This document shows positions 1 to 64,000 of a DNA stretch of 64,000 nucleotides, one piece after another. Both the position numbers and the translations under genes were made by a program. This stretch comes from Negaprion brevirostris (Eukaryota). The stretch spans positions 105,937,297-106,001,296 of the forward strand of contig JARDVH010000001.1 in NCBI GenBank assembly GCA_030324005.1, given 5' to 3'. Below the pieces are notes generated by a model. That model was not told where the DNA came from, did not search any database, and saw nothing but the letters and a program-made list of their open reading frames with translations. How positions within the stretch are numbered: the first letter of the stretch is position 1; every line of letters begins with the position of its first letter.

Positions 1-2280
1 TCTTGTAACTGCAGTGACACAGAAAAAGGATTAGCAGATCTGCCTGAAAGAGTGTAGTTAAAAATTAACTCCAGCAAAGCCAGCCACAAATGTCAGACAG
101 ACATTATTGTGAAAATATTTCGAATGTCAGACAGCCAAGAGAAATCACTTGAAGCAGTTTAAACACATTTAATGGAATAAGACTTTTTTTTAAGCAGCTG
201 ACTACATCTTGGCTTTTAATCTAAAATTATGCATTGCACATTTCAATTATGTGTAGACACAATACATGACATGTATTTTCAAATGTGGGGGGAATGTGTT
301 GGCATCAATTGCCACAAATTTGCCATGGAGGCTATAATGGGCAACGGGGTTGGGTCGATGATAGGTTGGCATGGAGAGTTTGAGAAATTGGTGAGGGGCA
401 TAGGCTGGCATTGAACGTATGAGAGGTTGTGGCAAAGAATCTATGAAAGATTATGGGATTGGGTTTAGAGGTACGGGGTGTAATGGAGAATTCTGAGGGT
501 TATGGATGAATGCAGAAGGGATGAGGTGGCATAGGGAGTGCGTGAATGGTAAGGACAAAAATGCTGTCTTTTGTTTTATTGCTTTTCTAAAACACAAATC
601 ATTGACAAAGTGCCAGTGCATCGAGGCAGGCCTTTCACCTACTCCGCCTCCACATGCAGCAGCCACCACACGCAGTCAAGGATTGCCCAGTCAGATTGCC
701 AGAGAGTCCTTCCACCCCAGAACAAAAATTTCACCTTCCAGAGCATTATCTCCCGGGATGGATTTGTGGACTGGGAAATGTCCCTACTCCGTATTCCTGA
801 CATGGGAATGAAAATTGCCACAGTGCCAGCAATTTTGCATAGTAATGTGCATCTGGGCATTTAGAAATGAATCAGGGTACTGACTATTGATGAAGGGAAT
901 CTAAACCACCAGCATCTTTATGGTGGATCACAGAGACGATGCAAATGTACTGTGTACATTCATACTGCAGCTACATTCAGGAATGACTAGAGTTACAAAG
1001 TACCAATTTTTGTTGATCATATGGCAAGGTGTTTGGGGAGCAATTTTCTGAAGCAAAAAGATAATTTTAGCAACTTTAATTTAAAAGAAATAACTTCCCT
1101 TGGTATTTTTAAGAGAATGGTGCAGGCTGGCTTCAAGATACACTTCAACTAGGTGTATTAAAGGTGCCAAATATTGTGTCTGGCTTCTGAGAAGCTGTAG
1201 ACCTGGAAATGCTCAGCACTGGCCACCCCTAATCTGGCCCCCACCAAAGCCACTGACCTTAATCAGGTAGAGTGTCTTCAAAAAACCTAAAATAATCAAA
1301 ACCCAGTCCTACTTTCAGCTTTCCCAATACAATCCTACAGAGTCAAGGCAGAAGCACAATCGAAAGAGCTATGGACTTTTGGACATGATATAAAATGATT
1401 GTAAATGTGTTAATAGTTTTAAATATTAATAAAATCTTGGGATAAAGTTCTTCCTTTGGATAATTTTAACATGAGTGCAGAACAGGAGTACACACAAGAA
1501 ACCCATGGAGTTCTCCTGATGTCATAGCCATTGGCAAAATCCTTGGCAATTACTTTTGCCTTAAGCCGAACACTATTTAGAGCAGGTGTGTACCTGTGAA
1601 ACAGCAAGCTCAACTAAATAAGGATACAACAGTACTGAAATACTAAAGTTGAAACGGATGTGAAAGCACTGGGAAATATGAAAATAATCAAAATTTTCAA
1701 AAGAACTGGAGGAAAAGTAATAACATATCATCCTCAGTGGTGCTATCCAGATTATGTAGGTAATGGAAACCTGGTACTTACTCCCCCAGAAAACAATGAA
1801 TGCTGGATTAATTAAGATGTTCAAGATTGTGTTGGATAAAGTTTTATTGGGGTGAGGACGTTAAAGAGTGTGGAACAAAGACAGGTGCATGGAATTGATG
1901 TATGGGTCAGGCATGAACTAAATGAACAGTGGAAGAGGCGCAAGGTCTAAATGACCTACCCCTTGTTCCATGTGCCTATCTTCCACTGTGGGTGGAAGTG
2001 TAAGCAAAAGTTGAGCTTGTTTCCAATATCTACAATCGGCTTTAGCGTTTTTAACTATTTTTCCAACAAATGCACTGATTTTCTGCTGAGGTAACACTAG
2101 TGGAACAGGGCAAATCCATGGAAATTCCAGATGCCTGTCTCTTACAGCTAAATGATAAGCAGGAGCTATTTGAAAATATTTAACTTGGGTAAGCTTCACT
2201 GAGGTTTTTAAGATGAATAGGATATTGTTAAGTGGTGATCTTACAAAGAAATCAAAATAGTACAAACCATTGGCACATAC

Positions 2281-2415
2281 CTGAACACTGCAAGTGATCC
2301 TGGAATAGCTCCTCCCCACAGGAAGCCACACACCGACCATACTTCATCAGCAGTGGCTCCTTACATGAAATGCATTCAAACTCATTTCGGCAGGTTGCGC
2401 ATGACTCCTCACATG
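2281..2415 (-). CDS. FRAS1: FRAS1 coding exon (~exon 14), furin-like repeat: (A)CEESCATCRNEFECISCKEPLLMKYGRCVASCGEELFQDHLQCS
   Basis: aacag|CA acceptor, G|gtatgt donor, 135 nt, phase 1-1; matches recalled human CQPQCSTCTSGLECSSCQPPLLMRHGQCVPTCGDGFYQD. Confidence 0.95.
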
Positions 2416-2694
2416 CTGTTCACAGAAACATGGTGAAGTACAGATTAGACCAACTGATTCTTCCAACAAAACAGGGCATGTAGAAATAATCCAATCTTGC
2501 TAGTTACTGCCACCACATTTTGTACTTGACGTAAACCTGTTCCAACTCCACTCAAACTGCAATGTTCAGAACTCTACAGACCTGATTTCTTTGGTTGTCC
2601 TTCACCTGAGGTTCCCAGCTGCAGAATCTGTAGGACAAAGGGAACTGGACGTCCCCCTATGTCTCACAAATTTAGCATGCGGGGACAGCAAGTA

Positions 2695-3280
2695 ATTCAG
2701 AAGAAAAATAGAATGTTAGCATTTATTGCAAATGGGGGTAGAGTATAAAGTAGGATGTTTTTCTACAACCACGGCATTGTTGATACTACATCTGGAGTAC
2801 CGAGTACAATTCTGGTCCCCTTATTTAAGTGAAGAACGCATTAGAGACAGCTCAGAAAAGGTTTGCTAGGTTGATTACTGGAATAAAGAGTTTGACCTAC
2901 AAGGAAAGGTCCAGCAGGTGGGCCTACGCTGATTGGAGTTTAGAAGAATGAGGAGTGGTCTTATTGAAACATGTAATAAGAAACCAAAAGAATTTGATGG
3001 GCCAGATGCAGAGAGGATATTTCCCTTTGTGGGGAAATCTAGAATTGGGGGAACTTCCAATTAACATAGAAACATAGATACATAGAACATTACAGCACAG
3101 TGCAGGCCCTTCAGCCTCAATGTTGCACCGAGCCATGTCCAATCCCAAGGTCAAGCTATCCCACTCCCTATCATTCTGGTGTGTTCCATATGCCTATCCA
3201 ATAACCGCTTGAAAGTTCCTAAAGTGTCCAACTCCACTATCACAACAGGCAGTGCCTTCCACACCCCAACAACTGTCTGA
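2695..3280. mobile_element. CR1 3' fragments: plus strand 2695-3060, minus-strand tail 3065-3280
   Basis: CATCTGGAGTACCGAGTACAATTCTGGTCCCC (HLEY..QFWSP); tail 3153-3270 is near-identical to 10409-10530. Confidence 0.8.
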
Positions 3281-3282
3281 AT

Positions 3283-3330
3283 AGAACATAGAACAGTACA
3301 GGACAGTACAAAACAGTACAGCACAGTACA
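3283..3330. repeat. Short simple repeat, CAGTA/CAGNA pentamer units
   Basis: AGAACATAGAACAGTACAGGACAGTACAAAACAGTACAGCACAGTACA. Confidence 0.75.
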
Positions 3331-3524
3331 TTTACATGTGAAAATTGGTGGCAAATTGGTCTTGTAAACAATCAACAAATTATGGGGATACTATATATGT
3401 CTGAACATTATTCCCACTTGATGTATAGGGGTATTGTTTCCTCCTTGCTTATAATTGTGAGTTATCCCCATGAATGATACGGAGAGCCTGGGGTCTGAGG
3501 TAGATTTGACCAGAAATTAATTGT

Positions 3525-4901
3525 CATGTTATGACATTAAAAGGCCATTGTTTTATACTTAAACGAGTTACAGGATGCTTTAAGAGCTGATCACATGATT
3601 TGATAGTGATGTCATTGGGGTGTTGCAGACTGCTGCTTTATTTTCAGATTGCAGTACAGAAAACATTTCTTTCAATAAAACCTATTGTGTATTATTTTGA
3701 ATCTACATGTACAAACCATGTTCTTTTCTTTTTGCTAAAATCCACAACCCTTAACATAGTTGGGACGTTGCGCAAAAAGAAAATTGGTGGCAAATTGGGA
3801 TTGTTATTCATCAATAACATTGAGAAAAGATCCGACAAGCTTCTGCGAAGCATGTCAAAACCAGAACATATAAAGAAAGGGAAACGACCTCTGAGATAGA
3901 AAAACACAGCCAAAGAGGATGGTTTTGTCTGTCTGTTCAGTGGAACTTGGCCAGCAGTTTGCTCTTGGGAAGCAGTAAATGTTGGTGCTTATTTTATAGG
4001 CTGGTGCTCTGTATTCCATCCAAGTAACTAATTGATGTGGAACCCATCTGTCTTCACCCACAACACCAGGAAAATTTTTAATTATCTGGTATAGACTGCT
4101 GCAGACAATTGAGACACCTGCAAGGTCTTGTAGGAATTTTAATTTGAGGTCCAATAATTGCTGTCACCTACTACGGACTGGAATGAATAAAGGATTTGAA
4201 TTAAGTGTCAGTCATTTTTGAGTGGCATTTTTGGATAGATTAAAAATGCAGTCACTAAGGGATCTGTTTGTTTATATTCCTGCTTCCTATTTGAATATTG
4301 AGCCTCTTAAAGTGATTAGCTCCTAGCCAAGCCTTTGGCCACTTCAATCAACCAACATTGGTTTAGGAAGGAAGTGGACAGCAGGAACTCTGTCATAGAC
4401 AGCAGGCTCCAAGCAATCATCTCTTTAGGTATGATCTGATTTTAGATTTAACATCAACTTTATTCTGAATTTTTCTCACCTTGTTCTTTCTAATGCCATT
4501 GATGTCTAAACACTGGGCTGTATCCAAACACTGTGTGGATATAAAGTGCTCAGACACAGTCATTCCAAATAATGTGTTCTTGGACATAAAAACATTATTT
4601 TAAAAATTAAGATTCATACTACTTTTGCTTCAGGAAAGAATATTGAAACAATTATATTTAAAGTGGGAAACGGTAGAATTTAAATTTAGAGATTTCAGAG
4701 TTTAGGGTTGCAAGTCGCTTTATGAGCTGATCACATGATTTGATGGTGATGTCATTAGGGCGTTGTGAGCTGCTGGTTTACTTTCAGTTTGTGCTCTGCA
4801 GTGCAGAGAACATCTCTTTCAATAAAACCTGCAGTGTGTTAGTTCAAATCTACATGTGCAAACCATGTTATTTTCTTTTTGTTAAAACCCACAACGCTTA
4901 A
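3525..4901 (+). mobile_element. Short degenerate LTR-type element: two ~185 bp direct repeats (3577-3756, 4717-4901) around ~0.95 kb of internal sequence
   Basis: Both copies share GAGCTGATCACATGATTTGAT...TTTCAATAAAACCT...TCTACATGT.CAAACCATGTT...CCACAAC.CTTAA; copy 1 ends in CA; purine tract AAAGTGGGAAA at ~4660 precedes copy 2. Confidence 0.6.
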
Positions 4902-5251
4902 GTTAGGACATGACAATCATAAAACTGATAGGTATACACAAAATGAATGCATATGATCCTATAGTGAAGACAGTTCAAATGAGTTACAGAAAGACAAACC
5001 TATATAATGCTTTTACAACATTAGTGCATCCTATCACACTTTAAAATCAATGAAATACTACTTGCAGTGTACTCATTGGTGTAAAGCAGAGAACACAACT
5101 GCCAATTTGCACACAGCAAGGCCTCTCGATCAGCATTGTGATCGTTGCCACATAATCTATTTTTAAGAATAAATATTGGTCAGTGCACTGGAGAGTGGTC
5201 CCCTCCTCACCTTTATAAAGCTACAGAGTCCTTCAAGTTCACATGAGTTGG

Positions 5252-7035
5252 TAGAAGGGCCTTGATTATAGTTTCATCTGAGAAGTGGCACCTCCAGCAT
5301 TGCAGCATTCCCTTAGTACCATATTGGTGCGTCATTGATGTTCAGAAGTCTCTGGATTGGGGCTTGGCTACAAGAAAATGATATTTGGAGTAATTTATTA
5401 GGCAAGGTACTGGGGGCAACGATGTTTAGGTTATCCAAAATATAATTGCAAGTCACCATGGTAGACAAAATGGTCTGGTTTGTGAGGAAATTGACATTTT
5501 CTTTTCCCCAGTTGCTTTTATCCCTATTAGGTCAGCTTGGCACAATCTGATCATTGTGAAGATCACAGTGGTGGAATTCATATCTGGCAATATCACAAAA
5601 TGGGCTGTAGTGAACTGACAACTCATTTCACACTCTATCCAATCGTCTTTACCATTTGCCTTTAATAGAAAAGAATATAAGATGGAAACCAATTCTCTGT
5701 CACTCAATTTACATTCCCTTGCAAGATTAACTCCACATTTATTAGGTCCAATCCTGTGGCAACATGCAGGAACATAATCTAGGATGACATCTCTGTGCAT
5801 TCTCTTTAAAGTCTTATCTTTAGACATTAAACTCCTGCCTGCTCTGGTGGATGGAAAAAATAAGAGCAGAGGTTCTTAGTATCTTGGTTGAAATGTATTC
5901 TTCAATCAACATCATCAAAATAGATCGGTCGTTTACTTCATCCCTGTGTATATGACTTGCTGTGAGCAAAATGGTATGTTTACCTGTATAAGAACAATGC
6001 CGGTCACATGCAGGTAAGGATTTTTTGTGCCTCCTGCAGCTTGTTTTGTAGCTGCGGAGGTGGCCTGTTGTTAGATGGCAGCGGGATCTTCTGATCCAAT
6101 CATTGACAGTGGGGTTTCCTGATTTATGCACACATCTCCTTCATCGCCACCAGGAAACTCATGATAGGGGCTGCCGATGGGACCAGAAGATCCCATCGGT
6201 GGGAATGGCTAGAAAATTCCAGCTGTTGTTTCTCTTCCTGCTCCTAGTGTTGTACAAGGCAGGCTTTCATCTGTTCCCACAGGGAGGTTTCTCCTGGGGC
6301 AGGTCCCTAGCTGTGACCAGAAGCTTATAGTTTGCGGGGTGCCATTCCTCATTAAGCATGGCTGTCCTAGGGTCTCTCCCACTCTTACTGCCTGCTACTG
6401 GCATGTGTTGGAAGGATTTCGCAGGTTGATACTCAAACTGTTGGCTACATTATGAATGGTCCTTGGCCATCAAGTCTTGGGATGGGACTCAAATCCAAAG
6501 CTTCTGGTTTAGAGGCAGGGACACTACCCACTGCTCCACATGTTCTCCTAGGTCACATGTTAAAAAGAATTAATTAACCATGAAATGCTTTGGGATATCC
6601 TGAAGATACAAGTAGTACCATATAAATGAGTGTTCCATGTAATTAACTTGAGGTGCTAATGTAACATGACAACGTATGAGTCCTCTAAAACACTTCCATC
6701 TGCAACAGGTTTTTTTCTTGTTTCAAAACATTCCTGTTTGAGAATTAGTTAGAAGTTGAACTTTAAATTACCGTTGTGATAGAAGAGGCTCTGATTATAG
6801 TCTAAAGTGAAAAGTGACACCTCCAACAGTGCAGCAATCCCTCAGTATCATATTGGTGTGTCAGCTGATGTTCACAAGTTTCTGGATTGGGGCTTGGCTA
6901 TGTTTGGAGTAATTTATTAGGCAAGATATTGGAGACAAAGACATTAGGGCCATCTAAAATATAATTCAAGGCCACCATGGTAGAGGGAATGTTTTTGCGG
7001 TCTAAGTAGTGAGGAAATTAACATTCTTCTCCCAT
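5252..7035 (+). repeat. Diverged local direct duplication: ~5252-5510 and ~6780-7035
   Basis: Both copies share SINE sequence plus the same flank TCTGGATTGGGGCTTGGCTA..TTTGGAGTAATTTATTAGGCAAG..AAAATATAATT..CACCATGGTAGA..GAGGAAATT.ACATT. Confidence 0.8.
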
Positions 7036-7371
7036 CATTATTCTTCTCTTCCCATCAATGTCCATAATAATTCTGGATGTCAGGTTCTACTGAACCACTT
7101 CACCATGTAACAGGGTGAAAGGCTTTTTTTGAACATTAGTGTTTTTACCTATAGTTTTTGCCGTAACTAAATGAGAAAAATACAATCGTCTGATGCAACT
7201 TTTTAAACAAAAGTAGACCAATTTTTTTATTAAGGTTCATCTGTCTATATCCATTACAATTCAGTAACCAAAATAAGGTATAAACTTAAAATTGTTACAA
7301 TGCAATGCTTTAGGTCATGGGTTAATGACTTAGGTATATTGTTAAATGTTCAATGATCTTGAAGGGTAGAT

Positions 7372-7673
7372 TGAGTGGCATGTTGGCACGGTGCTTAGCA
7401 CTGTTGCCTCACAAGGACTTGGGTTCGATTCCTGGCTTAGGTCACTGTCTGTTTGGAGTCTGCGTGTTCTCTCACTGTCTGTGTAGGTTTCCTCTGGGTG
7501 GTCCAGTTTCCACACACATTCCAAAAGACGCGCTGGTTAGGGTCATTGAGGGAGACGTTAGCTTGCCCAGTGTACCCAAACAGGTGCTAGAGTGTGGCAA
7601 CTAGAGGATTTTCACAGTAACTTCATTGCAGTGTTAATGTAAGCCTACTTGTGACACTAATAAATAAACTTTA
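7372..7673 (+). mobile_element. tRNA-derived V-SINE (HE1-like)
   Basis: A-box-like TGGCACGGTGCTTAGCAC, B-box GGGTTCGATTCC, V-domain-like GGAGTCTGCGTGTTCTC, tail TAATAAATAAACTT. Confidence 0.85.
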
Positions 7674-9260
7674 AACGGTAGACACTTCACTATTAATTCT
7701 GACCACAAACTGCTCTTGGCTCTCTTCAAAGAGAACAAAACTATCCCTTCAATCTCCTTGACAAGGCTTCTATGATGGACATTAGTTCTGTTCTTCTATG
7801 AATATACTTTCAAGCTCTGACCTGGAACCAAATAGCAAACGTGGATGCTCTTAACTGTCTACCCTCGCAAGAAACAGCACCACAAGAAAGCATCATGTCA
7901 TAATTTTTTTGTGAAGCATTGCCAGTTTTGGCAAAGTAGATCAGAACTGGACAAAGTGAGATCCAATGCTGTCCAAAGTGAGAGAAAAAAATTCTTACCG
8001 GACGGGTAAATTTGCCAGTTTTTGAGGAAATGAAACCATTCTGTACCCTCAAGAATAAATTGAGGTTTCAAGATGGCATCATTCTCTAGAGAGAAAAAAT
8101 AGTACTTCCTCTACCAGTCAGAGAACTGCTCCTGAAATATACAGAGCTCATCTTGACATCACTATGGTGAAGATGCTTGTCAGGAGTTATGTGTAATGCC
8201 CAAGTATTGATGCTGATACCAAGAAACTGGTCAAGTACTGTCAATAGTGCCAAATGTAACAAAGGTGCCTGCTACAGACCCACTGCACCCTTGGGAATGG
8301 TTTGGTCAGCCATGGGTATAAATCCATATTCATTATGTTGGCCCATTTGTTTGTTTTTGCTTGTGATAGATGCACCCTCTAAATAGATTGACATTCTTGA
8401 GGTAAAGTCACCCAAATCACATATTACCATTGAAAGGCTACATCAATGCTTTTCAACTCATGGATTACCTGAAATCTTGGTATCAGATAATGGAACTGTA
8501 TTCACAAGTGCTGAGTTTTACAACTTGACCATGCTCAATGGTATAAAACATATTAGAACTATATCTTATCACCGAGACAGCTGTCCAAACTTTCAAGTCT
8601 GGCCAAAAGAAATTGTCAGGGGAACATTGGAGACCAAAATCTCATGATTCCTCTAAATTTACTATATCATTCCACATGCAACAAAGGGAATTCCACCAGC
8701 GGAGCTCCTAACGAAATGTCATCTCAGAACTGAGACTGAACCTCGTGTCTACGAATTTGCCAACGAGGGTAGAAACCAGCCACAGTAATCAGAAAACAAG
8801 CCATAATTTTCATGGTAAATGAAACCATACATGTGAGAAACTTTGGTAGTGGATCAAGTTTGATCCCCGGAATTATTGTCTCTAAGACCGGACCCCTTTC
8901 ATACCAAGTAGACATGGTGGGACAGATCATTCATAAACATGTGGACCACTTAAAGAGTGAAGAGATGCTCCAGCAGTCAGAGCTGCCATCAAGAAATGCT
9001 TTCAAGCTTGTAATCACTAAACCACCCGGTTGCCCTTTTATCGATATAACTGATGTCTCCATGAACGCAAATAGAGATGAATCGCCTGTGCCAGAAGAGA
9101 TATGCATTATTGCATTTACTGTTAACATCGATCCTGTGGAATCATCTCAGACTATAAGTTATACTGCTCTACAAGGAATAGAAAACCCCCTTAAAAACTT
9201 GATTTATAATTGTACAACTTATATACATAATGCTTAGTTAATTTTTTGGACTGAGAGAAG
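7674..9260 (+). mobile_element. Degenerate Ty3/Gypsy LTR-retrotransposon pol remnant (RNase H C-terminus and integrase)
   Basis: Frame-shifted motifs GRHFTINSDHK (RNase H), QIANVDAL, HPWEW, FSTHGLPEILVSDNGTVFTSAEF and NGIKHIRT (integrase core), and VSKTGPLSYQV..HKHVDHL (integrase C-terminus, ORF 8812..9237). Confidence 0.88.
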
Positions 9261-9289
9261 TAATTATTGAAGATTCTGTAGAGTCATAG

Positions 9290-10790
9290 AGCTTTACAGC
9301 ATGGAAACAGGCCTTTTGGTCCAACTTATCCATGTGCCCCTTTTTTTAACCACTAAGCTAGTCCCAATTGCCCGCGTTTGGCCATTATCCAATTATACCC
9401 ATCTTACCCATGTAACTGTCTAAATGCTTTTCAAAAGACAAAATTGCACCCGCCTCTATTACTTCTGACAACCTGTTCCAGACATTCACCACCCTCTTTG
9501 TGAAATAATTGCCCTTCTGGACCCTTTTGTAGCTCTCCCCTCTCAACTTAAACCTATACCCTCTAGTTTTAGACTCCCCTATCTTTGGGAAAAGATGTTG
9601 TCTATCTAGCTGATCTATGCCTCTCATTATTTTATAGACCTCTATAAGACCACCACTAAGCATCCTACGCACAGAGAAAAAAGCCCAGTCTATCCAGCCT
9701 CTCCTTATAACTCAAACCATCAAGTATGTACAGAGAGTTTTCTTAATTCCCTATATGCTGAGATCCCTTAATTTTTCCAAAATTCCATAGATTTGAGGGA
9801 AGTTCCATTAGATTGGAAAATAGCAAATGCAAGTTCTTTATTCAAAAAAGGGAGAGAGACTGAGAAAAGAAGCATAAGAGTATGAGCAGCAGGCCATTCA
9901 GCCCTTTGTGGCTGTTGTACCATTCAGTATGATCATGACTAATCAGCTACCTCCTCACCATACTCCCATGTTCTCCCCATACCCCCGGCACAGAGTCCAG
10001 AAATCTATTTCCTTCTTAAATATATTCAGTGACTTGACCTCCACAGGTTCATCACTCTCTGAGTGAAGATATTTCCCTTCATCTCAGACCTAAATGGCCA
10101 ATTCCATATCCTGAGTCTGTGACCCATTGTTCCAAACTCCCCAGTCAGAGGAAACAATATCCTCAAATCCAGTCTGATCAGCCCTGTAAGAATTTTATAT
10201 GTTTCAATTAGATCCCTTCTCCTTCTTCTAAATTACAGTGAATACAGCTCCAGTCAACCCAATCTCTCTTCATACAACAATCCTGCCATCCCAGGAATCA
10301 GTCTGGTGNNNNNNNNNNNNNNNNNNNNNNNNNNNNNNNNNNNNNNNNNNNNNNNNNNNNNNNNNNNNNNNNNNNNNNNNNNNNNNNNNNNNNNNNNNNN
10401 NNNNNNNNAAGCTATCCCACTCCCTATCATTCTGGTGTGTTCCATATGCCTATCCAATAACCGCTTGAAAGTTCCTAAAGTGTCCGACTCCACTATCGCA
10501 GCAGGCAGTCTGTTCCACATCCCAACCACTCTCAGAGTGAAGAATTAAGATAGAGATCAGGAAGGATTTCTTCTCAGAGGGTGACTAATTTTGGAATTCT
10601 CTTCCCCAGGGGGCAATGGAGGCTGGGTCATTGAATATTTTCAAGATTGTGTTTAACCAGATTTTTGATGAACAAGAGAGGGAAAGGCAGGCAGGGAAAT
10701 GGAGTAGAGGCCACAATCAGATCAGCCATGATGTTACTAAATTGTGGAGCAGACGTGACAAGCCAAGTCCTACTTCTATACCTATTTCCT
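9290..10790. mobile_element. Cluster of nested CR1 LINE fragments in both orientations, spanning a 100-N gap
   Basis: ORF 9385..9672(-) GGLIEVYKIMRG..TRGYRFKL..RVVNVWNRL; plus-strand IFQNSID..VPLDWKIAN..LFKKG at ~9770-9850; further 3' ends at 9870-10308(-), 10409-10545(-), 10550-10790(+). Confidence 0.85.
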
Positions 10791-11151
10791 ACTTTCCACG
10801 TTCATGTGGAATATGTTTTCCCCAGCAGAGAAGGCAAACCGCCTCTGCCAGTCCAGTCTTCAAGCCTGTTTTTGGCAATTTGCTAGTAGTAGACCAAATT
10901 GATTTTACATAGAACACTACAGCATAAACAGGCCCTTCGGCCCACAAGATTTTGCCTCCATCCATTCTTGTGGGACATGAGCTTTGTCAAATTCTTTAAT
11001 GATGCAATTCCAATTCTTTTCCCACATCTAGCAGTGCACTAAGGCAGCCTTCTGTTTGTTACCATAGCAAGTAATTCCTGGGACAGATCACTAGTCTGTC
11101 ACCAGGGTCTTATAGCTTGAGAGGGTACCATTCCACATAACTGACAGAAGA

Positions 11152-12836
11152 CATGACAAGATCAGAAAATCCCCATAGGTCTGTACTTATTCCCTTCCAA
11201 TATTATTCCCATTTTCTTTTGAAAGTTGCTACTGAACCTACTTCCACCATCTGGTCAGGCAATGCATTCCAGATCAAAGCTCACCATAGTCAGGGAATCT
11301 CCTGCACTGTTTCCTCTAGTGCCCCTCAATGATCATTCCTTTGCCCCCTCCTTTTTCTCTGCACATGTGACTGACAGAAGTCTCTCCCCCTCTTACCACT
11401 AGTACTGGCAGTCTGGAAGGACTTGCAGTTTGACAGACTCAACTTGTTTGACCATGTTAGGAATGCATCTTCCTTGATATTAAGTCCTGGGGTAAGATTC
11501 AAACCTGGAGTTTCTGGCTCAGAGGCAATGATGCTAACCACTGCACCACAAGACCTCCTAGTTTATGAGGGTAGTGCAAATAGTGTCACGTACATGAACT
11601 TTCAAAATACATTTGACCAACAACAACTTGGATTAATATTATGCTGTTAATATAATAAAATGTCTAAAGGCACTTTACAGGAGTAATAGAGAACAAAACC
11701 TCACACCAAGTCACTTAAGGAGACATTAGGTCAGAGGAAGATGAGGCAGAGATATACAGGGAAGGAATTCCAGAGCTTAAGGACAAAGCACCCGAAGGCA
11801 AGATCACCAAAGAGTGACTAAAACAGAAAATGTTCAAGAGGCTAATATTGATGCTGCACAGAGATCGAAATGAATTGTCGAGGTGAAGGTGTTTATGGCA
11901 AGAGGAGCGAGACCATGAATGTATTTGGAGACAAGGATGCAAATCTTAATACTGAGGCAGTATTGATCAGTAGTCAGCACAGAAGAGATTGGTGAGTGGG
12001 GCCAACTTTGTATTAGACACAGGCTAAACAAAACGGAAGTTTTGACTGAGGTTAAGATTGCAGAGGGTAAAGTATGGAAATTAGACCATAAGTGCTTTGG
12101 AATAAGAAAGTCTAGTTGTAAAAAAGTACAAATGAGGGGCTTCAACAGCTCATAGACTAAGGCAAGGGTGGGTGATATTGCCAATATGGAACTAAGCAGT
12201 CTTACTGATAGTGCAGATACGTGATTGAGGACGAACACGACACCAAAATTGTGAATAGACTGGTTCAGCCTCAACAGTTTTCAGCTAGAAGGATTAAGTC
12301 AGTAACTACAGAACTGATTTGAAGACAGGTACTTCCCCTTGCAATATTTACTTGGAGGAAATTCATTCTCAGCCAATTTGGACTTTTGAATATGTGTCGA
12401 ACAAAAGTGGAGGATTTGACAAAAGGTCACATGGACTCAAATAGTCAGCGCCTTTTTCTCTCCTTACACATCTGTCAGACCTGTTGAGAGTTTCCAACAT
12501 TTTCTTGTTTGGTCAAACACAGAGGTAGGGTAAAGAGAGTGAGAGCTGGGTATTGTAAAGTGGTAACTTGCTCCATGATTTTAGATGGCATCGCCAATGG
12601 CAATTGAGAAAAAGGAGGGGGCAAAGGAAAGATCATTGAGGGGCACTGGAGGAAACAGTGCAGGAGCAGAAGATAAACCATGTTAGGTGATTCCCTGACT
12701 GTGGTGAGCTTTGATCTGGAATGCATTGCCTGACCAGATGATGGAAGTAGATTCAATAGCAACTTTCAAAAGAAAATTGGATTAATACTGGAAGGGAATA
12801 AGTACAGACCTATGGGGATTTTCTGATCTTGTCATG
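11152..12836. repeat. Long inverted repeat: arms 11152-11359 and 12606-12836
   Basis: CATGACAAGATCAGAAAATCCCCATAGGTCTGTACTTATTCCCTTCCA...CCCCTCCTTTTTCTC is the near-exact reverse complement of the right arm, apart from one ~22-nt indel. Confidence 0.9.
11630..12400 (-). mobile_element. L2-type LINE 3' fragment
   Basis: ORF 11834..12274 pieces (HNFGVVF, SPISSVL..KI.ILVSKYIHGLAP) resemble the L2 ORF2 C-terminus. Confidence 0.65.
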
Positions 12837-15800
12837 CCTGACGCAGCGAGCATTGAGGTCGGGACGCTCTTGCAAAACAGCACCTGATCGTTTTGCAGCC
12901 AGGCTACTCACCATTTGCCAAAAAGTGTCTGAGTGTGGGATGATTGCAGTGCAGAGCATGCCTGACAAAATGGTGCAGATTGCGCCAGCTTTCTCGCTAT
13001 TATGACTCTTAGGTTTTTGGGGGAAAATTCCATCCATGGTGAAAGGGGTAGGCACTAGCATGACGAGTCAAATGGCTTCCTTCTACACTATATCATGCAA
13101 TATCCTGTGAAAGAACCCAACGAAACCATTTCTTCGGCTACCTAAATCTTCCCTATCACTTAACACCTTACTAATGCTGGAAATCTCTCCAATTTGATAC
13201 GGAATTATTTCATCAGGCCAGACAGTTGCTCAATATAAATGTATTCTTAATTAAATAGCTGCAATTTGTGTTACACAACCCATAATTGTTTTTCCCTGCT
13301 AGAAGTGACAAAGGGAAGAATCATCCCTTGTAATGCTTGAGTGTGAAGAATTGCTCTTCTATATTGTGGTGCTCAAGGTTTCTCATTATAATTATCACTT
13401 CTAGTTTTCTTATAGATGTAGCTCACCTTTCTCAATAGGTTGAATAATTAACTCTGGAATTATACAAGAAATGGAAACAAATTGTGTGTGATTAATTCCT
13501 TTCTCTTACAGAATTCAAGTATATACAAATAGTTTGTGAAGGTATTTACTCTTCATACAAGAAAATAAACCTGATCAAATACATCAAACACATCATATAC
13601 TTTCAATGCATTTGCTTCCATTAGCTATTGAAACTAATTTTGAATGGCTAACCTTAAAAGTGAATTCCACAACCTGATAACTCTCTGAAATGAAGTTTCT
13701 CTTGTTCTTTGTTCTAAATTTCATACAATTAAGGCAGGATTCTCCGGCTGCGTGTGCCCCAATACCGAAAATTCCCACCCAAGCTCAACAGATCTTTGAA
13801 TGGTCCACCGAATCTTCCATCTCACTTGCTACAATTCCCGCGGCAGGCGAAAGGGGAAAATTTAGGCCTTAATATCTTAGCCATGGCCTCTTGCAAGAAA
13901 TCCCTTACTATCTACTTTGCTCTAATTCATAATTTTAAACTTCTATCTTTTTGCCTCATGGCTTACATTGTTCCAACAAAAAAGGCATCGAATTTTTCAA
14001 ATCTTCCTTCACATCTGAATTTTCTCATATCCCAGTAGCTTCCTCATGACTTTATCAAGCTGTACTGTTGCCTTTAATGTCTGGTGTACTGTACTCAAAT
14101 ATCAGTATCCATCTGCCCTTCCACAGTATCAACTTTTATTACTATTCAGAATATACTTGCCACTGCTAATTTACTGTAATGCATCACAATATATTTACTG
14201 TCATTAGAATTCTATCACTCCATCATTTTCAACATCAGTTAGTAGCTTACTATGGTCTTCTAAAGAATGAACAACCATATTTTGGCATCATTAGATATTT
14301 TCAGATGATTAATCTTCAATTATCCATGAGGTTCTCCGTCAAAGAAATTCCTAAAGTTCATGTACACTACATCCACTGCAATCTTCCATCATCATCTTCT
14401 CCTTGATTCTCTTCCCACACTGAGAGGCACTTGAGGCAGATAGAGCACAAGCAGAGGTTACTACCCTGAATCCAGAGGCTATAGCTTGAGGGGCTCCACT
14501 TCACATTAAGCATGGTTGACCATGAGTCTCTCCTAATCTTACCACCCATCGTAGGCATACAGATGGATTTGGAGGTTGATAATCAACCTGTTGTCATATT
14601 ATGAATGCACCTTCCCTGGATTAAGGCTCAAACACTGAGCTTCTGGCTCAAAGGCAGGGGCCCTACCCACTGTGCGACAAGACCTCTTCATTTTTTCATC
14701 TTTTGTTTGGTAGAGAGCTATATGAATGCAAAAACGTTAATTCTGTTTCTCTCTCCACAGATGCTACCACATCTGCTCAATTTATCTGGCATTTTCTGTT
14801 TTTACTTCCGCCTACCAAGTCTGTTATTTCAAAAAAAATTCTATGAGGTTTGTCTAATGTGACAGTCTCTTCCTTTTTATCATTGTGTTGTAATTTCATG
14901 CTTAATAAAACACAGTAATATTTTTCTTACCATAGTTTTTAAAAGAACAGGATTATAGCTACTCAATCAGCTCCATCTACCCTTTTAAAAATGCATACTA
15001 CAGTCTATTTTTCAGTCCTCCAGCACATATACATACTCAATAGAGCCTTGAAATATTTCAACATTTACTGGCTACACTCAAACGTTATGAAGTTTGCAAT
15101 TATTCCTTCTGAGAAAAAATTCCTGACATGGGGAATCTTTTGGCAAAGTTGCTGATAATCAAATTTAAGACATTTTTGTAAGCTATTGAGATAAATTTAT
15201 TTTCTTGATAAGCGTGTTTATGGATACATTTGCAGTGAATCACTTTCCAACTGACCTTGATGAAAAAGGTAGAGCTTAATGGACTAAGGCATCTGTCAGA
15301 TTTGATGAAAACAAGAGCTGAAGCAGATATAAGTGCAAGTACAAGATACATTCCCATTTCCTAACAGATGGAAAAGGGAGATTTAATAATCCAGAATGAT
15401 AGTCTTCCAATAGACTCTATTAGTGCAGTAATTTAACTATTATCTTAACAATTGCCTTCACCATGAATACTCGCTTATTATACACATGATGTGATAACCA
15501 AGTTAGCAAATGTTCCGCATACAGCTCTGTGAATTCATAACATTTAACTTCAAACTATTACATTCCCAACAGAAACATAGAAAATTAGAAGCAGTCGGCC
15601 ATTTGACCCTTCGAGCTTGCTCTACCATTCATTTTGATTGTGGCTAATCATCGAACTCAATATCCTGATCCCCCTTCCCCCCATTTCCCTTGATCCCTTT
15701 AGCCCCAAGGGCTATATCTAATTTCTTTTCAAAATCAGACAACATTCCTGGCCTCAATTACTTTCTGCATTGGAACACATTCACCACCCTCTGGGTGAAG

Positions 15801-15954
15801 GAGATGCCCATAAAAAAGTTTGTTCACTTTGATAAAGATTTCATTCAGCATAAAATCACTCAATGTACCAGATGCCCAAACACCCTCTGGTATTGTCAGT
15901 ATTGCAAGGGCAAATTTCAAAATAAGCAGGAGCACAGATGAATTTATCACATAC

Positions 15955-16035
15955 CTTTACATAGTCCACCTTCTGTGTAGAATCCCGGGTCACAGCTCTG
16001 TAAACAGCGGCCGTTCTGCAAGAATTTGTTCTGAA
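15955..16035 (-). CDS. FRAS1: FRAS1 coding exon (second half of ~exon 13, furin-like repeat 1): (V)QNKFLQNGRCLQSCDPGFYTEGGLCK
   Basis: T-rich acceptor tttacttcatag|TT, G|gtatgt donor, 81 nt, phase 1-1; matches recalled human TKLLQNGWCVHSCGLGFYQAGSLCL. Confidence 0.88.
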
Positions 16036-16504
16036 CTATGAAGTAAATAATAAAGTAAAACATTAACTAATCTTTCATGGACTACAAACTATCCCCATGG
16101 ACATGTTGTTTCCTCCATTTATTCTTCAGACAATATAGAAGAGGCTTTCATTGTGACCAAATGGTTATTTATTAAATGCATACAAACCATTGCTCTTGAT
16201 GCAAACAGTGCAGGTTTTATGAATACTATCCACATCTGCATCTGTGATTCAATATCCGCATAGATGGGATTCTTCCCCCTCCTTCTCCACTCCACAGCCT
16301 CTGCCTTGTGATATTATTGTTGTAGATGAATACTCTCAAGCAATTCTCTCAAGATTGGGAAATCTTGCCAACAAGTTTATTGGCATCCAATCACTAATGC
16401 AGCAATTTCATCAGGAGATAAGAACAATGCTTTGGGAACAGTTTTTACCCACTGTATATGGAGTCTTTGTGTAATCCCTTTCAGTAAACAATGTAGTATC
16501 GATA

Positions 16505-16840
16505 TGGCGGGCATGGTACCACACTGGTTAGCACTGCTGCCTCACAGTACCAGGGACCTGGGTTTGATTCAAACCTTGGATGATTGTATGGAGTTTGCAC
16601 TCCTCACCTCCTTTCCCACACTCCCATGTCAATGTGGGTTTCACCCCACAGTTCAAAGATGTTCGGTGAATTGACTTAAATTATCCCTAAGTGTCCAACG
16701 ATGTGTAGGTAAGAGGATTAGCCATGGTAAATGCACGGCGTTACTGGGATAGGGTGGGCCTTGGTGAGATGCTGTTTTGGAGAGTCAGTACAGACTTGAT
16801 AGGCCAAATAGCCTCCTTCTGCACTGTAAGTATTCTATGA
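16505..16840 (+). mobile_element. tRNA-derived V-SINE (HE1-like)
   Basis: CTGGTTAGCACTGCTGCCTCACAG..GGGTTTGATTC..GGAGTTTGCAC with CR1-like tail. Confidence 0.82.
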
Positions 16841-17659
16841 TCCCTTTAACCCCCATGGATGTGACCTTTTCTCGCAGATTTCTTAGAGTCCAGTTTCCCN
16901 NNNNNNNNNCTTCCCTCTGCCTTCAATTGTTTGTCTTCTTCACCCACCTTTCCTCTCTGCCTGCCATTGTGAGCATTTGCCCTATCACCACCCCTTTCCC
17001 ACATGGCTCTCCTTCCACACTGGCCCCCTTTGTCTTCATCAGGCCACCATCCACTTCCTTACCTTGCAATCTACCTTGGTCAAAATTTGGACCTTGATCA
17101 CAATGGCCACAAGAGTCCCACAGCATAGGGCTGTCTAGATCTAGGATTTGCTCAACTTTAAATCAGGTCTGGCTTTATCTCTCAGCTTCCAAGGAGTTGC
17201 AAGCTCCACAAGGCCAAAAACTGACACATTCTCTTAAGCTACTTTTCCAAACATTAAGCAATCTTGCATGCTAGCTGTATCCTAACTGAATTCACAGAGA
17301 TACTCAAAGCAAAGAATCCCACTTAGCTCCACTCATCTCCATGGCAATGTGACACTCACAGCTTCTTTCCAGTGTTATGAACAATAATTTTAACCTGAAT
17401 TACTCCAGATATTTGAACGTTAAAAAAGGGAAAAATACATTCAGTTTCATTTCGATTTTTGTTAGTGAACCTTGGTGCTTGGATAGATTTGTCACTGATA
17501 GGTTTCAGGTCTTTTGGGTTTGTTTGTATATATACAGTTTTAATGAAGTTTTACAAGCACTGAAGTGAAGGAGATCGATTAAAGAGGGTTGGAATTTCAG
17601 TGGTTGAGAAAATAGAATAACAATAGAAAAAGCTGTACTATTGCCTTGTGACAGCTTTT

Positions 17660-18660
17660 CATTTCATTTGTCGGACATGGACATCACTGACTAGGCCAGC
17701 ATTTATTGCCCTAGTTGCCCTTGAGAAAGTAGTGGTGAACTGTCTTCTTGAAACGCTGCAGCCCAGGTGCTGCAGGTTGACCCACAATGCCATCAGGATT
17801 TTGACTCCGTGATTGCGAAGGAACACCATACATTTCCAAGTCAGGATTGTGACTGGTTTGGAGGGAAACGTGCAGGTGATGGTGTTCCCATGTATCTGAT
17901 ATCTTTGTCTTTCTAGGTGGAAATGGTCATGGGTTCTGGTAGACAGTACACATTGCTGCAACTAATCATTGATGGTGGAGGGAGTGGATATTTGTGAATG
18001 AGATGCCAATTAAAAAGGCTGCTTTGTCCTGGATGGTGTCAAGCTTTTTGAGTGTTGTTGGAGCTGCACCTACCCAGGCAAATGGGGAGTATTCCATCAC
18101 ACTCCTGACTTGTAGATGGTGGATCTGCTTTTGGGAATCAGGAAGTGAGTTACTTGCTGCAGTTTCCCTGGCCTCTGACCCGCTCTGATAGTCACTGTCC
18201 TTATGTGGCAAGTCCAGTTGAGTTCCTGGTCAATGGTAACCCCAAGGATGTTGACAGTGGAGGATTCAGCGATGGTGACATCATTGAATGACAAAGAGCT
18301 GTAGATAGAGTGTCTCTTATTGGTGATGGTCATTGCCTGGTATTTGTGTAGCATGAATGTTACTTGCCATTTGTCAGCCCAAGCCTTCACGTTGTCCAAA
18401 TTTTGTTGTATTTGAACATGGACTGCTTCAGTGTCTGAGGAGTCATGAATAGTGCTGAACATTGTGCAATCATCCGCCAACATGCACACTTCTGTCCTTA
18501 TGATGGAGGGAAGATCATTGGTGAAGCAGCTGAAGATGGTTACACCTAGGACACTACCCTGAGGGACTCCAAATGTCCTGCAGCCAAGAAAACTGACCTT
18601 CCACAACCATCTTCCTACGTGCCAGGTATAACTCCAGCCAGCAGAGAGTCTTCCCCTGAT
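17660..18660 (-). mobile_element. LINE (CR1/L2 clade) reverse-transcriptase C-half and 3' end
   Basis: ORF 18097..18606 has GVPQGSVLG, ADDCT and WADKWQVTF; ORF 17966..18211 has VRSVMEY..W. Confidence 0.9.
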
Positions 18661-19971
18661 CCAGTGACACAGATTCAGAAGAGACAGGGTGTGTTCAGTG
18701 TGAGTCAGAAAAAGAAGACAATGATTTTTAAGATGAGAAGAGAATCAGCAATGCTAATGGGACAGTAGTTAACTGAATAATTAGTTATGGAACTCAGTAA
18801 AATGACCAGTTTAGCTGAGATACTACCAGGTAATGTTTAAAAGTTTAGTAAACTAATTGCTTTGCAATTGTAGAAACAGTGAGTTCAGAGGCAAAAAAAT
18901 GCTGAAAATTTTCAACAGATCTGATAGCATCAATAAAGGGAGAACGGAGCCAACTTTGAGTCTGGGTGTACCTTCGTCAGAGCTGAGTTTAGGTGCAATT
19001 TCTGGGTGTGTTGGGGAGAAATGTGAGTTGGGTGAGAAGTATGAAGTGAATGCTCAAGATTTCACTGGAAGAAAACTGTTTGCAGCTGCACTAGTCCCAG
19101 CGAGAAGCCCTGTGTCAAGCTGGGCTAAAGCTTCACTGGTTTATGCCTCTACAAAGATATTGCGTGAGTAGAGGAACAGTGAGAATTTGAATCGTCTTCT
19201 TGTGATCTTTCCAACCTTATTGTCTCGTGCATTTAGGGTAGGTTGCTGAATGAGAAACCAAACGGCAAGGATGGACAGGTCCCTTTTCTCGGATTAATAA
19301 GAACACGTCAGTGGATTTATTATGGACAAGGGGGAGGGCAAGGTAGCTTCAATAGGATATCAAGAAGTCAAAGTGATTAATTTTGCAATAAGGCAGCAAG
19401 AAGATTTTGACAGCTATTAAAATACTTCAAAATGTTGAAAATAAGTAAGTGGTATTCACACAGGGGGTTAATTTTACAAATTTGTGATCATAATATGGGG
19501 TTCACCACTGGGTTCACAAATTTGGGAGTGGAGCAAGCACCCAACAGATTTCTGGTCAATTCCCAAAACAGTCTTCTGGTGGGTGAAGTTGCAAACCGTT
19601 TACACAAACATGCAAGATGCCCCGACATAATACCATTTTATGTTCTACATTATTGAATTCAAGTTGAAATGATTCACGTTTCTGACCAGCCATTACAACA
19701 ACCAACTGCTTCAACCACTGTAAAACTGCCCCCCTGATTTCGCCAATTTCCAAAATGAACAGGTCTACTTGTGTTCAAGTTTTAAAAGGTTCCTCTGTTA
19801 TCCACAGCTGGATGCTGAGGTTGTATTGTGTGTGCAGTACAATAGGGCAGAACACTGGAGCTTGCATCATACAACATATTTGTGTAAGCATTTGTAAGGC
19901 ATTTAAATACATTGCCCACTTTTGAGTGGATGTATCCTGAGCCAGTCTTGGTGGAAAAGGGAGATGCAGAG

Positions 19972-20270
19972 CCTCAGAGCTCCAGGGACCTGGGTTCGAT
20001 TCCCCAGTTGGGTCACTGACTATATGGAGTTTGCACATTCTCTCTACGTCTGCATGGGTTTCCTTCACGTGTTCTGTTTCCTTCCACAGTCCAAAGATGT
20101 GCAAGTTAGGTTGATTGGCCATGCTAAATTGACCCTCAATGACCAGGGATGCTTACATTAGAGGGATTAGTGGATTAAATACGTGGAGTTATGGGGATAG
20201 GGCCTGGATGGGATTGCCAGTGCAAACTCGATGAGCCGAATTGCCTCATTGCACTATAAGTATTCTAAAT
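19972..20270 (+). mobile_element. tRNA-derived V-SINE (HE1-like), 5'-truncated
   Basis: CCAGGGACCTGGGTTCGATTCCC..GGAGTTTGCACATTCTC..CCAAAGATGTGC. Confidence 0.85.
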
Positions 20271-21369
20271 AATTCTAAAATAAAGGCAGCAGAGCAACTC
20301 AAGGCTGTTCTGCTGTATTCCACGGAATCTGACTCCCGAGGGTTACTCTAGCAGGAACTTGAGGTGTGCATCTCTTTTTTAGATCTATATACATTAATTG
20401 CAAACAAAATACAATTGTGCATACAAACTATATCACAAATCTGTCAGAAAAATGGCAGTTTGAATCTGCTCTTTTATTCTGTCACATAAACTTCACATTT
20501 ACTTGTAAAATGATGACAGTAATATATAATTTCAGTCAGTTAAGATGCCCAGTTATTAAACTGAAACCTACTGAACAACATAAATATATGCATCATTAGG
20601 TCTGGCAGGCTTTGTGGAGAGAGAAACAGAGTTAGTGTTTCAAGTCCATTTGACTCTCTCAAAACATTAACTCTGTTTCTCTCTCCACAGATGCTGCCAG
20701 ACCTGCTGAGCTTTTCAGCATTTTCTGCATTTGTTTCAGATTTCCAGCATCCACAGTATTTTGATTCCACTATAGACATCACTACCCTGCTTCTATAAAT
20801 TTAATTCCCAGCATTGGTCTAACACCATATCGACCAACTTTGATTTCACTTCCTGTAAAATAGGTGTATTTATGTAAAATGTTAATGTAAATAATGACAA
20901 TTACTTAGCAAGTGAATGAAAGTAACTAAACACACTAAACGTAGGTCTTCTTGTTTGTAACAGGATAAGCATGATCATGAAACTCATACTGCAATTCCAG
21001 ACAATTCTGCTTCCATCTTGGCAGCTGCAGCTTTGATTTAGAATTATTTATTTATATATAAGACATATACACACAAGTGCATGTTTGGGTGCTCAGACAC
21101 GCACATAGTCAGCCTTGCACAGGCACGCACTGACACACACACAGACTTCTACCAGCAGAGTTTTTAATCAAACGTAAAAAGCAAATGAGGTTATTTATAA
21201 ATAATATGGACAGCCAGGGTGTTAGAACTATAATCTGTAGTCAGGTTGCAACCATCTTTTCTGATATGTTTAAAAATTAATTAAAAACACAAGTTACATA
21301 ATGCAAAATTCTCCGGACTCTCTTATTTTTCTCCAACCACTCTTAGATAAATGGCAGATAGACACAAAC

Positions 21370-21517
21370 CTGGTTGGCATTCAGGGCAACATTCTCCCTT
21401 CACTTCAACAGCAAGAGTCCCGACAGGGCAGAGAGGGCAGGAGCGCTTATAACAGGTCACCTGTGAATCACGGCATTCACATTCTTTACAAAGGCCTTCC
21501 TTCCATTTCTCACCATT
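21370..21517 (-). CDS. FRAS1: FRAS1 coding exon (~exon 12), VWC6: NGEKWKEGLCKECECRDSQVTCYKRSCPLCPVGTLAVEVKGECCPECQP
   Basis: tag|AAT acceptor, G|gtttgt donor, 148 nt, phase 0-1; CPVGTLA.EVKG.CCP matches recalled human FRAS1. Confidence 0.96.
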
Positions 21518-22629
21518 CTATTTTAGGAAAGATTTAAAAAGGCGAAGCATTTTTAATGGAATAAATGATTTTGATCTAAGATTTATCAAGAAGTTAATGC
21601 ACACAAAAATATGGACAGAATTCCCAAAGCAAACCTGAGAGACAATACCTGATTCATGTTAAAGACAGACAAGGCGTTGAACTGGATTCTTTATTAGATA
21701 GGATATTAAAATGGTCCTCATTTGAATCTTAATTTAGGAGGGCAAAGTTTAGTTTAATAAAGACATCAGATATCAACAACTACAGAAGACTACGCTGAGT
21801 GGAACTATAAAGAGATGTATATGTACAGTTTTCTTAGGAAAATGGAAATAATNNNNNNNNNNNNNNNNNNNNNNNNNNNNNNNNNNNNNNNNNNNNNNNN
21901 NNNNNNNNNNNNNNNNNNNNNNNNNNNNNNNNNNNNNNNNNNNNNNNNNNNNGGGGCAGGCTCGAAGGGCTAGTTGGCCTACTCCTGCTCCTATTTCTTA
22001 TGTTCTTATAAAGTTTTAACTTCAAAGTAATTTCAGCTAATATTAGAAAACAGTGAATTAAAGGGGACAACAAGGACAATATCCTAAAATAGTATTATTT
22101 TGTTTTCAGATAATAGTGGACCTTGTGTTCCAGTATTCTCTGTTATTACGTAACCGTTTGTGTTCCTTGGCACCTCTGTTGTGTCAGGAGTTGAAAATCA
22201 GCAATAACTCTTTGTGAACAAGTTAAAGGAAACCAGCACTTGTGAGGTTTATAATCTTTATAATGCTGGAGTAATCTGTTTTGAAAGATTGTATAGGAGC
22301 GTTCCCTTCAAATTGATTGGAGAGACACAAGATTTACAGGGAGATGCAGTATCTTTGTCATGATGACCTAGACTGAAGTACTGATGCGATTCACTGCTGG
22401 TTATGTCATTGTGCTGCACGCTTGTAAACAAATTAAAAATAGTTTGCTGAGCCAGTGCTTTTATAATGGAACCACTTAATAGTGAGACAGCACAGGAACT
22501 TGAAAGAAACTGGAAATAATTACAACTTCAATACCCAGCAGTAAAAATCTCAAAAGACCATGTGATAAAAAGGGATTTGGATTATTTAATTGTGGCAAAT
22601 CTGTGACTGGTTCATGTTAAAAAGCTAAA

Positions 22630-22914
22630 AAAATGTATTTATTAGTCACAAGTAGGTTTACATTCACATTACAATGAAGTTATTGTGAAAATCCCCTAGT
22701 CGCCACACTCCGGCACTTGTTCAGGTACATTGAAGGAAAATTTAGCAGGGTCAATCCACCAGCCTGTACATCTTTGAACTGTGGGAGGAAATCAGAGCAC
22801 ATGGAGGAGAGAATCTGCAAATTCCAAATAGACAGTGACTGACCCAAGTCAAGAATTGAACACAGGTCACCCACAGTGAGGCAGCAGTGCTAACCACTGT
22901 GCCACCGTGCCACC
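22630..22914 (-). mobile_element. tRNA-derived V-SINE (HE1-like)
   Basis: Reverse complement of GGTGGCACGGTGGCACAGTGGTTAGCACTGCTGCCTCAC; same tail as 7372-7673. Confidence 0.87.
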
Positions 22915-22988
22915 ACTTAGGAGCAAGCAAGAGTTCTAGGTTCTTCTTACAACCTGGAAGAACCTACAGCTCTTGCTTGCTCCTAAGT
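22915..22988. repeat. Near-perfect hairpin: 32-bp stem, 10-nt loop
   Basis: ACTTAGGAGCAAGCAAGAG-TTC-TAGGTTCTTC / TTACAACCTG / GAAGAACCTA-CAG-CTCTTGCTTGCTCCTAAGT; 30 of 32 positions are Watson-Crick. Confidence 0.92.
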
Positions 22989-23116
22989 ACATGCATGATT
23001 TCTAGACCTCCGACCAAACAATGGAGTTTTTGAGTTAAACAATTATCATTTCAGTTCTGACATTGTTTAATCATTGCTGCCATTTCACTCAAAGGATCAC
23101 AAAACAATTTATATAC

Positions 23117-23155
23117 CTGCAGATGTTTTTCACCTTTCAAATCTGAGTGATGCAT
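23117..23155 (-). CDS. FRAS1: Probable FRAS1 micro-exon (~exon 11): MHHSDLKGEKHLQ
   Basis: Strong polypyrimidine acceptor tttcttttctctcag|ATG, CAG|gtatat donor, 39 nt, phase 0-0; position and size fit the recalled short human linker MSSNASEVKRIP, but amino-acid identity is low. Confidence 0.7.
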
Positions 23156-24319
23156 CTGAGAGAAAAGAAAGGCAATTATTCATAAATTATGCACAAAAAC
23201 ATTTCTTTTGATACAAACATCAGCCTCAAACATGATGAATTTTAATTTTAACCATTCAGCCTCTAATCTGGTGGCTCAGTCATTAAAGAATCAATTGAAA
23301 TCAATGGAATAATAATTGGATGAATTTTATAACAATCAATGCCTCGCTTCACTATCACCTTCGTGATGATTGCAGATTGATCCTTAAAAGGGACAAAGTA
23401 AAGGTCACATGACAGCAGGAAACCAATAAGGGAGCATGGGCTTCTGTCCTCAAGAGTCATCTCAGGAACTGATTGCAGTCTTACAGCTATAAGCCTCTGT
23501 ATAGTTTTTACCTGTAAATAAACGAGTTGCATTTTCCCTAAACAAGTGACAAGTGTCTTTACAAACAGCCACGTAATCAAGATGAAAACTTACTCAATAT
23601 GTTACAGTTTTCTTTTCTATGAATCTACATTTTTGAATTTTCTTTGCATATCCTTGCATTCTTTACTCTGAACTGGCAATAACTATTCAGCACAGAATGA
23701 TCCTGCACTATTGGATCAAACATTACATATCATACCTCCAAATTATGCTTTTAGTTCTCCTTCATGTGCATTATCAATTGTTAACACATCAAAATCTTGG
23801 TTTACTTTTCTTTTGACAGACCAAAGCTGCAAATTAGGTATCATATTATCATATTGTTAATCAAATGGAAAAGAACAAACTGACACACTGGCAAAAGATA
23901 TTAAACTAATGTCAAACACTCCAATTGCCAAATTGCTTTAATGCTCAGGTCAGATAAAATGGAGACCATAAACAAACATTTCTCTCAGCAACTGACAAAG
24001 AAACTGCTTTGTAATTATTAACCACAGAATTGCTATTAAAATATTTCTGTTAGCAACCCAGATATTTTCCTTAAACTTACCATGACAGATTTTCCTGTTA
24101 AATATGAATAGTCAAATTAAAAAAACAGGTGGGGAGGTTACATTTGAAGTTTTCATTAACAGCAAACGTAGAATATAAGGGAAAAATTATTTTAATTCAA
24201 CTTAACCCAGCACCTGCCAACCACTGTACATTGTGGCAAAGGACTGCAACAATTTCCCTACTGCTCTCAGGTGGGGACTCCAGCAGCATCATGAATGCCC
24301 CCAGCAGCATCCCAAATTG

Positions 24320-24925
24320 CTAAAAAGTGCCAAATCAGAAGATGAAGTGCTGTTCGTCACGCTTGCATTGGGCTTCACTGGAATACTAAAGTGAATACGC
24401 TACTTTCCACACTGGTGCTTCTGACATGGCTTCCTTTTTCCTCACCGTAGTTAATAGGACCCTTAACCCTGTCCAACCCATTTACTGCACTTTCCTTTCC
24501 TCCCAGAACAAAAACAGAGTTCTCCTTGTACTCACTTTCCACCCCACCAGTTCCACATTCAATGGACCATATTCCATAATTTCTGTCACTTCCAGCATGA
24601 TGCCACCACCACATACATCTTCTCCTCCCTTTTCCGTCAGCGTGCTAAAGAGACCAATTCCTCTGTGACACCCTGGTCCAATCCTCTATCATCCCTAACA
24701 TCCATCTTCTTCCTACGAAATTACAGGGGCTTTAGCCCTGCTTTTGCACCTTCCCTCTAACTATCCAAGGGCCCAAAGCAGGCAAATACGCTTCTTTCAA
24801 CTGTACTTCTTTAAGTTTCGTATACTGTATTTGCTGCTCACAAGCAGTTTCCTCTACACTGGAATACCTTCACACAATCTGACAACATGACCTCGACTTG
24901 TTTGCTTGCCATTTTATTCTGCTAC
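24320..24925 (+). mobile_element. Penelope-like retroelement fragment (RT thumb to GIY-YIG endonuclease)
   Basis: RVLLVLTFHP motif (~24515-24545) and FNCTS..FVYCICCSQ near the GIY-YIG start (~24795-24860). Confidence 0.65.
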
Positions 24926-24929
24926 ACCC

Positions 24930-25465
24930 TAAAGTCTGTCCACCATCTCTACAAGGCACAAGTCGAGAGTGTGATGAAATATTCTCCACTTGCGTCGATG
25001 AATGCAGCTCCAACAACACCCAAGAAGTTCATCATTCAAGACAAACTTTACTGACACTGCATTCACAAATATTCACTCCCTCCACCACCGACGAACATTA
25101 GCGGCTGTATGTACCATTTACAAGATGCACTGCTGCAATCCATGAAGATTCCATAGACAGCACCTCCCAAGTCCACCACCTCAAACACCTAGAAGGACAA
25201 AAGCAGCAAATGCATGGGAACAACACCACCTGCAAGTTTCCCTGCAAGCGAGGCACCATCCTGACTAGGCAACAAATAGGCATTCCTTCACTATTGCTGG
25301 GTCAAAGTCCTGGAACTTCTGAAAAGCANNNNNNNNNNAGCACTGTGGGTGTTCCTACAGTATATGGACTGCAAAGGTTCAAGGCAGCACATCACACCTT
25401 CTGAAGAACAATTAGGGACGGGCAATAATGCTGGCTTAGCCAGTGGCGCACACATCCCATGAACA
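24930..25465 (+). mobile_element. LINE 3' fragment, same family as 17660-18660
   Basis: CCACCATCTCTACAAGGCACAAGTC, GGGAACAACACCACCTGCAAGTTTCCC and the same tail. Confidence 0.8.
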
Positions 25466-26864
25466 AATCTAAAAGAAAGATCATATTTCCGCCTCTTTTT
25501 AGTGCCAAACAAGTAGTGAATTCAAATTGAATTCCTTTTTATCCACTTACTGAAATTTTCCAGCAATTTGCTTTTATTCCTTTTTTAACTGAAATTGCTT
25601 CTACAATGTTCAAATAGTGCACAAGTGGATTGTTCATCAAGTCTAAGCCTACTGAAATACCACTTTTCAATGGGCCTTCTAGGCAGCAAGTTTCAATAGG
25701 TTTATGTCTGTAATTGACTGAATAAACACTGATTCTTGGAAGAAGCCACATCCATGTCAACCAAAAACCTGATTCAATGGACTATCAACTAACTATGGTT
25801 GTGTCGCAAGACATACTTGTTTAGATAGCAAAACCCTGAAGAACTATTGCCTGATCTATCAGGATACTCAGTAGCTTTCATTTCTACAGGCAGTTGATGA
25901 AATGTAGCAGACATCCAGCTCACTTCTTCCTCCCACCAGGTAACCACTCGTAAGCAGCACAGAGTTAGGAAGTAGAAGGCACACATACACGTTTTGGGTA
26001 AAGGAGAAGCATCAGGGCTAAGCACAGTGATCACATATGCATTGTACAGAGCTAGTGTGAATAAAAAGCAGTTTAACTTGAACTCCAATGTGTAAAAAGT
26101 TATTTTAGGATGAAATGAACTCAGAATAAGGCTGCAGTGATAGTTATGGAATTTGAGAACTTGATAGGCTGCTGCAGCCAGTTTGGGCCAAATGGCTTTC
26201 TTCGGCACTGCACCAATTCAATGTGGACAATAATGCTTTACAGGTGAGGGCATGAGTACACTGCAGTTGTCTGATGCTCACGGTTAGTTCAAAAGCTTAA
26301 ATAACTATATCATTATTCAACTATTTTCTGCAGATTAAAGGTGTAACCAGTTTCCTGGGCAAACAAGTCTTCAGTTCTGATGTCATCATTTGCTGCTGGC
26401 TACTGCCCATTCTCCTGTCTGCCCCATGCATGGCTGAGCAGGTGATTGACTCAGCAGGCGACAGCTGGACAGCTTGGATAGCTTGTACTGCAACACTTCC
26501 CCCATGGTTTGAGGCTTCCAAAACTTTGTTTCAGGGTGCTGATAATCTGGTCCACTAAAACTCTTCTGGCCAGGTGTACCTTGTAATATTGTTCTTCACG
26601 TCTTCTCCATTGATTCCTCAATGAGGTACGCAGTCATAGTAGGTAACGTCTGTGCCTAGCAGATTGCCATCTAATCTTCCTGGCTCTTAAGATGATAATG
26701 GTGGCTTTGTAGATTGGTGTAAAATGAGCCACTGCCAGGGTCATGGATATTCTTGTGAAAGATTCCATGTATATTGGTGATATACTTGTAGCACATTTGT
26801 AACGTAGAACGCCATCTATGCATAATGTGGTGATATTGGAAGCTGAAACTTGTATAGCACGTTC

Positions 26865-27062
26865 TCTCATGTTTGTGAGGGTTTACTCCCAGTGCTCCAA
26901 TTTCCTCTCACAGTCCAAAAGAAATACTGGTTAGCTAAGTACTGGCCATGTTAAATTCTCCCTCAGTGTACCTGAACAGGCACTGGAGAATGGCGACTAG
27001 GGGACTTTCACAGTAACTTCATTGCAGTATTAATGTAAGCTTACTTGTCACACCAATAAAAC
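26865..27062 (+). mobile_element. V-SINE 3' part (HE1-like)
   Basis: CACAGTCCAAAAG..GGCGACTAGGGGACTTTCACAGTAACTTCATTGCAG, shared with 7372-7673. Confidence 0.8.
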
Positions 27063-29306
27063 TGAATAATTTGGATCTCAGTAATTACCCACAATTTGGG
27101 AAGTCCAGACAGAATGTGTGAGGGTTCCATGGGAGTACAGATGTACAGTTTGCTAACAATACATGACCAAAACAAGCAAAAGAATTAGTAAGGAAGTAGG
27201 TGAAATAATTTTCAGGTTAAAAAGAGCCTTTTTTGAGCTTGTGATTAAAGCTACTTGATAGTTGATGAACTATTTTGAAGCCAATTTGACAAAGTAGGGT
27301 CCTTTAAATAGCAATGAGATTTCTAACTAATTAAACAGGCATAATGATGTCTGTGAGGGGTATCTGTAGTCCTTTGCTTTTCTTCAAAGAATGCCATGGG
27401 ATCTTTTATGTCCAACTGAGAGGAGTTCCATATCACAACTGAGAGGAGGCGGGGTATTGCTTTAACATTTCATCTGAATGCTAGTACTCACAGCAGAAGT
27501 AAAAAGAGTTTGTCTTGATCATCTGCTCAAATCTAGAATGCAGCTTGAACACACAATGTTCTAATTTGGAGGCAAGGGTTTGACCATTGCACCAAGGTTA
27601 ACATCTAAAGCAGCAACACCAAACAAATCTACTTCAACATGAGGGAAAAACATATTTTGTAGCACCAGTTTTACTTGGAGCACTGTTCAGGCCCCCAGTG
27701 CAATCTAAGGTTGTTAGGGGGAGATGGGAAATGTGGATCTCAACATGTACAGATCATCCATGATCTTACTGCTTGGTGGCGCAGGCTTAAGTGGTCGAAC
27801 AGCCTGCATCTGCTCCTGTATCGTATGTTGTAAAATTATGACAATTGGAACACAGAACAAGCTGCACAGTAATTCTATATTGGAGAGCAATAGAATCAAC
27901 TTGTCATTTGGATTCCTAAATAAAATCTATGCAAAGTAGCTTAAGTTTATTATAATCCTTTTTGCTTCCATTTAATCCTTCCGGAATCATAACAGGTAAT
28001 TTTGTATTGCTGGGAAGTGTGGCCCAGTAGAGGCACAAATTGGAAATTTGGATCTATGCTGTGCATAATCCCTTGACTACTGATTTAAACAGTCAGAGAA
28101 CCATTTAGTGTTCACCTAAAATTTCACAATGCTTAGCAATGCTCCCCACCAGGAGCACAAGTTAGATAATTGAATGTACAATGTCCTCATTCAATTTATT
28201 CATTCAAATAGTTCTACTGAACTTAATTTCATAAGTTAATCAAGCATACTTAAATGTTCAAATTTTAGTAACCAATGACTGGATATACATGTCAAAACTA
28301 TTGAGTGGGCTACATATGATTATATAGAAACTCAATCCCCTGAATCCAAATATTGAGAGACATGCCAACAAAAATTAACTGTTTTTGACTACTCTTTATG
28401 GTGGGGATGTTCTTCATGTTCCATTCATGGTACGTAATCAGATTGAAAGCCATTTGTAGTTCATATTTCTGTACCTCGTGTACCTTAAGGCAACATTGCA
28501 AGATATATTTGAAAATTTGGAAAGTCAAAGTCAAGAATGCAATGGCAGAACGGAGGGGCTCTAGGATATGAACAACCACACCATGCTTCCCCCATCACCT
28601 TATAAATTTTTTAGTTGAATAAAATAGCACTGGAGAATTCCCCCATCTTCATTTCTTTCCCAGTATCCTCTGCCATCCATCTTGTTCTTCAGCCTGCAAG
28701 TCTAATTGTCCTTGGCTTGGCTGGATTTAATTGTCACTCCTCCAATCTTAGCTCTAAATTCCTCTTTTAACATTCTTCGCAGGGGCCTTAGTCCCTAGGT
28801 AATTCTGGCTTTATCTTTGGCTCTAAACACGACAAGTTCTATGCCCTTTGAAACAGTGACAGAACTATGTTGGGTGGAGGGGAGGCAATGTTATGGAGCT
28901 GCTCACAAAGACAAATTTTCATAGGCTACTACTAATATCTGGATTTCTTATAATCCCAAATCTTCAGTTCCAGTTCCACGTTATCAGGAAGTACCAATAA
29001 ACATTTCCTGGGACAATAGAAAGAAAGTGGTCTGAATATCTAAGGCTTGTAAGATTCGAACCTAGACCAATAAATTCCCAGTTTAGCTAACAGCTTTGCA
29101 AACAGGTGCACAAAATGGGGGTGGGGTTGGTGGTGCTTAGTGGACCAAATCATGCAATTTGCTCTAGACCTCTGGTTTAACAAAGTAATCCAATTATTCC
29201 TTCATTGGATTATGATTAGTTCCTCTGTATGCACACAACCGTGCCATCCTCAAAACATTGTCCATTTGATTCTGAGCGTACTCTACACATATTGAGATGG
29301 ACTTAC

Positions 29307-29396
29307 CTCCTTAACTTGTTCTCTATAAACACAGTAACTGCCAACCGACACACATTCAGGACAGCATTTTCCGGGCAAATGTAACAATTCTTCACC
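29307..29396 (-). CDS. FRAS1: FRAS1 coding exon (~exon 10): GEELLHLPGKCCPECVSVGSYCVYREQVKE
   Basis: ctgcag|GGT acceptor, GAG|gtaagt donor, 90 nt, phase 0-0; matches recalled human DEELIHLDGKCCPECISRNGYCVYEE. Confidence 0.95.
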
Positions 29397-32300
29397 CTGC
29401 AGGTAATTACAAACATTTATTTAAATCTGATAATGATTACCACAATTTATACTGCAAGTGTAAAAATGCACACTGCCAAAGGGACACATTAATAGTAATA
29501 GTTTCGGCCCAAAGTTCCATGAGCCTTCTTCACCGCAAAAGTGTAAGAGTCACAAAACTAGTCAACAGCATACAGGCAGGTAGTTGTATGGAATAAATTG
29601 GATTAAATAAACTCTTAGCAGGCAGAGATGCCATATTGAAATGGTAATGATGACCTCAAAATGGACTATTAATTGGTGAACAGATGCCAAGATATCTTTA
29701 AAGGTGGTAGGAGTGCCAATGAAGAATAGACCCCAGCATAACAAACATCTGGAGATATAAAAAAAATTCTGAAGGCCATCTTTGGTTGATCAAGCATGTG
29801 GGATGGCCAGAGAACAATAAAGAGATAATATTTTAATAAGTAAGGGCAAGAGCCACTGGTAGGCGGCCTTTATGACCACTAACATGTTTAATTATTTACC
29901 CCGCATGCTTGTATCCTAATTATATGTCCAATGCATGTGCTTACAAATGAATACAATTCTTACCTCACATAATTTAGCATACAAATGTACGACACAATGG
30001 TTGTGACAGCTTTGAGCTGTCAGGCAACGCAATTCATAAGGGCCAATAAATTTGTTGTTTGAGAATGAAATTGACATTAATCTCATCATCCTTGCCCGTG
30101 TGGGGTTTGTATTCATGTGTTGATAAATAAAAATGATTAATTAGATGTGCTTCTGTTGCTCGAGTCCATGGACCCATATTAAAATGAATATTAAATATTA
30201 AAATATTAATTTAAAATAAGCTTTTTCCTAAACACTGAAGCAATTCGCTAAAATCCCAAATTGTGGCACTGGGATTTATTTAAATAGCCAGGATGAGAAA
30301 TCCAACTGAAATGGAAAAGGTGATCACTGACTACCCAGCAGAAAATCAGAGTAGCATATTGTTGGTTGAGCCAAAACTTCTTTAATGTCTGAAATAGAAG
30401 TGATAAAATTTTAACTCAATTCTGTGGGATTGAATACTTTTCCTTCTCATGGTGCAGAGAGTCCTCAGCAGATGTGACTTCTGCTAGAACCGAACAAGGG
30501 TGCAATGGGCATAATTCCCAGCCAAATCCAGAAATACAAAAAAAGCTGGCAGAGGTGGTGGAGAAATTATGCCAGAAAACTCATGGCCAGGATTCTCCCA
30601 AAAAAATTTTAAGTTCCCAACATGCGGGAAATTGGGAGTAAAACCTGCCTGTCTTTTCCCCATGTGATTTCCAGAATGAAACTCCAATGCTTTGTGCATC
30701 ACAGTACCCTAGCAGGATTCTCTCTGAAAATCAGGGGCCTATTCCCGCCCAGAAGGTCAGCAGCATAGCGATGAGTGGGCCAAAGCTTATGTGCTGATCT
30801 GTCAGCGTAGAGATCAGCGCATGCACAGCGGCCTCCCCCTCCTCACTTGCCAGCCTCCAGATCACTAGCCAGCCCCACAAACCCCCTGACCACTGGTCTT
30901 TTGGACCTCCAAGGATAATCCCCTCCCCCCGGCAGTCCCAATCCACCCACTGAACCCAATGACAACTCCCGATCTCGCCCCCGACAATTTCAAACACCCA
31001 CTCCCTCCCTACCCACCTGAATGGCCAGCCCAGATTGCCCTCCCTCCCTCCCTCCCCCCCAACAAATCCCAATGGCAAAGTGGTAGCAGGTTCCCCCCCA
31101 TGACGCCCTGCCCCAAGTAAGCCCTGCCCCTCTGGCCTCACCCCTTTGGTACTGCCTGGTGTTGATGGGCACTGCCAAGGTGCTCCTTGGGCANNNNNNN
31201 NNNNNNNNNNNNNNNNNNNNNNNNNNNNNNNNNNNNNNNNNNNNNNNNNNNNNNNNNNNNNNNNNNNNNNNNNNNNNNNNNNNNNNNNNNNNNNNNNNNN
31301 NNNNNNNNNNNNNNNNNNNNNNNNNNNNNNNNNNNNNNNNNNNNNNNNNNNNNNNNNNNNNNNNNNNNNNNNNNNNNNNNNNNNNNNNNNNNNNNNNNNN
31401 NNNNNNNNNNNNNNNNNNNNNNNNNNNNNNNNNNNNNNNNNNNNNNNNNNNNNNNNNNNNNNNNNNNNNNNNNNNNNNNNNNNNNNNNNNNNNNNNNNNN
31501 NNNNNNNNNNNNNNNNNNNNNNNNNNNNNNNNNNNNNNNNNNNNNNNNNNNNNNNNNNNNNNNNNNNNNNNNNNNNNNNNNNNNNNNNNNNNNNNNNNNN
31601 NNNNNNNNNNNNNNNNNNNNNNNNNNNNNNNNNNNNNNNNNNNNNNNNNNNNNNNNNNNNNNNNNNNNNNNNNNNNNNNNNNNNNNNNNNNNNNNNNNNN
31701 NNNNNNNNNNNNNNNNNNNNNNNNNNNNNNNNNNNNNNNNNNNNNNNNNNNNNNNNNNNNNNNNNNNNNNNNNNNNNNNNNNNNNNNNNNNNNNNNNNNN
31801 NNNNNNNNNNNNNNNNNNNNNNNNNNNNNNNNNNNNNNNNNNNNNNNNNNNNNNNNNNNNNNNNNNNNNNNNNNNNNNNNNNNNNNNNNNNNNNNNNNNN
31901 NNNNNNNNNNNNNNNNNNNNNNNNNNNNNNNNNNNNNNNNNNNNNAACCATTCAAATAGCACATGCTGTATTGGTCCGCCCCTACTTCCACCTGTTAACT
32001 GTGGCTCCAAGTTGTTGTTAGCATACACACTGGCTGCACCCTGGTAAACTGCTGTCAAGGGCAGGCCAAACCTGGTGAGAACAGCCAGCAGGTCTCCAAC
32101 TCTTGATGATTCTTGAATTTGTTGACTCTGGTGTGCGAAGACCGACTCCATTGGGTTAGATGGATGAGACCATTTCAGGCTCAATGGCCGTCAAGGCAGT
32201 TCAGCAGAGTCTTGTGGAATACATAGAATTCAACAAGCCACAGATGATGTCCTGGTCATCTACCAAATCCAGATCTATCCCCAGCCATCCAGATTAGTCT

Positions 32301-32835
32301 CACCACTGGACCAAGATAGGTCAGGCTGACGATGTGCAACTCTCCCTCACTGCAATCCAATTTATGGGTAAATCACGTTTATCAACTTAACATGTTGGAG
32401 ATGGCTATCTTCACCTCAAAGGATGAACAATGTATTTTCAACTTTACCTGCTTTGTGTACAGGCCAGACAATACTGAACCTGAGATATCAATACTTGATG
32501 AGTCAAGTTTCAAGTAAATGTAACATGCATGTGGCTGGGAGGACGGTAAAATTTGCTTCAAGATGAATCAGTGCATTGATTACAGAAAAGTAATGAATTT
32601 TTCTTTGATTCAAGTTAGTTATGATACCAATTGTCATTGTCAGCCAGATATTGTAAATATTTCAGCAATATGCCCACTTTCAGAATGCCAAAATTCATGA
32701 TATGCAGATAATTCAGAATAATTGACCTGAACACCTGAATATTCCTAGCATTTCATTCAAATGATTTCTTTCACCGAATATAGCAAAGCCACACCACCAT
32801 AGGTAATGACAACATAGGAAAACAGGCTGCCTTAC

Positions 32836-33027
32836 CCACGAGCATTCCACTCGGGCACATTCGGCAGTCTGACAGATGACCTGCCCCCTCTCACACATGC
32901 AGAACTCGCAGCCAGTCACATTCCACATCTCTCCGTGATACCTGATGACACCTTCATACAGGCAGTTCCCTTTTCCAGACACACATTCCTCACAACAGCG
33001 TCCAGGTCTTCTGACTTTATTCAGTCC
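32836..33027 (-). CDS. FRAS1: FRAS1 coding exon (~exon 9): GLNKVRRPGRCCEECVSGKGNCLYEGVIRYHGEMWNVTGCEFCMCERGQVICQTAECARVECSW
   Basis: Lies within ORF 32713..33051(-); ccacag|GGA acceptor, TGG|gtaag donor, 192 nt, phase 0-0; CEFCMC..GQV.CQT.ECA.VEC is diagnostic of FRAS1. Confidence 0.97.
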
Positions 33028-33175
33028 CTGTGGAAATAAATAAAACATCAAATATCAAAATGGTGATTTGTTTTGGCATCTTGAGGGTTGTACACAATGG
33101 CCCCAATACCGAGAGGGGGGGTGGGGGCAGCAGTATGCATTTCGAAAACTTGGAGGACCAGGTTCCATGTTGAAT

Positions 33176-33390
33176 AAAAACAGAAAATATTGGAAAAACT
33201 CAGCAGGTCTAACAGCATTTTTGGAGAGAGAAGGAGAATTAACAGTTTGACTCTGCATTATGAGGGTCATATGGACTTGAAATATGAACTTTATTTTTCT
33301 CTCCAGAGATGCTGACAAACCTGCTGAGTTTTTCCATCATTTCCTGTTTGTATTTCAGATTTCCAATATTCAGAGTATACTGCTTTTATT
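33176..33390. repeat. Palindromic interspersed repeat, possibly Penelope-terminus-derived; other full or partial copies at ~12410-12510, 14700-14810, 18890-18965, 20595-20765, 47195-47300
   Basis: Arm AACAGAAAAT.TTGGAAAAACTCAGCAGGT..CAGCAT...TGGAGAGA pairs with TCTCTCCAGAGATGCTG..ACCTGCTGAGTTTTTCCA. Confidence 0.7.
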
Positions 33391-34409
33391 TTGGGTTTTC
33401 ATCTGGTCCTGCTGAATTTAATGGCAGGTTAACACCGTTTGTTTCCATTTCTTAGCTGCAATCAGCTGGGTTGAAGACAATCCAGTAGTAAAGTGGGTAG
33501 GCTTTGGTGCCAGGCCACAGCTGGAGGTTGCAAAGGAAGAAGAAAGGAGTCATAAAAGGGGAAGGTGGTAGAAGATTGGAGGCTTGAGACACATTTGAGG
33601 CTGGTGGCAAGGGAAAATCCAGAGGCTGGAGTGAGTTAGATATGTTATCCTATATGTTAGGTATGTTATTTCACAACTGTAATTTTGTGTCCAATTGCAA
33701 GCCACAAATAAACATACAAAATAATTACCTTCAGCAAATTCAAAATATTAATTATATGTACCTATAAAATGCTCACGCTTTGCAAACAGACTTAAATTGA
33801 AGAACAAGTATCACTATGACAGAATGTGAGATCTTCCTCCTTCTGCACGATTTCAAACTTTTGTTTAAAAATGCTTTTCCCTTTACACTCAAGAGTCCTT
33901 GAGTTAAATACCACAAGTTAAAACGACATGTGCATCATGCTTGGGAGGCTTGAATCTCAGCACTCCTTATCTCTATGCACAGTCTTCAGAATGACCCCAC
34001 CTACATTAACAAACACCAAAAGCTTCAGGGCAGCAGACAAAAGCTTCTCACAAATGTACACAATGTGACTGAAACTGCCACCAAACCCACAAACTTACAT
34101 GGTTAGTAATTCCCAAACAGATTGCGATTAGTTTCCTGGGATATTTTGGAAACACCCAAAAATCTTACAGTTCTTTAATTACAAAGGGTTCATCTGCTGG
34201 GTTAACCATATCAAACAACAGGTGGGAATGTTTAACATTTGCTCATAGCCAAAATATACCCTTTAATCAAGATGGCAAAATCTTCCCCTTTGCATGAAGT
34301 TTAAGCACACTGCTGACAAAACTTTCAAGTAAGCAGAAAGACATAGCTTGGTCAGTGATGAGTCCTACAAATTTTATGAACAGCATATTTTTGAAAAGAC
34401 AAGCACCTG

Positions 34410-35070
34410 ACTGCTCACAAGACGTGAAAGTGCAAGATGCAATTAAGGTAGTACACTAGGTAGATAAGGTTGTTAAGAAAGCATATGGAATTTTTTAACT
34501 TATTAGCCGAGGCATGGAATACAAGAGCAGGAGGATACGTAGGAACAATATATTAAAAAATTAGTTAGGTCACAGCTTGAGTAATGTGTGAAGTTCTGGT
34601 CACCTCATTGCAGAAAGAATACAATTGCACTAGAGACGGCACAGAGAAGCTTATGAGGATGTTGCCAGGTCTGGATAATTGCAGCTATGAGGAAAGATTG
34701 ATAGGCTGGTGTTGTTGGCCTTGGAACCGAGGGGGCTGAGGGTAGATTTGACTGAGATATACAAAATAGTTAGGGTCTGGATGCAGTGAAGTTATTTAGC
34801 AGACAGCTCAGTGGCTGGGATGCACTGATTTAAAATAATTGTTGGAAGGATCAGAGGGGGATGAGGAAAAACATCCTCACCCATGAGGGTTGTCTAAAAC
34901 TCACTGCCCTCAACTTATTGAAGAGATGTCCAGATATGCAACTGAATTGCCATAACCTGCAGGGCCACGTACCAAATGCTGGAAAGTGGGATTAGCCAGG
35001 GTGCCTCTTTTGTCAGTCGGGGCAGACATAATGGTCCAAATGCTGTCTTACAGTGCCATAAACTTTCTAT
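34410..35070 (+). mobile_element. CR1 LINE 3' fragment
   Basis: GTTAAGAAAGCATATGG, AGCTTGAGTAATGTGTGAAGTTCTGGTCACC, CAGCTATGAGGAAAGATTG and CR1-type tail. Confidence 0.8.
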
Positions 35071-35412
35071 GGTTCCAATGTAATGTTCATATTGTCAAAC
35101 AATACATATGCAAAAGCATCCTGATAACCATTGTTAATATTGCTCTGCAATTGATTTAGGGAGGACTAATCAGAAATTCCAATTTCCTTGAAGTAGATGC
35201 ACTGATGTGTTGAAAAATTGCCTTTAGTCCAAAGTCCAAGAAATCCACTTCTGTAAACCAATTTCCAACATAAACACTGCCAGAGAGAGGGATAGTGCAC
35301 CTCAAAATTGGCAGGGTCTCTAAATTTCCTTTTAGTACAAAGATGCAGGACAGGAAAACCTTCTTCATAATATCCCATAAATCAACATGTGCTTTACTCC
35401 ACTTGTAATTAC

Positions 35413-35514
35413 CTTTTCACAAGTCAATGATGGGCATGTCTGCGCATAACATCTAACATCACCATGGTCGCAAATACAACTAGTGCACTCATTCTTCTTC
35501 CACTGATCACCATG
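35413..35514 (-). CDS. FRAS1: FRAS1 coding exon (~exon 8): HGDQWKKNECTSCICDHGDVRCYAQTCPSLTCEK
   Basis: cctcag|CAT acceptor, AAG|gtaatt donor, 102 nt, phase 0-0; matches recalled human HGEQWSENACTTCICDRGEVRC. Confidence 0.95.
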
Positions 35515-35639
35515 CTGAGGAAACAAAGAGCAGACACTTTTTAATAAACATCCAAGACCTAAATTGTACTTTTATGGTGAATAGATATCTGAAATCTGTA
35601 AATTTGAGGGCCAATGCCATCAGTGCTGCAATAAGATCA

Positions 35640-35895
35640 CAACGAGGATGTGGCAGAGGGAAGCAGCAAGCTGGAGGATTGAGGAAAGAAGGGGCAAAGC
35701 AGATGAGATGGTGAGCTGGAGAGGCAAATGGCAGGAAAGCAGGGAGTGGTGACTAGCAGGAGAGCGGGGAGAGGCAAGCTGCGGGAGAGCAGGAAGATGC
35801 GAACGGTGGGACAGCAGGAAGACGCAAGCGGCGGGAGAGGCGAACGGCCAGAGAGTGGAGAAAGATGAGTAGCTAGAAAGCCAGGAGAGGTGAGT
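35640..35895. repeat. Purine-rich low-complexity region / degenerate minisatellite
   Basis: Recurring GGAGAGGC(A/G)A and GCAGGAAGA units. Confidence 0.55.
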
Positions 35896-36207
35896 CAATG
35901 AGCTGTATAATCTAGGGAAGTGGCATGCGAGTAAACAAGTATTTAGTTAGCACTATATAAACGCAAATCTTTCTCTCTTTTGCATCTCAACACAAGCAGC
36001 CTTTTCAGATGTATCGCACACTTAACTTAAACACTACTGTCAATATAGGCATATAAAATTCTAATCTAAGACCTTTTTAAAGGAAAAGCAGAGCCTCAGA
36101 ACAGCCTACATCAGTTTTTTGTGTTGTCAGACCTGGAACTTGACTGGCAATTGAAAAATAGGCTTTAACTAATAAAATCAAAACTTGTAGATTAGCTTCA
36201 AGGTTAC

Positions 36208-36291
36208 CTTGTGCTTCTTCCCTGCCAACGTGCAGGATTTTGGCAGACATTCGGGACAGCATTTTCCAACCTGCATTACAACATCTTCATC
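36208..36291 (-). CDS. FRAS1: FRAS1 coding exon (~exon 7): DEDVVMQVGKCCPECLPKSCTLAGKKHK
   Basis: cag|GAT acceptor, AAG|gtaac donor, 84 nt, phase 0-0; matches recalled human DETVVRVPGKCCPQCSARSCSAAG. Confidence 0.93.
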
Positions 36292-36764
36292 CTGAAGTTA
36301 ACGGGGAGGGAAAGTGATAAATGAGAAGCTTTAGACACTTCATTGCTCAGATTATAATTTATTAACATTTAAATTCCAAAAGATAAATATAGGAATTTAG
36401 AGACACAATAAGATTTGATTGGGGTCGTAACTGGTTGGTTGGTGAAGAAAGGTTTTGGTTTCACCTCCTTCCATTCTGCTGTCACTAATTTCAATCCAAG
36501 CTTTGAATTCTTTATCATAGTCCTATTGCCTTGCATTGGGAAACTTCTAAATTACACAGGAGCTTATTTTAGTACCTACAAATCCTATCTTTGAAGCACA
36601 TTCTTCCCTCTGCAGGAATCCTAATGCCTCAGGCCAGAAGTTTTCTTTCCCTGGGATTTGGCAGGAAAAGTGGTGGGAAATAAGAAAACATCCCACCTAT
36701 GGTACAGAGATTTTTTAATTTGTTCCACCCTTCAGAATTATGGCGAAACAGGAATTATTTTAAT

Positions 36765-37075
36765 TTGTTCATGGTATGTGAGAGTCACTGGCTGGGCCAG
36801 CATTTATTGCCCATCTCTGGACCTTTAAGAGTCAACCACATTGATGTGGGCCTGGATTTGTATTGAGGCCAAACAGTGTAAGGGTGGAAGATTCCCTTCC
36901 CTAAAGGACATTAGTGGACCAGATGGGTTTTTAATGACAATCAACAAGGGTTCCATGGTCATCAGCAGCCTTTTTAAAAGCCAGATTTCAATTAAAGTTG
37001 AATTTCACCATCTGCTGTGGTGGGATTTGAACCAGGTCTCTAGAGGATTACCTTGTGTCCCTGAAATACTTGTCC
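36765..37075 (-). mobile_element. LINE-tail-related short repeat; similar copies at ~40835-41290 and 46685-47010
   Basis: CAGCATTTATTGCCC, TTCCCTAAAGGACATTAGTG..CAGATGGGTTTTT and GGGATTTGAACC recur. Confidence 0.6.
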
Positions 37076-37889
37076 AAAACAAGTTTAAACCACATGGTTC
37101 TTTTTGCTACCTAGATACTGCTCAGGAGATGCTTTAACATCTGGCATTGAGACATTTACCCAAGTCAAGTGGATGCCTCATAATATTATCAAATCTTGTT
37201 TTTACCAAGAGTAACTATTTATTGAGTGGACTGAAACCATGATAAATTTTAAGAAGGCCTAAATAGCAGTTCTTTAAATGGTCGAACATTTACATGACTA
37301 CCTTGCAAATTGTAAAGCAGTCAGAAAGGAGGTGTGTTGTCTGGAAGTGGACCAAGAGAACAATCATCTTAAACAAGTGGCAAAGTGTAAAAGGCCAATC
37401 CTGAACTACTCAAAGACAACCAAACATAATCTATTTATCCAGATGGGTGCACACTAATCAATTAAACTCATCACTTTGGACAATGAACTTCAGCTGAGAA
37501 GGTCTCCAACCCAGAGCATTCAGACAACTCACTGTAGTAAACAATTAACACAATAAACCTCAAATGAGGGTATCAAGGCCTGGTGTGACCATATTTAGTA
37601 ACGAGTGAGATTGTGAATAGAGGTCATTTAGCAGCAGGCTTTCATCTTAAAAACAAAAATTGAATTTCCACAGCGAGCCCATCTTTTTTCTCTCTCCCAA
37701 GCCCTTCTATAAATATAAGCCTTCTTGTACATGACCAGCCAAACATCACAGTCAGCATCCAAATAGCGTGGTGCAAATAGCTGCAGATTTTAAAGGAAAA
37801 TACAGAGATCATCCGTTAAAACTTTAAGTCATCTCTGCACAGAATCGAGGAAAAATCACTGAACAAAGTCTGAAACTGTTCTCTATGCA

Positions 37890-38720
37890 CCCATTCCTGA
37901 CTCTTCAGATGGTGAAGCAGTCCACGTCCAAATGCAGCAAGACCTAAACAATATGCAGGCTTGGGCTGACAAGTGGCAGGCACATTCACACCACACAAGT
38001 GCCAGATAATAGCCATCTCCAGCAAAAGAAAATTTAAACATCTCCCTTTGGCATTCAATGGCATTACTTTGCTGAATTCCTTCTATCAACATCCTGGGGG
38101 TTTACATTGACCAGAATCTTAACTGGCCACCCACAGAGATACTGTGGCAAGTCAAAGGCTAGAAATTCTATGAAGGTTAACTCACCTCCTGACTCCTCAA
38201 AGCTGTCTACCATCAACAAGTAAAGAGTATAATGGAATACCCTCCATTTGCCTGGGTGAGTGCATCTCCAACAACACTCAAGAAGATTGACACCATCAAG
38301 CAATCCACTTATTTGGCACCCCATCCACAAACATTCACTCTGCACCACTGACACACAGTAGCAGCAGCGTGTACCATCTACAAGGCGCACGGCAGTGACT
38401 CACCAAGGCACCCTGACACCTTCCAAACTCAAAGACTGCTACCATCTAGAAGGACAAGGTGACAGATGCACAGGTACACCCACCACCTGGAAATTCCTCT
38501 CTAAGCCACACATTATCTTGACCTGGAAATTGCCATTCCTTCATGGTCACTGTCAAAATCCTGGAATGCCCTCCCTAACAACATGGTAGGTTCACCTACG
38601 CCACATGGACTCTAGGAGTTCAAGGAGGCAGTTCAGCATCACCTTCTCAAGGGCAACTAAAGGTGGGCAATAAATGCTGGCCCAGCCAGCAAAGCCCACA
38701 TCCCATAAGTGAACAAAAAT
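37890..38720 (+). mobile_element. LINE 3' fragment, same family as 17660-18660
   Basis: GCAGCAAGACCTAAACAATATGCAGGCTTGGGCTGACAAGTGGCAG and the shared tail GGGCAATAAATGCTGGCCCAGCCAGC. Confidence 0.85.
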
Positions 38721-38734
38721 AAACTATAGGAATC

Positions 38735-39293
38735 ATGGGGGCAATTCTTGCAGTTAGCTATGCAGCGGGCGGGAGACTCAAGCGGAGGCTGTTTGGAAGA
38801 CTTCTCGCTGGGTGCCAATAGCCTCTGTGAGTCTCCATACACTGTATTTCCGTTGCTAGCCTGCCTGTGCAATTGAGGCTGCAAGGGGGTGGGGGACTTC
38901 TGGAATGGGGGAAATCAGGACTGCCAGGGGCGGGGTCGAACTGGCTTGGATCTGTCCAGGAGGCCAGCAATTGGACTGTGGAGGAGATCGGAGTATCAAT
39001 GATACAGGGTCATGGGGCTGGCTGGTAATCAGGTGGCCTGCAAGCGGAACCAGTGCACATGCGCCAATCTCCACTATGACAGATCAGTTCGCATGCAGTG
39101 GCCCCCTCAGCAGTCTCTCCAGTGGGAATAGACCTGCCCACTAATCTTTCACATGATTCACACTAGCGTACTCTGAAGTGCACAGAGTGTAGGAGATGCA
39201 TTTTGAAAATCCTGCTGAAAAAAATCAGCGGGACTTACCCCAATTTTTACACAAATTTGACACTTAGAATTTTTTTGGGAGAATCCCACCCCA
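38735..39293. mobile_element. MITE-like non-autonomous DNA element with short terminal inverted repeats; related copy in opposite orientation at ~30585-31193
   Basis: Ends ATGGGGGCAATTCT and AGAATCCCACCCCAT; internal GACAGATCAG..CAGCA..GGGAATAG is the reverse complement of sequence at 30735-30820. Confidence 0.6.
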
Positions 39294-42200
39294 TATATGA
39301 TTGATTTTCTATTGAACATTCAAACAATTTAACCCAACTGCTCTTCTTGTAACCTACCTCTGTCTGTGTGTGTCATGGGTGCATGTTTGAGTTGGAGCAT
39401 TTTTATTAATTTTTCTTTATCTGCATTAAGGACAATAAGCACTATTTCCTTTTCTTTTAAATCTTACAAGAAAATCCATCTGTGTTTATCTTTTATAGTC
39501 ACAGGACTTAACAGTTAAACACTCACTAGGCTGACAAGAAAATTCTAATGGAAACACCTGTTGTGGTCAACCGCGAGGTGGGAGAGATAGCAGCCATTCT
39601 ACCCCATCTCACCTGGCCGTAACAATATAATATTTATTTTACACAAAGGCAATTTGGCAATTTAAATGCCTGCCGGCCTTGACATCTGTTGTGGGCACTC
39701 TTACCAGTAACACCTGCTGGAACAGAAGTGAAGTCACAGAAGTTAAATATGAAACTTACATTTTCGGCCAGGTGCTTCTCTCGGCTGCATAGGAAACGTT
39801 TGAGATACTGCCGACCCTACCACTGAAACCTCGCCATATGCTTAAACACAATGCCTGTGAGCAGTCTCTGAACTGCCCAAACTTCACAGGGCAGCAGCTA
39901 TTTTATGCCTGTTCTGGGTGGGCAGCTATCCAGCAAAATGTTAATGAAGTCTACTTGTTAAAATCAACTGGGTGCCTATGACAACTTCAGATTTGGCATC
40001 TTTTTCCTGCTTATCAATCGGGACTTAAAATCTCTTGGATCTTTTGCCAATTACAACAGATGATCAGGAGAATCTCTATGGAGGTCTGATCTGTGTCTGC
40101 ACTTAGCTCCTGCCAAGACCCGAGCTCACCATGTAGTAAATCTTCAGTTTAAAGTAGTCTCCCACAAGGTCAATATGTGCTAGCACAGTTCAGTTATATG
40201 TCCTGAACTCATTTCAATATTGGCGTAAGAACAGGCTGAGATGGGAATAAATATATCGGAGTTTATTGTGAATGAAAATTTATGACAGGGAAAGATTGCA
40301 TGATCAACCTATATAGGAAATTCAGACCAAATTCCAAAGTGGTCTCTCTGTACACAACTTAATTGGAGAGCAGGTCTATCAAACCGACCCTACTAGGCAG
40401 ATGATGTAAAATTTATAGTGCCACCGGCTTCTCCTAACTTATTAACCACTTCTGAGAGGCCAACAATTATAGGTAATAGTGGCAAGAAAACAAGCCCCTG
40501 ATAAATTACTCATTGATACCTCACTCCAATTGAACATAATCGCAAAGGACTTCAAAACAACTGTTTTCAACTGCTGCTGGCAACCTGTAATACCAAGATG
40601 CCACCAGAGTGTTGTGTTCAATATTTATTTATCTATAATTGTTATTTGCATAAGTCACTGTACTGTGTTATTATTATTTGTTTTATACTTGTTTCAGCCT
40701 TGAATGCTTGCCACAATATACTTCTCTTGACCAGTAACACTGGGGCAACACTGTTTCAGTCGAGCATCTTGGTTTGACTGGATCATATATTTCTTTCCCA
40801 TATTATTCCCATTTGTGTTGCCTCTTGTTAAAATTTATTCCTTCCTTGGAAGACAGCAACACTGGCAAGGTCAAAACTTGTTGACTGTCCCTAATCACGC
40901 TCAAGGAGATGATGCTAAGCTGCCTTCATAAACTGCTGCGGCCATATGGTGCAGGTACAGACATAGTGCTTGCAGTTTGGTACAGCTTGGCTTGGTAGAC
41001 ATTTCAGAGGACAGTTCAGATTCAAGCACAATCTTGTGGGTCTGGAGTCACATGTAGGCCAGGCCAGATAATGATGGCACATTTCCTTCCCTAAAGGACA
41101 TTAGTGTAGCAGATAGGTTTTTGTAACAAGCTGATACTTTCATTGCATCATTATGGATCTAGCTTTCAATTCCAGATTTATTAATTTAATTTAAATTCCT
41201 CCAGCTGGATTGTAGATATGAACCTACAATCCATGAGAATTAGTCTGAGCCACTGAAGGACTAATCCAGTGACGCTACCACTATGCCACTCTTTGCTGAG
41301 CCTGGAAGAGCACAGTGCCAACCTTTACTGATCCATCAAAATATGTCCTCCAAATAGAAAATATTTAGTCCATTTCTTATTTAGATGTTTGCCTATCTCT
41401 ATTAAAAGGAATTTAAGTAACACAGTCACAATTATTTCAAAATATTGATTATTGCATGAAAAATGAGAATATAACTTTGTTTTTTTTTAAAAATGAACAA
41501 ATCCCCAAAGCTAGATTTTCACTTTGTTCTGTAAGAAATGATAGCCCCTGACTTTAGATAGGAATACATCCCATTTACCTTTTCAGCTGAAATTATGTTC
41601 ATGTCTGACAGGTCAGGATATTATGGTCCTGCTGAAGTCAACAGCAATTTAAACGGCTCGGCGCATTTACAGGGCAGGGGGATGCCGTGGTGGGGTTGTA
41701 AAATCCTGGGCATGGTCTTTGAAGTTACAGATGAATCACATTGATGATCTCTGTTTAATTTTGTTATGGCCAGTTTTCAAAATTAGGGGATTAGTTAAGA
41801 GCACTCATGTAACATTTATTTGATTATTATTTATTAAGCAAGAGAGTAATGAGAACTTTCCACAAAAATCTACTTTTGGTGAAGTCTCCTTTTGCTTAAT
41901 AGGAAAGAATGGTTTCTTCCTTCTGCCTCCAATTAAATACCTTTTACTTCTGTTGCAGAATCATTGTCATAGTTTGAGATAACTGAGCTCACACAGCCAC
42001 AACTAATGGCACTGTGGATCAGACAGGAGATCAATTTCTACGTCCTGCAACTGCTCCTCCTTCCTTTACAATTAACGTACAAGTAATCTTGGAAATCTTG
42101 AAGGGGCTTAAAAGTCAGAGCTCTACAAGTTGAATTACTCAAAAGAAATAGAAATGTCTGTCCTCATTAAGGAGGAATGCGTTTCCAAATGGAATCAAGG

Positions 42201-42317
42201 CCTTTTTGTAAAATGGTCCAGTGAAGACTAACTAAAAAGGGATCAATAATTGAAACATGGTAAATGTACTGTAGATACAGGAAATATTGAAGCCCAGGGC
42301 TTTGGGGCTCTTTTCCC

Positions 42318-42670
42318 TTGAAAGACGCCGACCGAGGGGGCGATCTAATAGAGGTATATAAGATTATGAAGGGTATAGATAGAGTAAACAGAGGTAAGCT
42401 ATTTCCTATGATAGAGACNNNNNNNNNNNNNNNNNNNNNNNNNNNNNNNNNNNNNNNNNNNNNNNNNNNNNNNNNNNNNNNNNNNNNNNNNNNNNNNNNN
42501 NNNNNNNNNNNNNNNNNNCCCCCTGCAATAAAGGGCAACATTAATTCCTACATTTTAGCTTTTTGTGATTCATGCACAAGGACACCCAGATCTCTCTGCA
42601 GCATTCTGCAATCTCTCTCTATTTAAATGATGTCCTGCTTTTCTACTCTTCCTGCCAAAGTGGACAATCT
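42318..42670. mobile_element. CR1 fragments flanking an N gap
   Basis: ORF GGDLIEVYKIMKGIDRVN on plus; GGACACCCAGATCTCTCTG minus-strand CR1 piece after the gap. Confidence 0.75.
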
Positions 42671-42879
42671 CACATTAGACTCTCAGTAATGCGCTTAAAT
42701 TATGTCAGCAAAATTATGTCAGATGAGAGTTTATGCAATTCCTTTAAGAATTTTAACATAAACCTTATCTGACTAAAATAGTTATGTGCAAACAATTGGT
42801 ATCAATTATATCATACTTATGAACACAGATATTAGGAACAAAAATAGGTCATTAACATTATGTTGGGATCTAGGACCTA

Positions 42880-43640
42880 AACCTAAAACCAGCATTCCCT
42901 CCATTGGCAACATCGAACCACCTAAAACACATCTATGCATCTCAGACCTGGATTTCAAGCTACCACATGGTGCTAAACCAAAGGTACACACTCTTGATAT
43001 ATTGTTTGACTCTGAAACCAACTTTCTCATTGGCATTTTTATCAGTCTCAAATGCCACTTTCTTTAACCTCCAAAGCATTACCGACCTCTGTCCTTAACT
43101 CTCCCTCTGCCATTGAAACCTTAGCCAAGCTTTTATAAACACAAGGCTAGATACCTCCAGTCATCTTCTTGTGGGCATTTTAACATTCACTCTGTAAAAG
43201 TTACAAGTCACACCAAATGCACAAGTTCAGAAATTAAGTTCATTAACCATCACCCTCATCCTTGTTGATCTTTTTGTGCATCATAGAAGCAAATTCAAGC
43301 TCCTGGTTCTCATCTGTAACTCCTTCCATGGCATTGCTTCTCCCTGTTTCTAGAATTTCCTCCAATTATGACCCTCCTAGCTGTATGCCCTTGTATGCAT
43401 AATTGTTCCAACTCCTCACATTCCACTTCTGGTTGTTGTTTCTTGAGCCACTGGGCTTCATTCCCCTGAACTCCACAGCTCAGCCAAACACCTTGTCACC
43501 TCCGTCATGGTCTTTAAAAGCTTCCTAAATGCACCTCTTGTTCTGCTATTCAATATCCATTTTTTTACCTACCATCATGGAAAACACTTTTATGGTGTGT
43601 CTCTCTGCAAGTTAACAGTGCTACACAAGTGTAATGTTCA
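42880..43640 (+). mobile_element. Highly degenerate L2-type LINE fragment
   Basis: TGCCACTTTCTTTAACCTCCAAAGCATT, ACCATCACCCTCATCCTTG and TTCAAGCTCCTGGTTCTCATC..TCCTTCCATGGCATTGCT resemble L2 ORF2 end. Confidence 0.5.
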
Positions 43641-45003
43641 GCTTTCAAAGATCCTCTGTTAATTTTATCTACATATTAGATATTAAGAACATAGAAAATG
43701 GTTTGGAAACATATTTTTGAACTTGTTTTAAACCTAACAAGAGGAAAACAAATCAGCAGCTGCATTTTAAAAATCAGATTGAGGATTTCAAGTGAAAATG
43801 AATAAGACATTTCTTGCTACAAGTTTCCCAAATTTCATGACAGGCNNNNNNNNNNTGCTAAATGCAATTAAATCTTTCAATGGTCTGTGCCAATTAGAGT
43901 CTTTGTAAAGTCATTTTCAGGTACCTCACTTACTTCATCTTGTCAATTCCTTGTCCAATAAAAACAAGTAGACACAATACACATTACAATTCAATGCAGT
44001 GTCTCTCTACTAATTACCTTGCAAGCATCAATACTCCAGAGATTACAAATTTGCAGAGTTTGTAAGTAATTCAGTGTTGGGTAATTTAAACTGCTAACAG
44101 AAGATTCAGAACAAGATAGGATATAAAGGAACTTATTCAGAACAAGACAGCAATCTTTGACTTCTGCCCAAAATATATGTAAAGTTGCTGAAGGAGACAC
44201 ACGGAGCCAAATTTCCTTGTTCCAAAATGAAAGTGGGAATTGGCAAAATTGAGGCTGTGGGACTGTAAATTTGAATTTTCCCCTCAAAAAGAGCCCACAC
44301 ATAGGCAGGAAAAGATTCAGAAGGGGTTCAGATTGTGGCATCCTGCAACATCGGAGTTGTCACTGACATGCCACAAGAAATTTGTATTTAATGTCTTACA
44401 GCATTTTCATCAGGTCAGGCAGGCTTTGAAAGTCTTTGGGAAACCCATTAGACAAGAGAGTTTGGGAACACACTGAAGAGTCACAAATATTTGGCATGCA
44501 AGTTTAAAATGATTTGCCAACTTCAATATCATTATTAGATGCTGTCTTCTATATTAGATGGGTTTTTATTACAGAGATTGATCTTAGAATCCTATCTTGA
44601 AAATGTAAGGTGACCTTTATCGCAAACATCATTGCACAAGTGTGAGCTGCAATGAATAAATTTTCCCATTGGAAACAGCGGTATTGTGTGTTTAAAACTG
44701 TATACAACAACGCTTGGAACCCTCCCAACATGATCTGAGCCGGGGTTTCAATGTCCAGAATGCATTAACGTAGGGTAAAAAAACAACCACCTGCTTCACT
44801 CCTTTGATTGACAGGCTACCTCCTTTGAAATGGGAAAAATGTTCTTTCAGTTTCAAGAGACTGAAGCAACATGAGGCAGAATTAGATTAATGAGGGGTGA
44901 GGCTCAGGACATAAGAATCATGTGGAGACTAGGCTGATATCTCAAAAATGGTGACTACTTTTCAGTATTTACACAAACATATTAATTACTTAAGTACACT
45001 CAC

Positions 45004-45137
45004 CTTCTTACAGCTCACTGGTTGGCATTCTGCAACGTAGCACTGCACCTCACCATTACTGCAGACACATTTTGAACATTCAGCCGTGTTCCAGTCTTCA
45101 CCATCCCTGTACATTCTTCCCTCAAATACACATGATT
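45004..45137 (-). CDS. FRAS1: FRAS1 coding exon (~exon 6): (E)SCVFEGRMYRDGEDWNTAECSKCVCSNGEVQCYVAECQPVSCKK
   Basis: tag|AA acceptor, AAG|gtgagt donor, 134 nt, phase 1-0; matches recalled human PCSYEGHVFQDGEDWRLSRCAKCLC. Confidence 0.95.
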
Positions 45138-45940
45138 CTATTCATAAAGACAATCGATACAAACAAATGAGCAGCATGAGAAACAATGTGTGAAATTTGC
45201 TGTGGCCCTATCATTTTGCCTGCACTTGAACACATTTCCATCTGAAAGGTATTAAAACCAGACTTCATTTAAATAACATTTTGTTTGCTTAGGACATCCC
45301 AATGGAGCTTCACAGTCAATTAATTAAATGGTTACTGGCGTGATGCACATAAATTGTGCAACTAATTTTCACACAGCGAGGTCCCACAAACAACAGATGA
45401 GTTGAATGGCCAATTAATTTGTATTCCATGATGTTTATAAATGAATGCCTGCTACGAGAGTTGGTGAACCTCCCTGTTCTTTAAATTGTACCATGGGATC
45501 TTTTATCTGCATCTAAACAGGTATACAGGGCTTCTTTTTATCATCACATCCAAGAGGCAGTACTTCAAACTATATGGCATTCCCTCAGTGCCAGTCTAGA
45601 TTACGTGCTTAAATCCTGAGTAAGCTTTCAATTGGCAACCATCTAACTCTGTGGCAAGAGTGCTATGCAGTAAGACGAGCTGCCCCTAAAAGCAGACAAA
45701 GAAAATATCACAAAGATCTCAAGTTTTCTATCCTTTTGACAACTTTTGCTGCATAAGCCTTCACATATCATAATACTTCACGTTTACACAAGAATTAAGA
45801 AGGAAATAAAGTGAAACAATGTGACAATATGGCTCAGACAATGATAGGCCAGATGGCCTACTTCCATTCTGTAAATTTTCATAGTTTCTATGCGACGGTT
45901 AACTGACAACAATCAGAGACACAAAAACTTGTTGGCTTAC

Positions 45941-46100
45941 CTCCAGTCTTGACACATTTTGGACAGCAGTCTCCATCTGGGGTGTATGTTACTTCCCCAC
46001 TCCCACAGGAAATGGGGGAACAATATTTTGAGCCACATTCAACTTTATTGTTGATGCAGGAACACACACCACACTTTGAGGTCGTCCACTCTGTCTCATG
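45941..46100 (-). CDS. FRAS1: FRAS1 coding exon (~exon 5): HETEWTTSKCGVCSCINNKVECGSKYCSPISCGSGEVTYTPDGDCCPKCVKTG
   Basis: tttttggcag|CAT acceptor, G|gtaag donor, 160 nt, phase 0-1; VWC cysteine pattern. Confidence 0.95.
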
Positions 46101-47229
46101 CTGCCAAAAAAAAGCAGAAATCAGGAGTCACCATTAAATCTAAATTACAATAAATATCTTCACTGAAAATTTTTATCCTCATTCGGGTTTGGGATCCTCT
46201 GGTGCCATTCAAAGCAAATGGAGTTTTGGCNNNNNNNNNNTTTAATGCCAAATTCTCCATTCTCACTTGCAGTATGATGGCCACGACCAAGGTTAGAAAA
46301 TCCCACTCCTGGTAGCCATTAATTTGAAACTACACTTGCTGACGTTTGTACATTTAACTTCTGAGTTCCTGTTGACTTTGAGCTACTCTATTACAGTGGA
46401 AATCTCAGATATCCATACTCCAGCAATTGACTCTTCTATCATCATTTTGACATTTTCATATTTTCATAGATTTTGACATCAAAGTCTTATTTTTTTAATA
46501 ATTTAGAGTCCAAAACGGCAATTTCCACTCAGTGTTATACACATGGCACTAATGCAGCTTTGAAATGCTTACAATGCTACAATGTTATGTTATGAAAATG
46601 ATTGTAAAAAATACCTGTTTCAAAAATGACAACAAATGAATCAAAAAGTAAGTAAGTGGAACACATGTTGCAAATCAGTTTTTTTTCTATTCATTGGTGG
46701 AACGTCCACAACACTGGTTGCACCAGCATTTCTTGTCCATTCCAAATTGCCCTTGAACAGAATGACTTGCTAAGCCACTCCAGAGGGCATTTAATGTTGG
46801 TCTGGAGTCACATGTAGGCCAGAGCAGGTAAGGATGACATAATAATGAACCAGATGGATTTTTACGACAGTGGTTTCATTGTCATCATTAAACCTTTAAT
46901 TCAAATTTCACCATCTGGCATGGGATTTGAACCCAGATCTCCAGAGCATTATTGCCCTATGTTTTGGGATTACTAGTCCAGTGATAATACTACTGTTCCA
47001 CCGCCTCCCCTAACAAATAATTACATGTCAAGGAATTACAACATTCTATAATTCCTTATTGGGATTTACATGTTGCAATACACCCATCAGCAACATTCAC
47101 TTCATTATCTATGTTATCTGTTCTGTTTACCATAATGGTTTCTGCTTTACTGAGACTGCATGTGTATGTGAGATGGGGCTTCTTTTTATCAAACAAAACA
47201 GAAAATGCTGTAAATAATCAGCAGGTCTG

Positions 47230-47625
47230 TACTGATGGAATGCTGCACTGTTAGGGAAGTAGCCTTTTGAATAAAAGTTATTTTCCAGCATTTTCTCTTC
47301 AGGTTTCAGCTTCTGGATAAGGTGTTAAATAAGATCTCTTCAGTCTCTCAGGTAGGTATAAAAGGTAACATGGCATGATTTCATAGAAGGGTGGGGGGTG
47401 TTCTTCCTTGTGTTCGGAAGAATAATCATGCTTGACCAATATCACTGAAACAGATTTTTCTGATCATTATTTCATTGCTGTCTGTGGAATCTTTTGAACG
47501 GACAAACTTGCTTCTGTGTTTCCTACATCTAAAAATGAATGCACTTCAAAAATAGTTAATTGGCTGCAAAGCACTTTGAAGCATCCTGAAAGGATAAAAA
47601 GTGCTGCAAAAATGCAAGTATTTCT
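47230..47625 (+). mobile_element. DeuSINE (SacSINE1/AmnSINE1-like); related copies at ~5030-5380(-), 5840-6000 and 6550-6630(+), 27290-27600(-), 45290-45680(-)
   Basis: GGAATGCTGCACTGT..TCATTATTTCATTGCTGTCTGTGG..CTGTGTTTCCTACAT..GCACTTCAAAAATAGTTAATTGGCTG.AAAGCACTTTG resembles the Deu-domain SINE core and tail. Confidence 0.65.
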
Positions 47626-47689
47626 TTAATTTTTACCCCACTGGAAAAGAAATAAAGTGACTGAATAGGGGTGTTGCAAATCCACAAGA

Positions 47690-48450
47690 ATCTTCATATT
47701 GCTCCCCGACATCGTTGACAGGCATAAGAACAGGTACCACATGTATTGCAACACAACCCAGTTCAATCTCCCCACTGCAACAATTATCAACATTCAGACT
47801 TGACAAACAAAATCCTTCAGCTTTGGGTCCTCCCACCATCAATTCCAACTCCCTCATCGAACATCAGATTGATTGCAAACTCGACAAACTATTTGATCCT
47901 GATTATCTCATCAGTCAGAGTTCCAAATGTGTATTTCTTTGTCAATGTTTTCAGGATGGCCCTGTAAGATTGTCTTGATTAATCTGCTGTTTGTTCTGTT
48001 GAACTTCATCGCATATCTGTCGAGGATTGTATTTTGTACTGGAAGACAGATACTCTCAAACTTCTTTTTCCTCCTTTATCTGGAAAGCAAGCAACCCAAA
48101 TTTCTTAATTGAGTCTGGGCCCACTAAGTTTAATAAGATGTACACTTGTACCGTTTTTGACTTGTCGGACAATGCAGCGCTGCAGGAAATATGTTACTTC
48201 CTTTTGAACTTTCCCCAGCTATCAAAGATGAATGGGTTGATGTGGCAAAGTTCTTATGCCGTAAAGCCAACTCCCAACACCATGTGAATGTGTTGGGTTC
48301 CTGAATCACTAACAATAGTGACTTGTAACAAAGGATAGTTTATTCAATAGCTTAATAACTACTTCATGCTTGTACTCTGCCTACACTCCTGGGGGGTAAG
48401 ACCCATGCCCCCGACATGTGATCTTTCTGGAGCTACGTCAACATGTGACC
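47690..48450 (-). mobile_element. Degenerate Gypsy-type gag remnant
   Basis: Minus-strand pieces KKFESICLPVQN and FGTLTDEII(R)DQIVC resemble Gypsy gag; many frameshifts. Confidence 0.55.
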
Positions 48451-48987
48451 ACTCAACCTACAGTCAGTTTTCAAAGAAAAAGAACTATTCCAGGAAAGTA
48501 CAGATTTTAAGCCACTTAGAAGGGTCAGAGTAACATATTTTCTTACTTTGTTGATTGTGGAATAAAGCTGTTTAACAATTTATATCTAATATTTAAAATT
48601 GTGTTACTTCATCTGCCTTTCAGAGGATTGAGAAAGTGCATACAAGAAGGTCATGGCATTGTGTTCAGATAAGAAGACTGTCTTGTTATTACATCACCTG
48701 CAGGTTTTGTTATCATTGATTTAAATAGTGGGTAGCAAGAGCAAACTTTAGCACCAGGGATACAGGGAAGACGAATGACTAACTGGGGAGTAGACCTGAG
48801 TAGCAGCCATTTACAAATACACTGTTAGAATATTTTCAGTTATCTCAAACATATGAAGTTAGCACAGGGTCAGTGTTGCATTTCCCATATGGGCAAGCTC
48901 AGTGCTGTAGTATTATCTGGGGCTTTAAACTAATGTAGTCGAAATCAGTCGAAAGGCTGGCATAGAGATTGCACAAAGAGCTTCAAT

Positions 48988-49312
48988 TCATAGAATCCTA
49001 TAGTGCAGAAGGAGGCCATTCGGCCCATCAAGTCAACTACCGATCACAATCCCATCCAGACCCTATCTCAACAACCCCATGCATTTACCCTAGCTAGTCC
49101 CCCTGACACTAAGGGGCAATTTAGCATGGACAATCTACCTAACCGGCGCATCTTTGGACTGTGGGAGTAAACCGGAGCACCCGGAGGGAACCCACACAGA
49201 CACGAGGAGAATGTGCAAACTCCACACAGACAGTGACCCAAGCTGGGAATTGAGCCTGGGTCCCTGGTGCAGTGAAGCAGCAGTGCTAACCACTGTGCCA
49301 TCGTGCCACCCC
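48988..49312 (-). mobile_element. Full-length tRNA-derived V-SINE (HE1-like)
   Basis: Reverse complement of GGTGGCACGATGGCACAGTGGTTAGCACTGCT..GGCTCAATTCCC..GTGTGGAGTTTGCACATTCTCC and CR1-like tail. Confidence 0.9.
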
Positions 49313-50302
49313 TTTTCTTGTTTCTGCTTATGTGCGTTACTGATTGTTTAAGACTGACTACGACGTATGATGAACATCTCTTCCTTTGATGACAATGCAT
49401 ATTTACATAAATATAATCATTTGGTTTTATCCAACATATTATCTTAATATACAAACCAATATACTATCACAACATTCCTGTTCCCTTAAATAAAAGATCT
49501 TTATAGTTCAACACTAATGTGTACACAAGTAGGTATCCCTTGTGGAGTAAAAAAAATCATGTCAGCCATTGTTTACATAGAACATTCAGCTGTAACAGAA
49601 TTACTTGGAATACCACTCACCATGTTACTGTTTCTTTATTTCTGAATACTGTTTGATCTGATTGGTCTCCCTTTAAATGTTGGAACAGGAGGCCTGAGTT
49701 GCATATTGCCCTGTTTCCTGCAGTATTGAGATACTACATCTATGTTGGGGTTGTCTTTGTGCTGATGGGGTTTACGAGCCACAATGGGAATACTGGACAA
49801 TGGCAGCAACTGCTCTTCATTCCGGTTGGGCTTTTTAATGGATGTGCTCGTATCTCTATAGATGACAAACTGGATTGAATCAGCACTCTGACTCAACAAA
49901 GGATTTCTATCACACAGATTCAAACTTGGTGCTGTTTCTATAGTTCAGCCTGTCTGACTAATTGAACTGCCTTGAATAAAGTTATCTCTCCTCTGGACTG
50001 CAAAAAAAACAGATAAAGCTTCATCAAGCACACCCACCATAATCCAGTCTCAGATCAGTTCATCCTTTGGGCTCTGTCATAAGATTCTGTTGCTGCTTTT
50101 CTCTCTGATTCCTTGCCATAGTTATTTCCTCACTGCTTTATTATCTTTGACTTTTACCAGCTGTTTCATCCAGGATCCTTGAGTAAGGTTACCGCTGTCA
50201 CCATGGAATGTTATCATAAATGGTCCCAGGATGTGGTTATAGGGGATACATTCAAGGATTAGAAGAATTAACGAAGAACTGCAGAATATGACTCTATAAT
50301 AG

Positions 50303-50470
50303 ACAGCACAGTGGCTAGCACTGCTGTCTCACATCACCAGGGACCCAGGTTCAATTCCAGCTTCAGGCTGTGGAGTTTGCACGTTCTCCCCATGTCTGCG
50401 TGGGTTTCCTCCGAGTGCTCCAGTTTCCTACCGCACTCCAAAGATGTGCCGGTTAGGTGGATTGGCCAAG
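50303..50470 (+). mobile_element. V-SINE (HE1-like), 3'-truncated
   Basis: GCACAGTGGCTAGCACTGCTG..GGTTCAATTCC..TGGAGTTTGCACGTTCTCCCC; similarity stops after GGATTGGCCA. Confidence 0.87.
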
Positions 50471-50620
50471 GGGGGTGAATCAGAGAAAAAAGCGGCAACA
50501 GAGTCTCATGACAGACTACAATGCTATTTGACTGAATCAATTAAAATATAAATTTGATTAATGATCTATTGCATTGTCTTAAGCTGAGTAATAAATAATT
50601 TTTTAACATTTCTACAATAG

Positions 50621-50697
50621 GTACTCAAGAGACAAGGATACGATGCAGCCTGTGACATGTGGAGTTTAGGGATTCTACTCTACACTATGCTGGCAGG
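50621..50697 (+). pseudogene. Isolated exon of a p90 ribosomal S6 kinase (RSK/RPS6KA, most like RPS6KA2/3), C-terminal kinase subdomain IX: [26 protein letters not shown]
   Basis: tttctacaatag|GTACTC acceptor, GCAGG|gtaagg donor, 77 nt, no stop; nearly identical to the recalled RSK motif [26 protein letters not shown]; no other kinase exon found in the window. Confidence 0.85.
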
Positions 50698-52099
50698 GTA
50701 AGGCAGCAATTGTTTTCATCAACAGAAAGTACAATTGGCTATCAAGTGGTGAGAGAAATCCAGACATGAAGCAAGAAGTTTTTTTTCTGTCCCTGCCCCC
50801 TCCCTCTCCCTCAGAGTATGAGGTTCTCTGACAGTGGAACTTCAGAGCTCATCCTCCTTACCATATGTCTAACTGAGGAACAAAATAGGGGCACTCTCAA
50901 TGCTGGGAGTAAACTATAGATCCATAAACAGTCAGAGAGCGATAGAAAAGCATGTATGTAGACAAGTTGCTGAGAAAGGGCAGTAAAGTTAAGAGGCTTC
51001 AATTACCCTAATATTTATTGGGATAAATTCAATATAAATGTATTCTAGAAAATATTCGAAGCCACTGCAATAAGAGAAGAAGCAGTTTTAGTCTCGGTTG
51101 AGGGAATGAATCTAGATAGCTGGGAGAACATTTTAATTGCAGTGATCACAATTAAGTTAAATTTACTGCAGTTATGGAAAAAGAGAAATATACCACCAAG
51201 ATTAAAGATTCTTTTTTAGCCACCATTGATGTGATGGGCTGAATGGCCTCCTTCTGTACTGTAACTGTTTTTATGTCTCCCACAACAGCCGTTGAAACAC
51301 AGATATGCCAGGCAGCACTGGGTCACAGTCCTGTGCCCTCAGTGCCCAGCCTGAATATCATTAGCAGAGGGCTTGTCGATATTCAGTGATCGCTAATCCC
51401 TTTAATGGCCATGTGCCTTGCAAACAAATTTTGGAGGACTTACGGAAGCAATTAGTGGGTATTCAAGTGCATTCTTTGAAGAATCAGTATATCCATGAAT
51501 AAGTATGACCCCAGTGCCCACTGAATTACTCTCACTGGCTTTTTGTCTTGTATTTCTTTTGCAAATGACACAAATGTTGAAAGGGTTAGAACCATTATTC
51601 ACACGTATTTGGCAAACTTTATTTGTCAGAGCTACTGAAGTGACGTGCATCTTCTATAGCTGCACACACAAAAGATGCTGAGACTTTGCAACTCTAATTA
51701 GAATTAGTGACATGAAAAAATGAAAATACCAAAGCATTAGATTATCACAAATATTTATAGTTTCTGAAGAGAGAATGTTTCCAGAAAATACTGAAGCTGC
51801 TTTGATAAACGTCCAGATATTCCACACTGGATTGTATCGATGTATCCAAGTGAAGTGTAAATAATGAGTACTCACGAAATTGGCTGAGTGTACCAGGTTT
51901 ATTCAGTGAAATTGTTCATATTGGTGCAACTCCCCATCATCTGTACTGATTAATTTAGTGTTGAGCTCTTCACGTAGCTTTAGCACACAGATGCCCAGAA
52001 GCTGTTTCTGTCATTTAAACAGCGTGCAAATAAACTGTGTAAAAGCCCTTGGCATATTCCACTTCAGATTTCTGTAAACATCCGAAGTGTAGAATCCTC

Positions 52100-52234
52100 T
52101 TCCCTCTCCCCATTCCGCTCGCTCTCTCCTGTCCTGCTCGCTCTCCCCGTTCCTGTCCTGCTCGCTCTCCCCATCCCCGTCCCGCTCACTCTCCCTCCCA
52201 TCCCGCTCGCTCTCCACCCCCGGTCCCCGTCCCC
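52100..52234. repeat. C-rich degenerate tandem repeat (CCTG/CCCG CTCGCTCTCC-type units) running into an N gap
   Basis: Repeated CTCGCTCTCC..GTCC units. Confidence 0.8.
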
Positions 52235-52824
52235 NNNNNNNNNNNNNNNNNNNNNNNNNNNNNNNNNNNNNNNNNNNNNNNNNNNNNNNNNNNNNNNNNN
52301 NNNNNNNNNNNNNNNNNNNNNNNNNNNNNNNNNNAGCCATTCTCTTGTCATCTCTAAATTGGATTATTTCAATGCTCTCTTGATTAGCCCTCCAGTCTTC
52401 ACACTCCATAAAGATCAGTATTCTACTGCCCACATCTTAATATGCAACAAATTATGCTAATCTATCATCTTGCAATGCCTCAAATGTAAAAGTCTCTTTA
52501 CGAATAGAAGTTACTGTTATTGGTGAATGTAATGACAATGGTTTGCCAATATGAAAAGAGTCACTTAGCGTTATAAAGGGAACGTTGGGACATTGCAGTA
52601 TTTTTACATGAAAGCTGACAAGATTAAAGGATAAAAACAGTATTCAAGATCAGGGATGGTAATGGTAAAGAGCAACAGATCATTTTCATGTNNNNNNNNN
52701 NCAGGCACAAATGCAATATTAAATATGCAAATGTTAACATTAAGTGCACATTTTAAATGTGCTCCACTGTTCACCTTGATGCTTGCTTTACCATGAACAC
52801 AACTGTAAATGCGAGGCAGCTTAC

Positions 52825-52917
52825 CCCATGAACCTGCCCCTCATATTCACAGACATTATGGGTCCTCAAGGTACATTCAGGGCAGCAATCATTTGGACTT
52901 ATTTTGAAAACTTCACC
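52825..52917 (-). CDS. FRAS1: FRAS1 coding exon (~exon 4): GEVFKISPNDCCPECTLRTHNVCEYEGQVHG
   Basis: ag|GGT acceptor, GGG|gtaag donor, 93 nt, phase 0-0; CCPEC VWC motif; matches recalled human GEVLQIAANQCCPECVLRTPGSC. Confidence 0.95.
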
Positions 52918-55900
52918 CTTATAATGAGAAGAACAAAGCATGAGTTATAAAATATAATCCATATATCTAAGATAGAATGCAGTTCCAGGAATATTTTTCA
53001 CAATTAAAAGACAGTAGTTGTTGAACATTAATGGTATCTTCAGCAATAATTTTTAAGTTACTCCTTTTATGAAGATATAAACAAATTATCAACTACTTTT
53101 AAAGTAATGCTTTTATTACATATTGTAGATAAATTTGCTGTTCCTAATAATCTAAGAGTACAGCATGCAGGGTAATATGTTTCCTAATATTTTCACCAGG
53201 ATTTCAGCAAAACATAATGCCAGCCATATAAATGTGTGTCAATCTAGTGTTAAATTACATTTCTTTTCCACCCAAAAGTAAACTGTGTCAACAGAGAGCT
53301 GTTGAGCATCTTACTAGAAGGATCTTACACTGATGATTAAAGGTCAACCGTTAGCGGTGCACATTGTGTGGTCAGTTTGAGGCAATAAATTACACAACTT
53401 GCACCATACAACACTGAAGGAAATTGGCTGAAGTATAATTTTTTTGACCTCCTTGAGTGGTTTGACACCGATATATCAAATCAATCTGAGGACAGCAATC
53501 AAAACTTGCTCTGTTGTTTTCTAAAATGTTATGCCACTTGACACCAATTCAGGAAGAGGCAGAACAAGAACACAATACTATCATTTAAAGGACTGCACAC
53601 CACTGAAGGGCTGAATGGGTTCTTAACTGGAGAAGTGAAATGACCCCTACAGCAGAGGCAAAAAGTGAGCATTTAATTTATCCAAGGCTGATGTGGAAGT
53701 GCTTTAGTCTCAGATTAAACAATAAAATGATGCCTGTTGGAGACCCAGGGAGCAAGTCATCACGAGCAGTGTAGAAGGAGATAATGACAGCTGTGAGCGG
53801 GAGTTCAAGAATTCCAAGGAACCCTTTATAGTGTCAGATGAAGTTTAACTCACAAAGTTAGTACAGTAAGAATGTTGTCAGATAAATAACAGCACAGCTT
53901 CAAGAATAACAGATACTCTCTGGCACAATAGTCAACCAGTGCCTTTTCCCTTTAGGGTATGATAATGGCACCATGTTCCTTTTCTCAGCAACAAAGTCAC
54001 CGGACAGCACTCGTGTCATTCTCTCACATTCCAGCATACTAGACCCTTGCTCCCTTTCACCTATCATGATGACCACCCATTTCCAAAACCCTGACTGACT
54101 GTGATTACAGGATCTGGGATCCTGCAATTAAATGCAGGAATGCCAGAAACTGTTAAAGCACAGAGAGAAAGTGCACAGGTCCAACATTAAAATCATATAA
54201 AGGAGAAACAACTGCAACCATTGGCTTTGGTGCCAAAACCCAGGATCTGTTTACAGGCTCAGGTTGAATGGCCACAATCTGGGTACTGAAATAGATCACT
54301 GAACTTAATAGGGCGAGTCAAACTGCAGTGGGGAATGATCTGTGATAGAATAAATTGAGTGCATAAAATAACCAACTTATAAATGGGAAATTGCCTGAAC
54401 TTATAAGAGGTACATAAGTTTAATTTTGACAAGGTGGTGGTATTGGAAATAAAGCCTGTACTGAGTAAATGTTATCTGTGGTAATCCTCATGTTCACATG
54501 TAAAGTTTGTTGATTCATTGTATGTAAATACTAATATGTTGGGAGTTAATCTTTCTGAAAAGCTCAGGGCTCTGGAGAGTGTCAATGACTTTACAACAAA
54601 TGACGGGAGTTTTTCTAGTAGTTATTATAAGAGTTAAAAAGCTCAAAGGGGAAAAATGAACCATTTGTGTAAATTATGTTATTCATAAATAAATTGATAA
54701 AATAGACAGAATGATGGAAGAGTTTACATTGTGTTAATTGGGTCAAAGACAAACATAGCATGTGTGTACCAGGTGATAGATTGAGCTGTGAAGTTTAAAT
54801 CTAAAAATGGTAACTGTGACAAAAATGTGCTTATTATTCAAATTTGGATCANNNNNNNNNNNNNNNNNNNNNNNNNNNNNNNNNNNNNNNNNNNNNNNNN
54901 NNNNNNNNNNNNNNNNNNNNNNNNNNNNNNNNNNNNNNNNNNNNNNNNNNNNNNNNNNNNNNNNNNNNNNNNNNNNNNNNNNNNNNNNNNNNNNNNNNNN
55001 NNNNNNNNNNNNNNNNNNNNNNNNNNNNNNNNNNNNNNNNNNNNNNNNNNNNNNNNNNNNNNNNNNNNNNNNNNNNNNNNNNNNNNNNNNNNNNNNNNNN
55101 NNNNNNNNNNNNNNNNNNNNNNNNNNNNNNNNNNNNNNNNNNNNNNNNNNNNNNNNNNNNNNNNNNNNNNNNNNNNNNNNNNNNNNNNNNNNNNNNNNNN
55201 NNNNNNNNNNNNNNNNNNNNNNNNNNNNNNNNNNNNNNNNNNNNNNNNNNNNNNNNNNNNNNNNNNNNNNNNNNNNNNNNNNNNNNNNNNNNNNNNNNNN
55301 NNNNNNNNNNNNNNNNNNNNNNNNNNNNNNNNNNNNNNNNNNNNNNNNNNNNNNNNNNNNNNNNNNNNNNNNNNNNNNNNNNNNNNNNNNNNNNNNNNNN
55401 NNNNNNNNNNNNNNNNNNNNNNNNNNNNNNNNNNNNNNNNNNNNNNNNNNNNNNNNNNNNNNNNNNNNNNNNNNNNNNNNNNNNNNNNNNNNNNNNNNNN
55501 NNNNNNNNNNNNNNNNNNNNNNNNNNNNNNNNNNNNNNNNNNNNNNNNNNNNNNNNNNNNNNNNNNCTGTCTAACCAACTGAGCTAATCAGCACCTATAC
55601 TTTTCTCTATCTCTCGCAAGTTATTGGCCATTCACACACCCTGGGCTAGATTTAATGGCAACAGTGGCGACTCCATCCAATGGCCAGAAAGATGTTTTAG
55701 GAAGCCACAACAAAATTCATGCCCATTAGGTAATTAGCTATTTGGCATTCGGGCTTCCATCCCTTTAAGTGTGAAGATTCAAAAACTGCCAGCCAATCAG
55801 GTGGCCAACAATTCTTCAGTCCTAAAAGCAGTGCCACATCTGGTACTGCAGCAAACCCAGACTAGCAATATGGAGGAATGCTGGCAAGCAAGGTTAAGTG

Positions 55901-57254
55901 GGTCAGGCTCACCAGGACCAATCAGACAGGCCAGTGTTTTGCAACACGCATCTGAGATGTCAGATCTTCAGGATAGCAGCTGGAAGGAGCGTCAGACTAC
56001 AGCAGGAAATGCTTGTGAACATCAACAAAGTGAATATTTCTATAAATAGCTGCAATTAAATCAATGAAATACTTGATGTAAAGGTACTTGGAAAGGTGCT
56101 TGGTTCTCCTGTAAGAAATTGGAGAACTGGTAATGTGCCAATTTTGTGGCTAAGAACTAGGATGTCATGGTTAACTGTGAGGAACAAGGATTTTATTCCG
56201 ACCACTGGGAGATTATTGAGAAGTTGCAGCTCTTTGATGGGCTGAGACTTCCAGGTAAACGTGAATCTGATTCTTTCTGTTGCTGAATTAGATTATCAGC
56301 ATTACCATTATTGGGCTCTGACATTTCCAGTATATTTACGATCAGAACATTCTGACTTGTAAAAATAGGAAGCACAAAACATGCTGGCACAAATTGTCAG
56401 ACAGGACTAAGTGCATCCAAAAAAGCACCCCAACAGTTTGCTCAATTCGTGACTGTATCTGTATGCATGCTTCATTATAGGGCTTTTCTTCAATACTAGG
56501 GACCTTAAAAGTAAGGCACGATGGGCAATCGTCATGAGTATCCCTCATCACCCAACAGACAGGCTCTTGAAATAGTGCTGAGACACTTGACTAACATAGA
56601 ATAGAAGCATCACAACAGCTTCCAGCGTGCTGTGAATTCACATGAAAGAAGTTTTGTCTGACATTACAGGTGGTCTGCACACTTAGAGGTTCATATAAAT
56701 AAGAGAATTTTGGGCCACAATGTCAAATTGATGCAACTAATAACTTCCACAACTCTGGAGAGCCCATAATTTCAAAAATTTGTTTTGTCCTTTAAATTAT
56801 TTCCACAACTTCTGTTGTAGTAATTTTACAAATCTGGATGTCTCTATTGTCTACATCAATATCCAGATTCTTATTGTATACAGGGAACAGAAATCTGTGC
56901 AACATTATTATCTAGTTTTAACCATTCTAAACTGTTACTGAGGTATGCAAGATAAAAACTGATATGGAAGGGGCCATCTGGAATAGTACATGAAGGTAAA
57001 CAGTGAGAGATTGCAAATGGACACGGTTCAGACAAGTAAAAGGTAAACTTGTGGACAGTATGAGGGGTTTCTTCTTCACTGAGACTGAGCAACACTTGGA
57101 AAAAACTGCGGACAGAGTAGTGCAAGAAATAAAACACAAGATTGTTTAAGAAATAATCAGATTCAGTCATGGGAGATTGTGTCTAGAAACACATGAGGCA
57201 GGTGAAAGACATGCTTATATCATCTGTTTCTGTAGCTGATCTTTCTTGGAACAG

Positions 57255-57500
57255 ATTGCTAGCCTGAAGTCAGAAGCTATAGCTTGAGGGACACCACTCC
57301 ACATCCAGCATAGGTGATCAGGGGACTCTCCTACTCATATTGCTTGCCACTGGTGTATTGGAAGAGTTTGCAGGTTGACAATCAACTAGTTTGGCCAAAT
57401 TATGAATGTGCCTTCAGTGGCCGAAATTTCCTAGCATGAGTTTCAAACTTGGATCTTCTGGCTCAGAGGCAAGAATACCACCCACATTGCCACAAGACAC
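57255..57500 (-). mobile_element. Second tRNA-derived SINE family; related copies at ~6320-6550, 11360-11560, 14420-14690
   Basis: Shared CTATAGCTTGAGGG..CCAC..CACAT and (G/C)TTCTGGCTCAGAGGCA..ACC.ACTG..CCACAAGAC, the reverse complement of a tRNA-like head. Confidence 0.6.
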
Positions 57501-58735
57501 TGCAGCACTGCTTTGGATCGATAAATTAACATGGTCCAAATGGTCGGGATCTTATGATATAAAATAGGAAGTGCACAGGCAACTCCTTGCTCTCTTTGCA
57601 TTTTCACAAGAAAAATAAAATATATATCTGTCAACTATGCCTTATTCTCAATACCACACATGAAGACCTCAAATCTCTATTTTTCAAGTGTGTGGGTGGT
57701 GACACATTGTTTCTTACTTCACCTCAAGGCACTGATTCAGTTCACTTGGTTGGCAGCTTCACTCTGCTGAATAAACATTAGTTTCTTGCCAGCATGGATT
57801 TTCACTTTCGTGCAGGAAATTCCATGCAGGTGAGTGAACAGCATGGCCCAAACACTGCATTTGTTTAATCCATGTTGGACAAGCAGTTCCAATCGAAAAA
57901 TTCTGTGACCGTTGCCACAACCTTGTCTCATGTGGAATAACCATGACTGGCAAGACTCTGTTGTGGATTTTTATCCACTATCCTGCTCAAAATTTATGTC
58001 AAAGTGCTAGTTTTCCTTCCAGGTGATAATGGCAATTTGCATAGGGCCAAGTCAGAGGAAGCTCCCTCACCAGTAAACATGGTGTCTGACAGAGTGAGTG
58101 GTGATCGGAAGGTGGGGTGTGCGCAGTGAGGCTGGGAGAGGAGATGGTGAGGGGTGAGGGTAGGGGCCATTCCAAAACTGAGAAATTCTTTAGCTCCTTC
58201 CTGCCTATCATCCAGGGATTTGGACACCACAGAAGAACCCACCTTATACATCAGCTTTAAAGATGAAAGAATTGCCCTACCTGGAGTCTTGGCCTGGATC
58301 TTCAACTGGGCTCCCCTTAAAATTGCAGACACTACCCTGATAGGTCAATCTTTAGCACCAGTAACCCAACTGAGTTCCTACGCAGCTCACTGGCAGCAGA
58401 TTGCACATCCATTTTGTCCAGCCGGTGTCCAGGATGTAACTAAAAGGCCACAGGCAACCAAAGTTCTGGTAACAAAGTGCCCCTGCCATGATCTCAGATC
58501 ATCGGTTATGTTAAGAATGGAGATCAATGGCTCCTGCTCCTTTTCCCTAGGGGTGTAAATTTTCAGTTCTCAACAGACAGATTGTAAATGAAACACAATT
58601 ATTCAGGTATACTGTACATTTTCAATGATCTTATAAACCTGCAAAACATAGTCCACGAACTAACATCTTTAAACTAGATTCACATTACTCACCTTCCATG
58701 TCAAAGGTATTAACAATACATAACTACATAATTAC

Positions 58736-58843
58736 CTTCTGAAAATCACACTGAGGATTTTGACACTGGGTAACCGTGCAGAGGACAATATCACTGTGGC
58801 AGCTGCAATCTTGGCAAGAGTCTGGCTTCCAAACAGTATTATT
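58736..58843 (-). CDS. FRAS1: FRAS1 coding exon (~exon 3), VWC1 N-part: NNTVWKPDSCQDCSCHSDIVLCTVTQCQNPQCDFQK
   Basis: Manual reverse-complement translation; cag|AAT acceptor, AAG|gtaat donor, 108 nt, phase 0-0; matches recalled human DATIWKPDSCQSCRCHGDIVICKPAVCRNPQCAFEK. Confidence 0.95.
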
Positions 58844-61800
58844 CTGTAGAAAAGGGCAGAAAAGTTAGACATTTAAGACATGTCAATATTCCCAGATTNN
58901 NNNNNNNNNNNNNNNNNNNNNNNNNNNNNNNNNNNNNNNNNNNNNNCTACACATTAGACACTCAGCATTTTGTGAGCCAGTCCATACATGCACAAAGAGG
59001 ACCAAGCAATTCTCTCATGAATGCCACTTCTGCCCTATTGCTTACATGGTTTTAAGTGATTCCATCTCTGCAGATTGTCAGCAGACATTCTTGCAAAACA
59101 CTCATTCTCACCATGGTCATTTCAGAAGCTCAGAGAAACAATAGCGCACAAAGGCGAGGTGGAAGAGGGATGAGAAGGGTAATGGGAATGGGAGGGGCAA
59201 AGTCAAAAGAGAGAACCTAGGAATGACTCCTTTGGAGTGACGAGGGGAGAATCAGGAAGAACTATTTAAAAGGAGAAATGAAAGGCAAAATAAGAGCAGC
59301 AACATGGGAAGGAAAATGCAAGGGTGAGGGGAATTGAAAACAATCAGGGACCAAAATGATTTACGAGATTGGAAAGACAGTGTGAAAAATAAATAATTAC
59401 ATTTGGTGAGACTAGGGAAGGAGCATGAATGTTCTATAAATTTAATGGTGTAAATCTACAGGATTTTGTGTGTTGTAAATTCACAAGATTTTGGGTATTC
59501 GTTGGGCTTATTACTGTAACCAGTACACAGCAAACGTCAGTGGTTAAAAATAATGCAAGTATAATCCTGAGATGGACGGAAAACAATCATAAGATGTGAT
59601 ATTGAGACAACGACTGGTGTGCCCTCATTTAAACCACTGCATGCATTTCTAGTCACTTTATTACACATCTGACATCTGGCATTACACACACTCGATTCTA
59701 CTAATCGCCTACTATAATTTCCACAGAAACCCCAGAGAAGCGCCATCTACACCGTTTCTTCAAAGTCTGCAATAAAGCTATTGGAATATCCACTGCGGAA
59801 ATTCCAGCTAAAGAAATGATGCAAGACTGAAAAGCAATCTTACTGTGGTATTCAAGATCCTTAAGAATAATGTTGCCAAAACTTCAAATTTCTTCACCCA
59901 TGTGTTTTAGGAATAATTATTTTAGGTTGATGTGAGAAGATACTGAATCAACTGAGTGATACATTGACTTTTAAAACCAAGCTACAAATGTGCAATAGTC
60001 CACCTACTGCAGACACAAGCCACAAACATAAATTGCTGACATAAATTGCCGAGGTGGGTACAGCCAATCAGAAGGCTGTAATTCAGTGTTGCTGAGCCAA
60101 TGGGGGACAAAGAAGGGTTAGGGTTAAGGTGAAGGTTAGGGTTACCAAAAAAAAATGTATATAAGGCTCGACTTTTCAGAGCAAGCGCTCTCACCTTTTT
60201 GAATGTAGTTATCTTGTTTGAAGCGATAAAATTCGATCCGAACTTAGTGCCAGACTTTGTCTCTTATTGAAAATATGAGAACCCAACAGTTGATGACTGA
60301 AGTTTTAAATATAAGATAATGGAAGCACTTAGGTTCCGGAGGCTGGTAAACAAATTTAAAATAATTGCAAAAAAGGATGGTCTGTTTTTGTTTAACAAGG
60401 TCAGAGCTGCAAGTGGTAAAATAGTGAACAATGAGTGAGCACTTTCTGAGACTTGTGGAGATGTTAAAATAACCACAGTTCTCCTCATAAAGGAGTTAAG
60501 TTATTTGTATGATTTCCCACTACAAGGACAAGTTTGGGAACATGAGATAATGAGTTTGAACGTTTTACTCTATTTTGAACAATCTGCAACATTTGGGTGA
60601 TTGCTGTTATAAAAATGTTAGGGGTAAAGAGCTGTATGACATCTCTGCAATAAACTGCCTTTTTTTTGCATTGTATTACTTTTTGGATACAGGGAATTTT
60701 CTTTGTATTTTGGATTAATCCCAATAAAATTGATCTTATATGTACAAAAAAAAATCTCTATCTGGGTCATCATAGTGGTACCATGTTGCTGAGGAGATAA
60801 ATCGCTGGGAGGTGTTTTTCTTGGTTTGGGGTTTAATCTAGCTGTTTTCTCATTGGCAGTTGCAGTCAGAAACTGGTAGCAACTTTGAAAAGCAGAGAGA
60901 GAAATCTGCCAGGTGCTGTAGACAAGAAGCAATGGACAATAAGAATTCAGGATGTTTTTTGATTTTGGAATCACTGGGCATGACTGCAGCAATGCCTATA
61001 TCTGAGCTGAGGTGTCCATAATCATGAGGTGCTTAAGGAGAATTGGAAATTCACCTAACTTGATGCTAATGGCAACACCTCAAGAAGCATCATACCTAGG
61101 GGAATAGTGAGAACAAGGAAGGAAATCAAAGTGAATCCCTAAGTGATGTACAAAACTGGTTTGGTCCCAGGAAAAGTGAAGAAGTCTTCAACATTCTGTA
61201 AAACACAGGGTAACTATAGGGTGGAAATAAAAGTAGAACACAAAGTGGTCTGTCAAGATTTTTGGGTTTAAAATCGAAGGCCTCGATTATACCATCAAGT
61301 TGCACCTATTTTTGGGCATGAAAAATTGGTAAAATCAGGCATGAGGCGAGTAGTGCAATCCGCACCCGCCTCTGTGCCAGTTCCCCCTTTATCAAGGCCC
61401 AAAAACGGCTGCATGCATTTAAATTGACTTAATGGGCTGCACGTCCAATTTTACCAGCACTTCCCCCTTTGCCACTGTGTTCGCCCATCCAGAATTGGCA
61501 AGAAACAGACATGCCACATCTACTGTCACTCTGCCTGAGACTGGGGAGAAGAGGCCTCCACTGCCACTGTGCCTGAGATCGGTGAGGGGAAAAAGGGAGA
61601 GGAGAGGACCAATAATGCTGTGGGGATGGGGCAATGTGTGGGGGCGAGGGGGAGGCATTATCCAGCCTAGGAAGGACGTGGCAGAGGAGCAGCATTCTAT
61701 CTTTTTTTTTCTGCCCATGCGCAGTTGTTTCAGATTCATTAAGCCCCGCCTACAGGCTTGTGCAGCGTGATTCAGACTCGCTGCTATTTTTGCAGGCAGA

Positions 61801-61999
61801 GTGCATATGGGGGTGCCGGAGAATGGGTCCAGAAGTCAGATCTGAAACACTCCCAGTTTCAAAACTGCCTAGCACTTAGAACCAAAATTGTTAAATATGG
61901 CCCAAAGCGTCTACAAAGGGATTTAGATAGCTGAAGTAAAAAAATTGGCAGATGAAGTAATGTACTTTGGCAGGGAGGATAGAAAAGCAGCATATGAGC

Positions 62000-64000
62000 G
62001 AGAGTAGGCAATTCAGCTCTTCAAGCCTGCTCTGTCATTCCATATGATCAGAGTTGATCTCCATCTTATCCAAACTCCATTTCCCAATAGTCCTTTATCC
62101 CGCTTTTGATTGGATTTTATCTAACTCTTTCTTGTATCCATTGGTTGATTCTGCAAACATTGCCGTTTGGGGGTGAGTTCCATAGATTCACAATCCTTTG
62201 TGAGAAGTAGCTTTCCCTTAACGCTGTCTTGAACCTCCCTCCCCACTTACTGTACAATATGGCCTCTTGTCCTGGGCTGTTCTGGAAAGGGGAACATTTG
62301 GTTAACATTTACTTTATCAATCCAGTTGCCCTTTGCCCTTTTATTTTCCAGCCAAAATGGATAACCTCGCATTCATCCACATTAAGCTCCATCTGCCAGA
62401 TTCTGGCCGATTCCCCTAGCCTGCCAATATTCATTTGTAAACTTTTTATCACCTCATCACAGCCTGCTTTTACATTTATTTTTATGTCATCAGCAAATTT
62501 TGCTATGTTACCTGTCATTGCTTTTAAATCATTGATATAGATTGTAAATAGTTGTGGTCTGAGAACTGAACCATGTGGGACCCCACTAATTAGAGACCGC
62601 CAACTGGAGAAGAACTCATTTATCCCAACCCTCTGCTTTCTACCAGTCAGCTAATCCACACTCCGAGCCACTAACGTACCTCCAANNNNNNNNNNCACCT
62701 TCTGAATCAGTCTCGTGTGGCATCTTATCAAATGCCTTCTGAAAGTCCAGGTAGATCACCTTCACAGGATCCCCATTCTCTACTTTGCTGGTTACACCCT
62801 CAAAGAACTCCAGCAGGTTTGTCAAACAAGACTTGCCCTTCATAAAATCATGCTGACATTGATGAATTGAGCTTTGCTTTTCCAGATGTTCCTTAATGAG
62901 TAACTCCAGCAACTTTCCCACCATTGAGGTCAAGGCGACTGGTCTATAGTTTCCCACTTTTTGCCTCTCTCCTTTCTTGAATAAGGGCGTCACATTAGCA
63001 CGTCTCAGGTCTACGATACCTTTCCAGAATCCAGAGAATTTTGGAATATCATAACTAATGCATCCACTATCTCTACAGTCACTTCCTTGAACACCCTAGG
63101 GCCATCAAGTCCCGAGGATTTATCTATTTTTAAACCTTTTAGTTTACTAAGTACCTGCCATCTGGTTATAGTAATTTCACCAAGTTCCACTATTAACTGC
63201 AGTTTTGGGTTAGAACTATTATGTTCCACTGTGAAGACAGAGACAAAGTATTGGTTTGGTGCCTCTACTATTTCCAAGTTTCCCATTATCACCGCATCAT
63301 TTCCATCCTCTAAAGAGCCAACATCTACTATCACTATTCTCTTCCTCTTAAAATACTTATAGAAACCTTTGGTGTCCATGTTTATGTTTTCAGCTAGCTT
63401 TTCAGAGTCCATTTTAGCATTTTTGATATTGTATATAGCTACCTTTTGTTGGCGTTTGAAGTTCTCCCAATCCTCTATGTTGCCACTAACTTTGGCAGTA
63501 TTGCATGCTCTGATCTTTTTTTCCCTGTTATCCTTGATTTCCTTATTAAGCTAATTAAGGATGATTTTTCACTATTTTGGCAATTCCTCTTTCTCTCAGG
63601 AATGTACCTTAGTTTGGATATCTTTAATATCTCCCTCGACAACTGCCATTTTTCTTCTACAGTCCTTCCCTTTCATATTCTTGCCCAATCCACTTGGGCC
63701 AATTCTTTCTTGAGGCTTGTGTAATTACCCTTGCTTAACGTTAAGACTCGAGTAGGTGACTCTGTTCTCTCACTTCCAATCTGAATTTGAAATTCTAACA
63801 TGCTGTGATCACTCTAAGTGGATCCTTAACTACAAGGCCATTAATCAATCCTTCCTCATTAGATAATATCAGGTCTAAAGTAGCCAGTTCTCTGGTTGGC
63901 TCCATAACATGCTGCTCTAAGAAACAGTCCTTCATACACTCTATGAACCCTTCCTCATGGCTATCCTTGCCAGGTTGGTTTATCCAGACAGTATGCATTT
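62000..64000 (-). mobile_element. CR1-type LINE, degenerate ORF2 (endonuclease end, reverse transcriptase, 3' end); runs off the window
   Basis: ORFs FLEQHVMEPTRE.ATLDLIL, KSSGLDG.RVFKE, TPLFKKG..NYRPVALTS.VGKLLE, KSCLTNLLEFFE, YLDFQKAFDK.PH, KFADD, FSQRIVNLWNS. Confidence 0.93.

Follow-up and report, generated by a model that had tools for sequence, protein, structure and literature searches.

An RPS6KA2 Kinase Exon Assembled Within a FRAS1-Like Intron of Negaprion brevirostris Is Very Likely an Assembly Error

Introduction

How did a single exon of an RSK-type kinase gene come to lie antisense in an intron of a FRAS1-like gene in Negaprion brevirostris? The exon was found in a stretch of 64,000 nucleotides (assembly GCA_030324005.1, contig JARDVH010000001.1, positions 105,937,297–106,001,296 of the forward strand), which is called the window here. 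Positions given without a scaffold name are those of the window, which is part of scaffold C1. An earlier note, made from the letters of the window, had offered four origins for the exon: a captured or duplicated genomic fragment, a LINE transduction of pre-mRNA, part of an interleaved antisense gene with very large introns, or a chimeric assembly. In our study, the chimeric assembly was supported by a gap at the home locus of the gene, by the divergence of contigs and by the continuity of a repeat.

Results

The plus-strand segment 50621–50697 was found to contain 77 nucleotides, with a T-rich stretch ending in caatag upstream and gtaagg downstream. Its translation comprised 26 residues with in-frame stops immediately outside on the left and on the right, and the exon started in phase 0 and ended in phase 2. 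The 77-nt plus-strand exon, its T-rich AG acceptor, its GTAAG donor and its open translation, as reported in the earlier note, were all confirmed. Measured against chance in the animal's own genome (2.69 Gb), the exon had an E value of 1.0e-10. The nine best sequence matches in the PDB were RSK2/RSK1 kinase chains (E about 2e-10), and positions 168–193 of the Pfam Pkinase domain were matched, below the whole-protein cut-off since only a single exon was present. The assignment to an RSK C-terminal kinase exon of 77 nt with phases 0–2 was right on the evidence of PDB, Pfam and phase fit. Intron sequence and splice sites were found to flank the exon on both sides; a processed mRNA retrocopy, in which introns are lost and exons fused, was therefore excluded, as the note had argued.

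The segment was identified as coding exon 18 of 21 of RPS6KA2 (RSK3), in the C-terminal kinase domain, the exon numbering being that of the mapping of the basking shark protein P0007. Its peptide, the Met included, was identical at 26 of 26 residues in all 13 elasmobranch RPS6KA2 proteins (seven species), whereas in the Callorhinchus proteins (4/4) the identity was 25/26, with Ile in place of Met; both counts take in cluster members beyond the 120 homologues listed. Among those 120, the Met form was found in three, all named RPS6KA2 and all from cartilaginous fishes. The same 26/26 peptide was present in RPS6KA2 of white shark (P0006), basking shark (P0007), skate (P0008) and the cluster members, and the window exon differed from RPS6KA2 of sharks and rays only in its assembled position. 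The peptides of the three paralogous exons of the genome were 82–88% identical to it. The exon fills residues 571–596 of P0006, the exact stretch absent from scaffold C99. The lack of amino-acid decay had been taken as a sign of a recent event or of selection; the peptide is that of a conserved exon, and decay is absent because this is a working exon of RPS6KA2.

Vertebrates possess four RSK genes. The genome was found to contain four RSK-type copies of exon 18, on C1 (the window), C193, C146 and C106, and the copies on C193, C146 and C106 each sit beside their own neighbouring exons. The genes on C146, C106 and C193, which we take from residue patterns to be RPS6KA1, RPS6KA3 and an RPS6KA6-like gene, shared the same 77-nt exon boundaries where assembled, and 58/77, 49/63 and 57/77 nucleotides, respectively, were identical to the window exon. 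The name of the C106 gene was backed by the RSK2 chain among the PDB matches. In this RSK2-like gene, near 62,767,255 of C106, the first 14 bases of exon 18 were lost to a gap of 1,314 N, and exon 17 had no match anywhere in the assembly. A 480-residue open reading frame on C106 was considered as a retrogene and rejected, being a run of N. Four copies of exon 19 were also found; three adjoin their preceding exon and the fourth was present on C99. A census of eight exon positions in the four RSK genes recovered 31 of the 32 copies, 29 at home and two on foreign scaffolds, with one missing; both copies on foreign scaffolds belong to RPS6KA2. At none of these eight positions, searched genome-wide, was a fifth RSK copy found, nor was any other RSK exon found on C1. 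The segment 50621–50697 is the only copy of RPS6KA2 exon 18 in the assembly. The idea of an extra genomic copy, captured or duplicated, is not supported by this census, with four copies for four genes and no fifth copy across the eight positions.

On the plus strand of C99, 18 of the 21 RPS6KA2 coding exons were collinear, from 33,811,110 to about 34,013,750. Exon 18 was missing, and the interval from exon 17 to exon 19 contains a gap of 7,397 N (33,987,101–33,994,497); a gap in the true RPS6KA locus at this exon had been named beforehand as a sign of misassembly. Residues 571–596 of P0006 were not found in the 200 kb of C99 searched, in which the content of N gaps is unreadable. Residues 179–238 of P0006 (exons 7 and 8) were also missing from C99, with a gap of 9,042 N in that interval. 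These two exons were found on the minus strand of C132 (37,717,333–37,717,647), in a piece of 9,520 bp bounded by a 100-N gap and a 10-N gap, and exon 7 differed from P0007 at one residue (11/12). The C132 piece had no specially close relative in the C99 DNA examined. Exon 6 ends in phase 2, exon 7 runs from 1 to 1, exon 8 from 2 to 0 and exon 9 starts in 0; similarly, exon 17 ends in phase 0, exon 18 runs from 0 to 2 and exon 19 opens with one base. Compared at exons 6–9 and 17–19, the splice phases of RPS6KA2 thus interlock across three scaffolds (C99, C132 and the window on C1). Exons 7 and 8 are a replicate of the case of exon 18, being missing from C99 at an N gap and interlocking in phase. 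Exon 18 of the window is native RPS6KA2 because it is present in a single copy, its home locus has a gap and its phases fit.

The part of the C99 locus examined contained 22.7% N. Direct sequence overlap between the flanks of the C99 gap and the window was looked for and none was found, and a search for an unplaced contig bridging either the window locus or the C99 locus found none. No match to the N-termini of the long isoforms of a manta ray was found in the 140 kb of C99 upstream. Exon 20 of RPS6KA2 (near 34,008,930–34,009,070 of C99) is followed by a GC donor instead of GT, and the intron is likely of the GC-AG type.

As assembled, the kinase exon lies antisense between two minus-strand VWC exons, 52917–52825 and 46100–45941, which join in phase 0. 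The downstream exon (45941–46100) matched Pfam VWC with an E value of 2.1e-8 and has splice sites. The upstream exon (52825–52917) gave a weak E value of 0.6 with a purpose-built VWC profile and has AG/GT sites and the phase-0 join; the next exon upstream (58736–58843, minus strand) gave 4.4e-6 with such a profile and has splice sites. The VWC exons and further Cys-rich host exons were collinear with the sturgeon protein P0121, which contains VWC and Cadherin_3 domains. In FRAS1, the VWC domains are described as N-terminal, with furin-like and CSPG-like repeats after them (PMC10095167). The VWC and Cys-rich architecture, on which we base the name, fits a FRAS1-like gene. No homologue named FRAS1 was among those returned for the host gene, a homologue search with window 45942–46103 returned nothing, and the Atlas clusters for the host exon were generic VWC only, below 0.9. 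Titles and abstract openings in the literature gave no genomic link between RPS6KA2 and FRAS1.

In a tblastn search with full-length RPS6KA2, the window had no RSK exon besides this one, in agreement with the note's remark that the neighbouring exons were missing, and none was found in 264 kb of C1 that began 60 kb to the left of the window and ended 140 kb to its right. The window contained 13 N gaps. Decayed fragments of an integrase core (8387–9234, plus strand, Pfam rve E 1.7e-5) and of a reverse transcriptase (18100–18744, minus strand, RVT_1 E 6.1e-12) were present in introns of the FRAS1-like gene.

Contigs, not raw reads, of four of 24 runs (X1, X5, X7 and X12) were aligned on 44300–49000. 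The contigs of the FRAS1 side and those of the RPS6KA2 side were found to overlap by 22 bp at 47881–47902, which we mark as the false junction. In all four runs, the right-side contigs begin at 47881 or 47884, preceded by foreign letters (106 in X1, 177 in X12, 267 in X5 and 254 in X7). The left-side contigs end at 47902 in two of the four runs, with non-matching letters beyond (2,062 in X5 and 630 in X7); that of X1 ends at 47876 and the one listed for X12 at 47773. No contig bridging 47881–47902 was found among the 32 pieces listed for the four runs. The junction 21-mer occurred once in the assembly. X1 was the run most like the window: of its eight listed pieces one was a short repeat match, and the other seven differed from the window at a single place. 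The contig depth of X1, a poor measure of copy number, was 6.2–6.3 right of the junction and 6.4–7.8 left of it; by this weak measure there was no doubling over 47881–48958. X12 bears the same organism label as X1 and differs from the window at about 2–3% of sites, with variants common to X5 and X7; more than one species may bear this label.

Two other positions had been candidates for the breakpoint. The 10-N gap at 46231–46240 was rejected, since a repeat aligns across it without missing bases and an X7 contig bridges 45660–46300 with the 10 letters left out; the gap has zero true length and the join is genuine. A 10-N gap of this kind does not necessarily stand for lost or mis-joined sequence in this assembly. 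The earlier note proposed as the left breakpoint a SINE that ends near 50470, but the break was found about 2.6 kb further left, at 47881–47902. This truncated SINE-like repeat (50305–50468, plus strand), for which V-SINE is the name used in that note, had many matches of 77–82% in the stretches examined.

The displaced piece begins within an old interspersed repeat, of which the copies are about 70% alike. Its 3′ part was present at 47878–48484 (plus strand), and the DNA at the left edge of the C99 gap is its 5′ part. With window 47620–47960 as query, all 28 other copies found begin to match at 47872–47886. Further 5′ sequence absent from the window was shared by four of six copies examined and not by two; the truncation alone proves little because in those two the match breaks off there as well. 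Window 47878 onward and the left edge of the C99 gap were found to match the same repeat copies, and in 12 of 12 other copies the C99 edge was followed on the same strand by window 47881 onward. The spacing between them was 242, 243, 251, 256, 266, 268, 280, 282, 284, 356, 378 and 632 bp, that is, 242–284 bp in nine of the 12. Seven of these copies were picked because both match lists contained them; the other five came only from the C99 list and had spacings of 251, 266, 280, 282 and 356 bp. The two longest foreign contig heads, 254 and 267 nt, were similar in size to the spacing.

As a control, 249 gap edges in the stretches examined were compared with the template copy and five matched, of which only the edge of the 7,397-N gap ends just 5′ of the junction. 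Of the remaining four, one belongs to this same C99 fragment, at its opposite end, and three align elsewhere in the template. Against the 12 repeat copies, window 46700–47877 gave one match of 35 bp and the C99 right flank gave none. A local collapse inside the FRAS1 intron at 47881–47902 was rejected, since a single repeat leads from the edge of the C99 gap into 47881 onward.

A second repeat, at 49614–50239 (plus strand), had its closest relative in the genome on C99 at 33,722,152, a position 89 kb upstream of RPS6KA2 exon 1. Their alignment had 641 columns at 83% and an E value of 3.8e-183; the next-best copy had an E value of 9e-44. The two sequences (49614–50239 and C99:33722152–33722787) were 83% alike, compared with about 70–75% for most other copies of this low-copy repeat, a degree of likeness that suggests a local duplication or a local hop near RPS6KA2.

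The displaced RPS6KA2 segment, with part of intron 17, exon 18 and part of intron 18, would extend from 47881 to 52234 on the plus strand, up to 4,354 bp, if its right end is taken from the N gap. No second near-identical copy was found in the assembly for the parts of this segment searched. About 265 bp together with 4,354 bp fits within the 7,397 N of the C99 gap. A pyrimidine-rich tandem repeat with units of 21–24 bp (52117–52215) closes the piece, just before a 100-N gap (52235–52334), which likely hides the right junction. A similar tandem array with units of 25 bp was present at 35759–35839.

Discussion

In our study, the kinase exon inside the FRAS1-like intron was judged not to be a real feature. 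Very probably, the assembly mis-joined into FRAS1 a stretch of RPS6KA2, at most 4.35 kb long, with exon 18 and sequence of introns 17 and 18, and the placement of the exon in this intron is very likely an assembly error and not biology. The link of the piece to C99 consists of repeat continuity and lengths, with no read or contig joining the two among the data examined; the run contigs covered 44300–49000, to the left of exon 18 and of the right junction. In the animal, the piece would sit on the C99 chromosome about 250–280 bp right of 33,987,100, and exon 18 would be joined to exons 17 and 19 by ordinary cis-splicing. Intron DNA of FRAS1 and intron DNA of RPS6KA2 may share a word of about 22 bp, at which the assembly would have merged them (47881–47902). 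Such a short-overlap merge could have occurred during contig building or gap closing, and scaffolding would then have put the chimeric contig with FRAS1, so that a hole remained on C99. At least 2 kb of the true FRAS1 intron would be missing from the assembly, presumably behind the 100-N gap.

A private DNA-level duplication, in which RPS6KA2 intron 17–exon 18 entered the FRAS1 intron through 22-bp microhomology and the two copies were collapsed with a gap left on C99, is very improbable in our judgement. It likewise predicts that a single copy would be assembled and that the source locus would have a gap, and a 22-bp overlap is what microhomology-mediated repair leaves, so the overlap at the junction fits it; the source individual may also lie outside the four runs, and the exon is beyond the stretch over which run contigs were aligned. 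However, the junction was seen in none of the four runs, and X1 carries 106 foreign letters through it without a contig break or a doubling of depth. Exons 7 and 8 on C132 would demand a second independent event in the same gene. No second copy that might be the parent of a duplicated or captured exon was found in the assembly, apart from a collapsed one that the gap might hide. If the duplication were true, it would be exon shuffling at its very start in a shark or ray, and the parent copy would lie out of sight within the C99 gap.

Either of two further readings, a LINE transduction of pre-mRNA or an RSK gene that overlaps FRAS1 on the opposite strand by way of very large introns, is less probable still, even though the splice sites are intact and the strand is opposite to that of FRAS1. 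The 264 kb of C1 without another RSK exon, together with at most four copies at each of the eight positions and no other on C1, refutes the overlapping gene. A LINE transduction would leave the donor copy in place, and its start would not be expected to fall inside a repeat of which the remaining half is at the edge of the donor gap. A real translocation or cut-and-paste, by which the exon left C99 and the gene was either broken or trans-spliced from three chromosomes, deserves hardly any credence. It would agree with an exon that is absent from the C99 sequence and has kept its splice sites and its reading in the new position, but the N gaps of C99 are big enough at both missing sites, the contigs of X1 and of other organisms leave the window at the junction, and seven other elasmobranchs have full-length RPS6KA2 proteins with exon 18, each from one contig.

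Under the mis-join, the exon is an ordinary piece of RSK3 without biological import, and the assembly spreads one gene over three chromosome-scale scaffolds. Annotation of this assembly would yield an RPS6KA2 in which both kinase domains have deletions, and a false gene decay could be read from it. For other finds of an orphan exon in an intron of this genome, the copies should first be counted against the paralogues and the home locus checked for an N gap.

A comparable case is described for an older platypus assembly, in which VTG2 was spread over three scaffolds with one piece in an intron of Calpain-13; the placement was corrected by long reads, and about 5,000–8,000 mis-joins are given there for short-read assemblies (bioRxiv 10.1101/2020.05.22.110833). 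RPS6KA2 here resembles VTG2 as described there, as a gene over three scaffolds with a piece inside the intron of an unrelated gene. The platypus case included a false exon duplication, whereas the RPS6KA2 piece is present in a single copy and its junction is placed to 22 bp.
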